From a virus (lineage: Duplodnaviria > Caudoviricetes): a DNA stretch of 54,622 bases. Within the stretch, counting starts at the first letter, position 1; each line of letters starts with the position of its first letter. The notes beneath the pieces were generated by a model, which was not told where the DNA came from, searched no databases, and worked only from the letters and a program-made list of their open reading frames with translations. A program made the translations under genes and the position numbers. Of the stretch, positions 1 through 54,622 are shown piece after piece. The stretch is from IMG/VR virus record IMGVR_UViG_3300017741_000005, positions 1 through 54,622 of that record. One strand, given 5' to 3'.

Positions 1-1
1 A

Positions 2-535
2 CATGTTGGTAATCTTCACGTTGACTCAGCAGATATTATTACGATTGCGAGAGCAAATCTTTCAGGCGGAACAGGTATTACATATAATACAGGGACAGGT
101 GCAATCACAACAACAGATGGAGACATCGTTCACGATAATCTGTCAGGGTTTGTTGCAAATGAACACATAGACCATACCAGTGTTTCAATGATTGCAGGAA
201 ATGGTTTGAGTGGTGGTGGAACAATCGCAGCCGACAGAACATTCAACATTGACTCAGCAAATGTCAGAGGCATATTTACTGCAAACAAAGGTTTATCTGT
301 ATCATCTGGTGAGTTTAACATTGACTCAGCAAACGTTAGAGGTATGTTCTCTGCTTCTGGATTATCATATAATAATGGAACAGGTGCATTTAGCATATCT
401 GCAACACAAGTCATGGACTTGATAAAAACAGTAGATTCGAATGGTAGTGGATTGAATGCAGCGACACTTGATGGTCAAGAAGGCACACACTATCGTATCA
501 ATGTATTCAATGCGGCTGGAAGTCTATTAAACTAG
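2..535 (+). CDS. Tail fibre/baseplate-associated structural protein, 5'-truncated by window edge
   Basis: Frame of ORF 188..535 is open from position 2 (HVGNLHVDSADII...). G/S/T/N-rich, with a repeated FNIDSANVRG unit and a C-terminal SGLNAATLDGQEG motif typical of phage fibres. Lies directly upstream of gp13. Confidence 0.7.
   Translation, partial: HVGNLHVDSADIITIARANLSGGTGITYNTGTGAITTTDGDIVHDNLSGFVANEHIDHTSVSMIAGNGLSGGGTIAADRTFNIDSANVRGIFTANKGLSVSSGEFNIDSANVRGMFSASGLSYNNGTGAFSISATQVMDLIKTVDSNGSGLNAATLDGQEGTHYRINVFNAAGSLLN
242..342 (+). repeat. Intragenic direct repeat, 72-nt period (FNIDSANVRG x2)
   Basis: ttcaacattgactcagcaaatgtcagagg at 242-270 and tttaacattgactcagcaaacgttagagg at 314-342. 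Confidence 0.9.
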
Positions 536-543
536 GATAAATA
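536..543 (+). promoter_or_regulatory. T4-type late promoter variant GATAAATA
   Basis: One mismatch to TATAAATA, 5 nt before the gp13 ATG. Confidence 0.5.
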
Positions 544-548
544 CAACT

Positions 549-1346
549 ATGGCAAGACCAAGTTCAAGAGAAACATTTATAGATTACTGTCTAAGACGTT
601 TGGGTCATCCTGTTATCGAGATAAACATGGATGAGGAACAAATGGATGACCGTGTAGATGACGCATTGCAACTCTACTACGAGTATCATGCTGATGGTAG
701 CACTCGTATTCCCTTTGCAATTAAACTGACACAGACTCATTTCGATAACGAGTATATTGATTTGAATGCGGTTGATTCAGAAAATCCCGGCCTTGCGGCA
801 ATAAGAAATAGAATTATAAATGTTGTAAAAGTGTTTCCACTAAATGACCAGACATCTGATGTAAATTTCTTTGATGTAAAATATCAGATGAGATTGAATG
901 ATATGTTTGATTTACAGACAGGTATTGGTGACCTTGCATACTACGAGCAGATGCAACAGTATCTTGGTTTGGTTGATATGAAACTTACTGGTCATCCACA
1001 GATTGCATATAACAGACGAACAGGTCATTTAGTAATTGAAGGTGATTTGAAATCTGAACAAACAAGTGCAGATATCAGAGTGGGAGAATTTATTATGGTA
1101 GAATTGTATATTCGTCTTGGTAATGATGTAAATGTTTGGGACGATTTATTTCTCAAAGAATATACAACAGCATTATTTAAAAAACAATGGGGTGAGAACA
1201 TATCAAAGTTTGACGGAATAACTATGCCTGGCGGGATAACACTAAATGGTCGTCAATTGGTTGATGATGCGAATGTTGACATCGAAAAAGCAAGAGAGAG
1301 ACTATACAACGAATACGACACACCACCTGACTTCTTTGTGGGGTAA
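549..1346 (+). CDS. gp13: Neck protein gp13
   Basis: N-terminal PSSRETFIDYCLRRLGHPVIEIN, C-terminal KFDGITMPGGITLNG...PPDFFVG; T4-like synteny. Confidence 0.93.
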   Translation: MARPSSRETFIDYCLRRLGHPVIEINMDEEQMDDRVDDALQLYYEYHADGSTRIPFAIKLTQTHFDNEYIDLNAVDSENPGLAAIRNRIINVVKVFPLNDQTSDVNFFDVKYQMRLNDMFDLQTGIGDLAYYEQMQQYLGLVDMKLTGHPQIAYNRRTGHLVIEGDLKSEQTSADIRVGEFIMVELYIRLGNDVNVWDDLFLKEYTTALFKKQWGENISKFDGITMPGGITLNGRQLVDDANVDIEKARERLYNEYDTPPDFFVG

Positions 1347-1349
1347 ATA

Positions 1350-2246
1350 ATGGCAACTAATCCATATTTTAAACAAGGTGTTCGTTCGGAACAACAACTC
1401 TACGAAGATATTATCATCGAAGCACTAAAGTTCTATGGCCAAGATGTATTCTATCTACCTCGTGAAGTAATCAATAAAGATAAAGTATTTCTTGATGATG
1501 TGCCTTCTCGTTTTGGAGATGCATATAAGATAGAGATGTATATCGAGAACACTGATGGATTTGATGGTGAAGGAGACCTCTTCACTAAGTTTGGTGTTGA
1601 GATTCGTGACCAAGCAACTTTTGTTGTTGCAAAAAAAAGATGGACACAATTAGTTGGAAGTAATCTGGCCACAGCAAACTTTCGTCCAAGAGAGGGTGAC
1701 CTAATCTATCTTGAACTATCTCAATCTCTTTTTCAAATCATGAAAGTTGAGACCGAGACACCATTCTATCAGGTAAAAGACCTTCCGACATTCCGTCTTA
1801 TGTGTGAGTTGTTCGAATACAATGACGAAGACTTTGACACATCAATCGAAGACATTGATTCAATTGAACTTGATGGTTCATATCAGTATCGTCTCACAAT
1901 GGACTCAGGACAAGGATATATACTTGGTGAGACAGTTTCACAGGCATTTGCTACAGGTGGTGGAGTTCTTGGAACAGAGGCTTATACTATCAATGGTGAG
2001 GTCACTCGTTGGTCTGACTCAGATAAAATTCTACAACTTGCTCATGTGGGTGCTAATGATGGTAAATTCCACGAACCTACGACTACTCAGTTTGTTACTG
2101 GTAATACGTCTAATGCAAAGGCAACACCGACAGGTGTCGTAGAACTTCAGGAGATTGTCAATGATGCTCAGAATAAAACCTTTGACGACTTTGAGAGTGA
2201 CTTCTTAGACTTCTCAGAGAGTAATCCATTTGGAGATATGTCGTAA
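1350..2246 (+). CDS. gp14: Neck/head-closure protein gp14
   Basis: NPYF...EQQLYEDIIIEAL.FYGQDVFYLPRE, RPREGDLIY, FSESNPFG motifs; synteny. Confidence 0.93.
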   Translation: MATNPYFKQGVRSEQQLYEDIIIEALKFYGQDVFYLPREVINKDKVFLDDVPSRFGDAYKIEMYIENTDGFDGEGDLFTKFGVEIRDQATFVVAKKRWTQLVGSNLATANFRPREGDLIYLELSQSLFQIMKVETETPFYQVKDLPTFRLMCELFEYNDEDFDTSIEDIDSIELDGSYQYRLTMDSGQGYILGETVSQAFATGGGVLGTEAYTINGEVTRWSDSDKILQLAHVGANDGKFHEPTTTQFVTGNTSNAKATPTGVVELQEIVNDAQNKTFDDFESDFLDFSESNPFGDMS

Positions 2247-3034
2247 TGTTTGGAACACATTTTTATCATAAACGAGTTAGAACTGCGGTCTCTGTATTTG
2301 GGTCACTATTCAATAATCTTTATGTTCTAAGAACTAAGAGTGATGGGTCAGTCATGTCTCAGGTTAAAGTGCCTTTGTCATATGCACCCAAAAGAAATTT
2401 TCTATCTCGTCTTCAAGAAATGTCAGATAAGGGTGCAGAAGCAGAACGACTTGTTGCAATCAAACTACCTCGTATGTCATTTGAGATTACAAGCATGAGT
2501 TATGATGCGGTGCGTCAACTGCCTAAAATAAACTCAATATCAAAAGCAATTCAAGACCAAGCAGTTACCAAAAGAGAAAAACTATTTACGTCTACACCTT
2601 ACATACTTAACTTTCAATTGAACATCTATGCAAAATCACAGGATGATGCGTTGCAAATTGTAGAACAGATTCTACCTTTCTTTGCACCACAATATACAAT
2701 ATCAGTAAAACCATTTACCGATATTCCAAGTTTGATTGAGGATGTCCCTATTACACTCACAAGTGTTGGAATGCAAGATGATTATGAAGGTGCAATCGAA
2801 CAAAGAAGAACGATTGTGTATACTCTTGATTTTGAAATGAAGATTGCATTCCATGGCCCACTGAGTCAAAGCAGAATTATTCGTGATGTTCGCAGTAATT
2901 TATTTTTACAAAATGCAGGATTAAACGATAGTGATGTTTATGTTGAAACAATAAAAGTAGTTCCGAATCCTGTCACAGTAAATGCAGATAGTGATTATGG
3001 ATTTACTGAAACATTTTTGGATAGTGCGCCTTGA
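2246..3034 (+). CDS. gp15: Tail sheath stabiliser/terminator gp15
   Basis: MFGTHFYH...FGSLFNN, KVPLSYAPK, LPRMSFE, QIVEQILPFF motifs; synteny. Confidence 0.93.
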   Translation: MFGTHFYHKRVRTAVSVFGSLFNNLYVLRTKSDGSVMSQVKVPLSYAPKRNFLSRLQEMSDKGAEAERLVAIKLPRMSFEITSMSYDAVRQLPKINSISKAIQDQAVTKREKLFTSTPYILNFQLNIYAKSQDDALQIVEQILPFFAPQYTISVKPFTDIPSLIEDVPITLTSVGMQDDYEGAIEQRRTIVYTLDFEMKIAFHGPLSQSRIIRDVRSNLFLQNAGLNDSDVYVETIKVVPNPVTVNADSDYGFTETFLDSAP

Positions 3035-3384
3035 CCGATAACGTAAAAAACGACTATGAATACTCTCGTGATACATATTATAACCTTTTAGAAAAAGGTA
3101 AAGAGAGTTTAGAATTAATGATTGAAGTTGCTCGTGAGAGTGAACATCCTAGAGCATTTGAAGTATTGTCAGGTATGATGAAAAACATGGCAGACATCAA
3201 TGATAAATTGATGGACTTGAATAAGAAAAACAAGGAAATCAACAGAAAGGATGATGAACCAACACAGATAGGTAATACCACCAATAATCTTTATGTTGGA
3301 ACGACAGCGGATTTGCAAAGGTTGCTTCAGGAAGAAAAAGGAATGGTGATAGATGCTGAATCAGAAGGAAAATTACCTCGGTAA
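3031..3384 (+). CDS. gp16: Terminase small subunit gp16
   Basis: DYEYSR...ESEHPRAFEV...TNNLYVGTTADLQ; TTG start overlapping the gp15 stop. Confidence 0.92.
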   Translation: MTDNVKNDYEYSRDTYYNLLEKGKESLELMIEVARESEHPRAFEVLSGMMKNMADINDKLMDLNKKNKEINRKDDEPTQIGNTTNNLYVGTTADLQRLLQEEKGMVIDAESEGKLPR

Positions 3385-4972
3385 TCCTAATGTCAAGCGT
3401 GATGGGATTCGACAACAATATACAAAAGAACAGTTAAAAGAATACATTAAGTGTTCTAATGACCCTGTATATTTTGCAACGACCTATCTGAAAGTTATAT
3501 CTCTTGATGATGGACTTGTTCCATTTAACTTATATCCATATCAAGTTGATATGTTCAAACACTTTAATGAAAATAGGTTTTCAATCGTTCTGGCATGTCG
3601 TCAGTCAGGCAAGTCAATTAGTAGTGTCGCATATATACTTTGGTATGTATGCTTTCACACTGAGAAGACCGTTGCAATCTTGGCAAACAAGGGAGCAACT
3701 GCTAGAGAGATGTTATCTCGTATATCTCTTATGTTGGAAAATCTTCCATTTTTTCTGCAGCCAGGTTGTAAAGCTCTCAATAAAGGTTCTATTGAGTTTT
3801 CTAATAATTCTAGGATTATCGCCGCTTCTACCTCTGGTAGTTCCATTCGTGGTCTGTCTGTTAATTTACTATTTCTTGACGAGTTTGCATTCGTGGAAAG
3901 AGCGAACGAGTTCTACACCTCGACCTACCCAGTTATCTCCGCAGGCCGAGAAACTAAAGTCATCATTACAAGCACTGCGAACGGAATTGGTAACACCTTC
4001 CACAAAATATGGGAAGGGTCAGTCCAAAAAGTAAATGAGTTTGTTCCATTTACTGTAAACTGGTGGGATGTGCCAGGCCGTGATGAGAAATGGAAAGCAC
4101 AGACGATTGCAAACACATCTCAACTTCAATTTGACCAAGAGTTTGGTAACACCTTTTTTGGGACAGGTGATACTCTAATCAACGCTGAGACGTTGTTATC
4201 GTTTCGTGCAAAACCACCTAAAAAAGTGTTCGAAGGTGGCGACCTATTGGTCTATGAAGAACCTATCAAGAGTCACGAGTATATCATGACTGTTGACGTG
4301 TCAAAAGGAAGAGGTCAGGATTATTCTACCTTTACGGTAATTGATATTGGCACTAGACCGTTCAAACAGGTTGCCGTTTATCGCAACAATACTATTTCTC
4401 CAATTCTCTTTCCCAATATTATATATAAGTATGCAAACCTCTATAATCAAGCCTATGTGGTAATAGAGTCAAATGATTCTGGACAGGTAGTATGTAATGG
4501 ACTATATCAAGATATGGAGTATGATAATATCCATATGGAATCTGCGATAAAGGCAGACCGTATCGGTATTGAGATGAACAGAAAAGTTAAAAGACTAGGA
4601 TGTTCAGGTATCAAAGATATTCTAGAAAACAAAAAACTTTCAATCGTAGATGAACAAACTATATTAGAAATATCTACATTTACTTCAAAGGGACAGTCAT
4701 ACCAAGCATCTGATGGTAATCATGATGACCTGATGATGAATCTAGTGATGTTTGGATACTTTGTATCTACACAATTCTTTGCTGATATGACAGACATCAA
4801 TCTTAAAGAAATGATGTTTAAAAGAAAAATGCAAGAGATACATGACGATGTTCCACCATTCGGACATATAGATGATGGAATTGAAAATGCTGAGTTAGAA
4901 GAGAGTCAAGATGAATGGAATGGCCGTTGGCATAACTACTCAAACTACAAAATAGGTGTGGAAGATTGGTAA
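3353..4972 (+). CDS. gp17: Terminase large subunit gp17
   Basis: YLGNPN N-terminus, Walker A RQSGKS, Walker B LLFLDE, nuclease DVSKGRGQDYS and HDDL motifs. Confidence 0.97.
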   Translation: MLNQKENYLGNPNVKRDGIRQQYTKEQLKEYIKCSNDPVYFATTYLKVISLDDGLVPFNLYPYQVDMFKHFNENRFSIVLACRQSGKSISSVAYILWYVCFHTEKTVAILANKGATAREMLSRISLMLENLPFFLQPGCKALNKGSIEFSNNSRIIAASTSGSSIRGLSVNLLFLDEFAFVERANEFYTSTYPVISAGRETKVIITSTANGIGNTFHKIWEGSVQKVNEFVPFTVNWWDVPGRDEKWKAQTIANTSQLQFDQEFGNTFFGTGDTLINAETLLSFRAKPPKKVFEGGDLLVYEEPIKSHEYIMTVDVSKGRGQDYSTFTVIDIGTRPFKQVAVYRNNTISPILFPNIIYKYANLYNQAYVVIESNDSGQVVCNGLYQDMEYDNIHMESAIKADRIGIEMNRKVKRLGCSGIKDILENKKLSIVDEQTILEISTFTSKGQSYQASDGNHDDLMMNLVMFGYFVSTQFFADMTDINLKEMMFKRKMQEIHDDVPPFGHIDDGIENAELEESQDEWNGRWHNYSNYKIGVEDW

Positions 4973-4974
4973 AG

Positions 4975-5022
4975 TATAAATAAAAGTATTGAACTACCGT
5001 ATTATGAAACTTATTATAAATA
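4975..5022 (+). promoter_or_regulatory. Tandem T4 late promoters TATAAATA (4975-4982, 5015-5022)
   Basis: Two exact gp55 consensus octamers upstream of gp18. Confidence 0.85.
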
Positions 5023-5043
5023 AAACGATATAAAGGAAAAGTT

Positions 5044-6816
5044 ATGGCACTTTTTACACCCTCCGCAAGTCCTGCCGTAACTGTAAAAGAAATTGACCTT
5101 ACGGGCGTAGTCCCTAATGTCCAGACTTCTACAGGTGCGTTCGTAGGCAACTTTGGTTGGGGAGCCGCAGGGGAAACCACACTCGTTTCAACAGAAACCG
5201 AGTTGGTTAATAAATTTTCTGCGCCTACAACCAGTAATACGGTAGACTTTCATTCTGCCGCATTCTTTCTAAGATATTCTAACACACTACAAGTTGTCCG
5301 TGAAGTTGATAGTGACGCAAAAAATGCTCTCGCTAACAACACATCACTTGGTTCACTTACAGCACAACAAATCAAAAACGTAAATGCATTCGAGTCACTC
5401 ACTATCGATAGTTCTGATGGTGCGTTTCTTGCTAAGTATCCTGGCGAACTTGGTAACTCACTTCAAGTTGCTATCTGTGGTTCAGATAGTGATGCTGGTG
5501 GAGCAACCAACTTTAATGCATGGGCATACAAATCAAGTTTTGATGCAGCGCCTGGAACATCAACATTCGTGTCAAATCACGGCGGTAAAAACGATGAAAT
5601 CCACGTTGCTATTATTGACCAAGATGGTGAAATCACTGGAAATGTTGGTGAGGTTCTCGAAACATTCCCATTCTTATCTGTTGCGACTAACGCAAAGACA
5701 ACAGATGGAACATCAAACTACTATCGTGATGTTATAAAAACACAATCTCAGTGGATAAACGCTGGTATCCTGCACACAGGAGACTCTGCTTCTGTATCTG
5801 ATTTCCGTGGTGCAAATTGGGACACTGCTTCAACACAGGCTGGAAACACAGATTTTAAATCTGATTTTAAATTCTCAGTCGCACAAGCAACATGGTCACT
5901 CGCAGGTGGTGTTTCTTCTTCAACCCTTGGAACAGACGATATTCTTCGTGGTTTCGATAAGTTTGAAGACAAAGACAATATCGAGATTGATTTCTTGATT
6001 GCACCTGAGTCTATTGCTGACGCAACTGCAACAACTGTTGTAAATGACTTGGTTGCAACTGCCGCATCACTTCGTAAGGATTGTGTAGTGGTCGCATCAC
6101 CGTCACGCACAGCCGCAGTGACAACTGGAACAAATACTGCGATTCTAGCATGTAATAACACATACACCAAATCATCGTATCTCTTCCAAGATAATAATTA
6201 CCTCAAGGTATTTGATAAGTATAATGACCAATTTATCAAAATTCCTGCCGCATCAAGCACCGCTGGTTTGATGGCTTCTACCGATTTAGTCGCTGCGAAC
6301 TTCTTCTCACCAGCTGGTTCTCGTAGAGGTCGTTATCTTGGTATTACAGACATCGTTGTTTCTCCGACTAAGGCAGAAAGAGATGCGCTGTATAAAGCAG
6401 GTATCAATCCAATCGCAAATATCCCAGGCGAAGGAATTATTCTTTTTGGTGATAAAACTAATGAGTCACGACCAAGTGCGTTTGACCGCATCAATGTTCG
6501 TAGACTCTTCTTGGGTATCGAACGTGCAATTGCAATTGCAGGGCGAAACGTAATGTTTGAGTTCAATGACGAGTTTACTCGTGCAGAGTTCGTAAACATC
6601 GTTGAACCATTCCTTCGTGAGATTCAGGGAAGACGGGGTATTACTGACTTCCGTGTTATCTGTGACGAAACGAATAACACTGCCGCTGTGATTGACCGCA
6701 ATGAATTTATTGCAAGCATCTTCATCAAGCCTGCTCGTTCTATCAACTATGTGACACTTAACTTTGTCGCAGTTAGAACTGGTGTAGACTTCGAAGAAGT
6801 TGTTGGCACAGTATAA
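5044..6816 (+). CDS. gp18: Tail sheath protein gp18
   Basis: SPAVTVKEIDLT N-terminus, SAFDRINVRRLF, FEFNDEFTR, IKPARSINY motifs. Confidence 0.97.
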   Translation: MALFTPSASPAVTVKEIDLTGVVPNVQTSTGAFVGNFGWGAAGETTLVSTETELVNKFSAPTTSNTVDFHSAAFFLRYSNTLQVVREVDSDAKNALANNTSLGSLTAQQIKNVNAFESLTIDSSDGAFLAKYPGELGNSLQVAICGSDSDAGGATNFNAWAYKSSFDAAPGTSTFVSNHGGKNDEIHVAIIDQDGEITGNVGEVLETFPFLSVATNAKTTDGTSNYYRDVIKTQSQWINAGILHTGDSASVSDFRGANWDTASTQAGNTDFKSDFKFSVAQATWSLAGGVSSSTLGTDDILRGFDKFEDKDNIEIDFLIAPESIADATATTVVNDLVATAASLRKDCVVVASPSRTAAVTTGTNTAILACNNTYTKSSYLFQDNNYLKVFDKYNDQFIKIPAASSTAGLMASTDLVAANFFSPAGSRRGRYLGITDIVVSPTKAERDALYKAGINPIANIPGEGIILFGDKTNESRPSAFDRINVRRLFLGIERAIAIAGRNVMFEFNDEFTRAEFVNIVEPFLREIQGRRGITDFRVICDETNNTAAVIDRNEFIASIFIKPARSINYVTLNFVAVRTGVDFEEVVGTV

Positions 6817-6830
6817 GGGGGGATTGACAG

Positions 6831-7358
6831 ATGGCAATTCTAGGAATCGAAGATTTCAAATCAAAACTTAGAGGTGGGGGCGCTCGTCCTAATCTCTTCA
6901 AAGCAACTGTGAACTTCCCAGGCTATGCTGGCGGAGATGTTGAACTTACATCATTCTTGTGTAAGACCGCTCAACTTCCTCCATCAATCATTGCACCAAT
7001 CGAAGTTCCATTCAGAGGACGACAGTTGAAGATTGCAGGTGACCGCACATTCGAACCGTGGACAGTAACAATCATCAACGATACTGATTTTTCTATCCGT
7101 AATTCTATGGAACGTTGGATGAATGGTATCAATTCTCACTCCGCAAATACAGGTTTGACTAATCCAGTGGATTATCAAGCAGACCTAGTTGTTGAACAAT
7201 TGGATAAAGACTCTACAATTTTGAAAACATACAACTTCCGTGGATGTTTTCCAACAAACGTATCTGAGATTGAAGTCAACTACGAAACAAATGACGCAAT
7301 CGAAGAGTTTACTGTTGAGTTCCAAGTTCAATATTGGGAATCCGCAACGACTAGTTAA
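6831..7358 (+). CDS. gp19: Tail tube protein gp19
   Basis: GGGARPNLF, VPFRGRQLKIAGDRTFEPWTVTIIND, IEEFTVEF motifs. Confidence 0.97.
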   Translation: MAILGIEDFKSKLRGGGARPNLFKATVNFPGYAGGDVELTSFLCKTAQLPPSIIAPIEVPFRGRQLKIAGDRTFEPWTVTIINDTDFSIRNSMERWMNGINSHSANTGLTNPVDYQADLVVEQLDKDSTILKTYNFRGCFPTNVSEIEVNYETNDAIEEFTVEFQVQYWESATTS

Positions 7359-7374
7359 TATCATTATAAGTAAA

Positions 7375-7403
7375 GGGGTAGGGTTAATCCCTACCTCTTT
7401 TTT
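7375..7403 (+). terminator. Intrinsic terminator after gp19, preceded by late-promoter variant TATAAGTA at 7365-7372
   Basis: Stem ggggtaggg/ccctacctc followed by a T run. Confidence 0.75.
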
Positions 7404-7418
7404 ATAGATGGATAGGTA

Positions 7419-8930
7419 ATGGCAGAACAAGACAATAGTATCTTCAAGTTGTTTGGTTTCGAACTCAAACGAGCCTCCGAAAGAGTAAAGGAAGACCCCA
7501 AACTTAAATCAATTGTTGCTCCTACAGATGATGATGGTGCAGGATATATAACTGCGTCTGGTTCTCACTATGGACAATACGTTGATATGGATGGCGCTCA
7601 GGCGAAAGACAATCAACAACTCATTATGAAATATAGAGGTGTATCACATCATCCTGAAGTAGATGCCGCCGTAGAAGATATTGTGAATGAATCTATTGTT
7701 GGTTCAGAAGGTATTGCATGTGAAATCAACTTAGATAAAGTCGATGCCGCAAACAATATCAAAAAACAAATGACCGAAGAGTTCAATAACGTTTACTCTA
7801 TGATGAAATTTAGTGAACTTGGTCATGATATTTTCCGTTCATTTTATGTGGATGGTCGTCTTGTTTTTCATTTGGTCGTAAATGAAAGTAATATGAAAGC
7901 CGGTATTCAAGAGATTCGGCCGATTGATTCCGCAAAAATTCGTAAGGTCAAAGAGGTCAAGTATAAGAAAGACCCTGCTACTGGTGCAAAGGTCGTTGAT
8001 AAAATAAATGAGTTCTATCTCTTTCAAGAAAAAGCAGGAATGAATCAGGGTGTAAGATTATCACCTGACTCAGTATCCTATACCACAAGTGGACTTCTTG
8101 ACCCATCAAAAAGAACAGTGGTATCTTATTTACATAAGGCACTCAAACCAATCAACCAACTAAGAATGATGGAAGACTCTCTAGTCATCTATCGTCTTGC
8201 TCGTGCGCCTGAAAGACGCATATTCTATATTGACGTTGGTAATATGCCAAGGAATAAATCCGAAGCATATATGAAAGACATTATGACTCGTTATAGAAAC
8301 AAGTTAGTATATAACGCAAGCACAGGTGAACTCAAGGATGACCGTAAACATATGTCCATGTTGGAAGATTTCTGGTTACCACGCCGTGAGGGTGGACGTG
8401 GAACAGAGATTACCACATTGCCAGGCGGTGAAAACTTAGGTCAGATAGACGATATCATATATTTCCAAAAGAGATTATATCGTTCATTGAATGTTCCTAT
8501 CAATCGCCTTGAACAAGAAGCACAATTCTCCTTGGGTCGAGCCACTGAAATTTCACGAGACGAGGTGAAGTTTCAGAAGTTTATTGACCGATTGCGTAAA
8601 AGATTCTCTATGGTATTTACGAATATCCTGAGAAAACAACTAATCTTGAAAGGTGTAATCACTGAACAAGATTGGGAATCATGGAAAAGTGATATCTATA
8701 TTGACTTCCAAAGAGACAATCACTTTACAGAGTTGAAAGATGCGGAGTTACTCCGTGAGAGACTTACAACTCTTGACCAAGTATCAAACTATGTTGGGGA
8801 ATACTTCTCAAGAGAGTGGGTCATGAAAAATGTCATGATGTTCTCAGATGAAGATATTACCCAAATGAAAGATGAAGTTGAAAAAGAGAATGCCAAAGGT
8901 GGCGATGAAGAAGAGAATGAGGAATTTTAA
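7419..8930 (+). CDS. gp20: Portal protein gp20
   Basis: YLHKALKPINQLRMMEDSLVIYRLARAPERRIFYIDVGN and EDFWLPRREGGRGTEI signature motifs. Confidence 0.98.
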   Translation: MAEQDNSIFKLFGFELKRASERVKEDPKLKSIVAPTDDDGAGYITASGSHYGQYVDMDGAQAKDNQQLIMKYRGVSHHPEVDAAVEDIVNESIVGSEGIACEINLDKVDAANNIKKQMTEEFNNVYSMMKFSELGHDIFRSFYVDGRLVFHLVVNESNMKAGIQEIRPIDSAKIRKVKEVKYKKDPATGAKVVDKINEFYLFQEKAGMNQGVRLSPDSVSYTTSGLLDPSKRTVVSYLHKALKPINQLRMMEDSLVIYRLARAPERRIFYIDVGNMPRNKSEAYMKDIMTRYRNKLVYNASTGELKDDRKHMSMLEDFWLPRREGGRGTEITTLPGGENLGQIDDIIYFQKRLYRSLNVPINRLEQEAQFSLGRATEISRDEVKFQKFIDRLRKRFSMVFTNILRKQLILKGVITEQDWESWKSDIYIDFQRDNHFTELKDAELLRERLTTLDQVSNYVGEYFSREWVMKNVMMFSDEDITQMKDEVEKENAKGGDEEENEEF

Positions 8931-8932
8931 CA

Positions 8933-9259
8933 ATGAGTGAAACCGAAATTAATCCAATTGAAGACCTTGTAAATCAAATCACAGATGGTGAGTTGAATAA
9001 GGCAGAGGGTTCTTTCAATAGTCTAATCCAAGATAAAATGGTTGCGGCTTTGAATGCCCGAAGAATTGATGTAGCAAGCAGTGTATATGGAGTATCCGAT
9101 GGAGAACCTGAAGACGAAACTGATATCGTTGATGAAGTCGTTGAAGACGAAATTGAAACAGATTTGGACGAAACTGAAACCGATTCTGAAGAAGATTCTG
9201 ACATATCTGACGAAGAAATTGAAGAGTTTTTGGACGATTCTGAAGACGAAACTGAATAA
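8933..9259 (+). CDS. Prohead core protein (gp67-like), highly acidic C-terminus
   Basis: Position between gp20 and gp21; D/E-rich tail. Confidence 0.7.
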   Translation: MSETEINPIEDLVNQITDGELNKAEGSFNSLIQDKMVAALNARRIDVASSVYGVSDGEPEDETDIVDEVVEDEIETDLDETETDSEEDSDISDEEIEEFLDDSEDETE

Positions 9260-9281
9260 TATTCGTTAAAAAGTATTTTTA

Positions 9282-9289
9282 TATAAATA
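9282..9289 (+). promoter_or_regulatory. T4 late promoter TATAAATA
   Basis: Exact consensus, 8 nt before the 9298 ATG. Confidence 0.85.
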
Positions 9290-9297
9290 ATATTACA

Positions 9298-9510
9298 ATG
9301 AAAAGATATAAAGAAATATTACTAGAACTAGCAGGGCGAAAGCCCGCTGGTAAGTCCGTTTTTAACAAAAAGTTAAACGGCTTTCCTGTATTGATTACAA
9401 AAGAAAAAAACGAATTTGTTGTGTATATTGATGGTGACCGATTAGACTCCTTCAAATCACAACGAGAGGCAGAGCAATCTGCTCAAAAAGTAACAAAGGC
9501 ACTAAAGTAA
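9298..9510 (+). CDS. Small basic head-module protein (gp68 position)
   Basis: Late promoter upstream; stop overlaps the gp21 start. Confidence 0.6.
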   Translation: MKRYKEILLELAGRKPAGKSVFNKKLNGFPVLITKEKNEFVVYIDGDRLDSFKSQREAEQSAQKVTKALK

Positions 9511-10172
9511 TGAAACTTATTACTGAGTATACCGAAAACGATACACTTCAGTGTATTATCGAAAAGAAAGCAGATGGCGAAAAGAACTACGTCATCGAAG
9601 GTGTCTTTGCACAAACAGATAAAAAAAATCGTAATGGCCGTGTTTACCCTAAACCAATTATGGAAAAGGCAATAGGCAAATACGACAAAGAACAAATTCA
9701 GAAAAATCGTGCGGTTGGGGAACTCAATCACCCCGAAGGGCCAACGGTTAATCTGGACAAAGTTTCTCATCGCATCACTGAAATGAAATTTCAGGGTAAT
9801 GATGTGGTAGGAAAGGCACAAATATTGGATACTCCGATGGGTAAGATTGTGAAAGGTCTTCTCGATGGTGGTGTGCAACTAGGCGTGTCAACTCGTGGTA
9901 TGGGTAGTCTTGAGAGACAAAATGACACGATGGTCGTCAAAGACGACTTTATTCTTAGCACTGTTGACATAGTGCAAGACCCATCTGCACCTAATGCATT
10001 TGTTAATGGAATTATGGAAGGTGTTGAGTGGGTTTGGAATAATGGCATTTTAGAACCTCAAGAAATTGAAATAATGGAGACTGAAATTAAGACTGCTCCG
10101 AAACCTGTCTTGTATGAGACAAGCGTTCGAGAGTTTAAGAATTTCCTCTCGTTACTAAAATCTAGCATGTAG
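9510..10172 (+). CDS. gp21: Prohead protease gp21
   Basis: MKLITE, NRNGRVYP, GELNHP, LGVSTRGMGS, DIVQDPSAPNAFV motifs. Confidence 0.97.
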   Translation: MKLITEYTENDTLQCIIEKKADGEKNYVIEGVFAQTDKKNRNGRVYPKPIMEKAIGKYDKEQIQKNRAVGELNHPEGPTVNLDKVSHRITEMKFQGNDVVGKAQILDTPMGKIVKGLLDGGVQLGVSTRGMGSLERQNDTMVVKDDFILSTVDIVQDPSAPNAFVNGIMEGVEWVWNNGILEPQEIEIMETEIKTAPKPVLYETSVREFKNFLSLLKSSM

Positions 10173-10181
10173 GAGGTCAAT

Positions 10182-11264
10182 ATGACTGACGAAAATCAAG
10201 AAGTTGAACTCCACGATGAAGTAACAGACGAAATCGTGGAAGATACTCTCGGAGAGGCGGCACATGGTAGTGTCGCTGCTAAAGGCAAAGCTGGTGACGC
10301 ACAACCAACTGACGAAACAGATTCAAACGCTGCAACTGATAAAGCAGCCGATGGAACGTCACAGGCGAAAGTACCAGGCGGAGTCGCAAATCAGGGCGAA
10401 AAGAAGCCTAAAACAAAAGCAGGAATGATTAGCGCTATGTTCAATAAGATGAACGGCATGTCTAAAGCAGACGTGGAAGGCATGTATCAATCATATCATA
10501 AAGAGTCGGTAGACATGGAAGAAGATGAAGTCATCGCTGAAACCAGTGTTGACACTGCAACCGAACTCGATGCACTAGTCGAGTCTGAAGCTACACTCAG
10601 TGATGAGTTTAAAGCTAAAACTGCTGTGTTGTTTGAAACTGCTCTAAAATCTAAATTGTCTGAAGAAGTAGACCGTTTAGAAGAACAGTATCAAGAAGAA
10701 CTTTCAAGCGAAATCGAACAAACTAAGTCCGAGCTCGTTGAGAAAGTTGATAACTACCTTAACTATGTAGTTGAAACTTGGATGGAAGAAAATAAAGTTG
10801 CAATCGAAAGCGGTCTCCGCACTGAAATTGCTGAAAACTTTATGACCTCACTGAAAGACCTCTTCACGGAGTCTTACATTGAAGTTCCAGAATCCAAAGT
10901 TGACCTAGTAGATGAACTTGCTGAACAAGTAGAAGAACTTGAGACTAAACTCAACGATACTACTCAGAAAGTCATCGACACTACTGGTGAACTGGAAGAG
11001 TATAAAAGAGAGTCAATCATTCGTGAAAACTCTCGTGACCTTGCAGACACTCAGGTCGAGAAGTTAAAAACACTCCTTGCAGATATTGATTTTGACAGTG
11101 AAGAGAAATTTGCTGAAAAAGTTGAAACTGTAAAAGAGTCATACTTCACAAAACAAGTAACGTCTGACGAAGAAATCCTTGATGAAGATACTACTGACAA
11201 CACTGTCGAAATATCTGACTCTATGGACAAATACGTTCAGGCAATCCGTAAAACCGTCAAATAA
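10182..11264 (+). CDS. gp22: Prohead scaffold/core protein gp22
   Basis: Acidic coiled coil; VDNYLNYVVETWMEEN..AIESGLRTEIAENF; KESYF. Confidence 0.95.
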   Translation: MTDENQEVELHDEVTDEIVEDTLGEAAHGSVAAKGKAGDAQPTDETDSNAATDKAADGTSQAKVPGGVANQGEKKPKTKAGMISAMFNKMNGMSKADVEGMYQSYHKESVDMEEDEVIAETSVDTATELDALVESEATLSDEFKAKTAVLFETALKSKLSEEVDRLEEQYQEELSSEIEQTKSELVEKVDNYLNYVVETWMEENKVAIESGLRTEIAENFMTSLKDLFTESYIEVPESKVDLVDELAEQVEELETKLNDTTQKVIDTTGELEEYKRESIIRENSRDLADTQVEKLKTLLADIDFDSEEKFAEKVETVKESYFTKQVTSDEEILDEDTTDNTVEISDSMDKYVQAIRKTVK

Positions 11265-11275
11265 GGAAAAGAAAA

Positions 11276-12592
11276 ATGCAAGTATCCTATGACACTTTGA
11301 TTGAGAAGTGGAGTCCAGTTCTGGATGAAACTTCTGCTGGTGAAATCTCTGATTATCACCGTAAAGCAGTGACGGCTGCTGTATTGGAAAACCAAGAGAA
11401 AGCTCTTCGTGAAGAAGCATCTGCATCCGCAGGCTTTTTGACAGAGGTTTCTGCAAACAATACAAGCTCCGTTGCTAACTTTGACCCAGTATTAATTTCA
11501 CTGGTTCGCCGTGCAATGCCTAACCTCATCGCCTATGATGTGTGTGGTGTTCAACCAATGACAGGCCCAACTGGTCTCATCTTTGCGATGAAATCACGTT
11601 ACGGTTCTGGCACAACTGGAGCTCGTGAAGCTCTCTTCAACGAAGCCGAGACACGTTTCTCAGGTGACTCAGGTGGAACTCATGACTCAGATAACCCATC
11701 TGGTTTTGATTCTGCTAATGGTCTTATCGACTCTGAAGGTGACAGAACAACTGGCATCTTCGCTGGTGGTATGCCAACAACATCTGCTGAAGACCTCGGT
11801 GACGGCGGTTCTTCTTTCAACGAAATGGGTTTCACCATTGAGAAGCAAACTGTGACTGCCAAGTCTCGTGCGCTGAAAGCAGAATACACCATCGAACTCG
11901 CACAAGACCTGAAAGCAATTCACGGACTTGACGCTGAAACTGAATTGGCAAACATCTTGTCAACAGAAATTTTGGCTGAAATCAACCGTGAAGTTATCAG
12001 AACAATCAACACACAAGCCAAAACTGGCGCACAACAAGCAAACACAGCACAGAATGGTATCTTTAACCTTTCAAGTGATGCGGATGGTCGTTGGAGTGTT
12101 GAGAAGTTCAAAGGTCTCATCGTGCAGATTGACCGTGAAGCAAACATCATTGCTAAAGAAACACGCCGTGGTAAGGGTAACGTAATCATCGTCTCTTCAG
12201 ACGTTGCTACTGCTCTCGTGAGTGCAGGTAACTTAGATTATACACCTGCTCTGAATACAAACCTCGCAGTGGACGACACAGGTAACACCTTTGCCGGAAC
12301 ACTCAATGGTCGTATTCGTGTTTATATTGACCCATATGCACAGAACGATTATGTAAACGTAGGTTATAAAGGCACAAACGCTTATGACGCTGGTGTCTTC
12401 TACTGTCCATATGTTCCATTGCAAATGGTCAAAGCTGTTGGTGAAAATGACTTCCAACCTCGTATCGGGTTTAAAACTCGTTACGGTATGGTGTCAAACC
12501 CATTCGTAGGTGCTACACCTTCAAATGGTTTGGCTGCTGTCAAAACAAACCAATACTATCGTATCTTTGGTGTAAGAAACATTCTTACCTAA
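11276..12592 (+). CDS. gp23: Major capsid protein gp23
   Basis: GVQPMTGPTGLIFAM, KSRALKAEYTIELAQDLKAIHGLDAE, FQPRIGFKTRYG motifs. Confidence 0.98.
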   Translation: MQVSYDTLIEKWSPVLDETSAGEISDYHRKAVTAAVLENQEKALREEASASAGFLTEVSANNTSSVANFDPVLISLVRRAMPNLIAYDVCGVQPMTGPTGLIFAMKSRYGSGTTGAREALFNEAETRFSGDSGGTHDSDNPSGFDSANGLIDSEGDRTTGIFAGGMPTTSAEDLGDGGSSFNEMGFTIEKQTVTAKSRALKAEYTIELAQDLKAIHGLDAETELANILSTEILAEINREVIRTINTQAKTGAQQANTAQNGIFNLSSDADGRWSVEKFKGLIVQIDREANIIAKETRRGKGNVIIVSSDVATALVSAGNLDYTPALNTNLAVDDTGNTFAGTLNGRIRVYIDPYAQNDYVNVGYKGTNAYDAGVFYCPYVPLQMVKAVGENDFQPRIGFKTRYGMVSNPFVGATPSNGLAAVKTNQYYRIFGVRNILT

Positions 12593-12640
12593 GTCGGTAT
12601 ATAAAAATAAGAGTAGGGATAACCTACCACATATTTTTAA

Positions 12641-12669
12641 GGGGAGACTTCGGTCTCCCCTCTTTTTTT
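12641..12669 (+). terminator. Intrinsic terminator with cUUCGg tetraloop
   Basis: ggggagac-ttcg-gtctcccc-tctttttt, between convergent gp23 and DUF262-HNH genes. Confidence 0.95.
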
Positions 12670-12670
12670 G

Positions 12671-14029
12671 TCAAGCACTTTTACGAAAATTACATGATGC
12701 GTGAACAGCAGCGCAATTTTCATCTATCGTTGGATTGCCATCTTTATAAAGAAGAATATGGTCACCATGAATATCTTCACCAAATTCAGGCATTTCTTCA
12801 CTACAGATATTACATTTACCATCTTGTTCATAATACGCTTTTCTCACAACATCACGACTAAATGTGCGTTCACTATCAAGTTCAGTAAATTCATAACCAA
12901 TTTTTGTCATCTCGTTTCGCAACATATTCAACGCATCAACGGTATCTGTCACTGTAGTTCCACCCAATTTAAATTGGAATGGTGTTTTATACAAGTCTTT
13001 AGCCCGTAAACTTTTATCAGAAAGATTTTCAACTGCTTGGACATAAACATTCATGAAATTAATCGGGTTAAGACTAATTTTTTCCTTGATATGTTCAGAA
13101 ACAATAACACAGAAATTACGAAATAACTTTGGTGTAATCATCTGTTGCGCTTGAGGAACTCCTCGCAATGCTTGGTTTCCGAAACGCATAAGTGTATCAA
13201 TGTGACGAGAATTGAATTTTTTTTCTTTTCTCGCTGCATGACTGATATAAAAATTATCCATACACTTATTGGTGACTCCTTTAGTCTTGTAATCATCTGT
13301 TGTTGTCATGTAAATAAGTTCGGCAAGGTGTTTATCAATATCGAGTTTCTCGTGTTTAGCCTTAATCAGATATTTCAATACCATGTCATTCTTATCCTTC
13401 GTCTTAAATACTGGATAAGATTTGAAACGTGATTTCTCTTGAACAAAACGTGACATCGGTGAAGAAATCGCCTGACGTTTTTCTTGGGCCTCAAGTTTTG
13501 TTACATTATTAAGAATATTTACGAATAATTCTCCAGCTTCAACGCTACTAATATCTACATAAGTTTGTGCAGTCAGAACATAATTTTCAAAATGTTTTCT
13601 TGCAACTTTAGGAAGTTGTTTGAAATACTTTCCACGAAGGTCATATGTGAATTCATCATTATCATCAAAACTAACACATGCAAGTTCTTCATCATTAGGA
13701 AGAGGAAATCCATTCTCATAGAAAAGTTTACAACTTGTAGAACGTTGTTGACCATCCATTACTTCGCACTTATAGTCTCGTGGAATATCACAACCAAAAC
13801 GAAGCGTCATCTCAGGAATAATAATTTTAGGAATGAAAATTGTTTTTATTAATTGTTGTGAAAATTTTAATGTTGCACGAAAATAACGTTGATATTCTTC
13901 AGGACTCAAATTAATAAGACCACTTGTTGTCAACATCAACAAATCTTTCAATGTGAAATTAATACGGCCGTTGGGGTTTATTACTGATGTGTCCCCACTC
14001 ATCAATGTTTCTAAATCTGATTTAGACAT
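12671..14029 (-). CDS. DUF262 (GmrSD N-terminal-like) plus C-terminal HNH endonuclease
   Basis: YQR and DGQQR motifs, F..LNN..KL...EKRQA; C-terminal CNIC...HGDHI...ENC..VH..CN HNH. Start placed at the ATG after GGAG (14029) rather than 14074. Confidence 0.8.
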   Translation of the reverse strand: MSKSDLETLMSGDTSVINPNGRINFTLKDLLMLTTSGLINLSPEEYQRYFRATLKFSQQLIKTIFIPKIIIPEMTLRFGCDIPRDYKCEVMDGQQRSTSCKLFYENGFPLPNDEELACVSFDDNDEFTYDLRGKYFKQLPKVARKHFENYVLTAQTYVDISSVEAGELFVNILNNVTKLEAQEKRQAISSPMSRFVQEKSRFKSYPVFKTKDKNDMVLKYLIKAKHEKLDIDKHLAELIYMTTTDDYKTKGVTNKCMDNFYISHAARKEKKFNSRHIDTLMRFGNQALRGVPQAQQMITPKLFRNFCVIVSEHIKEKISLNPINFMNVYVQAVENLSDKSLRAKDLYKTPFQFKLGGTTVTDTVDALNMLRNEMTKIGYEFTELDSERTFSRDVVRKAYYEQDGKCNICSEEMPEFGEDIHGDHILLYKDGNPTIDENCAAVHASCNFRKSA

Positions 14030-14118
14030 ACTTATACTCCTATAATTTGTGCTACACTTCACTGTGTCTTGCACGCTTTACTCTGGTCTTCAAACAATAT
14101 GACTTGACCAGTCTTTAT

Positions 14119-14147
14119 AATATATCAAACTATGAAAAAAATGTCAA
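14119..14147 (-). promoter_or_regulatory. Sigma70-type promoter for the DUF262-HNH gene
   Basis: Minus strand TTGACA-N17-TATATT with TG extended -10. Confidence 0.75.
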
Positions 14148-14154
14148 GCGTTTT

Positions 14155-15300
14155 TTATCGAATAATGTCGATTTTTTCTGCATTAACATTCCAAGACTCC
14201 ACCTCTGTTCTGAGACGATTGTCATTCTTTAGAGTCTCGTATCGAGTGGATGCCTTGTTACGCCACCACTCTATCACACCCTCAAGACTGAAACGGTCAT
14301 AGTTTTCTTTCTTGACCAGTGTGTCAGTCTCAAGGTTGAGATACTGTTGCACATTCTCATATCCATAGGTAGAGAAGTAGGAACGTTTCTGTTCAGTAAG
14401 TCCCTTTGCATCAAGGAAGGCCTGACAGAACTTTTTATATGCAGACTCATCGACACTCTTGAGAGAGTTCTTGATTATACTTACCATCTTAGTTTGAGCT
14501 TTTAGTTTTTTAGATGATGCCTGTGGGTCAACGATAGACTTACCATCATTACGTTCAGTAAAGAATGTCATGAGACGGCGATACTTGTCATCATTGATTA
14601 ATGGTGCAAAGTTAGAGTCTGTCAGACCATTATGTCTCAAAAACGGCTTCATACCGTCATACTGAGATGAAGACTTAGTTGACCCATAGAGAGATGTAGT
14701 TTCAAACATACAGATGTTCGCATCATACTTCTTGTTCACAGTTTCTCGTGAATAGTGTGAACAACAGATAGCAGCAAGCAATTTACCACCCAAATAGTTG
14801 AAACCAAATGGTTGGGTTGGAACGATGTTGAACCCCATGATTACTGATTGGTTGAAACGTCTCATTATTTCAGGATTGAGAGTGTCCAGTGGTTTACCCA
14901 GCCAGAGGTTACGAGGACGAGAGTTAATGACAGGAGAACCAAAACGAATCATACCTACAACCATACCTGTATTCTTCTCACGAACAATCCAACAGAGTTG
15001 TTTGCCTGGAATACTTGACTCACAGGGTGCAGATGTGGTAATCTCCATATATTGCATAAACTCTGATTGTGTGGGTTGATACACAGAGAACTCCATATCT
15101 TTGGGATGCATATCGAACTTGTTGAAGATATCCTCTTCAGGCCCCATGCCTGGCAGTGCATTGAACCCACCCATGCGTTCCAACTTGATTGTTCGCATAT
15201 AATCGTCAATACGGTCAAAGTTTGCAAAGAACTCCGTAAAGACATTTGCAGCGTATAGTGCGTCTTCTTTGTTTAAAATCATATTTACCTCATCATTCAT
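14155..15300 (-). CDS. DUF4338 (Druantia DruA-like) domain protein
   Basis: Recognised from PFGFNYLGGKLLAAICCS and FETTSLYG..SSQYD motifs; no search run. Start may be the later ATG with a GAGG SD. Confidence 0.6.
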   Translation of the reverse strand: MNDEVNMILNKEDALYAANVFTEFFANFDRIDDYMRTIKLERMGGFNALPGMGPEEDIFNKFDMHPKDMEFSVYQPTQSEFMQYMEITTSAPCESSIPGKQLCWIVREKNTGMVVGMIRFGSPVINSRPRNLWLGKPLDTLNPEIMRRFNQSVIMGFNIVPTQPFGFNYLGGKLLAAICCSHYSRETVNKKYDANICMFETTSLYGSTKSSSQYDGMKPFLRHNGLTDSNFAPLINDDKYRRLMTFFTERNDGKSIVDPQASSKKLKAQTKMVSIIKNSLKSVDESAYKKFCQAFLDAKGLTEQKRSYFSTYGYENVQQYLNLETDTLVKKENYDRFSLEGVIEWWRNKASTRYETLKNDNRLRTEVESWNVNAEKIDIIR

Positions 15301-15303
15301 TAC

Positions 15304-15396
15304 ATTATATCGTATATAGCATTGAAAGTCAAGGAGAAAAATAATCGCTTTTTATTAAAAAAAGTGCTTGACATTCTCCGTAGAATGTCGTATGGT
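15304..15396. promoter_or_regulatory. Divergent sigma70 promoter pair
   Basis: Minus strand TTGACT(15332-15327)-N17-TATAAT(15309-15304); plus strand TTGACA(15368)-N17-TATGGT(15391). Confidence 0.8.
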
Positions 15397-15419
15397 AAGT
15401 TATAGTCAAGAGAAAGGAA

Positions 15420-15584
15420 ATGATTATGTTTCAGATTCGTCAAGAGAGTAACAATCGTTTAGTCGCTGGTTTCTTTGAAGTCATTGAGACTATTGAGGAA
15501 GCAGAGAAGGTTTTGAAATACTTTCAAGACCGTATTGAAGAGAAATTGATTATTGTTGAAATAGCTGTTGAGGAGGCTGCCTAA
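15420..15584 (+). CDS. Small early hypothetical protein (54 aa), not in ORF track
   Basis: AAAGGA SD; MIMFQIRQESNNRLVAGFF...EEAA*; stop overlaps the next ATG. Confidence 0.7.
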   Translation: MIMFQIRQESNNRLVAGFFEVIETIEEAEKVLKYFQDRIEEKLIIVEIAVEEAA

Positions 15585-15808
15585 TGAATTATACTGAACT
15601 ATTTGAAACCACATTTTTGTTTAAAAGATTTGACCCACTTGATATGGACAATCCATATGTAGAGAAAGAAGTTCGTATCGTTGATATCCTTGATGGGCCT
15701 GGCGCAGACCGCCGTGATTATGTTGTAGTCGAAGGTCTAGAAGATTATGAGGTAGATATGCCCCTTGAGAACTTCTTGAAAAACACTCGTGTGAAAGAAA
15801 ACGCTTGA
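15584..15808 (+). CDS. Hypothetical protein
   Basis: GAGGAGG SD, TAATG coupling. Confidence 0.7.
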   Translation: MNYTELFETTFLFKRFDPLDMDNPYVEKEVRIVDILDGPGADRRDYVVVEGLEDYEVDMPLENFLKNTRVKENA

Positions 15809-15833
15809 CATCATCTGTTTGATTTGGTAATGT
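15805..15833 (+). promoter_or_regulatory. Sigma70-type early promoter
   Basis: TTGACA-N17-TAATGT with TG extension. Confidence 0.65.
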
Positions 15834-15860
15834 AAGATATAACTTGAGAAAGGACTTGTT

Positions 15861-16043
15861 ATGAAATACGAAGTAAATATCACTGGTAAAACAAAAGACA
15901 CCATTGTCTTTGAGACCGCAAAAGAAGCCGTGAAGTATGTTCTTACCGAACTACATGATGTAGGGTTCACCGTTGATGGTCGGACTTACGAAGAGAAGTT
16001 CGAAGAAATCACTTGGGTTGGTAAAGGAGAGGTTATAGCATGA
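15861..16043 (+). CDS. Hypothetical protein
   Basis: AAAGGA SD; follows the promoter. Confidence 0.7.
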   Translation: MKYEVNITGKTKDTIVFETAKEAVKYVLTELHDVGFTVDGRTYEEKFEEITWVGKGEVIA

Positions 16044-16312
16044 ATTATGTAACAGGTAATTTTGATGTGTGTGGAACTTATCTTCAAGGAACAGTCAATA
16101 CATCTTATGATAGGTTAGTCAATTTGTTTGGTGAACCTATCACTAGAAGTGATGATAAAGTTCAAGTAGAATGGGCAGTCAAGTTCGATGATGGAACTCT
16201 TGCCACAATCTACGATTGGAAGGAAGATACAAATCCTTCTGGTGTCACAGAGTGGCACATTGGTGGTTTTTCACAAGCCGCAGTTTATAATGTAATTGAT
16301 GAGGTAATATAA
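16040..16312 (+). CDS. Conserved small phage protein (GT.LQG...EW...F.DG..ATIYDWK...WHIGG type)
   Basis: GGAGAGG SD, ATGA overlap; motif pattern common in phage early regions. Confidence 0.75.
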   Translation: MNYVTGNFDVCGTYLQGTVNTSYDRLVNLFGEPITRSDDKVQVEWAVKFDDGTLATIYDWKEDTNPSGVTEWHIGGFSQAAVYNVIDEVI

Positions 16313-16473
16313 TGAGACTTGGAAAATATTTTGTAGAGGTTGACACCTCTGTCACTGGTGAAAAAGTAGAAGGTTACTACTTTCGCATCAAAGAAGACCG
16401 TGACGCTCGGATTGAGGAGTTGGTCAATGAATATGGTGTTGAGGTAATCAATGCTATCGGAGATTATCAATGA
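16312..16473 (+). CDS. Small hypothetical protein (53 aa), not in ORF track
   Basis: GAGG SD, TAATG coupling; MRLGKYFVEVDTSVTG...GDYQ*. Confidence 0.65.
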   Translation: MRLGKYFVEVDTSVTGEKVEGYYFRIKEDRDARIEELVNEYGVEVINAIGDYQ

Positions 16474-16595
16474 TTGATTATAATCGTCTTATAAGTAATG
16501 CAGAGAGGGCTTTTCAGTCCTCTCAGTCCGAGTGGGCAAAAGAATACTGGTTGGAAGTCATTACAAAGTTAGCACAAAATGTTGACAAGAACTGA
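16470..16595 (+). CDS. Small hypothetical protein (41 aa), not in ORF track
   Basis: GGAG SD, ATGA overlap; MIDYNRLISNAERAFQSSQSEWAKEYW...*. Confidence 0.65.
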   Translation: MIDYNRLISNAERAFQSSQSEWAKEYWLEVITKLAQNVDKN

Positions 16596-17697
16596 TATAG
16601 TTCAGTTTCAAGAGAAAAAAATATTAGAGAAGTTCGGTATGTCAATATCGGACTTTACTAATAAAGTTCCTTTTTCGGGAAAGGAAACTCTGTCGTGTCT
16701 CAATATAGGTTACCCACCTGTGATTGGTTTTACGAGTGGAACGACCACGCAGACTAACATCAACTATTGGAATACAAACTATTTCAATGAACAGATGTCT
16801 CGTGATTGGTATCATCAAGGACTTCGAGAAGGTGATTACATTATCATCTTTGGTCTTTCTACTCGTGGTAGTATGAGATACTCAATGTCGATGTATGAGG
16901 AGAATGGTGTCATTCCTATCTTCATTCCTCATCATCCCAAATATATTCCAGAAGTCATTGAAGCAATAAAAAAGTATAAACCAAAAGTCTTCAATCTATT
17001 ATCTAATCCCATGATTATGGCCTTCGAGAATTATTTCGAGAAGAACAACATTGACCCTGTTGAGTTGTTCTCTTGTTTTGATTTGTTTCACTTCGGGGGT
17101 GAACACATGTCAGACCGATATAAAGAACTCGTGAAGTCTTGGCAGATTGACATCATTGAATGCACATCTGTCGGTGACCGATATGCGGCATTTGAATGTA
17201 AAGAAAAAAATGGTTTTCATGTGTATGAGGATTTACTTTTCATAGAAACCATAGATGATGAAATGGTAGTGACATCCCTGTATGATACACCCGAACCTTT
17301 TGTTCGTTTCAAAACAGGGGATATCATTAAGAAATATGATGATGTATGTGAGTGCGGTTCATCCCATATGCGTTTCGAGGTTCTAGGACGTAAGACATAT
17401 CAGGTAAAATTTCAGAACAAATCACTCTTTCCTCTTGATGTTCAGAGGATTGTTGAGACAATACCCGAAACTCGTTCAGGTGTATTTCAAATAAAAAGAC
17501 CACGCAAAGGTGCAAATGTTATAGATATAATTGTAGGTTACGAAAAAGATAAACTTAATCGTAACTTATCTGAATTAAAAAATGAACTAGAGTCTAAGAT
17601 TGTTAGTTCACTAAGTATACCAAATTGTGTAGAATTAGTTGAGGCTAAAACTATATTACAAAACAATCCACTACACAAGGTTAAGAGGGTAATATGA
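16579..17697 (+). CDS. Phenylacetate-CoA ligase (PaaK/CapK)-like adenylate-forming enzyme
   Basis: P-loop FTSGTT, GGE, RFKTGD...CECG...VLGRK motifs of the PaaK-like ANL family. TATAAGTA late-promoter variant at 16490. Confidence 0.8.
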   Translation: MLTRTDIVQFQEKKILEKFGMSISDFTNKVPFSGKETLSCLNIGYPPVIGFTSGTTTQTNINYWNTNYFNEQMSRDWYHQGLREGDYIIIFGLSTRGSMRYSMSMYEENGVIPIFIPHHPKYIPEVIEAIKKYKPKVFNLLSNPMIMAFENYFEKNNIDPVELFSCFDLFHFGGEHMSDRYKELVKSWQIDIIECTSVGDRYAAFECKEKNGFHVYEDLLFIETIDDEMVVTSLYDTPEPFVRFKTGDIIKKYDDVCECGSSHMRFEVLGRKTYQVKFQNKSLFPLDVQRIVETIPETRSGVFQIKRPRKGANVIDIIVGYEKDKLNRNLSELKNELESKIVSSLSIPNCVELVEAKTILQNNPLHKVKRVI

Positions 17698-18026
17698 AAG
17701 CAGTATTTCTAACAAAAGAATATAATGATACTGATATAGAAGAACAAAAAAATATACTTGAACAAAGTTTTCATACTTTCTTTGATGAGATACATCGTTC
17801 TCCTGTTCTGATTGTATCAAACTTTGCAAGTGGTCACATAGTAATGCCTTTGGAGATTGCTCTTTTTGAAAACAATATTAGTTATGGTAATTGGGAAAGT
17901 GAACCATGTGACTATGATGGACTGAATCAGGTCATAATTCAAAACAGTATAAAACATATTTTTTGTGACCGACATGTTGATGTAAATCTTATAAATACAG
18001 ATAACGTAAAAGTTTATAGGATTTAG
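17694..18026 (+). CDS. Hypothetical protein coupled to the ligase
   Basis: ATGA overlap with the upstream gene; no recognisable motif. Confidence 0.6.
   Translation: MKAVFLTKEYNDTDIEEQKNILEQSFHTFFDEIHRSPVLIVSNFASGHIVMPLEIALFENNISYGNWESEPCDYDGLNQVIIQNSIKHIFCDRHVDVNLINTDNVKVYRI
17990..17997 (+). promoter_or_regulatory. T4 late promoter TATAAATA for gp3
   Basis: Exact consensus, 30 nt before the gp3 ATG. Confidence 0.8.
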
Positions 18027-18027
18027 T

Positions 18028-18564
18028 ATGGCAATTGATACCACAACTATCAAGACGCAGATATTGGATGAAGAACTCACCAGTAATCTGAACTATCTAC
18101 AACCAACAGGTTTTCGTGTCACGATTGACCGAACAAGATATCCCAACTTAGAATATTTTGTTCAGTCTGTCAATCATCCAGGCGCAACCATGACACCTGT
18201 CGAACTCCCTGTTCGTAGAATTACGTCTGTTCCGATAGCCGGTGATAACGTTACATTTGGTGAGGTTTCTTTCTCACTGATACTTGATGAGAATCTTACT
18301 GGTTATCAGGAAATGTTCAATTGGATTGTTCGTATCGCAAATGAGGGTCAAGTATCTCCTATTCAACGAGATACTAGAAATCCGACATATGCTGACATCA
18401 CATTATCAATTCTTTCAAGTCACAACAATGGTGTGAAAAAAATTAGATATCTAAATTGTATTCCTACTTCGGTTGGTGCAATTACATTCCAATCAACTTC
18501 TGGTGCAACTGATTATCTCACATTTGACGTTTCATTCCGTTTCTCTCAATTCGAATTTGTTTGA
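18028..18564 (+). CDS. gp3: Tail tube terminator/completion protein gp3
   Basis: NYLQPTGF...PNLEYFVQSVN.PG, DENL..Y.EM.NW, D.TL.ILSS.NN; gp3-uvsY-uvsW synteny. Confidence 0.88.
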   Translation: MAIDTTTIKTQILDEELTSNLNYLQPTGFRVTIDRTRYPNLEYFVQSVNHPGATMTPVELPVRRITSVPIAGDNVTFGEVSFSLILDENLTGYQEMFNWIVRIANEGQVSPIQRDTRNPTYADITLSILSSHNNGVKKIRYLNCIPTSVGAITFQSTSGATDYLTFDVSFRFSQFEFV

Positions 18565-18589
18565 CTTTTAACTCACGTTCTGATATAAT
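18561..18589 (+). promoter_or_regulatory. Sigma70 promoter for uvsY
   Basis: TTGACT-N17-TATAAT with TG; the ATG lies 7 nt past the end of the -10. Confidence 0.85.
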
Positions 18590-18595
18590 TATATT

Positions 18596-19042
18596 ATGAT
18601 TGATTTAGAAACTATTCTTGCGGAGTGGAAAGAAGACTCCGAAATATCCAAACATCAATTAGACGAGACCTCTCGTGTAACTCCTGCATTGCATTCCAAG
18701 TATCTTGAGTATTTGTCACTGACCAAACTACGTCTGAAGAAGGCCGAGTTCAAACAGAAAGAACTTCTCAAGGATAAGTGGTTATACTATAATGGTAAGA
18801 TGGATGAGGAGACTATTCAAAGTAAGGGTTGGTCACCTGACCCCTTTAATGGTCTGAAGATACTCAAAGGTGAGATGGAACACTACTATGATAGTGACCC
18901 TGAGATACAGGAGTCGGAGATGAAAATCCAGTATCTTAAAACGATTATAGATACTCTTGAACAAATTATAAACAATCTAAACTGGCGACATCAAACGATT
19001 GGTAATATGATTAGATGGAGACAGTTCGAATCGGGAGTGTAA
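18596..19042 (+). CDS. uvsY: Recombination mediator UvsY
   Basis: W..DS.I....LDE.S...P.LHSKYL, KWLYY.GK, I.NMI.WR.F..G motifs. Confidence 0.93.
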   Translation: MIDLETILAEWKEDSEISKHQLDETSRVTPALHSKYLEYLSLTKLRLKKAEFKQKELLKDKWLYYNGKMDEETIQSKGWSPDPFNGLKILKGEMEHYYDSDPEIQESEMKIQYLKTIIDTLEQIINNLNWRHQTIGNMIRWRQFESGV

Positions 19043-19043
19043 A

Positions 19044-19184
19044 ATGAAATGGATTGATGATGTAAAAGATTCCTTCAAAGTCAATAAGGTATACGAATCA
19101 CGTTGGGTATGGTATCACACTATCCTTGCAGCTGAAATCTTTCTGACTAATATTCTATTGATTCTTATTCTTTTCAAACTGTGA
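19044..19184 (+). CDS. Small membrane protein (46 aa), not in ORF track
   Basis: GGGAG SD; C-terminal hydrophobic helix; GTGA overlap with uvsW. Confidence 0.65.
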   Translation: MKWIDDVKDSFKVNKVYESRWVWYHTILAAEIFLTNILLILILFKL

Positions 19185-20662
19185 GTCTTCCTAATACAAT
19201 CACGGTGGGATTGAAAGACCACTCAATGATGTTGGTTGATTGTGAGGCACATCAACTACCAGAGTTGCGTGAATATTTTTCATTCTATGTCCCCGGCTAT
19301 AAATTTATGCCGATGTATAAGTCTCGTAAGTGGGATGGTAAGGTGCGTCTATTCAATCAGGTCACTCGTGAATTGAACACTGGTTTGTATGAACATCTCA
19401 AGAAGTTCTGTCAAGACCGCATGTATCCTCTTCAATTACAGGAGACTGACTATGGACACCCTGCACAGAAGAATGAAGTATCGCATATCAATCTGACCAA
19501 GTTTCTGAATGGACTTGATTCTCCATTTGACTTGCGTGACTATCAGTATAACGCAGTATCGCATGGTATTCAGAATAAAAGAGCCATTCTGCTATCACCT
19601 ACAGGTTCAGGTAAATCATTCATCATCTATAATCTGTTGCGTTGGTATATCGATAACTATGATAAGAAGATATTGATTGTTGTTCCGACAACAAGTCTGG
19701 TCGAACAGATGTATAAAGACTTTTCTGATTATGGATTTGACCCTGAGTTAGTTCATAAGATTTACTCTGGTAAAGATAAGACGACAGACAAACAAATCAT
19801 TATCTCCACATGGCAGTCCATATACAAGTTCTCAAAAGAATGGTTCGAGGACTTTGGTTGTGTGTTTGGTGATGAGGTTCATTTATTCAAAGCAAAGTCT
19901 CTGTCGGGTCTGATGAATAAGTGCGTCAATGCAGAGTATCGTTTTGGCACGACAGGAACTCTGGATGGGACAGAGACAAATAAACTAGTTCTGGAGGGTT
20001 TATTTGGGCCTACATATCGTGTGACTATGACACGAGACCTTCAAGAGAAAGGCACACTCGCAAAACTTGACATCAAGATTTTGTTATTGAGATACCACAA
20101 TGATGTGTGTCATATGATGAAGAACGCAACCTATCAGGAAGAGCTTGATTATATTGTTCAGAACACTAAACGAAACAATCTGATATCAAACCTTGCGGTT
20201 GACCAAAAGGGGAATACACTTATTCTCTTTCAGTTCGTGGAGAAACATGGCAAACCATTGTATGAACTGATACGAGATAAAATAGAGGAGGGTCGTAAGG
20301 TATATTATGTGTCTGGTGAGGTTGATGCATCTGACCGAGAACAGATTCGTGGTATTGTAGAGAAACAGAAAAATGCAATCATTGTCGCATCTCTTGGAAC
20401 TTTTAGCACTGGTATTAACATTAGGAACTTACATAATATTATCTTTGCAAGCCCAAGCAAATCTCAAATCAAAGTCCTACAGAGTATCGGACGAGGACTA
20501 AGACAATCTGATGATGGTTCAACAACAAATCTAATTGATATCGCAGACGACTTACATATTAAATCACATAAAAATTTCACATTAAGACATAGTGCCGAAA
20601 GAATTAAGATATATACTAAGGAACAGTTTCCTTATAAGATATACAATATAAATCTGAAATGA
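19181..20662 (+). CDS. uvsW: SF2 DNA helicase UvsW
   Basis: WDGK, LRDYQ, SPTGSGKS, GDEVH, QSIGRGLR motifs. Confidence 0.96.
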   Translation: MSLPNTITVGLKDHSMMLVDCEAHQLPELREYFSFYVPGYKFMPMYKSRKWDGKVRLFNQVTRELNTGLYEHLKKFCQDRMYPLQLQETDYGHPAQKNEVSHINLTKFLNGLDSPFDLRDYQYNAVSHGIQNKRAILLSPTGSGKSFIIYNLLRWYIDNYDKKILIVVPTTSLVEQMYKDFSDYGFDPELVHKIYSGKDKTTDKQIIISTWQSIYKFSKEWFEDFGCVFGDEVHLFKAKSLSGLMNKCVNAEYRFGTTGTLDGTETNKLVLEGLFGPTYRVTMTRDLQEKGTLAKLDIKILLLRYHNDVCHMMKNATYQEELDYIVQNTKRNNLISNLAVDQKGNTLILFQFVEKHGKPLYELIRDKIEEGRKVYYVSGEVDASDREQIRGIVEKQKNAIIVASLGTFSTGINIRNLHNIIFASPSKSQIKVLQSIGRGLRQSDDGSTTNLIDIADDLHIKSHKNFTLRHSAERIKIYTKEQFPYKIYNINLK

Positions 20663-22206
20663 CTTATCACGGCCTGATGCTAGGCAATTTCGATTCTAAT
20701 AGTATGGCGCCATATCGAGGATTTGGTAACCATAGAATTGCAACTCACCTGAGAAGACAGGGGTGGGATATCGAGTGCCTAGATTACACTGTGCATTTTT
20801 CAGACGATGAGATAAAGTGGTTTCTTGAGACTCGTATCACTAAGAATACTATCTTCATTGGACTGAGTATTATATTCTATCTTGAATTGCAGGGTGATGT
20901 TCAAAGAGTCAACAGAATTATTCATCATATCAAAACCAAGTATCCGTGGGTTCAGATTATCGCAGGTGGGGTAAAATGGTTTGCGGTGGGTCTTGTTGAT
21001 GCAGATTGGTATATTACAGGGAATGGTGAGTTTGCCATAGATGCTGTTTTAAAATATGTAACAGGAAATGGAAGTGAACCAAGACACGTTCCTGCAAGGA
21101 ATGGAAAACTTATTGATGCTGTTCATGCATATCCTTGTTTTCCAAAGAGAGATGCTAAAATCTCATTTCAAGAACGAGACTATATTCAATCACATGAGGC
21201 CTTGAATGTAGAACTCGCAAGAGGGTGTAAGTTCAAATGTAAATATTGTTCGTTTCCTTTGATTGGTCTCAAGGGAGATATGACACGAGACGAAGACAGT
21301 GTATATGATGAGTTCAAAGAAAACTATGACCGATGGGGTGTGACAAATTATTATGTGACTGATGATACCATAAATGATACCACCGAAAAGATGGAGAAGA
21401 TGTCAAGTGCTATTCGTAAACTTGATTTCAAACCATCTCTTCATGGATATGCTCGTGCTGACCTTCTCATACATCATGGTCAAAAGACTTGGGATGATAT
21501 GATTGATATGGGTCTCATATCGCATAGTTATGGTGTCGAGACTCTTAATCATCAATCAGGTAAAGAAGTTGGAAAAGGTATGAACCCCGAAAAGGTCAAA
21601 GAGGGGTTGTTAGAAGTTGAGGAGTATTTCAATAAGAATAGTGACACTTTTTACACAGGTAGTATGACTATGATTGCAGGACTTCCCTATGAGTCGTTTG
21701 AGACTCTTGATAATGGTAAGAAGTGGTTGAACAAGTATTGGAACAATCATGGAATCAAATATCTACCTCTACTGATTCATGAACCCAAAGATACGTCTCA
21801 TAGTGAGATTGACATGAGTAATGCAAATAATTTTAAGAAGTATGGGTATAAGTTTTTACATGATGTCCCACCAACGTATGACAAAGGTATGTTTGATTAC
21901 TTTGGTGAGATAAAAAAGAAGAAAGATAATACAAAAGGCCATGATGGAATATACTTTAACTTCTGGACTCATCACTCAGACGAATATGACTTTGTTGATA
22001 TGATTGAGTGGGTTCGAGACTTCAACGAGGATAGGTCTGATAATAAGATGAACTCCAACTTTTGTTTTGATATTGGATATACATCGTTAGCAAGTGAAAA
22101 CACAGAACTAAAAAATTTTTATGGTGAAGATTGCGTCCAAATAGACAAACCTGAAATTATGAATAAAATGCTTGATAAATATAAGTATGAGAAACTAAAT
22201 GGATAA
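20659..22206 (+). CDS. B12-binding-type radical SAM protein (class B methyltransferase-like), paralogue 1
   Basis: ELARGCKFKCKYCSF (CxxxCxxC), DDTIN, GVETL, MIAGLPYES; N-terminal G..RIATHLR..GW domain. Confidence 0.85.
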   Translation: MTYHGLMLGNFDSNSMAPYRGFGNHRIATHLRRQGWDIECLDYTVHFSDDEIKWFLETRITKNTIFIGLSIIFYLELQGDVQRVNRIIHHIKTKYPWVQIIAGGVKWFAVGLVDADWYITGNGEFAIDAVLKYVTGNGSEPRHVPARNGKLIDAVHAYPCFPKRDAKISFQERDYIQSHEALNVELARGCKFKCKYCSFPLIGLKGDMTRDEDSVYDEFKENYDRWGVTNYYVTDDTINDTTEKMEKMSSAIRKLDFKPSLHGYARADLLIHHGQKTWDDMIDMGLISHSYGVETLNHQSGKEVGKGMNPEKVKEGLLEVEEYFNKNSDTFYTGSMTMIAGLPYESFETLDNGKKWLNKYWNNHGIKYLPLLIHEPKDTSHSEIDMSNANNFKKYGYKFLHDVPPTYDKGMFDYFGEIKKKKDNTKGHDGIYFNFWTHHSDEYDFVDMIEWVRDFNEDRSDNKMNSNFCFDIGYTSLASENTELKNFYGEDCVQIDKPEIMNKMLDKYKYEKLNG

Positions 22207-22684
22207 TGATATGTCAAAAGAATTTAAAGAACCACAAGTAAGACAGTTTAAACTTTCTTCAGGCGAAGAGATTGTTTGTGAGGTTGTCGATTGGACAGGA
22301 GAACCAGAGGAGAGCGAATTAATCGTTCGTAAGTGCATGTCTCTTGTTCTTCGTGAGGCTCCAGCATCAACCTTCTACTCATTCAAACCTTGGATGATAT
22401 ATCAAGAGAATCCTGAAGATTTTATTATTATTCAGGCTCAACATGTTGTGAGTATCGGATTTCCGACTAAGAAACTCCTGAGTCATTATGATGAAGCAGT
22501 AGAAGAAATGACAAAGATTCATGAGGAAAGAAGAAAGTATGATGAGGATAGTAATGATATCAACAAAGACGTTAGAACTTTGATAGAACAAACTTCTACG
22601 GCAGAAGAATTTTTGAAAGAACTTGCAGGAGAAGATTCTGCATCTTTTGGTAATGTAATACCATTTAGTCGAGACATTCACTAA
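22199..22684 (+). CDS. Conserved T4-like Sm-fold-like protein usually found between uvsW and gp55
   Basis: VRQFKLSSGEEIVCEV...FKPWM motif; GATAAATA/TATAAGTA overlapping octamers at 22174-22187. Confidence 0.7.
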   Translation: MDNDMSKEFKEPQVRQFKLSSGEEIVCEVVDWTGEPEESELIVRKCMSLVLREAPASTFYSFKPWMIYQENPEDFIIIQAQHVVSIGFPTKKLLSHYDEAVEEMTKIHEERRKYDEDSNDINKDVRTLIEQTSTAEEFLKELAGEDSASFGNVIPFSRDIH

Positions 22685-22687
22685 ACC

Positions 22688-24424
22688 ATGCATGGACTTC
22701 TTTTTGGCACTAAGAGCCATATGGATGAACAACAGATATTTCATTCAAAGGGCTTTCGGACTCTTGTAGACATTCCTGCAAGAACCTTTGGTGCGTATAA
22801 AATTGCAACTCATCTAAGAGACAATGGATGGGACATTGAAGTCATTGACTTCTTCTATGCGTTTAGTTTCGAGGAGATATGTCTACTACTACATGACCGC
22901 ATCACTCCAGAGACTAAGTTTATTGGTTTCAGTATCTTCTATAAACAACACGACCAAGGCGACAATGACCCACGAGGTTTACAGTTTTACACTGGTGAGG
23001 ACGATAAACTCAATCAAGTTCTGAAATACATTCATGTGCATTTTCCTTGGGTCACAACATTGTGTGGGGCTCAGAAACTGAAAAGTTTGATGAAGATTAA
23101 GTCTCACTATCACATCATCGGATTTGGTGAGTCAGCAGTAACCGCACTTACAGACTTTCTGATTGGCAAAGGGCCACACCCCGAAACCACAACTGTAAAG
23201 AATCTATATGATGTTCCAAGTGCAAGTTATGAGGTTGAACTCAATGTGATTGATGCTACCAGACACTATCCTGCATTTCCAAAACGAAGTGCTAAGATTA
23301 CATACGAGGATAGAGATTACATACAATCCAATGAAACACTGAATATTGAGTTTAGTCGAGGATGTAAATTTAAGTGTGCATTCTGTTCCTACAATCCTCT
23401 GGGCGTCAAGGGTGATATGACAAGATGTAATGATGATGTCTATGAAGAACTCATGGAAAATTACGATAAATGGGGATGCACTCAATACATTGTATCAGAC
23501 GAAACTTTCAATGATACCAGTGAGAAACTTGACAAGTTTGCAGAGGTATGTAAACGACTTCCCTTTCAACCAACCTTTCACGGATTTGTTCGCATGGACT
23601 TGATGGCAAGTCGAGGTGAGAGAGATTGGGATAATATGCTAGAGATGGGATTTGTTGGTCATCACTATGGAATTGAAACACTCAATCATGAGTCTGGTAA
23701 AGCAATTCGCAAAGGTATGCATCCTGATAAGATAAAAGACTATCTTGTGAAAACAAGAAACTACTTTGTTGAGAACAGTCCTGTCGGATACTACTCAGGT
23801 GTTATCACAATGATTGCAGGATTACCTCATGAGTCGCAGGAGAGTCTCAAAGAATCACAGAGATGGTTGTTTCAGAACTGGCCAGACAAATACTTTTTTA
23901 TTCCTCTTGTTTTGACTGTTCCCGAAAAGTTAACCAAAAATAAATTTGACCCGAACTCTGATTTTGATAACTTGTCTTTACAACATGGATATGAGTTTCA
24001 AATGTATAATGACAGAGATACTGATTGGGCTGGTATCAAAAGAGGACTTAGTGATGAAGATAAATATCATCGAGGGATGATTAAATGGATTCATCCTAGT
24101 AAAGAATATGATTATGTTGATATGTTGAAATGGGTCGGCACAATTAATTTTGACCGAGTTCACAAGATATCAATGTGGAGTCTGCCGATGTTCACACAAA
24201 CAAATAAGAATATTGCAGATACTTTTATGAAAGGTGTTGATTGGGATATGACTGATACCAATAAAATTCTTGATTTTGTTCACAAGTATAAGGAACTCAA
24301 ACTTGGCCGGAGTAGTCACGAAAGAATACCTGTTCACAAAACACCGATTCACAATAATGAAGTTATGACTAAATTAGGACAACAGGCCACAGAACAAATG
24401 ACAAGAAACTTAGATGTCAGTTAG
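22688..24424 (+). CDS. B12-binding-type radical SAM protein, paralogue 2
   Basis: EFSRGCKFKCAFCSY, DETFND, GIETLN, MIAGLPHES; closely parallels 20659..22206. Confidence 0.85.
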   Translation: MHGLLFGTKSHMDEQQIFHSKGFRTLVDIPARTFGAYKIATHLRDNGWDIEVIDFFYAFSFEEICLLLHDRITPETKFIGFSIFYKQHDQGDNDPRGLQFYTGEDDKLNQVLKYIHVHFPWVTTLCGAQKLKSLMKIKSHYHIIGFGESAVTALTDFLIGKGPHPETTTVKNLYDVPSASYEVELNVIDATRHYPAFPKRSAKITYEDRDYIQSNETLNIEFSRGCKFKCAFCSYNPLGVKGDMTRCNDDVYEELMENYDKWGCTQYIVSDETFNDTSEKLDKFAEVCKRLPFQPTFHGFVRMDLMASRGERDWDNMLEMGFVGHHYGIETLNHESGKAIRKGMHPDKIKDYLVKTRNYFVENSPVGYYSGVITMIAGLPHESQESLKESQRWLFQNWPDKYFFIPLVLTVPEKLTKNKFDPNSDFDNLSLQHGYEFQMYNDRDTDWAGIKRGLSDEDKYHRGMIKWIHPSKEYDYVDMLKWVGTINFDRVHKISMWSLPMFTQTNKNIADTFMKGVDWDMTDTNKILDFVHKYKELKLGRSSHERIPVHKTPIHNNEVMTKLGQQATEQMTRNLDVS

Positions 24425-24454
24425 GGTATTCAACCCTCCCCAAAAGGTATTTTG

Positions 24455-24483
24455 ATTATACCACGAATTACAAACTTTGTCAA
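24455..24483 (-). promoter_or_regulatory. Perfect sigma70 promoter on the minus strand, facing the 3' end of radical SAM 2
   Basis: TTGACA-AAGTTTGTAATTCGTGG(17)-TATAAT. Confidence 0.75.
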
Positions 24484-24497
24484 GTAAAAAAATATAC

Positions 24498-24527
24498 TTG
24501 ACTTTTATATAATAACTATGATATAAT
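24498..24527 (+). promoter_or_regulatory. Sigma70 promoter for gp55
   Basis: TTGACT-N18-TATAAT with TG. Confidence 0.75.
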
Positions 24528-24536
24528 GGACATATT

Positions 24537-25124
24537 ATGAAACCACAAGATAGACCTCACTATGTAAACAACGCACAGTTCTCAACAGCTGTTGTGGAAT
24601 ACTGCACAGATTTACAACAATCAAGAGAGAAAGAAGAAACCTTACCAAAGGTCACGGATTACATTGCACAATGTTTTCTAAAGATTGCGGAAGGTCTTTC
24701 TCATAAATCCAACTTTGTTCGTTACACCTATCGAGAAGAGATGGTGATGGATGCGGTAGAGAATTGTCTCAAAGCCATCGAGAATTATAATATAGAGAAA
24801 GCAACACGCACAGGTAAACCAAATGCGTTTGCATACTTTACACAAATCTCTTGGTATGCATTTCTTCGTAGAATCGAACGAGAGAAGAAACAACAGGATA
24901 TCAAGATGAAATATATCGATGAGTCGGGTATTGAGACTTTTCTTGATAACGAGTTGGGTGATGCACAATCTGCACAGGTTGCTCAGGCCTTTATCGATAC
25001 ACTACGTTCTCGTATCGATGAAGTGAAAGAAAAGGATAATAAATGGGAGAAGGTTGTCAAGAAAGAAAGACGGCGAAGAACCATGAGAGTTGATTCTGAC
25101 CTGAGTAATTTTATCATTGACTAA
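24537..25124 (+). CDS. gp55: Late transcription sigma factor gp55
   Basis: HYVNN..F, YIAQCFLKIAEGLS...NF..YTYREEMVMDAVENC, NAFAYFTQI.WYAFLRRI..EKKQ. Confidence 0.96.
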   Translation: MKPQDRPHYVNNAQFSTAVVEYCTDLQQSREKEETLPKVTDYIAQCFLKIAEGLSHKSNFVRYTYREEMVMDAVENCLKAIENYNIEKATRTGKPNAFAYFTQISWYAFLRRIEREKKQQDIKMKYIDESGIETFLDNELGDAQSAQVAQAFIDTLRSRIDEVKEKDNKWEKVVKKERRRRTMRVDSDLSNFIID

Positions 25125-25145
25125 TCTTGAGAAATCTGATATAAT
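25117..25145 (+). promoter_or_regulatory. Sigma70 promoter upstream of gp47
   Basis: TTGACT-N17-TATAAT with TG. Confidence 0.75.
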
Positions 25146-25308
25146 GAATAGATTAAGTTTTCACGGCAAAACCGTGGAACAAGCAGAGTGGGTTCTGAGT
25201 CATTTTGGAACTGACGAAATGAGAGAGTATTACAAAGACAACAAAGGTTTCAACGATTGGTTGGAAGATTGTCGTCAAGTAGTTGTTGCGAGGAGACTAG
25301 ACTATTGA
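25117..25308 (+). CDS. Small hypothetical protein (start uncertain: 25117 TTG or 25144 ATG)
   Basis: Fills the gp55-gp47 gap; TTGA overlap with the gp47 start. Confidence 0.55.
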   Translation: MTNLEKSDIMNRLSFHGKTVEQAEWVLSHFGTDEMREYYKDNKGFNDWLEDCRQVVVARRLDY

Positions 25309-26363
25309 AATTAGCAATACTAAACGATACCCATTGCGGTATTCGTAATTCTTCTGACATCTTCATGGATTATCAAGAACAGTTCTATAGTGAAGTGTTC
25401 TTTCCATATCTGTTAGAGAATGATATCAAACATGTTCTGCACTTGGGTGATTACTACGACAATCGTAAGACAATCAACTTCAAGGCACTTCAACACAATC
25501 GTAAAATCTTTCTAGAGCCTTTGCGTCAACATGGTATGACAATGGATATCATTATCGGTAACCATGACATGTATTATAAGAATACGACTGAACTGAATGC
25601 ACTGAAAGAGTTGCAGGGTCACTATATGAATGAGGTCAATCTTATTTTGAAACCAAAGGTAGTTGACTATGATGGTTTGAAGATGGGTCTCGTTCCGTGG
25701 ATTTGTCAAGACAATGAACAGGAATGTCTGGATTTCATTCAGAATTGTAAAGTCGATTTCATTGGCGCACATCTAGAACTCACAGGCTTTGATATGCACA
25801 AGGGTATGCCGTGTTATGATGGCATGGACGCAAAACTCTTTGACCGATTTGAGATGGTATTGACAGGACACTTCCACGCAAAGTCAACTCAAAATAATAT
25901 CTACTATCTGGGTAGTCAGATGGAGTTCTTCTGGAATGATTGTAATGATAAAAAGTATTTCCATGTTCTTGACACAGACACTCGTGAGTTGACATCAGTT
26001 CACAATCCTATTACAATCTACGAGAAGATTTATTACGACCACGAGAAGATGAATAAGTTTACAGACCTGAGATATCTGGACAACAAGTTCGTCAAGGTCA
26101 TTGTAGTGAACAAGGGTGACCCCTTTGAGTTTGAAAGGTTCATTGACCGAGTGCAGGCTCAGAAGATACACGAATTGAAAATACAAGAGGACTTTGCGGA
26201 GTTTATTGGAGAAAATGTCGAAGATGAAAAGATTTCACTTGACGATACTGAAACAATAGTGTATAATTATATTGATGCTGTCCAAACCGACTTGGACAAA
26301 GGAAGGATTAAGAAGGAGATTTCTGACCTCATGAAAGAGGCTCAGACTATGGAAATTGTATGA
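25305..26363 (+). CDS. gp47: Recombination endonuclease subunit gp47 (Mre11/SbcD-like)
   Basis: Metallophosphoesterase motifs DTH, LGD, GNHD, GHFH. TTG start at 25305 after AGGAG. Confidence 0.95.
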   Translation: MKLAILNDTHCGIRNSSDIFMDYQEQFYSEVFFPYLLENDIKHVLHLGDYYDNRKTINFKALQHNRKIFLEPLRQHGMTMDIIIGNHDMYYKNTTELNALKELQGHYMNEVNLILKPKVVDYDGLKMGLVPWICQDNEQECLDFIQNCKVDFIGAHLELTGFDMHKGMPCYDGMDAKLFDRFEMVLTGHFHAKSTQNNIYYLGSQMEFFWNDCNDKKYFHVLDTDTRELTSVHNPITIYEKIYYDHEKMNKFTDLRYLDNKFVKVIVVNKGDPFEFERFIDRVQAQKIHELKIQEDFAEFIGENVEDEKISLDDTETIVYNYIDAVQTDLDKGRIKKEISDLMKEAQTMEIV

Positions 26364-28087
26364 TTTATTTTGAGAAACTTAGATTTAAAAATTTTCTATC
26401 GACAGGAAATAACTTTACAGAAATAGATTTTGAAACAACGGCAACCACACTCGTGGTTGGTCAGAATGGTGCAGGTAAATCTACTATGTTGGATGCTTTG
26501 TCATTCGGTCTGTTCGGTAAACCTCATCGTAAGATTTCGAAACCACAACTCGTCAACTCTATCAATGGTAAAGGGACGTTAGTTGAAGTGGAGTTTCGAA
26601 TAGGTTCACAGAAGTATAAAGTTGTCCGTGGTATCAAACCGAACAAGTTTGAGATATGGGTAAATGGTAATCTGTTGAACCAAAGTTCTCATGCAAGAGA
26701 ATACCAGTCTATGCTTGAGAACAATATCGTCAAGTTGAACCACAAGTCCTTTCATCAGATTGTGGTTCTTGGGTCTTCATCCTTCGTGCCCTTCATGCAA
26801 CTCTCCTCTCAAGCAAGGCGTGATGTGATTGAAGACCTACTTGACATTAATATGTTTAGTAAGATGAATGGTATTCTCAAAGAAAAGGTTTCGATTCTCA
26901 AAGACCAGATGAGTGAGAACATACACGAGTTGGCTATGGTCGAACAGAAAGTTGCATCACAGAAGAAGTATCTTCGTGACCTGAGTTCGATTACAGCTCA
27001 ACAGAAGAAAGAGAAACTTGACACCATCAAATCTTTACAAGAGGACATTCGTGTTCTGAATGAAAAGAATAATGAACTTACAAAAGATATCACAGAGAAG
27101 TCTCCAGATGTCAATGAGAATATGACTAAGATATCAGAACAAATTACGTCTCTTGACAAATACATGATGCAGTTTTCAACACAACAAAAAGATGTGGTCA
27201 AACAGGCAAAGTTCTTTGAGGATAATGATATCTGTCCGACCTGTTCACAAGACATCGATGAGACAACGAAGAACTATCATCTTGATAAATGTAAGACCAA
27301 AGCAGGGACTATCAAGAATGCACTCGACATGGGTGACCTACAGAGAAAAGAGTTTTCGGAAAAACAAGAATCCATTCAAGTTCAACTTGATTGCATAAGA
27401 GAGTGGCAGTCGTCAGTCAATGCAAACAATCAAGAGATTTCTACAATCAATAGAAGTATCGATAGACTCAATAGTGAACTTGATACTATTGACAATGAGA
27501 CAGGTGATTTGAGTGAGGCTAATGACGAACTTGAAAATCTTAGAGTTGAGAAAGAGCAACTTCAAAAGAAGAAGTATGAACTCTCTGAGCAGAACTCATA
27601 CTATCGTATCAGTTCAGAGTTGTTGAAAGACACTGGTATCAAGACAAAGATTATCAAACAGTATCTACCAGTCATCAACAAACTTACTAACGAGTATCTA
27701 CAAATTCTTGACTTCTTTGTTCACTTCAATCTGGACGAAGCCTTTGAAGAGACTATTCGGTCACGACATCGTGACGCATTCTCCTACGACTCATTTAGTG
27801 AAGGGGAGAAACAACGTATCGACTTATCACTACTCTTTACTTGGAGACAGATTGCCAAGATGAAGAATAGTGTTGCAACCAATCTTCTCATTCTGGACGA
27901 AACATTTGACTCGTCTTTGGATGGACAGGGCATCGAGAATCTGATGCACATCATTCACTCTCTTGCCGAGGATACAAATGTTTTTGTCATCTCTCACAAA
28001 TCTGAGTTGGAAGAAGATTCACAATTCAAGAGACGTATTGAATTTATCAAAGATAAAAACTTCAGTAAAATCAAAATAGCTGCTTGA
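26360..28087 (+). CDS. gp46: Recombination ATPase subunit gp46 (Rad50/SbcC-like)
   Basis: GQNGAGKS, CPTC zinc hook, FSEGEK signature, LILDE, ISH. Confidence 0.97.
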   Translation: MIYFEKLRFKNFLSTGNNFTEIDFETTATTLVVGQNGAGKSTMLDALSFGLFGKPHRKISKPQLVNSINGKGTLVEVEFRIGSQKYKVVRGIKPNKFEIWVNGNLLNQSSHAREYQSMLENNIVKLNHKSFHQIVVLGSSSFVPFMQLSSQARRDVIEDLLDINMFSKMNGILKEKVSILKDQMSENIHELAMVEQKVASQKKYLRDLSSITAQQKKEKLDTIKSLQEDIRVLNEKNNELTKDITEKSPDVNENMTKISEQITSLDKYMMQFSTQQKDVVKQAKFFEDNDICPTCSQDIDETTKNYHLDKCKTKAGTIKNALDMGDLQRKEFSEKQESIQVQLDCIREWQSSVNANNQEISTINRSIDRLNSELDTIDNETGDLSEANDELENLRVEKEQLQKKKYELSEQNSYYRISSELLKDTGIKTKIIKQYLPVINKLTNEYLQILDFFVHFNLDEAFEETIRSRHRDAFSYDSFSEGEKQRIDLSLLFTWRQIAKMKNSVATNLLILDETFDSSLDGQGIENLMHIIHSLAEDTNVFVISHKSELEEDSQFKRRIEFIKDKNFSKIKIAA

Positions 28088-28112
28088 CAAATCTGTCGAG
28101 TTATGATATACT
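28084..28112 (+). promoter_or_regulatory. Sigma70 promoter for gp45
   Basis: TTGACA-N17-TATACT with TG. Confidence 0.8.
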
Positions 28113-28143
28113 CGATGTAATTTTAACGATTGGAGAATATATT

Positions 28144-28818
28144 ATGGAATTATCCGACACTACAATTAATATTTTAAAAAACTATGCTACCATTAATCCA
28201 AACATTGTAATTGGAGAAGGTAACACTATTAAGACAATTTCGGTTGCCCGAAACGTCATGTCAAAGACAGAGGTCGTTGAGACATTTGACTCAACGATTG
28301 GTATCTACGATTTGAATGAGTTTCTGGGTGCGGTGTCTCTTGTCAAAGAACCACGTTTCGAAGTGACAAAAGATTACATCAACATTTCTGATTCTAGACG
28401 TTCAGTAAAATACTTTCTGTCTGACCCTGAGATGTTGACATCGCCTGGCAAAGATGTTAATATGCCTGACACCGAAGTTAAGTTTAGTCTAGATACTGAT
28501 ACACTCAGTGATTTGAAAAAGGCCGCATCTAACTTTGGTTATGAGAATATCTCTATCAAACCATCGACAGGTTCGGTATCACTTTCTGTAACCGACACAG
28601 ATAACGCAACTTCTAATGTGTTCTCAATTGATGTTGAAGGAACATATCCAGAGGGAGCAGACTTCAACTTTATTTTGAATGTAAATAATCTGAAGGTTGT
28701 AAATGAAGATTATGATGTTGAGATTTCATCTAAACTAATCTCACACTTTACAAGTAAGCAGTCTCCGACTGAATACTTTATTGCACTTGAAAAGTCATCT
28801 ACATATAATGGAGCATAA
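28144..28818 (+). CDS. gp45: Sliding clamp gp45
   Basis: MELSDTTINILKNYATIN, GIYDLNEFL, YFIALE; ATG at 28144 after GGAG. Confidence 0.95.
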   Translation: MELSDTTINILKNYATINPNIVIGEGNTIKTISVARNVMSKTEVVETFDSTIGIYDLNEFLGAVSLVKEPRFEVTKDYINISDSRRSVKYFLSDPEMLTSPGKDVNMPDTEVKFSLDTDTLSDLKKAASNFGYENISIKPSTGSVSLSVTDTDNATSNVFSIDVEGTYPEGADFNFILNVNNLKVVNEDYDVEISSKLISHFTSKQSPTEYFIALEKSSTYNGA

Positions 28819-28819
28819 A

Positions 28820-29029
28820 ATGGCAAAAGCAGAAACAAAAGACCACACTACTATCTACGAATTGGGCAATAGAGTATCTCGTTCTACTGTGGCAGTAATT
28901 GATACCGTTGTTCAACGAGGCGGTTTCAAAGGTGAAGAACTCTCAACAATCGGTCAACTAAGAGACCAAGCAGTTCAGATTATTCAAATCTGTGAGGAGT
29001 ATCAATCCGCACAGGGAGTTGAAGAATAA
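28820..29029 (+). CDS. Conserved small protein (VIDTVVQRGGFKGEELSTIGQLRD)
   Basis: GGAG SD; between gp45 and gp44. Confidence 0.75.
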   Translation: MAKAETKDHTTIYELGNRVSRSTVAVIDTVVQRGGFKGEELSTIGQLRDQAVQIIQICEEYQSAQGVEE

Positions 29030-29095
29030 GTCAGGCGTTCTCCTTTCCGCCGACTTGGTGAGGTGAGCGTCTCCTTTCCGCTCACCTCATTTTTT
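29028..29095 (+). ncRNA. Tandem hairpins with CUCCUUUC (anti-SD-like) loops; the second doubles as an intrinsic terminator
   Basis: aagtc(a)ggcg-TTCTCCTTTC-cgccgactt then tgaggtgagcg-TCTCCTTTC-cgctcacctca-tttttt. Confidence 0.6.
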
Positions 29096-29096
29096 A

Positions 29097-29125
29097 TTGA
29101 CATATCACGGCTGATGTGATATACT
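29097..29125 (+). promoter_or_regulatory. Sigma70 promoter for gp44
   Basis: TTGACA-N17-TATACT with TG. Confidence 0.8.
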
Positions 29126-29147
29126 TGTTTTTTATTATGGAGAGAGT

Positions 29148-30086
29148 ATGAGTAATGAATTTCTATGGGTCGAGAAGTATCGTCCCAAAACTATCGCAGA
29201 TACTATTCTGCCAAAAGAACTCAAGCAAACGTTTCAGAATATTGTTGACTCTGGTGAGATACCCAACATGTTATTCACTGGCACGGCTGGTCTTGGTAAG
29301 ACTACAGTTGCTCGTGCAATCTGTAATGAACTAGACCTTGACTACATTGTCATCAATGGTTCGGAAGAGGGTAACATCGACACCCTGCGTGGTAAGATTA
29401 AACAGTTTGCTTCTTCGGTATCTCTATCAGGTGGATACAAAGTTGTTATTCTTGACGAGGCAGACTATCTCAATCCTCAATCCACACAACCTGCATTGCG
29501 TGGTTTCATCGAAGAGTTCTCGCAGAACTGTCGATTCATTCTGACATGTAACTTCAAGAACAAGGTCATAGAACCTCTTCACAGTCGTTGTGGAGTGTAT
29601 GAGTTTAATACCACCAAGAAAGATATGATTGACCTCTGTGGGTCATTTATGACACGTCTGATGGACATTCTGAACAAAGAAAACGTCACTTATAATAAAG
29701 AAGTGATTGCAAATCTTATTACTAAACATGCTCCTGATTGGAGACGTATTCTGAATGAATCACAAAGAGGTTCAATCGGTGGAAGCATAAACACTGATGT
29801 TATCATTAGTGACAATAGTCAGTATTCTGACCTTTACAAACATCTCAAGGATAAAGACTTCAAGAAGATGCGTAAGTGGGTTGTAAACAATGTTGATGTT
29901 GAACCGGCTGCAATCTTTCGTGGTGTCTTTGATACAATGGAAGGTCATGTCAAACCTGAAAGTATTCCGCAGTTGATTCTCATCCTTGCGGATTATCAAT
30001 ACAAGAATGCATTCGTTGCTGACCATGAACTAAATATGGTTGCATGTCTAACAGAATGCATGGCAAACGTGGAGTATATAAAATGA
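29148..30086 (+). CDS. gp44: Clamp loader large subunit gp44
   Basis: LWVEKYRP, GTAGLGKT, VILDEAD, PLHSRC. Confidence 0.97.
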   Translation: MSNEFLWVEKYRPKTIADTILPKELKQTFQNIVDSGEIPNMLFTGTAGLGKTTVARAICNELDLDYIVINGSEEGNIDTLRGKIKQFASSVSLSGGYKVVILDEADYLNPQSTQPALRGFIEEFSQNCRFILTCNFKNKVIEPLHSRCGVYEFNTTKKDMIDLCGSFMTRLMDILNKENVTYNKEVIANLITKHAPDWRRILNESQRGSIGGSINTDVIISDNSQYSDLYKHLKDKDFKKMRKWVVNNVDVEPAAIFRGVFDTMEGHVKPESIPQLILILADYQYKNAFVADHELNMVACLTECMANVEYIK

Positions 30087-30157
30087 AAGAAAGTATGAAA
30101 CAAGGATTGATATTCGTCATAATCTTTTTAGTTATTGGACTGATTGCATTTAGATGA
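30083..30157 (+). CDS. Tiny membrane peptide (24 aa)
   Basis: GGAG SD and ATGA overlaps at both ends; MKESMKQGLIFVIIFLVIGLIAFR*. Confidence 0.5.
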   Translation: MKESMKQGLIFVIIFLVIGLIAFR

Positions 30158-30357
30158 TTGAATATCGCACATGGGAAAAAGTAGTAGCACGAGCATTAGA
30201 CTACTATATTGGTCGGACAGATGAGGATGAACCGAAAGTTCCTATCCTTACAATGAAACAAGCACGAAAGGGACTATACCTTCGTATGTTATTACAGTTC
30301 GTCAATTGGATTACCTGTTTCTTTATTATTGCAGGTGTGATTAAACATTGGGGTTGA
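30154..30357 (+). CDS. Small membrane-associated hypothetical protein
   Basis: ATGA coupling; C-terminal hydrophobic segment. Confidence 0.65.
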   Translation: MIEYRTWEKVVARALDYYIGRTDEDEPKVPILTMKQARKGLYLRMLLQFVNWITCFFIIAGVIKHWG

Positions 30358-30362
30358 CAAAT

Positions 30363-30791
30363 ATGGATGATTATGATATAAAGCCAAATGGACGAGTAAA
30401 TCGTGGACTTCACTGGACAACTAAAGTATCAGAGAAGTTCTTACTCGCAATTATCGGTGGTCTCACTATGATTGCGGCTGGCGAACAAATATGGATGATG
30501 TATGAGAAGTGGACAGTTCAACTTGGAGATTTATTTCTTCTATTCATTTATGCAGAGGTTGTAGGTATGGTCGGAGCATTCTATGCAAGTCATCGTATTC
30601 CTGTAACCATTCCAATCATCATTGCGATTACTGCACTCTGTCGTCTGGTTGTCCTGCATAGTAAGGACATGGCCGCAATGCAGTTGTTGGCAGAGACAGG
30701 TGCTATTGCAGTTCTTGCCGCAGCTGCATATCTGATGTCTCTCAAGGATAAACTATCATTAGAAAAAGAAAGACTTCGAGATGATAAATAA
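30363..30791 (+). CDS. psiE: Phosphate-starvation-inducible PsiE-family membrane protein
   Basis: Four hydrophobic helices; DLFLLFIYAEVVGMV..FY.SHRIPVTIPIIIAITAL.R motif. Confidence 0.8.
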   Translation: MDDYDIKPNGRVNRGLHWTTKVSEKFLLAIIGGLTMIAAGEQIWMMYEKWTVQLGDLFLLFIYAEVVGMVGAFYASHRIPVTIPIIIAITALCRLVVLHSKDMAAMQLLAETGAIAVLAAAAYLMSLKDKLSLEKERLRDDK

Positions 30792-31203
30792 GTGGGACTA
30801 TGCACACATGCAGGCCGCAGAGGTGTATGCAGAATTATCAACCGCAACACGACTTAAAGTCGGAGCAGTCATTGTAAAAGACAATCGTATCATATCGATT
30901 GGATACAATGGTATGCCTTCGAGTTGGACAAATGTGTGTGAGTATCAAGACTCCTTTGATGGTAAGTGGATTACCAAACCAGAAGTTCTACATGCAGAGA
31001 CAAATGCAATCGCAAAGGTTGCACGTTCAAATGAAAGTGCAGAGGGTGCTACATTATACACTACAGTCTCACCTTGCCTTGATTGTGCAAAACTGATATA
31101 TCAATCTGGTATCACACGTTTGGTCTGGAGAAACCAATACAAAACTGATGCAGGAAATGTTTTTCTCGTAACCGCTGGTATTGAGGTAGATTACTTACCA
31201 TGA
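30781..31203 (+). CDS. cd: dCMP deaminase
   Basis: KVGAVIVKDNRIISIGYNG, HAE, SPCLDC zinc motifs. Confidence 0.93.
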   Translation: MINKWDYAHMQAAEVYAELSTATRLKVGAVIVKDNRIISIGYNGMPSSWTNVCEYQDSFDGKWITKPEVLHAETNAIAKVARSNESAEGATLYTTVSPCLDCAKLIYQSGITRLVWRNQYKTDAGNVFLVTAGIEVDYLP

Positions 31204-31568
31204 ACCCATTTGATTATGTGACCTCTATCAACTATTCTAAGAAAGATGTGATGGAAGATGAAAAGACCTACAACTCTTTTATGGTCAATCGCAGTCTTTC
31301 TTACTTCTCTGATACAGTTGTTCTCGCAAATGAGATGAATCGATATCATCACCTAGACAATCGTCTACAATACCAATTTCTTATAAATATTGTTAGGAAA
31401 CGCAAAAGGTTTTCTAAATGGTTAAAACCAGAAATACAGAATGACGTTGATGTGGTGAAAGAATACTATGGTTACAGTAATGAAAAGGCTTCCCAAGTCC
31501 TTCCTCTTTTATCACCCCAACAAATAGAAATAATAAGAAATAAGGTGAATAAAGGTGGAAGAAAATAA
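31200..31568 (+). CDS. gp62: Clamp loader small subunit gp62
   Basis: MNPFDYV.SIN..K, FMVNRSLSYF.DT...ANEMN, RKRFSKW, YYGYSNEKA. Confidence 0.93.
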   Translation: MNPFDYVTSINYSKKDVMEDEKTYNSFMVNRSLSYFSDTVVLANEMNRYHHLDNRLQYQFLINIVRKRKRFSKWLKPEIQNDVDVVKEYYGYSNEKASQVLPLLSPQQIEIIRNKVNKGGRK

Positions 31569-31965
31569 TTTAGTATCATGGAGTCCTGCAAGTATGTTAG
31601 AGATTACTCTAGCAGAACCAGATGACTTTCTCAAAGTCCGTGAGACTCTGACACGAATCGGTGTCGCATCACGAAAAGATAAAAAACTCTATCAGTCATG
31701 TCATATTCTTCATAAACAGGGACGATACTTTATCGTTCACTTCAAGGAACTATTTTTGCTTGACGAGAAGAAATCAAATCTAGAAGTTTCTGATATAGAG
31801 AGACGTAATACAATTGCAACTCTTTTGTCTGATTGGGGTCTCGTTGAGATTCAAAACAAAGATGTGATTGAGGGTTGCGCCCCTTTACGGACAATAAAGA
31901 TTATTGGTTACAAAGAAAAAGACCAGTGGGAACTATGTCCGAAATACAATATCGGGAACAAATAA
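31555..31965 (+). CDS. regA: Translational repressor RegA
   Basis: PDDFLKVRETLTRIGVAS...LYQSCHILHKQGRYFIVHFKELF. TATAAATA at 31382 lies upstream, inside gp62. Confidence 0.97.
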   Translation: MEENNLVSWSPASMLEITLAEPDDFLKVRETLTRIGVASRKDKKLYQSCHILHKQGRYFIVHFKELFLLDEKKSNLEVSDIERRNTIATLLSDWGLVEIQNKDVIEGCAPLRTIKIIGYKEKDQWELCPKYNIGNK

Positions 31966-32504
31966 AGAAAACTTTTATATCTCATCTTTCAGATATTCGA
32001 AACAAACATAGTTGGAAAACTCATTTTGATATCAAGTTTTCTTGGGATGATATAATTCGTTTATTAGATACTCATCCAGAAAAACTTTTAAAATGGAAAG
32101 AGGATAAACAGAAAGTTGAGATAGAGAGGTTTCATCTACGACCATCTGCACCTCCGATTGCACATGATGTGGTTTCGGTGTTGAATGATATCTTTGTTCC
32201 CAAAGCACCTCTACCTGAATTGTATCGACCACACATTAGTAATATAGTGTTCGTTGGCTTTGGTGTTGGTTCAGGTTCATATCCCAATCATAAGGATAGT
32301 ATGGATGTCTTTCTTATTCAAATGCTTGGAAGTGTTAATATCACAATAGACGAAAAAGACTTCTTTCATATGAAGCAAGGTGATGCGGTGTGGATACCAA
32401 GAGGGACATATCATCAAATTCATACAATGGGTTCAAGGGTAACATTCTCGTTTGGTGTTGAGACAGGTCGCAGTCCTGAGTGTGACCCTGCTACCTACGT
32501 CTAG
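31935..32504 (+). CDS. JmjC/cupin-type Fe(II)/2OG oxygenase
   Basis: HKD..DVFLIQMLG and GDAVWIPRGTYH (HxD...H triad), RVTFSFG. Confidence 0.75.
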   Translation: MSEIQYREQIKKTFISHLSDIRNKHSWKTHFDIKFSWDDIIRLLDTHPEKLLKWKEDKQKVEIERFHLRPSAPPIAHDVVSVLNDIFVPKAPLPELYRPHISNIVFVGFGVGSGSYPNHKDSMDVFLIQMLGSVNITIDEKDFFHMKQGDAVWIPRGTYHQIHTMGSRVTFSFGVETGRSPECDPATYV

Positions 32505-32643
32505 ATTGTTTCTTTTCTAACTTCTTTCGCTTTGCGATAGTTTGAGGCATCGGGCCTGAGTTGAGTTCCTCAGTATGATTACGAGCGTTCTCTATCATCG
32601 CTGCTAATTTGATTGCTGTTTCGGGTGTTTGAACTTTTTTCAT
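32491..32643 (-). CDS. Small basic hypothetical protein (50 aa), not in ORF track
   Basis: MKKVQTPETAIKLAAMIENARNH...KKQSRRR* fills an otherwise empty gap; weak SD. Confidence 0.4.
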   Translation of the reverse strand: MKKVQTPETAIKLAAMIENARNHTEELNSGPMPQTIAKRKKLEKKQSRRR

Positions 32644-32651
32644 GGTTTGCT

Positions 32652-32680
32652 CTTGTAATTAGAATACATACTTCTTATAT
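32652..32680 (+). promoter_or_regulatory. Alphaproteobacterial RpoH-type promoter for hsp20
   Basis: CTTG-N18-CTTATAT matches the CTTG-N17/18-CYTATNT pattern. Confidence 0.55.
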
Positions 32681-32688
32681 ATACTTAT

Positions 32689-32747
32689 GAGGATGCCGAT
32701 ATCGGGTTCTCGATTTGTCTTGCTAATTTATAGGAGATAACGACATG
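32689..32747 (+). promoter_or_regulatory. ROSE-like RNA thermometer in the hsp20 5' UTR
   Basis: 5' hairpin gaggatgccga..tcgggttctc, then UCUUGCU (32718-24) pairing with the AGGAGA SD (32732-37) with a bulged G. Confidence 0.7.
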
Positions 32748-33161
32748 ACAAAATACGAAGTAGGAAAAACGCATTTTCCAAAATCAGCGTTCATTGGTTT
32801 CGACCATTTGTTCAACGAACTTGAGTATGCAACAAAACACGCTCACGACCATTATCCACCTCACAACATTATCAAAGAGAGTGATGATGAGTTTACGATT
32901 GAAGTTGCGGTTGCAGGATTTACCCAAGACCATTTGAATATTGAACAGAAAGAACGTTCTCTCACCATTACAGGTGAGTATGAAAGTAAAGGCCGAGAAG
33001 TTATTCATCGTGGTATATCCACACGAAATTTCAAACGTCAATTCCGTTTGTCTGAGTATGTCGAAGTAACTGGAGCGTCTCTGAAGGATGGTATTCTCGC
33101 AGTAAATCTGAAGTTAGAAATCCCAAAAGAGAAGCAGCCTCGTAATATAACAATCAGTTAA
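32745..33161 (+). CDS. hsp20: Small heat shock protein Hsp20 (IbpA-like)
   Basis: FIGFD.LF, YPPHNI, IEVAVAGF, HRGISTRNFKRQF.L, A.LKDGIL, IP.EK.PR.I.I. Confidence 0.95.
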   Translation: MTKYEVGKTHFPKSAFIGFDHLFNELEYATKHAHDHYPPHNIIKESDDEFTIEVAVAGFTQDHLNIEQKERSLTITGEYESKGREVIHRGISTRNFKRQFRLSEYVEVTGASLKDGILAVNLKLEIPKEKQPRNITIS

Positions 33162-33177
33162 TCACGAGGAAAAAGAA

Positions 33178-33261
33178 ATGACCCAAAACTGGCTCGAACG
33201 TGGAGTGTTCGCCATTATCGCACTATGTATTGTTGCGATTGCGGCACAACCACTCATCTAA
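33178..33261 (+). CDS. Tiny membrane peptide (27 aa)
   Basis: GAGGA SD; MTQNWLERGVFAIIALCIVAIAAQPLI*. Confidence 0.55.
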   Translation: MTQNWLERGVFAIIALCIVAIAAQPLI

Positions 33262-33269
33262 CAAGAATG

Positions 33270-33319
33270 GTCAAGGGGGCAAAAGTCCCCTTGACTTTTG
33301 TTTATGAGTAGTGTATAAT
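33270..33319 (+). terminator. Terminator hairpin overlapping the sigma70 promoter of gp43
   Basis: gtcaagggg...ccccttgac-tttt; the right arm supplies TTGACT(33291)-N17-TATAAT(33314). Confidence 0.8.
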
Positions 33320-33343
33320 GGTTTTATATTATGAGGATTTTAT

Positions 33344-35806
33344 ATGAAATTTTATACATCCATTGAAAGATATGGTAACACGATTCTATATCGTGGTTAT
33401 GATGGTGCGGAACGCATCAAGAAAAGAGTTCCGTTCAAACCTACACTTTTTGTAGACGGACAGAGTGAATGGAAAACACTTGAAGGTAAATCTGTTGCAC
33501 CTGTCGCAATGGACTCGATGCGTGACGCAACAGAGTTCATCAAGAAGTATGAGAAAGTTCCTAACTTCAATGTCTATGGTATGAACAACTTTGTGATGCA
33601 GTTCATCGCAGAGGTATTTCCATCTGACATCAAGTTTGACTCCAATCAAATATCAATCACCACAATCGATATCGAGGTTGCGTCTGATGAGGGCTTTCCC
33701 GAACCCGAAACCGCAAACTATCCTATCATCTCAATCTGCACAAAATCAAACAAAGAGGATTTCTTTCGAGTATGGGGTCTTGGTGAATACACACCCAAAG
33801 ATGAAAAGACAATCTTTATAAAGTGTGATAGTGAACTCGATTTGATTATGTCGTTTCTTGCTTACTGGTCAGACTATGGACTTCCTGATATTGTCACTGG
33901 TTGGAACTCCAAACAGTTTGACATTCCCTATATGGTCAATCGCACACGCAAGGTAGTCGGTGAAGAGTCGGTCAAGAAGTTCTCTCCGTGGGGTGTGGTG
34001 TCACCTCGTAAGGTTCGTGCCAACAAGTTTGGTATGAATGAGGTTGATACCTATGACATCATGGGTGTCGCACAACTTGACTATTATGACCTGTTTCGTA
34101 AGTTTACCTACAACACGCTCGGTCAACAAGAGTCCTATCGACTTGACCACATTGCGAATGTTGTATTGGGTGAGCGCAAACTATCCTATGAAGAACATGG
34201 CAATCTGCATACACTCTATAAAGAGGACTACCAGAAGTTTATTGACTATAACATCAAGGACGTTGAACTGGTTGACAAACTCGAAGAGAAACTTGGTCTC
34301 ATCAGCCTTGCACTTACTCTTGCGTATCGAGGTGGAGTGAACTATGAAGATGTCATGGGAACTACTGCTATCTGGGACTCAATCATCTATCGTATTCTCA
34401 ATCAACAGAAGGTTGTTGTTCCTCCAAAGGTTGAAAAGGTAAAGGGTGATTACGAAGGTGGATATGTAAAAGACCCGATGGTTGGTTCGCATGATTGGGT
34501 CACATCTTTTGACCTGAACTCTCTGTATCCCAATATCATTGTTCAATACAATATGTCACCTGAGACCGTCATTGATGGATTGATTGATACAGATGTGGAA
34601 CGCATGTTGCGTAAACAAACTGAGATAACAGGTAAGTATGCGACTGCTCCAAGTGGTGTTCGTTTCTCGGTTGACCGTGAGGGTGTCATTCCAAGTGTCA
34701 TTCGTCAGTATTATAGTGAACGCCGTGTCATCAAAAAAGAGATGTTGGACTCACAACAAGAGTATGAACAGACACCAACCAAGTCTTTATCAAACAAGAT
34801 TTCCCAACTAGACAATCAACAGATGGCTATCAAAATCCTCATGAATAGTCTGTATGGTGCTTTGGGTAATAGATGGTTTCGTTACTTTGACCAAAGAGTT
34901 GCGGAGTCCATCACACTAGCGGGTCAGTTGTCAATCAAATGGGCAGAACGTGAAGTCAACAAGGAGATGAATAAACTCCTTGAGACTGATAAAGATTATG
35001 TGATTGCCATTGACACTGACTCGCTCTATATTAATATGTCTGAGTTGGTCAAGAAGTTTGACCCCAAAGACCCTGTGAAGTTTCTGGATAAGATTTCGTC
35101 TGACCACTTCGAGAAAGTTCTGGAGAAGTCGTATGAAGAACTTGCAGACTACACCAACGCATACGTCAATCGTATGGAGATGGGTCGTGAGGTGATTGCT
35201 GACCGTGGTATCTGGGTTGCTAAGAAACGATACATTCTCAATGTTCATAACTCTGAGGGTGTGCAGTATGCAGAACCTAAACTCAAGATGATGGGTATCG
35301 AGGCCATCAAGTCATCCACTCCTCAAGTCGTGCGTCAGAAGATGAAAGAATTATTTAATGTTATCATTGAGGGTGATGAGTCAAATACTCAACAGTTTAT
35401 CAATCGTTTTCGAAATGAGTTTCAATCACTTCCTGCCGAAGATATCTCATTCCCTCGTGGGGTGAGTCAGGTAAACAAATGGAAAGACCGTGACTCTATC
35501 TATAAGAAGGGAACACCCATTCATGTTCGGGGTGCGTTACTATATAATCACTACACCAAAGACCTAAGATACGAGTCAATCAAGAATGGTGAGAAGATAA
35601 AGTTCGTGTATCTCAAACAACCCAATCCTATCAAGGAGAATGTCATCACCTATCCTGTCAATCTGCCTCGTGAGTTGGGACTTGAGAAGTATGTGGATTA
35701 TGGTCTGATGTTTGAGAAGACTTTTCTTGACCCACTCGAACCAATCCTCGATGCGGTTGGTTGGTCGGCTGAACCCAAAGCACAGTTGGATATGTTCTTT
35801 GCTTGA
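33344..35806 (+). CDS. gp43: Family B DNA polymerase gp43
   Basis: Exo motifs DIEV, TGWN..FDIPY, YNIKDV; Pol motifs [28 protein letters not shown]. Confidence 0.98.
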
Positions 35807-36266
35807 CCTAAACATACACGAAGATTTCATTGATGATTTTGAAACAATTGCCTTGGATGCAAGAAATGCCGAATACTTTACACCCCAAGAATCCAATGAA
35901 ATATTAGGCGTCATTGAAAGCTGGTCAGGTCTTCGCACTCTCAATATCAAAACAATATATCCTGACCTAACAACCAAGATTGAAAAGACGACAGGTAAGA
36001 TAGTTGACCGTATGCACTTTTATCAATGTGAGGGTAATAATATAAAAGGTTTTCAAGAACATGTCAGTAGCATCGCAAAAAGAACTCACAGAGATAAGTG
36101 TCAATGGGCTGGGGTCATCTATTTGTGGGGTGAAGCAGGAACTTATTATAATGGTGAAAAGATTGACTTCAAAGAAAATCGTTTCATTTGGTATGATGCA
36201 CAAGAACCTCATGCGCCGATGGCATCTATTGAAGACCGTTGTGTCATCGTAGTTTTTATGTCTTGA
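35799..36266 (+). CDS. Putative 2OG-Fe(II) oxygenase-like protein (start approximate)
   Basis: HRD...WAGVIYL...GT...[12 protein letters not shown]...R.VIV.F double-stranded beta-helix pattern. Confidence 0.6.
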
Positions 36267-36291
36267 CAATTCTCATTGGGTATGATATAGT
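36263..36291 (+). promoter_or_regulatory. Sigma70 promoter for the primase-like gene
   Basis: TTGACA-N17-TATAGT with TG; the ATG at 36298 sits at the predicted +1. Confidence 0.75.
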
Positions 36292-36297
36292 ATGATA

Positions 36298-37233
36298 ATG
36301 AATTACTCTCTTACTTTGTTTCAAAATACATTTGATAACAAGACTCATCGTGTTATGGAATTTGACACATGGGAAAAGTTTGAGAGTTTACTTTATGCAC
36401 TTAGTGAAAAGAAAGGACAAAAAGGTGGTAGAGATTCTTCTCCTCTTATCAGCCCTGCTTGTTATCGTGTGGATACTACCCGCTCTAATAAATCTGTTGA
36501 AGTATGGGGTGGCTGGGCTTGCCTTGATGTGGATGATTTTGTTTGTTCTAGCGAACATCTAGAACAGACATTATATGAAAAGTTCGGTGAGTATTATTAC
36601 ATATGTTACTCAACCGCCTCATCAACAATCGAACAACCAAAGTTTCGTCTGGTGTTTCCTCTGACCAAAGAGGTTGTCTCCAAAGACTTACCACACTTCT
36701 GGTTCGCAATGAACAAGGAGTTTGATGAGTTGGGAGACGAACAGACCAAAGACTTGTCTCGTATGTATTATGTCCCTGCACAATATCCCAATGCATACAA
36801 CTTTATCTTCACCAACGAGGGTGTGAAGATTGACCCTGACATGTTAAGAAACAAACACTCCTATGTAGAATCAACAGGTAATACGTTTCTTGACCGACTA
36901 CCTCCTGCTATGCAAGAGGCTGTAATACAGCATCGTAAGAACTCCCTAGATAATACTGATTACTCTTGGACATCATATCGGGATTGCCCATTCTTTCCAA
37001 AACGATTGGTTCAAGAGTATCGTTCTATTACTGGAACTGGATGGTATCACAAGATGTATCAGATTATGGTTGCGGTTGCAGGTAACGCAGTATCCAAAGG
37101 ATATCCGATATCTGCAAATCAGATTGCAATACTTTGTTCTGAGTTGGACAGAGAGACTGGTAACTGGTATGAAAACAGACCCCTAGATAAAGAAGCAGAT
37201 AGAGCATTAGAATATATCTATAGGAACGGATAA
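36298..37233 (+). CDS. Archaeo-eukaryotic primase (Prim-Pol)-like protein
   Basis: hhhDhD motif (CLDVDD), YSTASS...PKFRLVFPL, D...KD.SRMYYVP; helical C-terminal domain. Confidence 0.65.
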   Translation: MNYSLTLFQNTFDNKTHRVMEFDTWEKFESLLYALSEKKGQKGGRDSSPLISPACYRVDTTRSNKSVEVWGGWACLDVDDFVCSSEHLEQTLYEKFGEYYYICYSTASSTIEQPKFRLVFPLTKEVVSKDLPHFWFAMNKEFDELGDEQTKDLSRMYYVPAQYPNAYNFIFTNEGVKIDPDMLRNKHSYVESTGNTFLDRLPPAMQEAVIQHRKNSLDNTDYSWTSYRDCPFFPKRLVQEYRSITGTGWYHKMYQIMVAVAGNAVSKGYPISANQIAILCSELDRETGNWYENRPLDKEADRALEYIYRNG

Positions 37234-38177
37234 TGAGAATACTAGTAACAGGGGGAGCAGGTTTCATTGGTAGTCACCTGATGGACTCACTCATTGAGGA
37301 TGGTTTTAAAGATGTCATGGGAATTGACAGTTTTGCTAATCATTACTATGACCCCAAGCTAAAGTATGCAAGACGAGATTATTTCGGTAATCAGGTTTAT
37401 GAATGTGACCTCAAAAACTTTGATGCACTTGACGAAGCATTCAATGTTTTAAAACCAAACATCGTGATTCATTTAGCAGGTCGTGCGAATGTTCGTGCTT
37501 CTTTTGGAAACGAGAGACTGTATCATCAAGATAATATCGATGGAACTCAAAATCTAATTGAGGTCTGTCAGATGTATGATGTTGGTAAAGTTCTCTATGC
37601 ATCAACTAGTTCTATCTATGGTGGAACACCTATTCCTGAGACTGGTTGGACTGAGGACAAAGTTACAGGTCATCAACTCAATGCATATGCATATACAAAA
37701 CATGTGAATGAGTGTCAGTTCAAGGTTTCGGGTCTGAACAATGTAGGTCTTCGATTCTTTACTGTGTATGGCCCTTGGGGTCGTCCTGATATGGCATTGT
37801 TTGATTTCACAAAAAGTATTATTGCAGACAAACCAATACAGGCTTTCAATTATGGACAGATGAAACGAGACTTTACATATATTGGTGATATTATCGAGGG
37901 TATTAAGATTGCACTCTTCGAAGATATCAAGTCTAATGAGATATTTAATATTGGTCGGGGTAAACAGGTTGAATTGATGGACTTCATTGACCATATCGGA
38001 AAAGAACTTGGCCGAGAACCAGATATTGTTCTTGCACCCAAACATCCTGCCGATACAATTGAAACTTGGAGTAATACATATAAGTTAAGAGGATTAGGAT
38101 ATAAACCTAAAACAGACATCGAACAGGGTGTCGCTGCATTTATGAAATGGTATAAAGATTATTATAAGGTGAATTGA
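37233..38177 (+). CDS. NAD-dependent nucleotide-sugar epimerase (UDP-glucuronate 4-epimerase-like)
   Basis: TGGAGFIG, STSS, YAYTK (YxxxK), LRFFTVYGPWGRPDMA, RDFTYI.DI. Confidence 0.9.
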   Translation: MRILVTGGAGFIGSHLMDSLIEDGFKDVMGIDSFANHYYDPKLKYARRDYFGNQVYECDLKNFDALDEAFNVLKPNIVIHLAGRANVRASFGNERLYHQDNIDGTQNLIEVCQMYDVGKVLYASTSSIYGGTPIPETGWTEDKVTGHQLNAYAYTKHVNECQFKVSGLNNVGLRFFTVYGPWGRPDMALFDFTKSIIADKPIQAFNYGQMKRDFTYIGDIIEGIKIALFEDIKSNEIFNIGRGKQVELMDFIDHIGKELGREPDIVLAPKHPADTIETWSNTYKLRGLGYKPKTDIEQGVAAFMKWYKDYYKVN

Positions 38178-39031
38178 TGATGAATAAATTACAAGTAGGT
38201 ATTGTTGGTTATGGTAAACTTGGACGGGCTGTTGAGTTTGCTTTCACTCATCCTCATGTCAACACATTTATTGTTGATGATGAGGAAGGAAAAAGTATTG
38301 ATGACTTGGTAGAGTGGAAACCTAATATTACAGTCATATGTGCTGAACCAGTTATTAGTGATGATGGTTTTCTTGATTGTTCTATCATTGAAGATGCAGC
38401 TCTAAAAATATTAGAACATACCAAGGGTGGTGTTATTGTTAAATCAATAATCACACCTGATATTGCCTCCCGACTTTTTGATTCTGTCTTTGACGATGAC
38501 TTAAAAAGACTGACATTTAATCCAGACCTTAATATCCACGATAATCCTAAGAGAGATTTTGTTGAAGCAGAATATCAGTTGGTTGGTGGACTTCGAGAAG
38601 CAACCGCCGCAGTTGCAAACATCTATGAGGCATTTACAAATATTCATGCTCAACAGTTTAAGTTTGCAACTGGGCCAGAGGTTTTGTATGCAAGACTTGC
38701 AACAGACTCTTTTATTGCACTCAAAAAACTCTGGTTCAATCAGGTGGTTGACTCTGCAAAAAGATTTCAATGTAACTCATCAACTGTCATCAATCATATA
38801 ATGAATGACCCTCGTGTCGGTAAAGAATATATGACTGTTCCAGACTATGATGGAAAAGATGGAATTGCAAATCAAGATATAACAAGAAACATTCGAGCGT
38901 TTTCACAGTTCGATAAAGACTTGACTTTGTTGAATGAATGTGTTATACTAAACGACAAGTATCGCAAAATAGGAGACTCGAATGTCGATAATGGACAAAC
39001 TGAAAAAGAACTCGAAAATCAAGACGACTGA
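38174..39031 (+). CDS. UDP-glucose/GDP-mannose dehydrogenase-like protein with degenerate active site
   Basis: GIVGYGKLG Rossmann motif, IVKS, FNP, FNQ, DPRVG..Y..VP..DG landmarks present; catalytic motifs replaced. Confidence 0.7.
   Translation: MMMNKLQVGIVGYGKLGRAVEFAFTHPHVNTFIVDDEEGKSIDDLVEWKPNITVICAEPVISDDGFLDCSIIEDAALKILEHTKGGVIVKSIITPDIASRLFDSVFDDDLKRLTFNPDLNIHDNPKRDFVEAEYQLVGGLREATAAVANIYEAFTNIHAQQFKFATGPEVLYARLATDSFIALKKLWFNQVVDSAKRFQCNSSTVINHIMNDPRVGKEYMTVPDYDGKDGIANQDITRNIRAFSQFDKDLTLLNECVILNDKYRKIGDSNVDNGQTEKELENQDD
38921..38949 (+). promoter_or_regulatory. Sigma70 promoter for uvsX
   Basis: TTGACT-N17-TATACT with TG. Confidence 0.75.
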
Positions 39032-40019
39032 AGTTCTAGAAAAAAGTAAATTCTTTACAGAAAAGGATATGGTCTCGACAGATGTTCCAATGGTGAACGT
39101 TGCATTGTCGGGGTCAATTAACGGTGGTGTCACGCCAGGACTTACAGTCCTTGCAGGCCCCAGTAAGCACTTCAAGACTTCGTTTGCTCTGCTCATGGCA
39201 GGTGCATATCTGAAAGCAAAAGAAGATGCAGTTCTGCTCTTTTATGATAGTGAGTTTGGTTCACCCCAATCTTACTTTGAGCAGTTCGGGATTGACACCA
39301 GCCGAGTTCTGCATACCCCGATTGCCAATGTCGAGGAACTCAAGTTTGATATAATTTCACAACTTGAGAACATTGACCGAACCGATAATGTGATTATCGT
39401 TATTGATTCGATTGGTAATCTCGCATCTAAGAAAGAACTAGAAGATGCGATGAATGAAAAGTCGGTTGCAGATATGTCTCGTGCAAAAGCACTCAAAGGT
39501 TTATTCCGCATGGTCACACCTTATTTGACTATGAAGAACATTCCGATGCTTGCCGTTAATCACACATACAAAGAGATTGGTCTCTTTCCAAAAGACATCG
39601 TGGGCGGTGGAACTGGTATCTACTACTCGTCTGATAACATCTGGATTATTGGTCGTCAACAAGATAAACAAGGAACAGAAATCAAGGGTTATCACTTTGT
39701 AATCAATATCGAAAAGTCTCGTTATGTAAAAGAGAAAAGTAAGATACCTATCTCTGTTTCTTGGGAAGGTGGTGTCCAACAGTTTAGTGGTCTTCTTGAT
39801 GTTGCTGTGGCTGGTGGGTATGTTGTCAAACCTAGTAATGGTTGGTATAGTATTGCAGGAGAAGAAAAGAAAGTTCGTCAAGCAGAGACACTCACCAAAG
39901 ATTTCTGGACTCCTGTCTTTGAGAACACTGACTTTGCTGATTTCATCAAGTCCCAATACTCAATCGGTCTTGCACAAAAAGTAGACATGGATGAGATTGC
40001 GGTGAATGAGAATGAATGA
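38982..40019 (+). CDS. uvsX: RecA-like recombinase UvsX
   Basis: LAGPSKHFKT, FYDSEFG, IDSIGNLASKKE, DMSRAK, GGTGIYYS. Confidence 0.97.
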   Translation: MSIMDKLKKNSKIKTTEVLEKSKFFTEKDMVSTDVPMVNVALSGSINGGVTPGLTVLAGPSKHFKTSFALLMAGAYLKAKEDAVLLFYDSEFGSPQSYFEQFGIDTSRVLHTPIANVEELKFDIISQLENIDRTDNVIIVIDSIGNLASKKELEDAMNEKSVADMSRAKALKGLFRMVTPYLTMKNIPMLAVNHTYKEIGLFPKDIVGGGTGIYYSSDNIWIIGRQQDKQGTEIKGYHFVINIEKSRYVKEKSKIPISVSWEGGVQQFSGLLDVAVAGGYVVKPSNGWYSIAGEEKKVRQAETLTKDFWTPVFENTDFADFIKSQYSIGLAQKVDMDEIAVNENE

Positions 40020-40422
40020 TATTGTAAACACACTGAGTGAAGATGTTCACTATGAGGTGATACCACAGGCCGATAGTCCTGATGGTTGGGATGTTCGTCT
40101 ACTTGAAGAATATCCTGAGACTGTAATTCGATTTGGTAACATCACCTTTCAAGGTGAGAATGCAGATGACCCCGATGGATACCTGTCATTTTCGTGTGAT
40201 GTAGTTTCAACTCCTGACCCTGACCTTGAGGGTATTGATGAGAACTTGACATTTCAAGAGTATTGTGGTAAAATACTTACTTCTATACTTGAAAGAGCGG
40301 TGAGTGAAGGAACTCTTGTCGGAAAAGACAATCAGACAGGAGAGATGTTGGCAACACCAGAAATGCATGAGGAAGCAAAGGAACTATACAATGAATATCA
40401 ATCTAGAACAGACGATACTTAG
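40006..40422 (+). CDS. Hypothetical protein in the gp40 syntenic position
   Basis: Between uvsX and gp41; contains an internal promoter TTGACA(40246)-N17-TAAAAT. Confidence 0.6.
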   Translation: MRMNDIVNTLSEDVHYEVIPQADSPDGWDVRLLEEYPETVIRFGNITFQGENADDPDGYLSFSCDVVSTPDPDLEGIDENLTFQEYCGKILTSILERAVSEGTLVGKDNQTGEMLATPEMHEEAKELYNEYQSRTDDT

Positions 40423-41770
40423 AAACCTTCTTACTAATGAAGAGTATATGCGAAGGGTTCTTCCTTTCATATCTCCTGATTACTTTGAGGGTGTCTATCG
40501 TGGTATGTTCAAAGAGGTTACAAAGTTCGTTGCTAAGTTCAATAAACTCCCTACTCTGGAGTCATTCAAGATTGAGATAGATGAAAACAATTCTCTTGGT
40601 GAAGAGAACTATCGTCAAGCAATTGAACTTCTTCCTAATGTCTTCACACCTGAATCTGAGAACCTTGACTGGTTGATTGAACGCACCGAGAAGTGGTGTC
40701 AAGACCGAGCAGTGTTCAACGCAGTGATGGAGAGTATCTCTATCATCGATGGTAAACATGCAACACTACAAAAGAATGCAATACCTGATGTCTTGAGTAA
40801 AGCACTAGGTGTTTCATTTGATGCAAATATTGGCCACGACTATCTTGAGAATGTGAATGAACGTTTTGACTTCTATCATCAACAGGAAGAAAGAGTTCCA
40901 TTTGACCTAGAACATTTCAATATGATTACCAAAGGTGGTCTGCCTAACAAGACACTGAACATCGCACTCGCAGGAACAGGAGTGGGTAAGTCTTTGTTCA
41001 TGTGTCATATGGGTGCATCCGCACTTTCACAAGGTCGTAATGTTCTCTATATCACAATGGAGATGGCAGAGGAACGTATCGCAGAACGCATGGATGCCAA
41101 TCTGTTGAATATTCCAATTGACCAGATTGAGAATCTATCTAAAGATATGTTCACAGACAAAGTGACTACACTGAAAGCAAAGACTGAGGGTAAACTGATT
41201 ATCAAAGAGTATCCAACAGGTCAAGCACACACAGGTCACTTTCGTGCATTGTTGAATGAACTCAAACTCAAGAAGAACTTTGTTCCTGAAATGATTTTCA
41301 TTGACTACCTAAATATATGTGCGTCATCACGAATGAAAGGAATGGGCGGTGCTATCAACTCATATTCATACATTAAAAGCATTGCAGAGGAAATTAGAGG
41401 CCTCGCAGTCGAGTTCAACGTTCCGATTGTATCTGCAACGCAGACGACTCGTTCTGGTTATTCTAATGACGATGTTGGGTTGGAAGATACGTCCGAGTCT
41501 TTTGGACTACCCGCTACCGCCGACCTCATGTTCGCACTCATCTCAAACGATGAACTAAATAATGTTGGAAAGATACTGGTCAAACAGTTGAAGAATCGAT
41601 ATAATGACCCGACACGATACAATCGGTTCACTCTCAAGATTGACAGGTCTAAGATGCGTCTCTCTGATGACAATGACAGTGATGATGGAGTGAAAGCGGA
41701 TAATGTAATTCCTGTCTTTGACCAGACTAAAACCGCTGATAGATTTAAAGATTTTAAGATAGATGGTTAA
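40391..41770 (+). CDS. gp41: Replicative helicase gp41 (DnaB-like)
   Basis: ALAGTGVGKS, YITMEMAEE, IKEYPT, IDYLNI, SATQTTRSG, KQLKNRY. Start at MNINLEQTIL. Confidence 0.97.
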   Translation: MNINLEQTILRNLLTNEEYMRRVLPFISPDYFEGVYRGMFKEVTKFVAKFNKLPTLESFKIEIDENNSLGEENYRQAIELLPNVFTPESENLDWLIERTEKWCQDRAVFNAVMESISIIDGKHATLQKNAIPDVLSKALGVSFDANIGHDYLENVNERFDFYHQQEERVPFDLEHFNMITKGGLPNKTLNIALAGTGVGKSLFMCHMGASALSQGRNVLYITMEMAEERIAERMDANLLNIPIDQIENLSKDMFTDKVTTLKAKTEGKLIIKEYPTGQAHTGHFRALLNELKLKKNFVPEMIFIDYLNICASSRMKGMGGAINSYSYIKSIAEEIRGLAVEFNVPIVSATQTTRSGYSNDDVGLEDTSESFGLPATADLMFALISNDELNNVGKILVKQLKNRYNDPTRYNRFTLKIDRSKMRLSDDNDSDDGVKADNVIPVFDQTKTADRFKDFKIDG

Positions 41771-41776
41771 GAAAAA

Positions 41777-42433
41777 ATGAGTGAAGTAAATCTTATTGCA
41801 GTGAGTAAGCCTTCTGCTATTACAGAATGCACAACAGCAGAGCAACTTATTGCCTATACCGCACGAGTAAGTAATCCTGCTAATCAGAGCAACACCGAAA
41901 CAGCACCACGTCTGTTGCGTTATCTGATTCGTGAAGCACATTGGTCACCATTTGAGATGGTGCATATGACTCTTGAAATCAAAACGACTCGTGACATTGC
42001 ACGTCAGATTTTGCGTCACCGCTCGTTCTCGTATCAAGAGTTCTCGCAACGATATGCTGTTGCGCCAGGATTTGAGTCACGCAAAGCACGACTACAAGAC
42101 GAGAAGAATCGTCAGAACTCTGTAGAGACCGATGACCATGACTTGAATGAGTGGTGGTCGATGGAACAGAAGAAAGTCCAAGCACATGCTGAGATGTCTT
42201 ATAAAGATGCACTTGCAAAAGGTATTGCAAAGGAACAAGCACGGGCATTATTACCCGAAGGTTTGACACAATCAACAATCTACATGGCGGGTTCACTTCG
42301 TTCTTGGATTCACTATTGTGACTTGCGTAGAGGGAATGGCACACAGAAGGAACACAGTGAGGTTGCTGACAAGTGTTGGGAAATCATTGGCGTTCACTTT
42401 CCAGACATTGTAAAAGCATTAGAAGATGACTGA
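41777..42433 (+). CDS. thyX: FAD-dependent thymidylate synthase ThyX
   Basis: HWSPFEM, QILRHRSFSYQEFSQRY (RHRx7S), EQARALLP, TQKEH. Confidence 0.95.
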   Translation: MSEVNLIAVSKPSAITECTTAEQLIAYTARVSNPANQSNTETAPRLLRYLIREAHWSPFEMVHMTLEIKTTRDIARQILRHRSFSYQEFSQRYAVAPGFESRKARLQDEKNRQNSVETDDHDLNEWWSMEQKKVQAHAEMSYKDALAKGIAKEQARALLPEGLTQSTIYMAGSLRSWIHYCDLRRGNGTQKEHSEVADKCWEIIGVHFPDIVKALEDD

Positions 42434-43085
42434 GATTACAATCCGTAATAAAGACTTTCTTCGAACTCTTGAAGAGACTTCAGATATGTTCATCGAACAC
42501 AAAGACCTGATGGGACAACTTGCTAAGAATCTTGGGAATGTTCCGATTGGACAGGGTAAGAAGTATACCGAACCAGAGACCTATTATGAGGCATTGGAAC
42601 AGGCTGAACATCACACAGGATTTCCAGAACGAGGATATGCCTTTCAAGTCTTTGATGGTGTGATGTCTCATCCCGAAATATTCTCTCCACTGAATGACCA
42701 TACCAAATATAATCTGGTTCAACAGTTCAACGCAAATAGTAATTCTCTGACATCATACTATCCACCTCAAGGTTACATTGAATGGCACACCAACTGGAAT
42801 GCGTTTGGATATCAAATTATTTTTACTTGGAGTGAAAGTGGAGATGGATACTTTCGTTATTTTGATAAAGAGAAAAATGACTTTGTAACTCATGAAGATA
42901 AAAAAGGTTGGCAAGCAAGGTGGTATCGATTTGGTCGTGTAGACGAACCTCAACATCACTGTTGGCACGCCGCATGGACAGAATGTCCTCGACTGACTCT
43001 TGCATATAAGTTCTCATACAAGAGTGTGTTACCAGAACAAGCCTTTATGGGAATATCAGATTTGATAGAAGAGATTGAAAATTGA
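42426..43085 (+). CDS. Hypothetical protein, possible cupin/2OG-oxygenase fold
   Basis: YYPPQGYIEWHTN...CWHAA...RLTL pattern resembles an HxD/N...H...R jelly roll. Confidence 0.5.
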   Translation: MTEITIRNKDFLRTLEETSDMFIEHKDLMGQLAKNLGNVPIGQGKKYTEPETYYEALEQAEHHTGFPERGYAFQVFDGVMSHPEIFSPLNDHTKYNLVQQFNANSNSLTSYYPPQGYIEWHTNWNAFGYQIIFTWSESGDGYFRYFDKEKNDFVTHEDKKGWQARWYRFGRVDEPQHHCWHAAWTECPRLTLAYKFSYKSVLPEQAFMGISDLIEEIEN

Positions 43086-43615
43086 GATTATCATTAATTA
43101 TATTATGTTTGTTTGTAGTTTCCTGTGAAGAGTTAAATCAAGATATTAAATCAAAAGATTTGTCTCCTGTCGAACTTTATCAAAAGAAAGTTGACCCCAA
43201 GGAACTTCGTTGTCTTTCGTTGAATATCTACCATGAGGCCAGAAATGATAATCTTGCAGGAATGGTTGCAACCGCAGATGTGGTTTTGAATCGAGTGAAT
43301 GACACTCGTTATCCTAATGATGTGTGTGCAGTTATCTTTCAGAGTCAAGTATGGGAAAGTGGAATACCAAAGAAACATAAATGTCAGTTCTCTTGGTATT
43401 GTGATGGACTTTCAGATGAACCAAGAGTAGGAACGCCTTGGGAGAAGTCTAAGAAGGTTGCTGAGAATTTACTTGCGAATGATACACATCGAGGATTGAC
43501 TGAGGGTGCAACACATTACCATGCACACTATGTCAAACCATACTGGGCTGTTGATGATGGTATGCATCTTGTAGGAACGATTGGAGAACACATATTTTAT
43601 AGGTGGGATAGATGA
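43082..43615 (+). CDS. SleB/CwlJ-like cell wall hydrolase (Hydrolase_2), possible lipoprotein
   Basis: CLSLNIYHEAR, VVLNRV...YP..VC.V, CQFSWYCDG, GATHYHA.YVKPYW, IGEHIFYR; N-terminal hydrophobic stretch ending VVSC. Confidence 0.9.
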   Translation: MRLSLIILCLFVVSCEELNQDIKSKDLSPVELYQKKVDPKELRCLSLNIYHEARNDNLAGMVATADVVLNRVNDTRYPNDVCAVIFQSQVWESGIPKKHKCQFSWYCDGLSDEPRVGTPWEKSKKVAENLLANDTHRGLTEGATHYHAHYVKPYWAVDDGMHLVGTIGEHIFYRWDR

Positions 43616-45030
43616 TACTAAACAGAGAGATACTAAGACCAAATTTTATTTGTCGAACTAATCAGTTTGACCACGTTCCTGATATGAATCGAAGAGAGTT
43701 CTGTGAACGCATTGACAAGTGGAAGTCTTTTCTTGTAAACGAAGGTAGACTAAGAAAAGGAGACCTTGTTCTCAATTCATTTATCTTTGGAGATACTGAC
43801 CATTATGCCTTGTTCTTTGCATGTGCGGAACTTGGTATTCAAACATGGTGTGGAAACTATCCTTACAATAATCCACTCCTTGATTGCACTACACTTGCGA
43901 AAGTTAAGTTTGATGCAATCTTTACGAATATCATGGCAAAGACCTTCTATGGTAATAGTGAGATTTTTGATTTCACTGAGAAGATGATGGAAAGAAACAG
44001 AGGTAAGATATTCTTTCAAGAAGAGATTGACATTGCAAACTATGATAAAGAGTGTTTATACTCACCCTTTGTTCATCTAGACGATATATTACATGTCACA
44101 CACACCTCTGGTTATTCGGGAGATGATTACAAGTTTTCATACTTGACTCACAGACAGGCAATGGGTCTTGGATACAGAAACGCAGATGCACTTGGTATCA
44201 GAGATACACTTGCACTTCACACTAACAATATTCATCATGCTCGTGCATTGACGACATACTTCTTACCTGCAATCATGACTTGTGATGAACATCTGTTCTA
44301 TAATCTACCAAACAATACCGACTACTGGCCTGAAGATATGGTCAAGTGTCTGGAGAAGGATTTGGCAAGGGAAGAGAGAAAAGTTGTTCTTGCACAGAGT
44401 GATTTGGTTTTAGATAAACTTCAGGATTTTACTTGTTCTAATACTAAGTTTTTACTTCATCGAGGAAAACAAAAACTTCGAAACGTTCCTGTAACAACAA
44501 TCTTTGGTGAGACTGATGGCCCTCATGCGTTGTTTATTAATGGTCGTCTCGTTGATGATTACTACAAGGTTCAGATTATGGATGATGGAACAACTCTGGT
44601 CAAGAGTCGAGATTGCAAATCATGGCATATGCTTGACGAGAAGTTTGAGGAACAAGATGGTGAGTATCATATCATTGGAAGACAGTCAGAACATTCCGAC
44701 ACAGAGTATCTCAGAGATATATTAGGTCATGACGACTTTGAAATTGTAACCAAGTATGGACGAAAGTATCTGATTATACTAGATGACAATTGGGGAACAC
44801 GATATGGGATTGATGATTTACCTGATGGTGTCTTTGATTTTGATTTCACAAGTATACACACTATAAATCCTAATGCCTATACATCTGATGAGACAAGACA
44901 GTGGTGGGCTCTCAAAGAACACTTGTATCGTTCTGGTTTTGATAATAAGTCTTTTGAGATGTTTGAAGAAAGTCGTATCAAGGGAACAGATAATCTTGAT
45001 AAAATCATTGACAATACACGATATCTATGA
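43612..45030 (+). CDS. Divergent AMP-binding (ANL superfamily)-like protein
   Basis: FFACAELG, P-loop-like HTSGYSG, NIHHARAL...LPAIM, FGETD, IIGR. Confidence 0.65.
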   Translation: MILNREILRPNFICRTNQFDHVPDMNRREFCERIDKWKSFLVNEGRLRKGDLVLNSFIFGDTDHYALFFACAELGIQTWCGNYPYNNPLLDCTTLAKVKFDAIFTNIMAKTFYGNSEIFDFTEKMMERNRGKIFFQEEIDIANYDKECLYSPFVHLDDILHVTHTSGYSGDDYKFSYLTHRQAMGLGYRNADALGIRDTLALHTNNIHHARALTTYFLPAIMTCDEHLFYNLPNNTDYWPEDMVKCLEKDLAREERKVVLAQSDLVLDKLQDFTCSNTKFLLHRGKQKLRNVPVTTIFGETDGPHALFINGRLVDDYYKVQIMDDGTTLVKSRDCKSWHMLDEKFEEQDGEYHIIGRQSEHSDTEYLRDILGHDDFEIVTKYGRKYLIILDDNWGTRYGIDDLPDGVFDFDFTSIHTINPNAYTSDETRQWWALKEHLYRSGFDNKSFEMFEESRIKGTDNLDKIIDNTRYL

Positions 45031-45036
45031 TATAAT
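45008..45036 (+). promoter_or_regulatory. Perfect sigma70 promoter
   Basis: TTGACA-N17-TATAAT with TG. Confidence 0.85.
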
Positions 45037-45061
45037 ACACAGATATAAAATGGAGAATATT

Positions 45062-45343
45062 ATGAATGCAGACTGGAAAACAATGTCAAAATATGAATAT
45101 GATAAAGTAGTTAATACACTGAGAGAGAATATAGTCAAACTTTCTTTCGTCAAAGTCAAAGATGGTCAGGTTCGCAACATGCGGGCTACTTTGGACTCAA
45201 GGTTTATTCCAGAGGACAAACGACCAACTACCACACTTGAACCCAATGAAAAGAAAGAGACCGTTCGTGTCTATGACTTGGATGTGGAAGGTTGGCGTTC
45301 GTTTCGTGTGAATAGTCTACAGACATTTGATGCGATTGTCTAA
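45062..45343 (+). CDS. SH3-like phage protein (DUF2693/WYL-like)
   Basis: F.KVKDG.VR.MRATL...VYDLDVEGWRSFR motif; ATG after GGAG. Confidence 0.75.
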   Translation: MNADWKTMSKYEYDKVVNTLRENIVKLSFVKVKDGQVRNMRATLDSRFIPEDKRPTTTLEPNEKKETVRVYDLDVEGWRSFRVNSLQTFDAIV

Positions 45344-45651
45344 TGAGTAAGATTGACTATAAGTATAATGAGTTGAAACTCATCAAGGAATTAGTTGATT
45401 ATGTCAACTCAACCTATGATGAACATTACTCTCAAAACAAGTATCAGGCGACTGAGTTCATCATTGATGCTGGTCATGGAGAGGGTTTCACTCTAGGAAA
45501 CATTTTGAAATATACTCAACGATATGGTAAGAAGGCTGGAAAGAATCGTGCTGACTTACTCAAGGTTTTACACTATGCGTTGATTGCTTTACACGTTCAC
45601 GATATGGAGAATGAAAATGGAATGGATTTCACGAGACAGCAGACGGACTGA
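45343..45651 (+). CDS. DUF3310-family protein
   Basis: HY...EFI...GF.LGNILKY..RYGKK.G...DLLK..HY. Confidence 0.75.
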   Translation: MSKIDYKYNELKLIKELVDYVNSTYDEHYSQNKYQATEFIIDAGHGEGFTLGNILKYTQRYGKKAGKNRADLLKVLHYALIALHVHDMENENGMDFTRQQTD

Positions 45652-45883
45652 GAAACTTGTAAGACGAGGTTTGTCCTACATCATGGGAGAACTCACGATG
45701 TGGGGTGAAAAATATTCGGGTGGTGGTTCAGTTCCCAAGTCTGTCAAAAGACGAGTCAATCGTTTGATGAATGCGAGAAAGATTTATCTGGAACGCAAAG
45801 AAGTCAAGGACTCTATTCCCCAAAGCGAACTTGATAAAAAAATCGCAGAGTATGAGAATAAAGACTTGACATCTACTGCATAG
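45617..45883 (+). CDS. Hypothetical basic protein
   Basis: GGAG SD; open frame up to the promoter region. Confidence 0.6.
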   Translation: MEWISRDSRRTEKLVRRGLSYIMGELTMWGEKYSGGGSVPKSVKRRVNRLMNARKIYLERKEVKDSIPQSELDKKIAEYENKDLTSTA

Positions 45884-45894
45884 TATGATACTAT
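45866..45894 (+). promoter_or_regulatory. Sigma70 promoter for the RNA gene cluster
   Basis: TTGACA-N17-TACTAT with TG. Confidence 0.75.
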
Positions 45895-45902
45895 AAAAAT
45901 AA

Positions 45903-45974
45903 TGATGAAAATTTAGGTTGGTTGGCCTACAGTGAAGTTCTCAGTATGAGTGTAGGGATACAAGTTTTTCATCA
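45903..45974 (+). ncRNA. Unidentified structured RNA (about 72 nt) upstream of tRNA-Gly
   Basis: Closing stem tgatgaaaa/ttttcatca, inner stems cctaca/tgtagg and ctca/tgag; begins at the predicted +1. Confidence 0.45.
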
Positions 45975-45980
45975 ATCAAT

Positions 45981-46054
45981 GCGGATGTAGCATAATGGTA
46001 ATGCACTGGATTTCCAATCCATTGATGAAAGTTCGATTCTTTCCATCCGCTCCA
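45981..46054 (+). tRNA. trnG: tRNA-Gly(TCC)
   Basis: Acceptor gcggatg/catccgc, D arm gcat/atgc, anticodon loop tttccaa, T arm gaaag-ttcgatt-ctttc, encoded CCA. Confidence 0.93.
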
Positions 46055-46075
46055 TTATTTGAAAGGCAAAATGAT

Positions 46076-46300
46076 ATGGATAATTTTACAAAATCAACTC
46101 TTCTTATGTTTCTAATAATCGCTTTATTAATTGGTTATGTTTTTGGTTTTAAAATAGGAATAGACAAAGGTGCTGAAGAAGCTTCTTCACTTTGTTATGA
46201 GGAGTCTCTCGATGCAGACCTTGAATTTCTCAAGATTGAACGCATGATAGATTTATTTTTCGATAAAGCAGTAGAGTTCAAAAATGCAACGGGTGGGTAA
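46076..46300 (+). CDS. Small membrane protein
   Basis: Start moved to the ATG after GAAAGG, downstream of the tRNA; N-terminal transmembrane helix. Confidence 0.65.
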   Translation: MDNFTKSTLLMFLIIALLIGYVFGFKIGIDKGAEEASSLCYEESLDADLEFLKIERMIDLFFDKAVEFKNATGG

Positions 46301-46490
46301 ATCACATAAAGCATCTGGTGCTGAAAACATGCAACAGATGAAGACTACGTTGTTCTTCAAGGCATGTAAAGAAGTTCTTGAAGAATATGGTCATGAGGAT
46401 GCGGCATTCTACTTCGAGCAAGTGGAGACACACATGCGAAGTGGTGGTAGTCTTGATGCTAACAAGGCTGGCAATATCCTTGGTGTATAA
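46293..46490 (+). CDS. Hypothetical protein
   Basis: Overlaps the upstream stop; its end overlaps the late promoter. Confidence 0.6.
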   Translation: MGKSHKASGAENMQQMKTTLFFKACKEVLEEYGHEDAAFYFEQVETHMRSGGSLDANKAGNILGV

Positions 46491-46493
46491 ATA
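46486..46493 (+). promoter_or_regulatory. T4 late promoter TATAAATA driving the tmRNA
   Basis: Exact consensus immediately upstream of the tmRNA acceptor piece. Confidence 0.8.
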
Positions 46494-46499
46494 AAAGTA

Positions 46500-46740
46500 T
46501 TCGTTGAAGCAAACCAAAAGGTATACTGGACGTGGGTGCAATACCCACCGCCTCCACCAAACCCCCTCTGAGGGGGCGAAATAGGTTCGACAGGTATTGA
46601 TTAGGAATGTGGAGAATAGGTGTGGAAGCGACCTTAATCGTAACAAACTCGTAAGTGCAAACGATAATTACGCACATGAAGAGTATGCGCTAGCCGCATA
46701 GTTTTCGGGGTCAGGGGACGCCTAGCAACAGAAGTCCTCA
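46500..46740 (+). ncRNA. ssrA: Two-piece (circularly permuted) tmRNA, tag ANDNYAHEEYALAA
   Basis: The 3' half comes first (T arm gtggg-tgcaata-cccac, CGCCTCC-A-CCA ending 46559), then a 12-nt intervening segment, then the 5' half GGGGGCG (46572) giving a G3-U70 pair. Tag ORF 46657-46701 ends LAA*; ctagcaacagaa follows. Ends approximate. Confidence 0.92.
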
Positions 46741-46759
46741 CTTTTTATTAGGAGATACT

Positions 46760-47197
46760 ATGATTAGATTTATTACATTATTTGTGGCGTTAGCATTCAC
46801 TACGCCAGCATATGCAGAAGAAACAATTATTGAAATGTTGAATAAACGAGACGATGGCGCTCGTATGGTATATTCAGAAGATGTCACATACATTAATGCA
46901 GGCGACACAATCAAATGGTTGCCTACCGCCAAAGGCCATAATGTTGAGTTTATTGCAGGGCCAGAAGGTTATGAATTACCCAAACGTTCTAAGTTCAATA
47001 AAGAAGTCTCATTGACATTCGATGTGCCTGGCGTATATTTGTATCAATGCACACCCCATAAAAGTATGGGTATGATTGCACTTGTTGTTGTTGGTAATGA
47101 TACATCAAATTTGACACAAGTTGCGGCGACTAAAGTATTTGGTGGTAGTAAGAAGAAGTTACAAACTCTTGCCGCTGGAGTATCTTTAGGCAATTAA
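46760..47197 (+). CDS. Pseudoazurin-type blue copper protein with signal peptide
   Basis: Signal peptide ending PAYA; MLNK...MVY, GHNV and CTPH..MGM type-1 Cu ligands. Confidence 0.88.
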   Translation: MIRFITLFVALAFTTPAYAEETIIEMLNKRDDGARMVYSEDVTYINAGDTIKWLPTAKGHNVEFIAGPEGYELPKRSKFNKEVSLTFDVPGVYLYQCTPHKSMGMIALVVVGNDTSNLTQVAATKVFGGSKKKLQTLAAGVSLGN

Positions 47198-47240
47198 TCC
47201 TCTATTCTCTGTGTTTTCTGTGGATAAACGAATCATTTCT

Positions 47241-47248
47241 TATAAATA
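47241..47248 (+). promoter_or_regulatory. T4 late promoter TATAAATA
   Basis: Exact consensus upstream of the 47280 gene. Confidence 0.75.
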
Positions 47249-47279
47249 GGAATGAGAGAGTTACATGGAAGGCACAGGG

Positions 47280-47753
47280 ATGGAGCCAATATCAACAGCG
47301 TTAACTGGTATAGCGTTGTTTCAAAAGTCAGTGGAATTTATAAAATCAAATTTAAATACAGCAAACGACATTCGTGATATAGCATCCGCTGTTGACACGA
47401 TGTTCGCTGGTGAGAAACAAATACAAAAAGAAAGATTTGGTAATAAATCCATTATAGGTCAAACCAAAGATGCGGCATCTTCAGTCATTGATGCCAAACT
47501 GGCTAAGGAACAAATGGACGAGTTAGCTATACTAATCGATAATCGCTTCGGTTATGGAACATGGCGCCAGATTGTAGACGAAAGAGCAAAACGTTTACAA
47601 GAAGAAAAGATGCGTGAAAAAGAGGAACGTGCAGCCGCTATTCGCAAGAGACAAAAGCTGATGAAAGATATTAAGACCATAGGGATTGTCAGTAGTATCA
47701 TGTTTGGAGTTGTAATGGTTATAGTAATAGGATTAATCGTATGGATTGGGTAA
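47280..47753 (+). CDS. Late coiled-coil protein with C-terminal membrane anchor
   Basis: MEPISTALTGIAL...RFGYGTWRQI..ER...TM helix. Confidence 0.7.
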   Translation: MEPISTALTGIALFQKSVEFIKSNLNTANDIRDIASAVDTMFAGEKQIQKERFGNKSIIGQTKDAASSVIDAKLAKEQMDELAILIDNRFGYGTWRQIVDERAKRLQEEKMREKEERAAAIRKRQKLMKDIKTIGIVSSIMFGVVMVIVIGLIVWIG

Positions 47754-47866
47754 CAGCAGATTTAATTGATGCTATGAACAACACAAGTTGGTTTGATGGT
47801 ATCGGAACAATAGTCGTATTGTTACTTGCATATGCGGCATACAGATGGATAAAGAAAAATGTTTGA
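47741..47866 (+). CDS. Small membrane protein (41 aa), not in ORF track
   Basis: AGGA SD; MDWVTADLIDAMNNTSWFDGIGTIVVLLLAYAAYRWIKKNV*. Confidence 0.6.
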   Translation: MDWVTADLIDAMNNTSWFDGIGTIVVLLLAYAAYRWIKKNV

Positions 47867-48119
47867 AGGTCTTTTATTCGCTTCAACACTTAACATGATG
47901 ACTTGCAATCTGAAAAGTGGTAAGATTGAAGATGTGGGAACAAGTCAGAATCCTATGTATCAGAGAGTTTGCGAATACATATGTCAGGACTTCTCAAAGG
48001 TATTTCAGAACACAAGCAAAGAATATCAGTGTCCACCTATTCTTCACGAGAGAGTAGAGAGACCTAAACCTAAATCTATCTACAAAGGTAGTGGCCCAAA
48101 CTTTTGGCAAAAAAAGTAA
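47859..48119 (+). CDS. Cys-containing hypothetical protein
   Basis: TC...RVCEYIC...QCP; overlaps the upstream gene. Confidence 0.6.
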   Translation: MFEGLLFASTLNMMTCNLKSGKIEDVGTSQNPMYQRVCEYICQDFSKVFQNTSKEYQCPPILHERVERPKPKSIYKGSGPNFWQKK

Positions 48120-48128
48120 AAATAATGC

Positions 48129-48157
48129 TTGACAATTCCTTCTTGTTATGATAATAT
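48129..48157 (+). promoter_or_regulatory. Sigma70 early promoter
   Basis: TTGACA-N17-TAATAT with TG. Confidence 0.75.
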
Positions 48158-48187
48158 GATTATATTGTTTGATAAATTGAAAGGAAA

Positions 48188-48451
48188 ATGATTATGATTT
48201 CATCAACATTAAAACAGGAACTCCTCTCCTTGTCTTCTTTTGAAGAACTAAATGAGGTAATGAAGTTTGCACAAGATGCACTCTCATTGAAAAACAAAGT
48301 CAACATCAATCTTGGTGACGAAGTTTATATCGTTCGTAAGAATGGAAAAACTCTTGGCACTGTTGAAAAAGTAAACCAGAAAAAAGCGATTATTAAAATC
48401 TATGATGGTCAACGTTACAGCGTTCCATTCACAATGTTGGAGGCTGCATAA
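48188..48451 (+). CDS. Small KOW/SH3-like early protein
   Basis: GDEV......GTVEKVNQKKA.......Y.VP..ML pattern; AAAGGA SD. Confidence 0.65.
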   Translation: MIMISSTLKQELLSLSSFEELNEVMKFAQDALSLKNKVNINLGDEVYIVRKNGKTLGTVEKVNQKKAIIKIYDGQRYSVPFTMLEAA

Positions 48452-49401
48452 TGGCTCATCAGGTAGAAACAATGGCATACGCAGGGGAAGTTCCGTGGCA
48501 TGGCCTCGGTGTCCCTGTCTCAAATGACCTAACACCTCAACAGATGCAACAGAAGGCAGGTCTTGACTGGACAGTCGAGAAACAAGACCTTGTGACTGCA
48601 TCTGGTGCAAAGGTCGATGGTAAACAAGCACTGGTTCGCACATCTGATAACAAAGTTTTAGATGTTATTGGTAAAGGTTGGAATCCAGTTCAGAATGATG
48701 AGGCGTTTGACTTCTTCTCTGAGTATGTTCTTGCAGGTGATATGGAAATGAACACCGCAGGTTCACTTAGGGATGGTAACATGGTCTGGGCTCTTGCGAA
48801 AGTAAAGGACTCCTTCACTATTCTTGGTGAAGACCAAGTTGACTCTTATCTCTTGTTTTCAAATCCACACCAATATGGTAAAGCAATTGATGTTCGGTTC
48901 ACACCTATTCGTGTGGTCTGTAACAACACACTTTCTTTGTCACTTGGTCAAAAGGTAGAAAAGTCTGTATCTTTGAACCACCGCACACAGTTCAATCCTG
49001 ACTCTGTAAAAGAGACATTGGGTATTGCGTCTGAAAAATTCCAACTATATAGAGAGACTGCCGAGTTTCTTTCAACCAAGAGGTTTACAGTGGAATCACT
49101 CGTTCAATACTACAATGAGGTCTTTCCTCGCACCTATCAAGGTAAGAAGGAAATCTCTGTCAAGGACTTTACTGACTTGTCTTCTAATGGACAGAAAGCG
49201 TATGAAGTTCTGGATACTCAGCCAGGCGCACAGTTTGGTGAGGGAACATGGTGGCAAGCACTGAATAGTGTCACCTATCTGACCGACCACCAACTTGGTC
49301 GTGAGGCAGACACACGTTTGACCTCTGCATGGTTCGGTGCAAACCAATCACGCAAAGTGAAAGCAGTTGAGAAAGCAGTGGAGTATGCGAACGCTGTTTA
49401 A
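48451..49401 (+). CDS. DUF932 family phage/plasmid protein
   Basis: MAH.VETMAY.GEVPWHGLG, AGLDW.V, PVQN.EAF.FF, TPIRVVCNNTL, GTWWQA.N.VT...DH. Confidence 0.88.
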   Translation: MAHQVETMAYAGEVPWHGLGVPVSNDLTPQQMQQKAGLDWTVEKQDLVTASGAKVDGKQALVRTSDNKVLDVIGKGWNPVQNDEAFDFFSEYVLAGDMEMNTAGSLRDGNMVWALAKVKDSFTILGEDQVDSYLLFSNPHQYGKAIDVRFTPIRVVCNNTLSLSLGQKVEKSVSLNHRTQFNPDSVKETLGIASEKFQLYRETAEFLSTKRFTVESLVQYYNEVFPRTYQGKKEISVKDFTDLSSNGQKAYEVLDTQPGAQFGEGTWWQALNSVTYLTDHQLGREADTRLTSAWFGANQSRKVKAVEKAVEYANAV

Positions 49402-49537
49402 TCTCATAAATCGTTGGAGAGGGGTGTTCTTTGAACACCCTGACCCAATCGAAGAAAATATCGGAGAAGATGTAAGACCACATTGGGTTATGTCTACTCA
49501 AGATAAATATCGTTCGCAGGAAGAAGAAGAGTTCTAA
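49385..49537 (+). CDS. Small hypothetical protein (50 aa), not in ORF track
   Basis: GGAG SD; TAATG coupling to the peroxiredoxin start. Confidence 0.55.
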   Translation: MRTLFNLINRWRGVFFEHPDPIEENIGEDVRPHWVMSTQDKYRSQEEEEF

Positions 49538-50073
49538 TGTTTAATCAAATACCAAATGTGACCTTCCAAACAAGAGTTCGAGACGACAGTTTGTTTGGAG
49601 ATAATCCCTTTCGATGGGAAGAAGTAACAACCGATGAACTATGGGGAAAAGGACGACACATCGTCTTTAGTTTGCCTGGCGCATACACTCCAACCTGTTC
49701 CACCTATCAACTACCAGATTATGAAAAGATGACCGCCGATGGCGAGTTTGCGAAGTTTGGTATCGATACAGTAAATTGTATTTCCGTCAATGATGCGTTT
49801 GTCATGAACTGTTGGGGACGTGACCAAGGTATCGAAAATATTCGATTGATTCCTGATGGCTCAGGCACATTTACTCGTCAGATGGGTATGCTTGTTGATA
49901 AAGATAATCTTGGTTTTGGAATGCGTTCATGGCGATATGCGATGATTATCGATAATGGTTTCATTGAAACATTCTTACCCGAAGAAGGATTTATTGACAA
50001 TTGTCCTGAAGACCCTTATGGAGAATCTAGTCCTCAGAATGTATTGGATATTTTGTCGGAGAATAATCTTTAG
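49537..50073 (+). CDS. Peroxiredoxin (Prx5/redoxin family)
   Basis: FSLPGAYTPTCS peroxidatic motif, SVNDAFVM..W, PDGSG.FT, GFGMRSWRYA. Confidence 0.93.
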   Translation: MFNQIPNVTFQTRVRDDSLFGDNPFRWEEVTTDELWGKGRHIVFSLPGAYTPTCSTYQLPDYEKMTADGEFAKFGIDTVNCISVNDAFVMNCWGRDQGIENIRLIPDGSGTFTRQMGMLVDKDNLGFGMRSWRYAMIIDNGFIETFLPEEGFIDNCPEDPYGESSPQNVLDILSENNL

Positions 50074-51364
50074 ATAGAATAAATCGACTTGCATGGTTTG
50101 AGACCAATTGTAATATTGCGACTCTTTGGTGCAAGTCTTTTTCTATCTGTTGACACAACAACTCTGTTTCATGTCCTCGAAGTTGTTCCATATTGATTTT
50201 GGTGTCCTGCATAAATGGTGTTAGGTCAATGTCGTCTGGTAGATTTAACTTTCGAGGTTCGATAAAGAACTGGTCATCAATCATATATAAATCATCTTCG
50301 ATATATCTTGGTTTGTCCCACAATTCACACATAATCTCTTTACCATCAAATTCATAGAAGTCATCTGGTAAGACTCCAAGACCATTCTCTTTGACCACAC
50401 TATTCTCATCAACAAAGTTTACAAGTAAAGGAATGGCCGTATCGATTGAACCATAATGAGAATGAAACTTTACATTATATTCTCGTGTAAGGTCGGCAAA
50501 AGATTGGTCGAGTGCAAATCCACACATATTGATATTGACAGTTCGTTTGAATGGCCCTGAGAATGATTCAAGAAAGTTCATCAGTTCTGCCTTGTTTGGT
50601 ATCATAATGTGTGAGGGTGGATACTGAAGTAGGTCATGAAGTCCCTGCATCATATCTTCATTTTCTTCTTGACTGAGGTCATGACCTATTGCAAATGACC
50701 CGTGGACATGCGCTTTCATCAAGGCAGGTAAGAGTGATGTAAGTAAAGCAGATGCGTGATGTAAGTTTCTAGAATGAATGACCTTTGAATCGGACTTGAA
50801 CTCAAATACATCTACATTGCGTTTCGATATTTCATATACCTCTTTGTGTGAAAACAAGATTGGTCGAGAGGGTTTTGTTGAACCACTAGTAGAAGATAAA
50901 AGAAATGGGTCAGTCGGTTCTATCGAGACATTGTAAGTCTGTTCAGGCCAGTGACCATTCTTATCTAGTTGAGGTGTCTTTCTTACATCAATTGATTTGC
51001 CACCATATAGTCTTATCATCTTATCGTGTAGACCATCATATATCCCTGACATGTCTAATGAGGAGTCGTAGATAAAATAATCAGATGGGCCGTGTAGTGC
51101 AAGTTTCGTATATGGAAGGGACAATTCAGTAGCAGGACTATCTAGAATAATTATTTTAAGACCAAGTTCTGCACATGCGAAGATAGATGCGACATGATAA
51201 GTTGAAACAGGTAAAATTGATATTGTAATGAGGTCACCTTTTTTTGCACCTCGGTCTGTGAGAAGTGCCTTGACCTTATCAATTTTTACACATATTTCAG
51301 ATTTACTTTCGTTGTCAAAAATAATATCATCAACTATGATACTACGATTTAATGTGTTTTGCAT
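50027..51364 (-). CDS. Divergent AMP-binding (ANL superfamily)-like protein, paralogue of 43612..45030
   Basis: IFACAELG, P-loop SSTSGSTK, NLHHASAL...LPALM, HYGSID. Confidence 0.7.
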   Translation of the reverse strand: MQNTLNRSIIVDDIIFDNESKSEICVKIDKVKALLTDRGAKKGDLITISILPVSTYHVASIFACAELGLKIIILDSPATELSLPYTKLALHGPSDYFIYDSSLDMSGIYDGLHDKMIRLYGGKSIDVRKTPQLDKNGHWPEQTYNVSIEPTDPFLLSSTSGSTKPSRPILFSHKEVYEISKRNVDVFEFKSDSKVIHSRNLHHASALLTSLLPALMKAHVHGSFAIGHDLSQEENEDMMQGLHDLLQYPPSHIMIPNKAELMNFLESFSGPFKRTVNINMCGFALDQSFADLTREYNVKFHSHYGSIDTAIPLLVNFVDENSVVKENGLGVLPDDFYEFDGKEIMCELWDKPRYIEDDLYMIDDQFFIEPRKLNLPDDIDLTPFMQDTKINMEQLRGHETELLCQQIEKDLHQRVAILQLVSNHASRFILSKDYSPTKYPIHSED

Positions 51365-51755
51365 GAATCTTACATCCTATAAATTCATTATAATACATAT
51401 CATTCAAAAGAACATCGTGTTCGAACTGGAGTTTGGCCTCGTAGTAAGAACACTCACCTTTGGTTTGACAAAGACGAAGTATCTCACGTTCAAATGATGC
51501 ACCCTCTTCAATAAGAGTCTGAACAGTTTCACTTGAACCACAGTAGTCTCTCCAGTTAGATTCTACTCGTGAAACTCTTTTTCTTTTTTTACCTTTAAGT
51601 GGTGGAAGTTTACGACTTGACCAAAAGAATTTTTTACCAATATATTTTTTACCATTTTTCAGATTCATCAAACAATAGACAAACCCTTGATAACTCTCTA
51701 ATAACTCATCAGTCGGAAGAAACGTCTTCCCCTGATATGACCACTCGTGTATCAT
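51342..51755 (-). CDS. GIY-YIG nuclease-domain protein (SegE-like, short)
   Basis: GFVY...NGKKYIGKK...ESNWRDYCGSS...REIL..C...YYE...YN. Confidence 0.8.
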   Translation of the reverse strand: MIHEWSYQGKTFLPTDELLESYQGFVYCLMNLKNGKKYIGKKFFWSSRKLPPLKGKKRKRVSRVESNWRDYCGSSETVQTLIEEGASFEREILRLCQTKGECSYYEAKLQFEHDVLLNDMYYNEFIGCKIHAKHIKS

Positions 51756-53478
51756 TTTTTTCAATCCAGTAATATCTGTCTTCATGGTGTAACACTAGTG
51801 CATCAAGAGGTGTTCTCGCTAGCACTTTTAATGCACCTACTAGATTATTTATAATGGGTTCACCTCTACGATTAAATGACGTATTGAGAAGAACTCCATC
51901 AAACGCAGTGAGTATATCGTAGAATAATGGATTGGTATCTTGGTCTACAACGTGTAGACGAGTCGTGTTGTCTATGTGAGTGACGGCGTTTAGTTTGTTT
52001 TGATATCTTGGTTTTACCTTTGCGACATATGACATGTGTTCCATGTTATCAAGACTAGAGGACTCAAAATACTTGTTGCAATCTTCTTTGCGACAGGCAG
52101 CCGCATATGGTCTGAACCACTCTCTGAATTTTACAGTAGAATTTAGTTTTTCTTTTGCGGTTCTAATAGATGCGTCACATATGATTGACCTGTGTCCAAG
52201 AGCTCTAGGCCCGACCTCAACATCACCTTGAATCAAACCAATGACTTTACCATCACGAAGTCTCTGTCCAATCTCTTCGATAGTAACTTCAGTATCAAAG
52301 AACTTAGGACGATTGTGTAGGTCTCTGTCATTCATCGAGAATGCAGGGCCTGCAAATCTAAGGTCATAATCTGTTTTCTTGAGAAGATTTAGTCTACTCA
52401 TTTCTCGGAACATCATACCTACAGACAATCCACCATCTTCAGGATTCGGTGGAACATACACATTTATATCTGGAAATGTTTGTCTTACTTTCTCATTTGC
52501 TAGGACGTTCATTGCAGAACCACCAGTGAGAATGAGATTATTGTCATGGAGTTTGATGTCGTCTATGAAGTGTTCTTTAATAATATCAATAAGTGTTTCT
52601 TCAAAAAAGGATTGAAGTGTAGCGGCAATCATATATTGAGATGCCCCATTGATTGATACTCTTCCTCTGTTTTCAGGAAACTTTTCAAGAAAGTGTGATG
52701 CAGTATATGCTCCAAATCTCTGGTCGTCTATACCAAACACCTCTTGTGCCATGGCCCGATAACCATCACACGTTATAAGATTTTCACGATGTTTATGAAA
52801 GTCTCTATTTCTGTCAACAAGGGATTGAACATCTCTTGGTTTTGGACTAGCATATGCCGCCATTGCCATCACCTTACCAACCACACCTAAAGAATATCCA
52901 TGAGATGTGTTAGCATAAACTTCGTTTAGTGGATATGAGTTTGATTGATAGAACCCTGATATATGATATCCATAATTAGTTCCAGTTATCTGTTTCTTAT
53001 TTCTAAATGTTGCTGTGCGAAAATGTGTATCGTCTCCACCATTATCGAATGATATCACAAAAGCATTATCGAATCCAGACTGACCATATCCACACCAAGC
53101 ATGTGCGTCATGATGATGAATGGAATCACTAGATTCGTAAGCGTCATAGGTTGTTATTATTTTATCTTCAACGAAGACTTTGCCAGTAAAATCACCCAAT
53201 GCACTAGTTCTCTCGACAACATGAGGTGTATCTGAAAATAGATTGGCACTATTAAACTTTATATAAACATTACTAAATTCTTTAGAACCATAGAGGTCTA
53301 ATACACTATCTTGACAAAAAACAAAGTCTGAAGTTATCATGTTAGATTTTATGAATAATGAGTGTTTCACTCCTATGATGCGGTCAAACTCATACACAAA
53401 CATCTTATCAGTGTCAGGTTCATATATGGTTATAGACGAGTCGTGAAAACCCATGTAGTATGTAAGTATCGGTTTCAT
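51709..53478 (-). CDS. Carbamoyltransferase (CmcH/NodU/TobZ family)
   Basis: HDSS, HHHDAHA, DNGGD, GKVMAMAAY, TGGSAMNVLAN, PNPEDGGLSVG, GPRALGHRS, KFREWFRPYA, LLNTSFN.RGEPI. Confidence 0.92.
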   Translation of the reverse strand: MKPILTYYMGFHDSSITIYEPDTDKMFVYEFDRIIGVKHSLFIKSNMITSDFVFCQDSVLDLYGSKEFSNVYIKFNSANLFSDTPHVVERTSALGDFTGKVFVEDKIITTYDAYESSDSIHHHDAHAWCGYGQSGFDNAFVISFDNGGDDTHFRTATFRNKKQITGTNYGYHISGFYQSNSYPLNEVYANTSHGYSLGVVGKVMAMAAYASPKPRDVQSLVDRNRDFHKHRENLITCDGYRAMAQEVFGIDDQRFGAYTASHFLEKFPENRGRVSINGASQYMIAATLQSFFEETLIDIIKEHFIDDIKLHDNNLILTGGSAMNVLANEKVRQTFPDINVYVPPNPEDGGLSVGMMFREMSRLNLLKKTDYDLRFAGPAFSMNDRDLHNRPKFFDTEVTIEEIGQRLRDGKVIGLIQGDVEVGPRALGHRSIICDASIRTAKEKLNSTVKFREWFRPYAAACRKEDCNKYFESSSLDNMEHMSYVAKVKPRYQNKLNAVTHIDNTTRLHVVDQDTNPLFYDILTAFDGVLLNTSFNRRGEPIINNLVGALKVLARTPLDALVLHHEDRYYWIEKNDTRVVISGEDVSSD

Positions 53479-53483
53479 ATCTC

Positions 53484-53491
53484 TATTTATC
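53484..53491 (-). promoter_or_regulatory. Late-promoter variant GATAAATA before the carbamoyltransferase
   Basis: Same octamer and same 5-nt spacing to the ATG as before gp13. Confidence 0.5.
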
Positions 53492-53612
53492 CTATTTCAA
53501 TCTCTGACCCACACATCGGACAATAAATTGGTTCTTCATCAGAGTCAACTACAGACACCTCTGTCTCTGTCTGGCATACAACACAGAATAATTCAAAGAT
53601 GTCACCCTCCAT
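53487..53612 (-). CDS. Small zinc-ribbon/rubredoxin-like protein (41 aa), not in ORF track
   Basis: MEGDIFELFCVVC...YCPMCGSEIEIG*, two CxxC pairs; TAATG coupling to nrdB. Confidence 0.75.
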   Translation of the reverse strand: MEGDIFELFCVVCQTETEVSVVDSDEEPIYCPMCGSEIEIG

Positions 53613-54574
53613 TATGCCGCAACCTTATCCCAGCCCCAATCACCTTCCATACCATTTACGGAATATTCTGTGACACGTTTCTCAAAGAAGTTGTCGTGGG
53701 ATGCACCATTCAGAACCCAATCTAACCACGGCAGTGGATTGTCCTTGACACCGAACTTTGGTTTCATACCAAGTTGTAGAAGTCTGCGGTCTGCAATGTG
53801 ACGGATGTATTGTTTAACATCTTCCTCAGACAGACCTTCCATCTCCATACCATCAAAAGCAAGTTTGATGAAACGGTCTTCGAGTTTGACTACATCTTTT
53901 GCCATCTGATAGATTTTAGATTTGAGTTCATCATTGACGATACGAGGATGTTCCTCGCAGAACTCACGGAAGAGTTTCGCATTACCCTGAACGTGAACAG
54001 TCTCGTCACGAATAGACCACTCAACAATTGTTCCCATACCCTTCATCTTACCATACCGTTGGAAGTTCAACAACATCACAAACGATGCGAACACTGACAG
54101 ACCTTCGTTGAATACAGACTGTGCGAGGGCCAATGCCAGACCCGTATGACTGTTGATGTCACCCTGTTTCATGAAGTCAATCTTGTCGGACATCTCTTTG
54201 TATTCGAGGAACATATGGAAGTCCTCATCAGGCAGACCCAGAGTATCATTCAACAATGCATATGCACGTTGGTGAACTGCTTCTCGACCCGCAAACGATG
54301 ATAACATATTACGGACTTCATTATTCTTGAACTTTGGAATCAGAAGTTCGTGGTAGTTCTCACCAACTTGAACATCTGATTGTGTAAACAGACGGAGAAC
54401 CTGTGTGATAAAGTTCTTCTCTGGTTCACTCAGTTTAGTCTTCCAATCCTGAACGTCTTCGGACAGTTCTGCTTCGTCTTCAATCCAGTGTATCTCTTCG
54501 TGTTTCTTTGATAGTTCCACTGCCCACGGGTAGAGGAACGGCCGGTATGTTTTTGAAAAATCTAGTAATGACAT
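53612..54574 (-). CDS. nrdB: Class Ia ribonucleotide reductase beta subunit
   Basis: YRPF.YPW, LFTQSD, REAVHQRAY, EGLSVFASF, WSIRDETVH, NFFEKRVTEY. Confidence 0.96.
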   Translation of the reverse strand: MSLLDFSKTYRPFLYPWAVELSKKHEEIHWIEDEAELSEDVQDWKTKLSEPEKNFITQVLRLFTQSDVQVGENYHELLIPKFKNNEVRNMLSSFAGREAVHQRAYALLNDTLGLPDEDFHMFLEYKEMSDKIDFMKQGDINSHTGLALALAQSVFNEGLSVFASFVMLLNFQRYGKMKGMGTIVEWSIRDETVHVQGNAKLFREFCEEHPRIVNDELKSKIYQMAKDVVKLEDRFIKLAFDGMEMEGLSEEDVKQYIRHIADRRLLQLGMKPKFGVKDNPLPWLDWVLNGASHDNFFEKRVTEYSVNGMEGDWGWDKVAA

Positions 54575-54577
54575 TTT

Positions 54578-54622
54578 TTATCCCTCGCAAGCACGACATT
54601 CATCGTCTTCTTGTGTTTCTAA
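54578..54622 (-). CDS. nrdA: Ribonucleotide reductase alpha subunit, C-terminal fragment only
   Basis: Reads LETQEDDECRACEG*, the NrdA C-terminal CxxC tail, directly upstream of nrdB. Confidence 0.85.
   Translation of the reverse strand, partial: LETQEDDECRACEG

Follow-up and report, generated by a model that had tools for sequence, protein, structure and literature searches.

What is the RNA signal that stands between the sliding-clamp and clamp-loader genes of an uncultured T4-like phage, and why do its two hairpins, built on different stems, display almost the same loop? The locus lies in a 54.6-kb fragment of an uncultured virus, the whole 54,622 bases of which were analysed and are referred to here as the window. 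Its gene order is that of T4-like phages (Table 1); downstream of gp44 follow a PsiE-like protein, dCMP deaminase, gp62 and the translational repressor RegA, the last identified by Pfam Translat_reg (E = 1.8e-42). The nearest named record, Phage C48C1, has approximately 69% DNA identity to the window; after its orf69 homologue it has a different structure, without the loop motif. The hairpin stretch itself recurs in many marine viral and seawater DNA runs. Because the window holds an alpha-type two-piece tmRNA, its sequence hints at an alphaproteobacterial host.

Table 1. Positions of the genes and signals at the gp45–orf69–gp44 locus, numbered along the window.
Feature	Position	Strand	Remarks
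gp47-like phosphoesterase and gp46-like SMC ATPase		+	First in the listed T4-like gene order, before gp45
gp45 sigma-70-type promoter	28084–28112	+	TTGACA, 17-nt spacer, TATACT, TG before; 11 of 12 consensus positions
gp45 Shine-Dalgarno site GGAGAA	28132–28137	+	Complement of UUCUCC in the hairpin 1 loop
gp45 sliding clamp	28144–28818	+	Pfam gp45-slide_C, E = 4.3e-14; "DNA polymerase processivity factor" in Phage C48C1
orf69	28820–29029	+	Conserved; 69 codons (69 aa); starts 1 base past the gp45 stop codon
Hairpin 1	29027–29057	+	Pairs 29027–29032 with 29052–29057 and 29034–29037 with 29048–29051; A29033 bulged; loop UUCUCCUUUC (29038–29047); orf69 TAA stop codon (29027–29029) within the stem
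Hairpin 2	29058–29090	+	12-pair stem, 29058–29069 with 29079–29090; loop UCUCCUUUC (29070–29078)
U6 tract	29090–29095	+	With hairpin 2, very probably an intrinsic terminator
gp44 sigma-70-type promoter	29097–29125	+	TTGACA, 17-nt spacer, TATACT; 11 of 12 consensus positions
gp44 clamp loader large subunit	29148–30086	+	Pfam AAA, DNA_pol3_delta2 and sub-threshold Gp44_lid; clamp loader in Phage C48C1

The original prediction placed the hairpins in the gp45–gp44 intergenic region. They do stand just before gp44, but orf69 intervenes after gp45. The orf69 product matches the profile phrog_13789, annotated as of unknown function, and no Pfam family; structure prediction gives it a two-helix hairpin (pLDDT 87.7). 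With gp44 as query, virus contigs yielded 595 relatives; among the best 80 of these together with the window, 73 of 81 loci have orf69 upstream of gp44. Among named records, it occurs beyond Phage C48C1 only in Agrobacterium phage Atu_ph07 (three records in all).

By RNA folding of the plus strand from 29020 to 29100, positions 29027–29095 form two adjacent hairpins with a minimum free energy of −31.6 kcal/mol, against −16.7 ± 2.75 kcal/mol for shuffled sequences (z = −5.41, with 0 of 200 shuffles as good). Sequence and fold thus agree with what had been described from the letters: two hairpins with different stems and near-identical loops, the second ending in U6. Hairpin 2 alone reaches −21 kcal/mol; hairpin 1 is weaker, at −9 to −12 kcal/mol among relatives. 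The 9-mer CTCCTTTCC has exactly two copies in the 54,622-base window, both in the hairpin loops, where 0.30 would be expected, and at least two copies anywhere were found in 3 of 100 shuffles of the window. The plus strand had been named as the relevant one, and the U tract and all neighbouring genes are indeed on it. We rejected a coding role, as no ORF of at least 40 codons spans the element and a 33-codon ORF on the minus strand is out of frame in relatives. An attenuator was rejected as well: here a ribosome positioned on the orf69 stop codon would release hairpin 1 for pairing with the 5′ arm of hairpin 2, but that pairing, at −8.6 kcal/mol, is no better than in shuffles (−6.8 ± 2.3 kcal/mol), and hairpin 2 remains intact with the first 14 nt masked.

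Hairpin 2 and its U6 tract stand 61 nt past the orf69 stop codon and very probably form an intrinsic terminator that ends the gp45–orf69 transcription unit. Its 9-nt loop is longer than those of the other clear plus-strand terminators in the window (at 7398, 12663 and 33296), which measure 4–5 nt. The gp44 promoter begins 2 nt beyond the U tract, with the gp44 start codon 23 nt downstream, and its spacer contains an inverted repeat (29102–29108 and 29116–29122). As this promoter comes directly after the terminator, the junction is a terminator–promoter cassette of the PeSL kind, PeSLs being described in T4-like phages as a stem-loop followed by an early sigma-70-type promoter, in many copies per genome (PMC4122927). 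The junction is also an insertion hotspot: among loci with orf69 in the window and the best 80 of 595 relatives, the gap between orf69 and gp44 exceeds 300 nt in 18 of 73. Despite inserted genes or a replaced promoter, the element stays directly 3′ of orf69 (loci L010, L274, L281 and L284). Keeping to orf69 when gp44 is displaced or its promoter replaced, the element is therefore part of the upstream mRNA, and this counts against a DNA site tied to the promoter as well as against a role for gp44 alone.

The element had been proposed to be a small RNA derived from a 3′-UTR. It forms the 3′ end of the gp45–orf69 mRNA, hairpin 2 is firstly a terminator, and neither the sequence nor a promoter scan revealed a promoter of the hairpins' own. 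Four RNA-library runs (X16–X19) yielded contigs at 28571–29034 and 29036–29272; being of low depth, without readable RNA ends and maybe DNA carry-over, these support nothing either way.

The two loops both show U(C/U)UCCUUUC, to all appearance a copy of the final letters of 16S rRNA, the anti-Shine-Dalgarno tail. The 3′ tail is printed as GAUCACCUCCUUUCU for several bacteria (PMC6288834), and CUCCUUUC equals 8 letters of it. To the extent of the tails printed in that source, the expectation that the loops match the 3′ end of many 16S rRNAs is borne out. The same 8 letters occur in a Sinorhizobium oligonucleotide (PMC6943124). A kinship with the alphaproteobacterial alpha-r14 and cuckoo RNAs, which had also been suggested, found no such backing: Rfam gave no match at the gathering score for the hairpin element, the seven weak matches at E ≤ 10 in 28800–29300 include none to cuckoo, alpha-r14 or CcsR, and the loops are without the CCUCCUCCC that defines those families. 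A limited literature search on anti-Shine-Dalgarno terminator loops, and on the loop letters in phages, found no description of the element.

To see whether the loop is conserved had been set beforehand as a test on which the prediction could fail, and a covariation analysis of the locus in relatives had been called for with it. TCCTTTC occurs within roughly 110 nt past the orf69 stop codon in 17 of the 73 loci with orf69 (window and best 80 of 595 relatives). These take two forms. Type A, which includes the window, has the motif in both hairpins, whereas type B has an unrelated first hairpin and carries the motif in the terminator hairpin only. In a quick protein tree of gp44 with provisional branching (75 rows, after one truncated protein and five identical duplicates were left out), all 15 motif rows fall inside one clade of 23 rows. 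Another search anchored on a protein, the gp45 of locus L013, contributed 80 more loci. Two pattern scans that contained the motif gave extra copies, used for stem statistics only because they are biased for the loop.

The protein-anchored loci comprise 33 distinct intergenic sequences with the motif (12 of type A and 21 of type B), and all 33 have the loop core TCCTTTCC unchanged, while the columns beside it, in stem, linker and promoter spacer, vary. By the test of loop conservation, the prediction was not refuted. The stem letters that flank the loop read GAGCG, GGGCG, GTGCG, CAAC, TAAC or GAGAG according to lineage, and motif-bearing lineages lie about 0.4 changes per site apart in the gp44 protein. 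Loops in relatives read U(C/U)UCCUUUC, UCCUCCUUUC, UUUCCUUUC or UUCCUUUC. The unchanging part across related marine virus contigs is UCCUUUCC, on stems that change with compensatory substitutions; the classical core CCUCC is not the conserved part, some loops having UUUCCUUUC or UUCCUUUC.

The stems of hairpin 2 covary. In 18 type A sequences, all cells of its 12 pairs (100%) are paired and 6 pairs have changed on both sides, with a covariation score that 0 of 500 shuffles reached; RNAalifold independently predicts the helix, giving it 10 pairs, of which 6 are compensatory. The terminator hairpin of type B, compared over 15 sequences, has 13 pairs with 95.9% of cells paired, and in 3 pairs both sides have changed; its number of pairs is matched by 26 of 500 shuffles and its covariation score by 0 of 500. 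Hairpin 1 offers scant informative covariation, since its outer and inner stems barely vary and MAFFT shifted the register, but its loop core is conserved among type A relatives. Three type A loci (L103, L156 and L165) keep the motif twice, on unrelated stems.

Motif-less relatives within the clade (L013, L015, L020, L025, L239–L242, L254, L261, L286 and L290) have a short plain terminator; in every core-less relative the whole inner stem-loop is gone, and none has a point-mutated loop. An invariant core, varying stems and loss only as a whole stem-loop together argue that the loop is under selection where present. It is nonetheless dispensable, as the motif is absent from 4 of the 13 type B rows of the quick gp44 tree. 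We consider it likely, from these comparisons, that the loop is selected independently of the stems. Neither the window nor five near-complete relatives showed a genome-wide family of such loops: YTCCTTTC is no commoner than a control in those five, and of 10 other same-strand motif sites in two of the near-complete relatives none sits in a stable hairpin loop. In the window and the relatives examined, the motif thus appears in a hairpin loop at the gp45–orf69/gp44 locus only. We conclude that this RNA element is genuine and conserved, a terminator whose loops mimic the ribosome tail.

What the loops might bind is a harder question. We tentatively put first that they pair with purine-rich Shine-Dalgarno sites, and the candidate partners are the site of gp45 itself and three small early genes with GAAAGGA leaders. 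Ribosome-binding sites in the window contain AGGA in 25 of 74 cases, GGAG in 17 and AAGG in 16. The gp45 site forms a predicted duplex of −9.7 kcal/mol with the loops, which ranks 3 of the 74 called sites; the gp44 site ranks 13 and the orf69 site 36. Among motif-bearing loci with a readable leader, the gp45 leader is GAAAGG, AAAGGA, AAAAGGA, GAGAGGA or GGAGAA in 42 of 42, with predicted loop–site duplexes of −6.0 to −12.0 kcal/mol. Loops pair with the site of their own locus at −9.02 kcal/mol, against −8.75 ± 0.12 kcal/mol for permuted partners (7 of 1000 permutations as low), a gap of only 0.27 kcal/mol in a comparison that ignores shared descent. A 16S-like tail pairs with the gp45 sites almost as well (−8.46 kcal/mol). 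Any Shine-Dalgarno site fits an anti-Shine-Dalgarno-like loop by definition, which counts against such pairing as evidence. The gp45 sites looked weaker in motif-less relatives at first, but a wider sample gave counter-examples in L242 and L254, which retain GAGAGGA or GAAAGGA at gp45 and yet have a plain motif-less terminator.

Partners in trans are likewise candidates. The exact 8-mer GAAAGGAG has no match on the plus strand of the window. Several early genes had been said to use GAAAGGA; three small genes directly behind sigma-70-type promoters do so, at corrected positions 15412, 15848 and 48179, before the start codons at 15426, 15861 and 48194. On the strand that carries the locus, GAAAGGA-N4-9-ATG occurs 3 and 8 times in two genomes with the motif and 1, 2 and 4 times in three without it, so that GAAAGGA-led genes have no clear association with the motif over these five genomes.

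The mechanism that we propose would run as follows. Hairpin 2 and U6 would end the gp45–orf69 mRNA, with the orf69 stop codon held in the stem of hairpin 1. The single-stranded loops would then pair with purine-rich ribosome-binding sites in competition with the 30S subunit. In cis, their target would be gp45's own site, GGAGAA in the window and GAAAGG(A) or GAGAGGA in relatives; in trans, either the terminated mRNA or a fragment from its 3′ end would pair with the GAAAGGA leaders of small early genes. T4 uses the RegB nuclease to shut off early translation. A more speculative possibility here is an RNA-based shut-off, in which the tail mimic would act as a sink for the Shine-Dalgarno leaders of early genes.

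Against Shine-Dalgarno pairing stands, first, the view that this is an ordinary tandem terminator in a PeSL-type cassette, whose loop is kept for reasons besides pairing in cis or trans. Pyrimidines in the loop may avoid mispairing with the pyrimidine-rich 3′ arm, may serve folding kinetics or termination efficiency, or may reflect gene conversion that homogenises the copies. The layout, in which G-rich and C-rich arms enclose a loop and a near-consensus sigma-70 promoter follows, is as described for PeSLs (PMC4122927), the junction is the insertion hotspot noted above, the 3′ arm of type B extends the pyrimidine run of the loop, and the motif has been lost several times with the terminator retained. 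However, 8 letters of the loop stay constant over fully rewritten stems and the gp44 divergence given above, and type A keeps the motif twice on unrelated stems. A loop of 9–10 nt also lowers stability, where the three other terminators of the window make do with 4–5 nt, and the motif, unlike PeSL sequences, does not recur at other cassettes in the genome. On balance we regard a plain terminator as a serious but rather unlikely account of the loop.

Somewhat less probable still is that the loops bind, or act as a decoy for, a protein with affinity for single-stranded pyrimidine-rich RNA or for the 3′ tail of the ribosome. Ribosomal protein S1, a cold-shock protein, a phage regulator and an endoribonuclease that cuts the anti-Shine-Dalgarno tail are candidates. 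RNAs that titrate proteins usually display repeated invariant single-stranded motifs, and the two copies displayed here are of that kind. It also fits a protein ligand that the conserved part is UCCUUUCC and not the classical CCUCC. Toxins that cut the anti-Shine-Dalgarno tail of 16S rRNA exist, one of them described as recognising U^CCUU, letters that lie within the invariant core (PMC5408214). By contrast, no such protein was identified in the window. The adjacent orf69, for which the plain two-helix hairpin model offers no hint of loop binding and which we set aside as the ligand, is far commoner than the motif: in the window and the best 80 of 595 relatives, it occurs in 73 of 81 loci and the motif in 17 of 73. 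RegA is present, but its known operators are A/U-rich start regions. A more particular version, that the hairpins are a phage mimic of the 16S 3′ tail, a decoy sparing ribosomes from a tail-cutting host endoribonuclease or toxin during abortive infection, seems to us very improbable.

There is little to recommend a site at the DNA level, in which a transcription factor would bind a pair of direct repeats, each about 15 bp long, that lie 31 bp apart upstream of the gp44 promoter. The copies do have GCGT(T)CTCCTTTCCGC in common, and the centre of the second lies about 22 bp before the −35 hexamer. The distance from motif to −35, counted by eye on printed sequences, nevertheless varies from 19 nt (window and L004) through 22 nt (L014 and L016) to 35 nt (L243), and L281 has no promoter at all; type B has a single copy, the motif remains with orf69 when the promoter is replaced, and the covariation of the stems indicates a folded single strand. 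We therefore hold a DNA site to be very unlikely.

Even less likely is an RNA from the minus strand, with loops GGAAAGGAG, serving as a CsrA/RsmA-type decoy or as ribosome-binding sites. The reverse strand folds too (−32.3 kcal/mol, z = −5.45) and would show GGA twice per loop, but on that strand the hairpins are without a U tract, the identified neighbouring genes are all on the plus strand, promoter-like matches in that direction are weak only (9 of 12), and no start codon follows either GGAAAGGAG at ribosome-binding distance; the 33-codon ORF (29103–29002) is frame-shifted by the differing linker lengths of relatives. Least credible of all is that the phage has captured a true member of the alphaproteobacterial cuckoo / alpha-r14 / CcsR family, for although two adjacent hairpins with variable stems, the same anti-Shine-Dalgarno-like loop motif and the host hinted at by the tmRNA would suit it, the defining CCUCCUCCC loop is absent, Rfam has no family match even at E ≤ 10 and a promoter of its own was not seen.

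Should the loops pair with ribosome-binding sites, as we tentatively prefer, the phage would have an RNA route to tune synthesis of its clamp or to silence early genes. If this is true, terminator loops can hold regulatory information that genome annotation overlooks. The design has been kept over deep divergence in abundant uncultured marine T4-like phages, and with a short element, clear loop mutants and natural loss variants it is directly testable, given the host or a surrogate system.

How does this element compare with known systems? Like ordinary intrinsic terminators, it has a 12-pair G+C-rich stem and U6 at a gene end; unlike them, it has a sequence-invariant loop of 9–10 nt and a second, upstream hairpin with the same loop. 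Regulatory RNAs with pyrimidine-rich loops offer a second comparison. In icaR of Staphylococcus aureus, a 3′-UTR anti-Shine-Dalgarno element pairs with the 5′ leader of its own mRNA, and the small RNAs LhrC, RsaE/RoxS and 6C carry CU- or C-rich motifs in the loops of hairpins and terminators. The phage hairpins resemble these RNAs in presenting a pyrimidine-rich motif in 3′ hairpin loops, the terminator loop included, that is complementary to purine-rich ribosome-binding sites, and in having several motif copies per RNA. They differ from them in having no sequence relation to them, with no Rfam match at E ≤ 10, 6C included, in copying the 3′-terminal letters of 16S rRNA and not a C-run, and in their context, a phage replication operon, where pairing is only predicted.

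The likeness to PeSLs lies in a G-rich/C-rich stem-loop followed by a near-consensus sigma-70 promoter at a gene-insertion junction (PMC4122927). As characterised in that report, PeSLs are repeated and are defined by stem and promoter, whereas here the loop is conserved and one locus only is concerned (PMC4122927). Closest in design are the cuckoo, RSs0680 (CcsR) and alpha-r14 RNAs, described as two to four adjacent hairpins each with CCUCCUCCC in the loop (PMC4615179); the cuckoo-type hairpins of Rhodobacter are reported to be co-transcribed downstream of a small ORF (PMC4615179; PMC8034643). Adjacent hairpins, a repeated anti-Shine-Dalgarno-like loop motif and compensatory stem variation, as set out there for cuckoo RNAs, are found in the phage element too (PMC4615179). 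The differences are that the loop is UCUCCUUUC and not CCUCCUCCC, that the element is phage-borne, that its last hairpin terminates a protein-coding mRNA and that it has no Rfam match. Because the defining loop motif is absent, it is not a cuckoo member, though the design is alike. Arrays of hairpins with anti-Shine-Dalgarno loops are known as bacterial small RNAs; here the terminator of a core replication operon incorporates such an array, and it is a new, phage variant of the anti-Shine-Dalgarno-loop hairpin design.

The 69-codon open reading frame orf69, which follows the sliding-clamp gene gp45, is strongly conserved, with 14 invariant columns in an alignment of 42 sequences, and structure prediction folds its product into a two-helix hairpin at a pLDDT of 87.7. 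Phage C48C1 and Agrobacterium phage Atu_ph07 are the only named phages in which orf69 turned up. The junction between orf69 and the clamp-loader gene gp44 varies among the 73 loci that carry orf69 upstream of gp44 (from the window and the best 80 of 595 gp44 relatives). Insertions of 347–1191 nt separate the two genes in 18 of these loci (L010, L017, L019, L024, L027, L029, L031, L034, L037, L042, L046, L047, L049, L050, L052, L055, L056 and L060), two of which, L027 and L049, have a stretch directly behind orf69 that looks tRNA-like by eye. In six further loci (L051, L062, L068, L072, L073 and L078), the stop codon of orf69 and the start codon of gp44 overlap as TAATG.

Features of the window
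Feature	Position	Strand	Remark
Promoter-leader stretches of three small genes	15368-15426, 15805-15861, 48129-48194	+	
ATATATT	28138-28143		upstream of gp45
orf69	28820-29029	+	starts 1 base past gp45 stop codon
Inverted repeat ATATCAC, 7 nt, GTGATAT	29102-29122	+	inside spacer of gp44 promoter
TTATTATGGAGA	29133-29147		upstream of gp44
PsiE-family membrane protein (E = 1.3e-20) and dCMP deaminase (E = 7.7e-25)	30348-31203	+	between gp44 and gp62
gp62	31200-31568		
RegA gene	31555-31965		Pfam Translat_reg, E = 1.8e-42
tRNA-Gly (anticodon UCC) and alpha-type tmRNA	45981-46054 and 46449-46792	+	

The three small genes share a layout of a TTGACA-type promoter, a leader of roughly 25–30 nt and a GAAAGGA ribosome-binding site, and two of them are near-identical as far as the start codon. 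Elsewhere, the phage fragment encodes a two-piece, permuted tmRNA with the tag peptide ANDNYAHEEYALAA, matching the Rfam families alpha_tmRNA (120 bits) and tmRNA_permuted (121 bits). This alpha-type tmRNA hints at an alphaproteobacterial host.

At the spot corresponding to the gp44 promoter spacer in L003–L009 and in loci with the loop motif in the terminator hairpin only (type B), relatives carry other palindromes, such as AACACAT...ATGTGTT and GTTTCATA...TATGAAAC, and a few (L279) lack one. The inverted repeat may serve as an operator; alternatively, it may fold into a hairpin in read-through RNA alone. The leader elements of gp44 and gp45 occupy a matching place in most loci, and their conservation extends far beyond the clade bearing the hairpin loop motif. 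Since the window also encodes RegA, both may be RegA operators, for which T4 provides a precedent.
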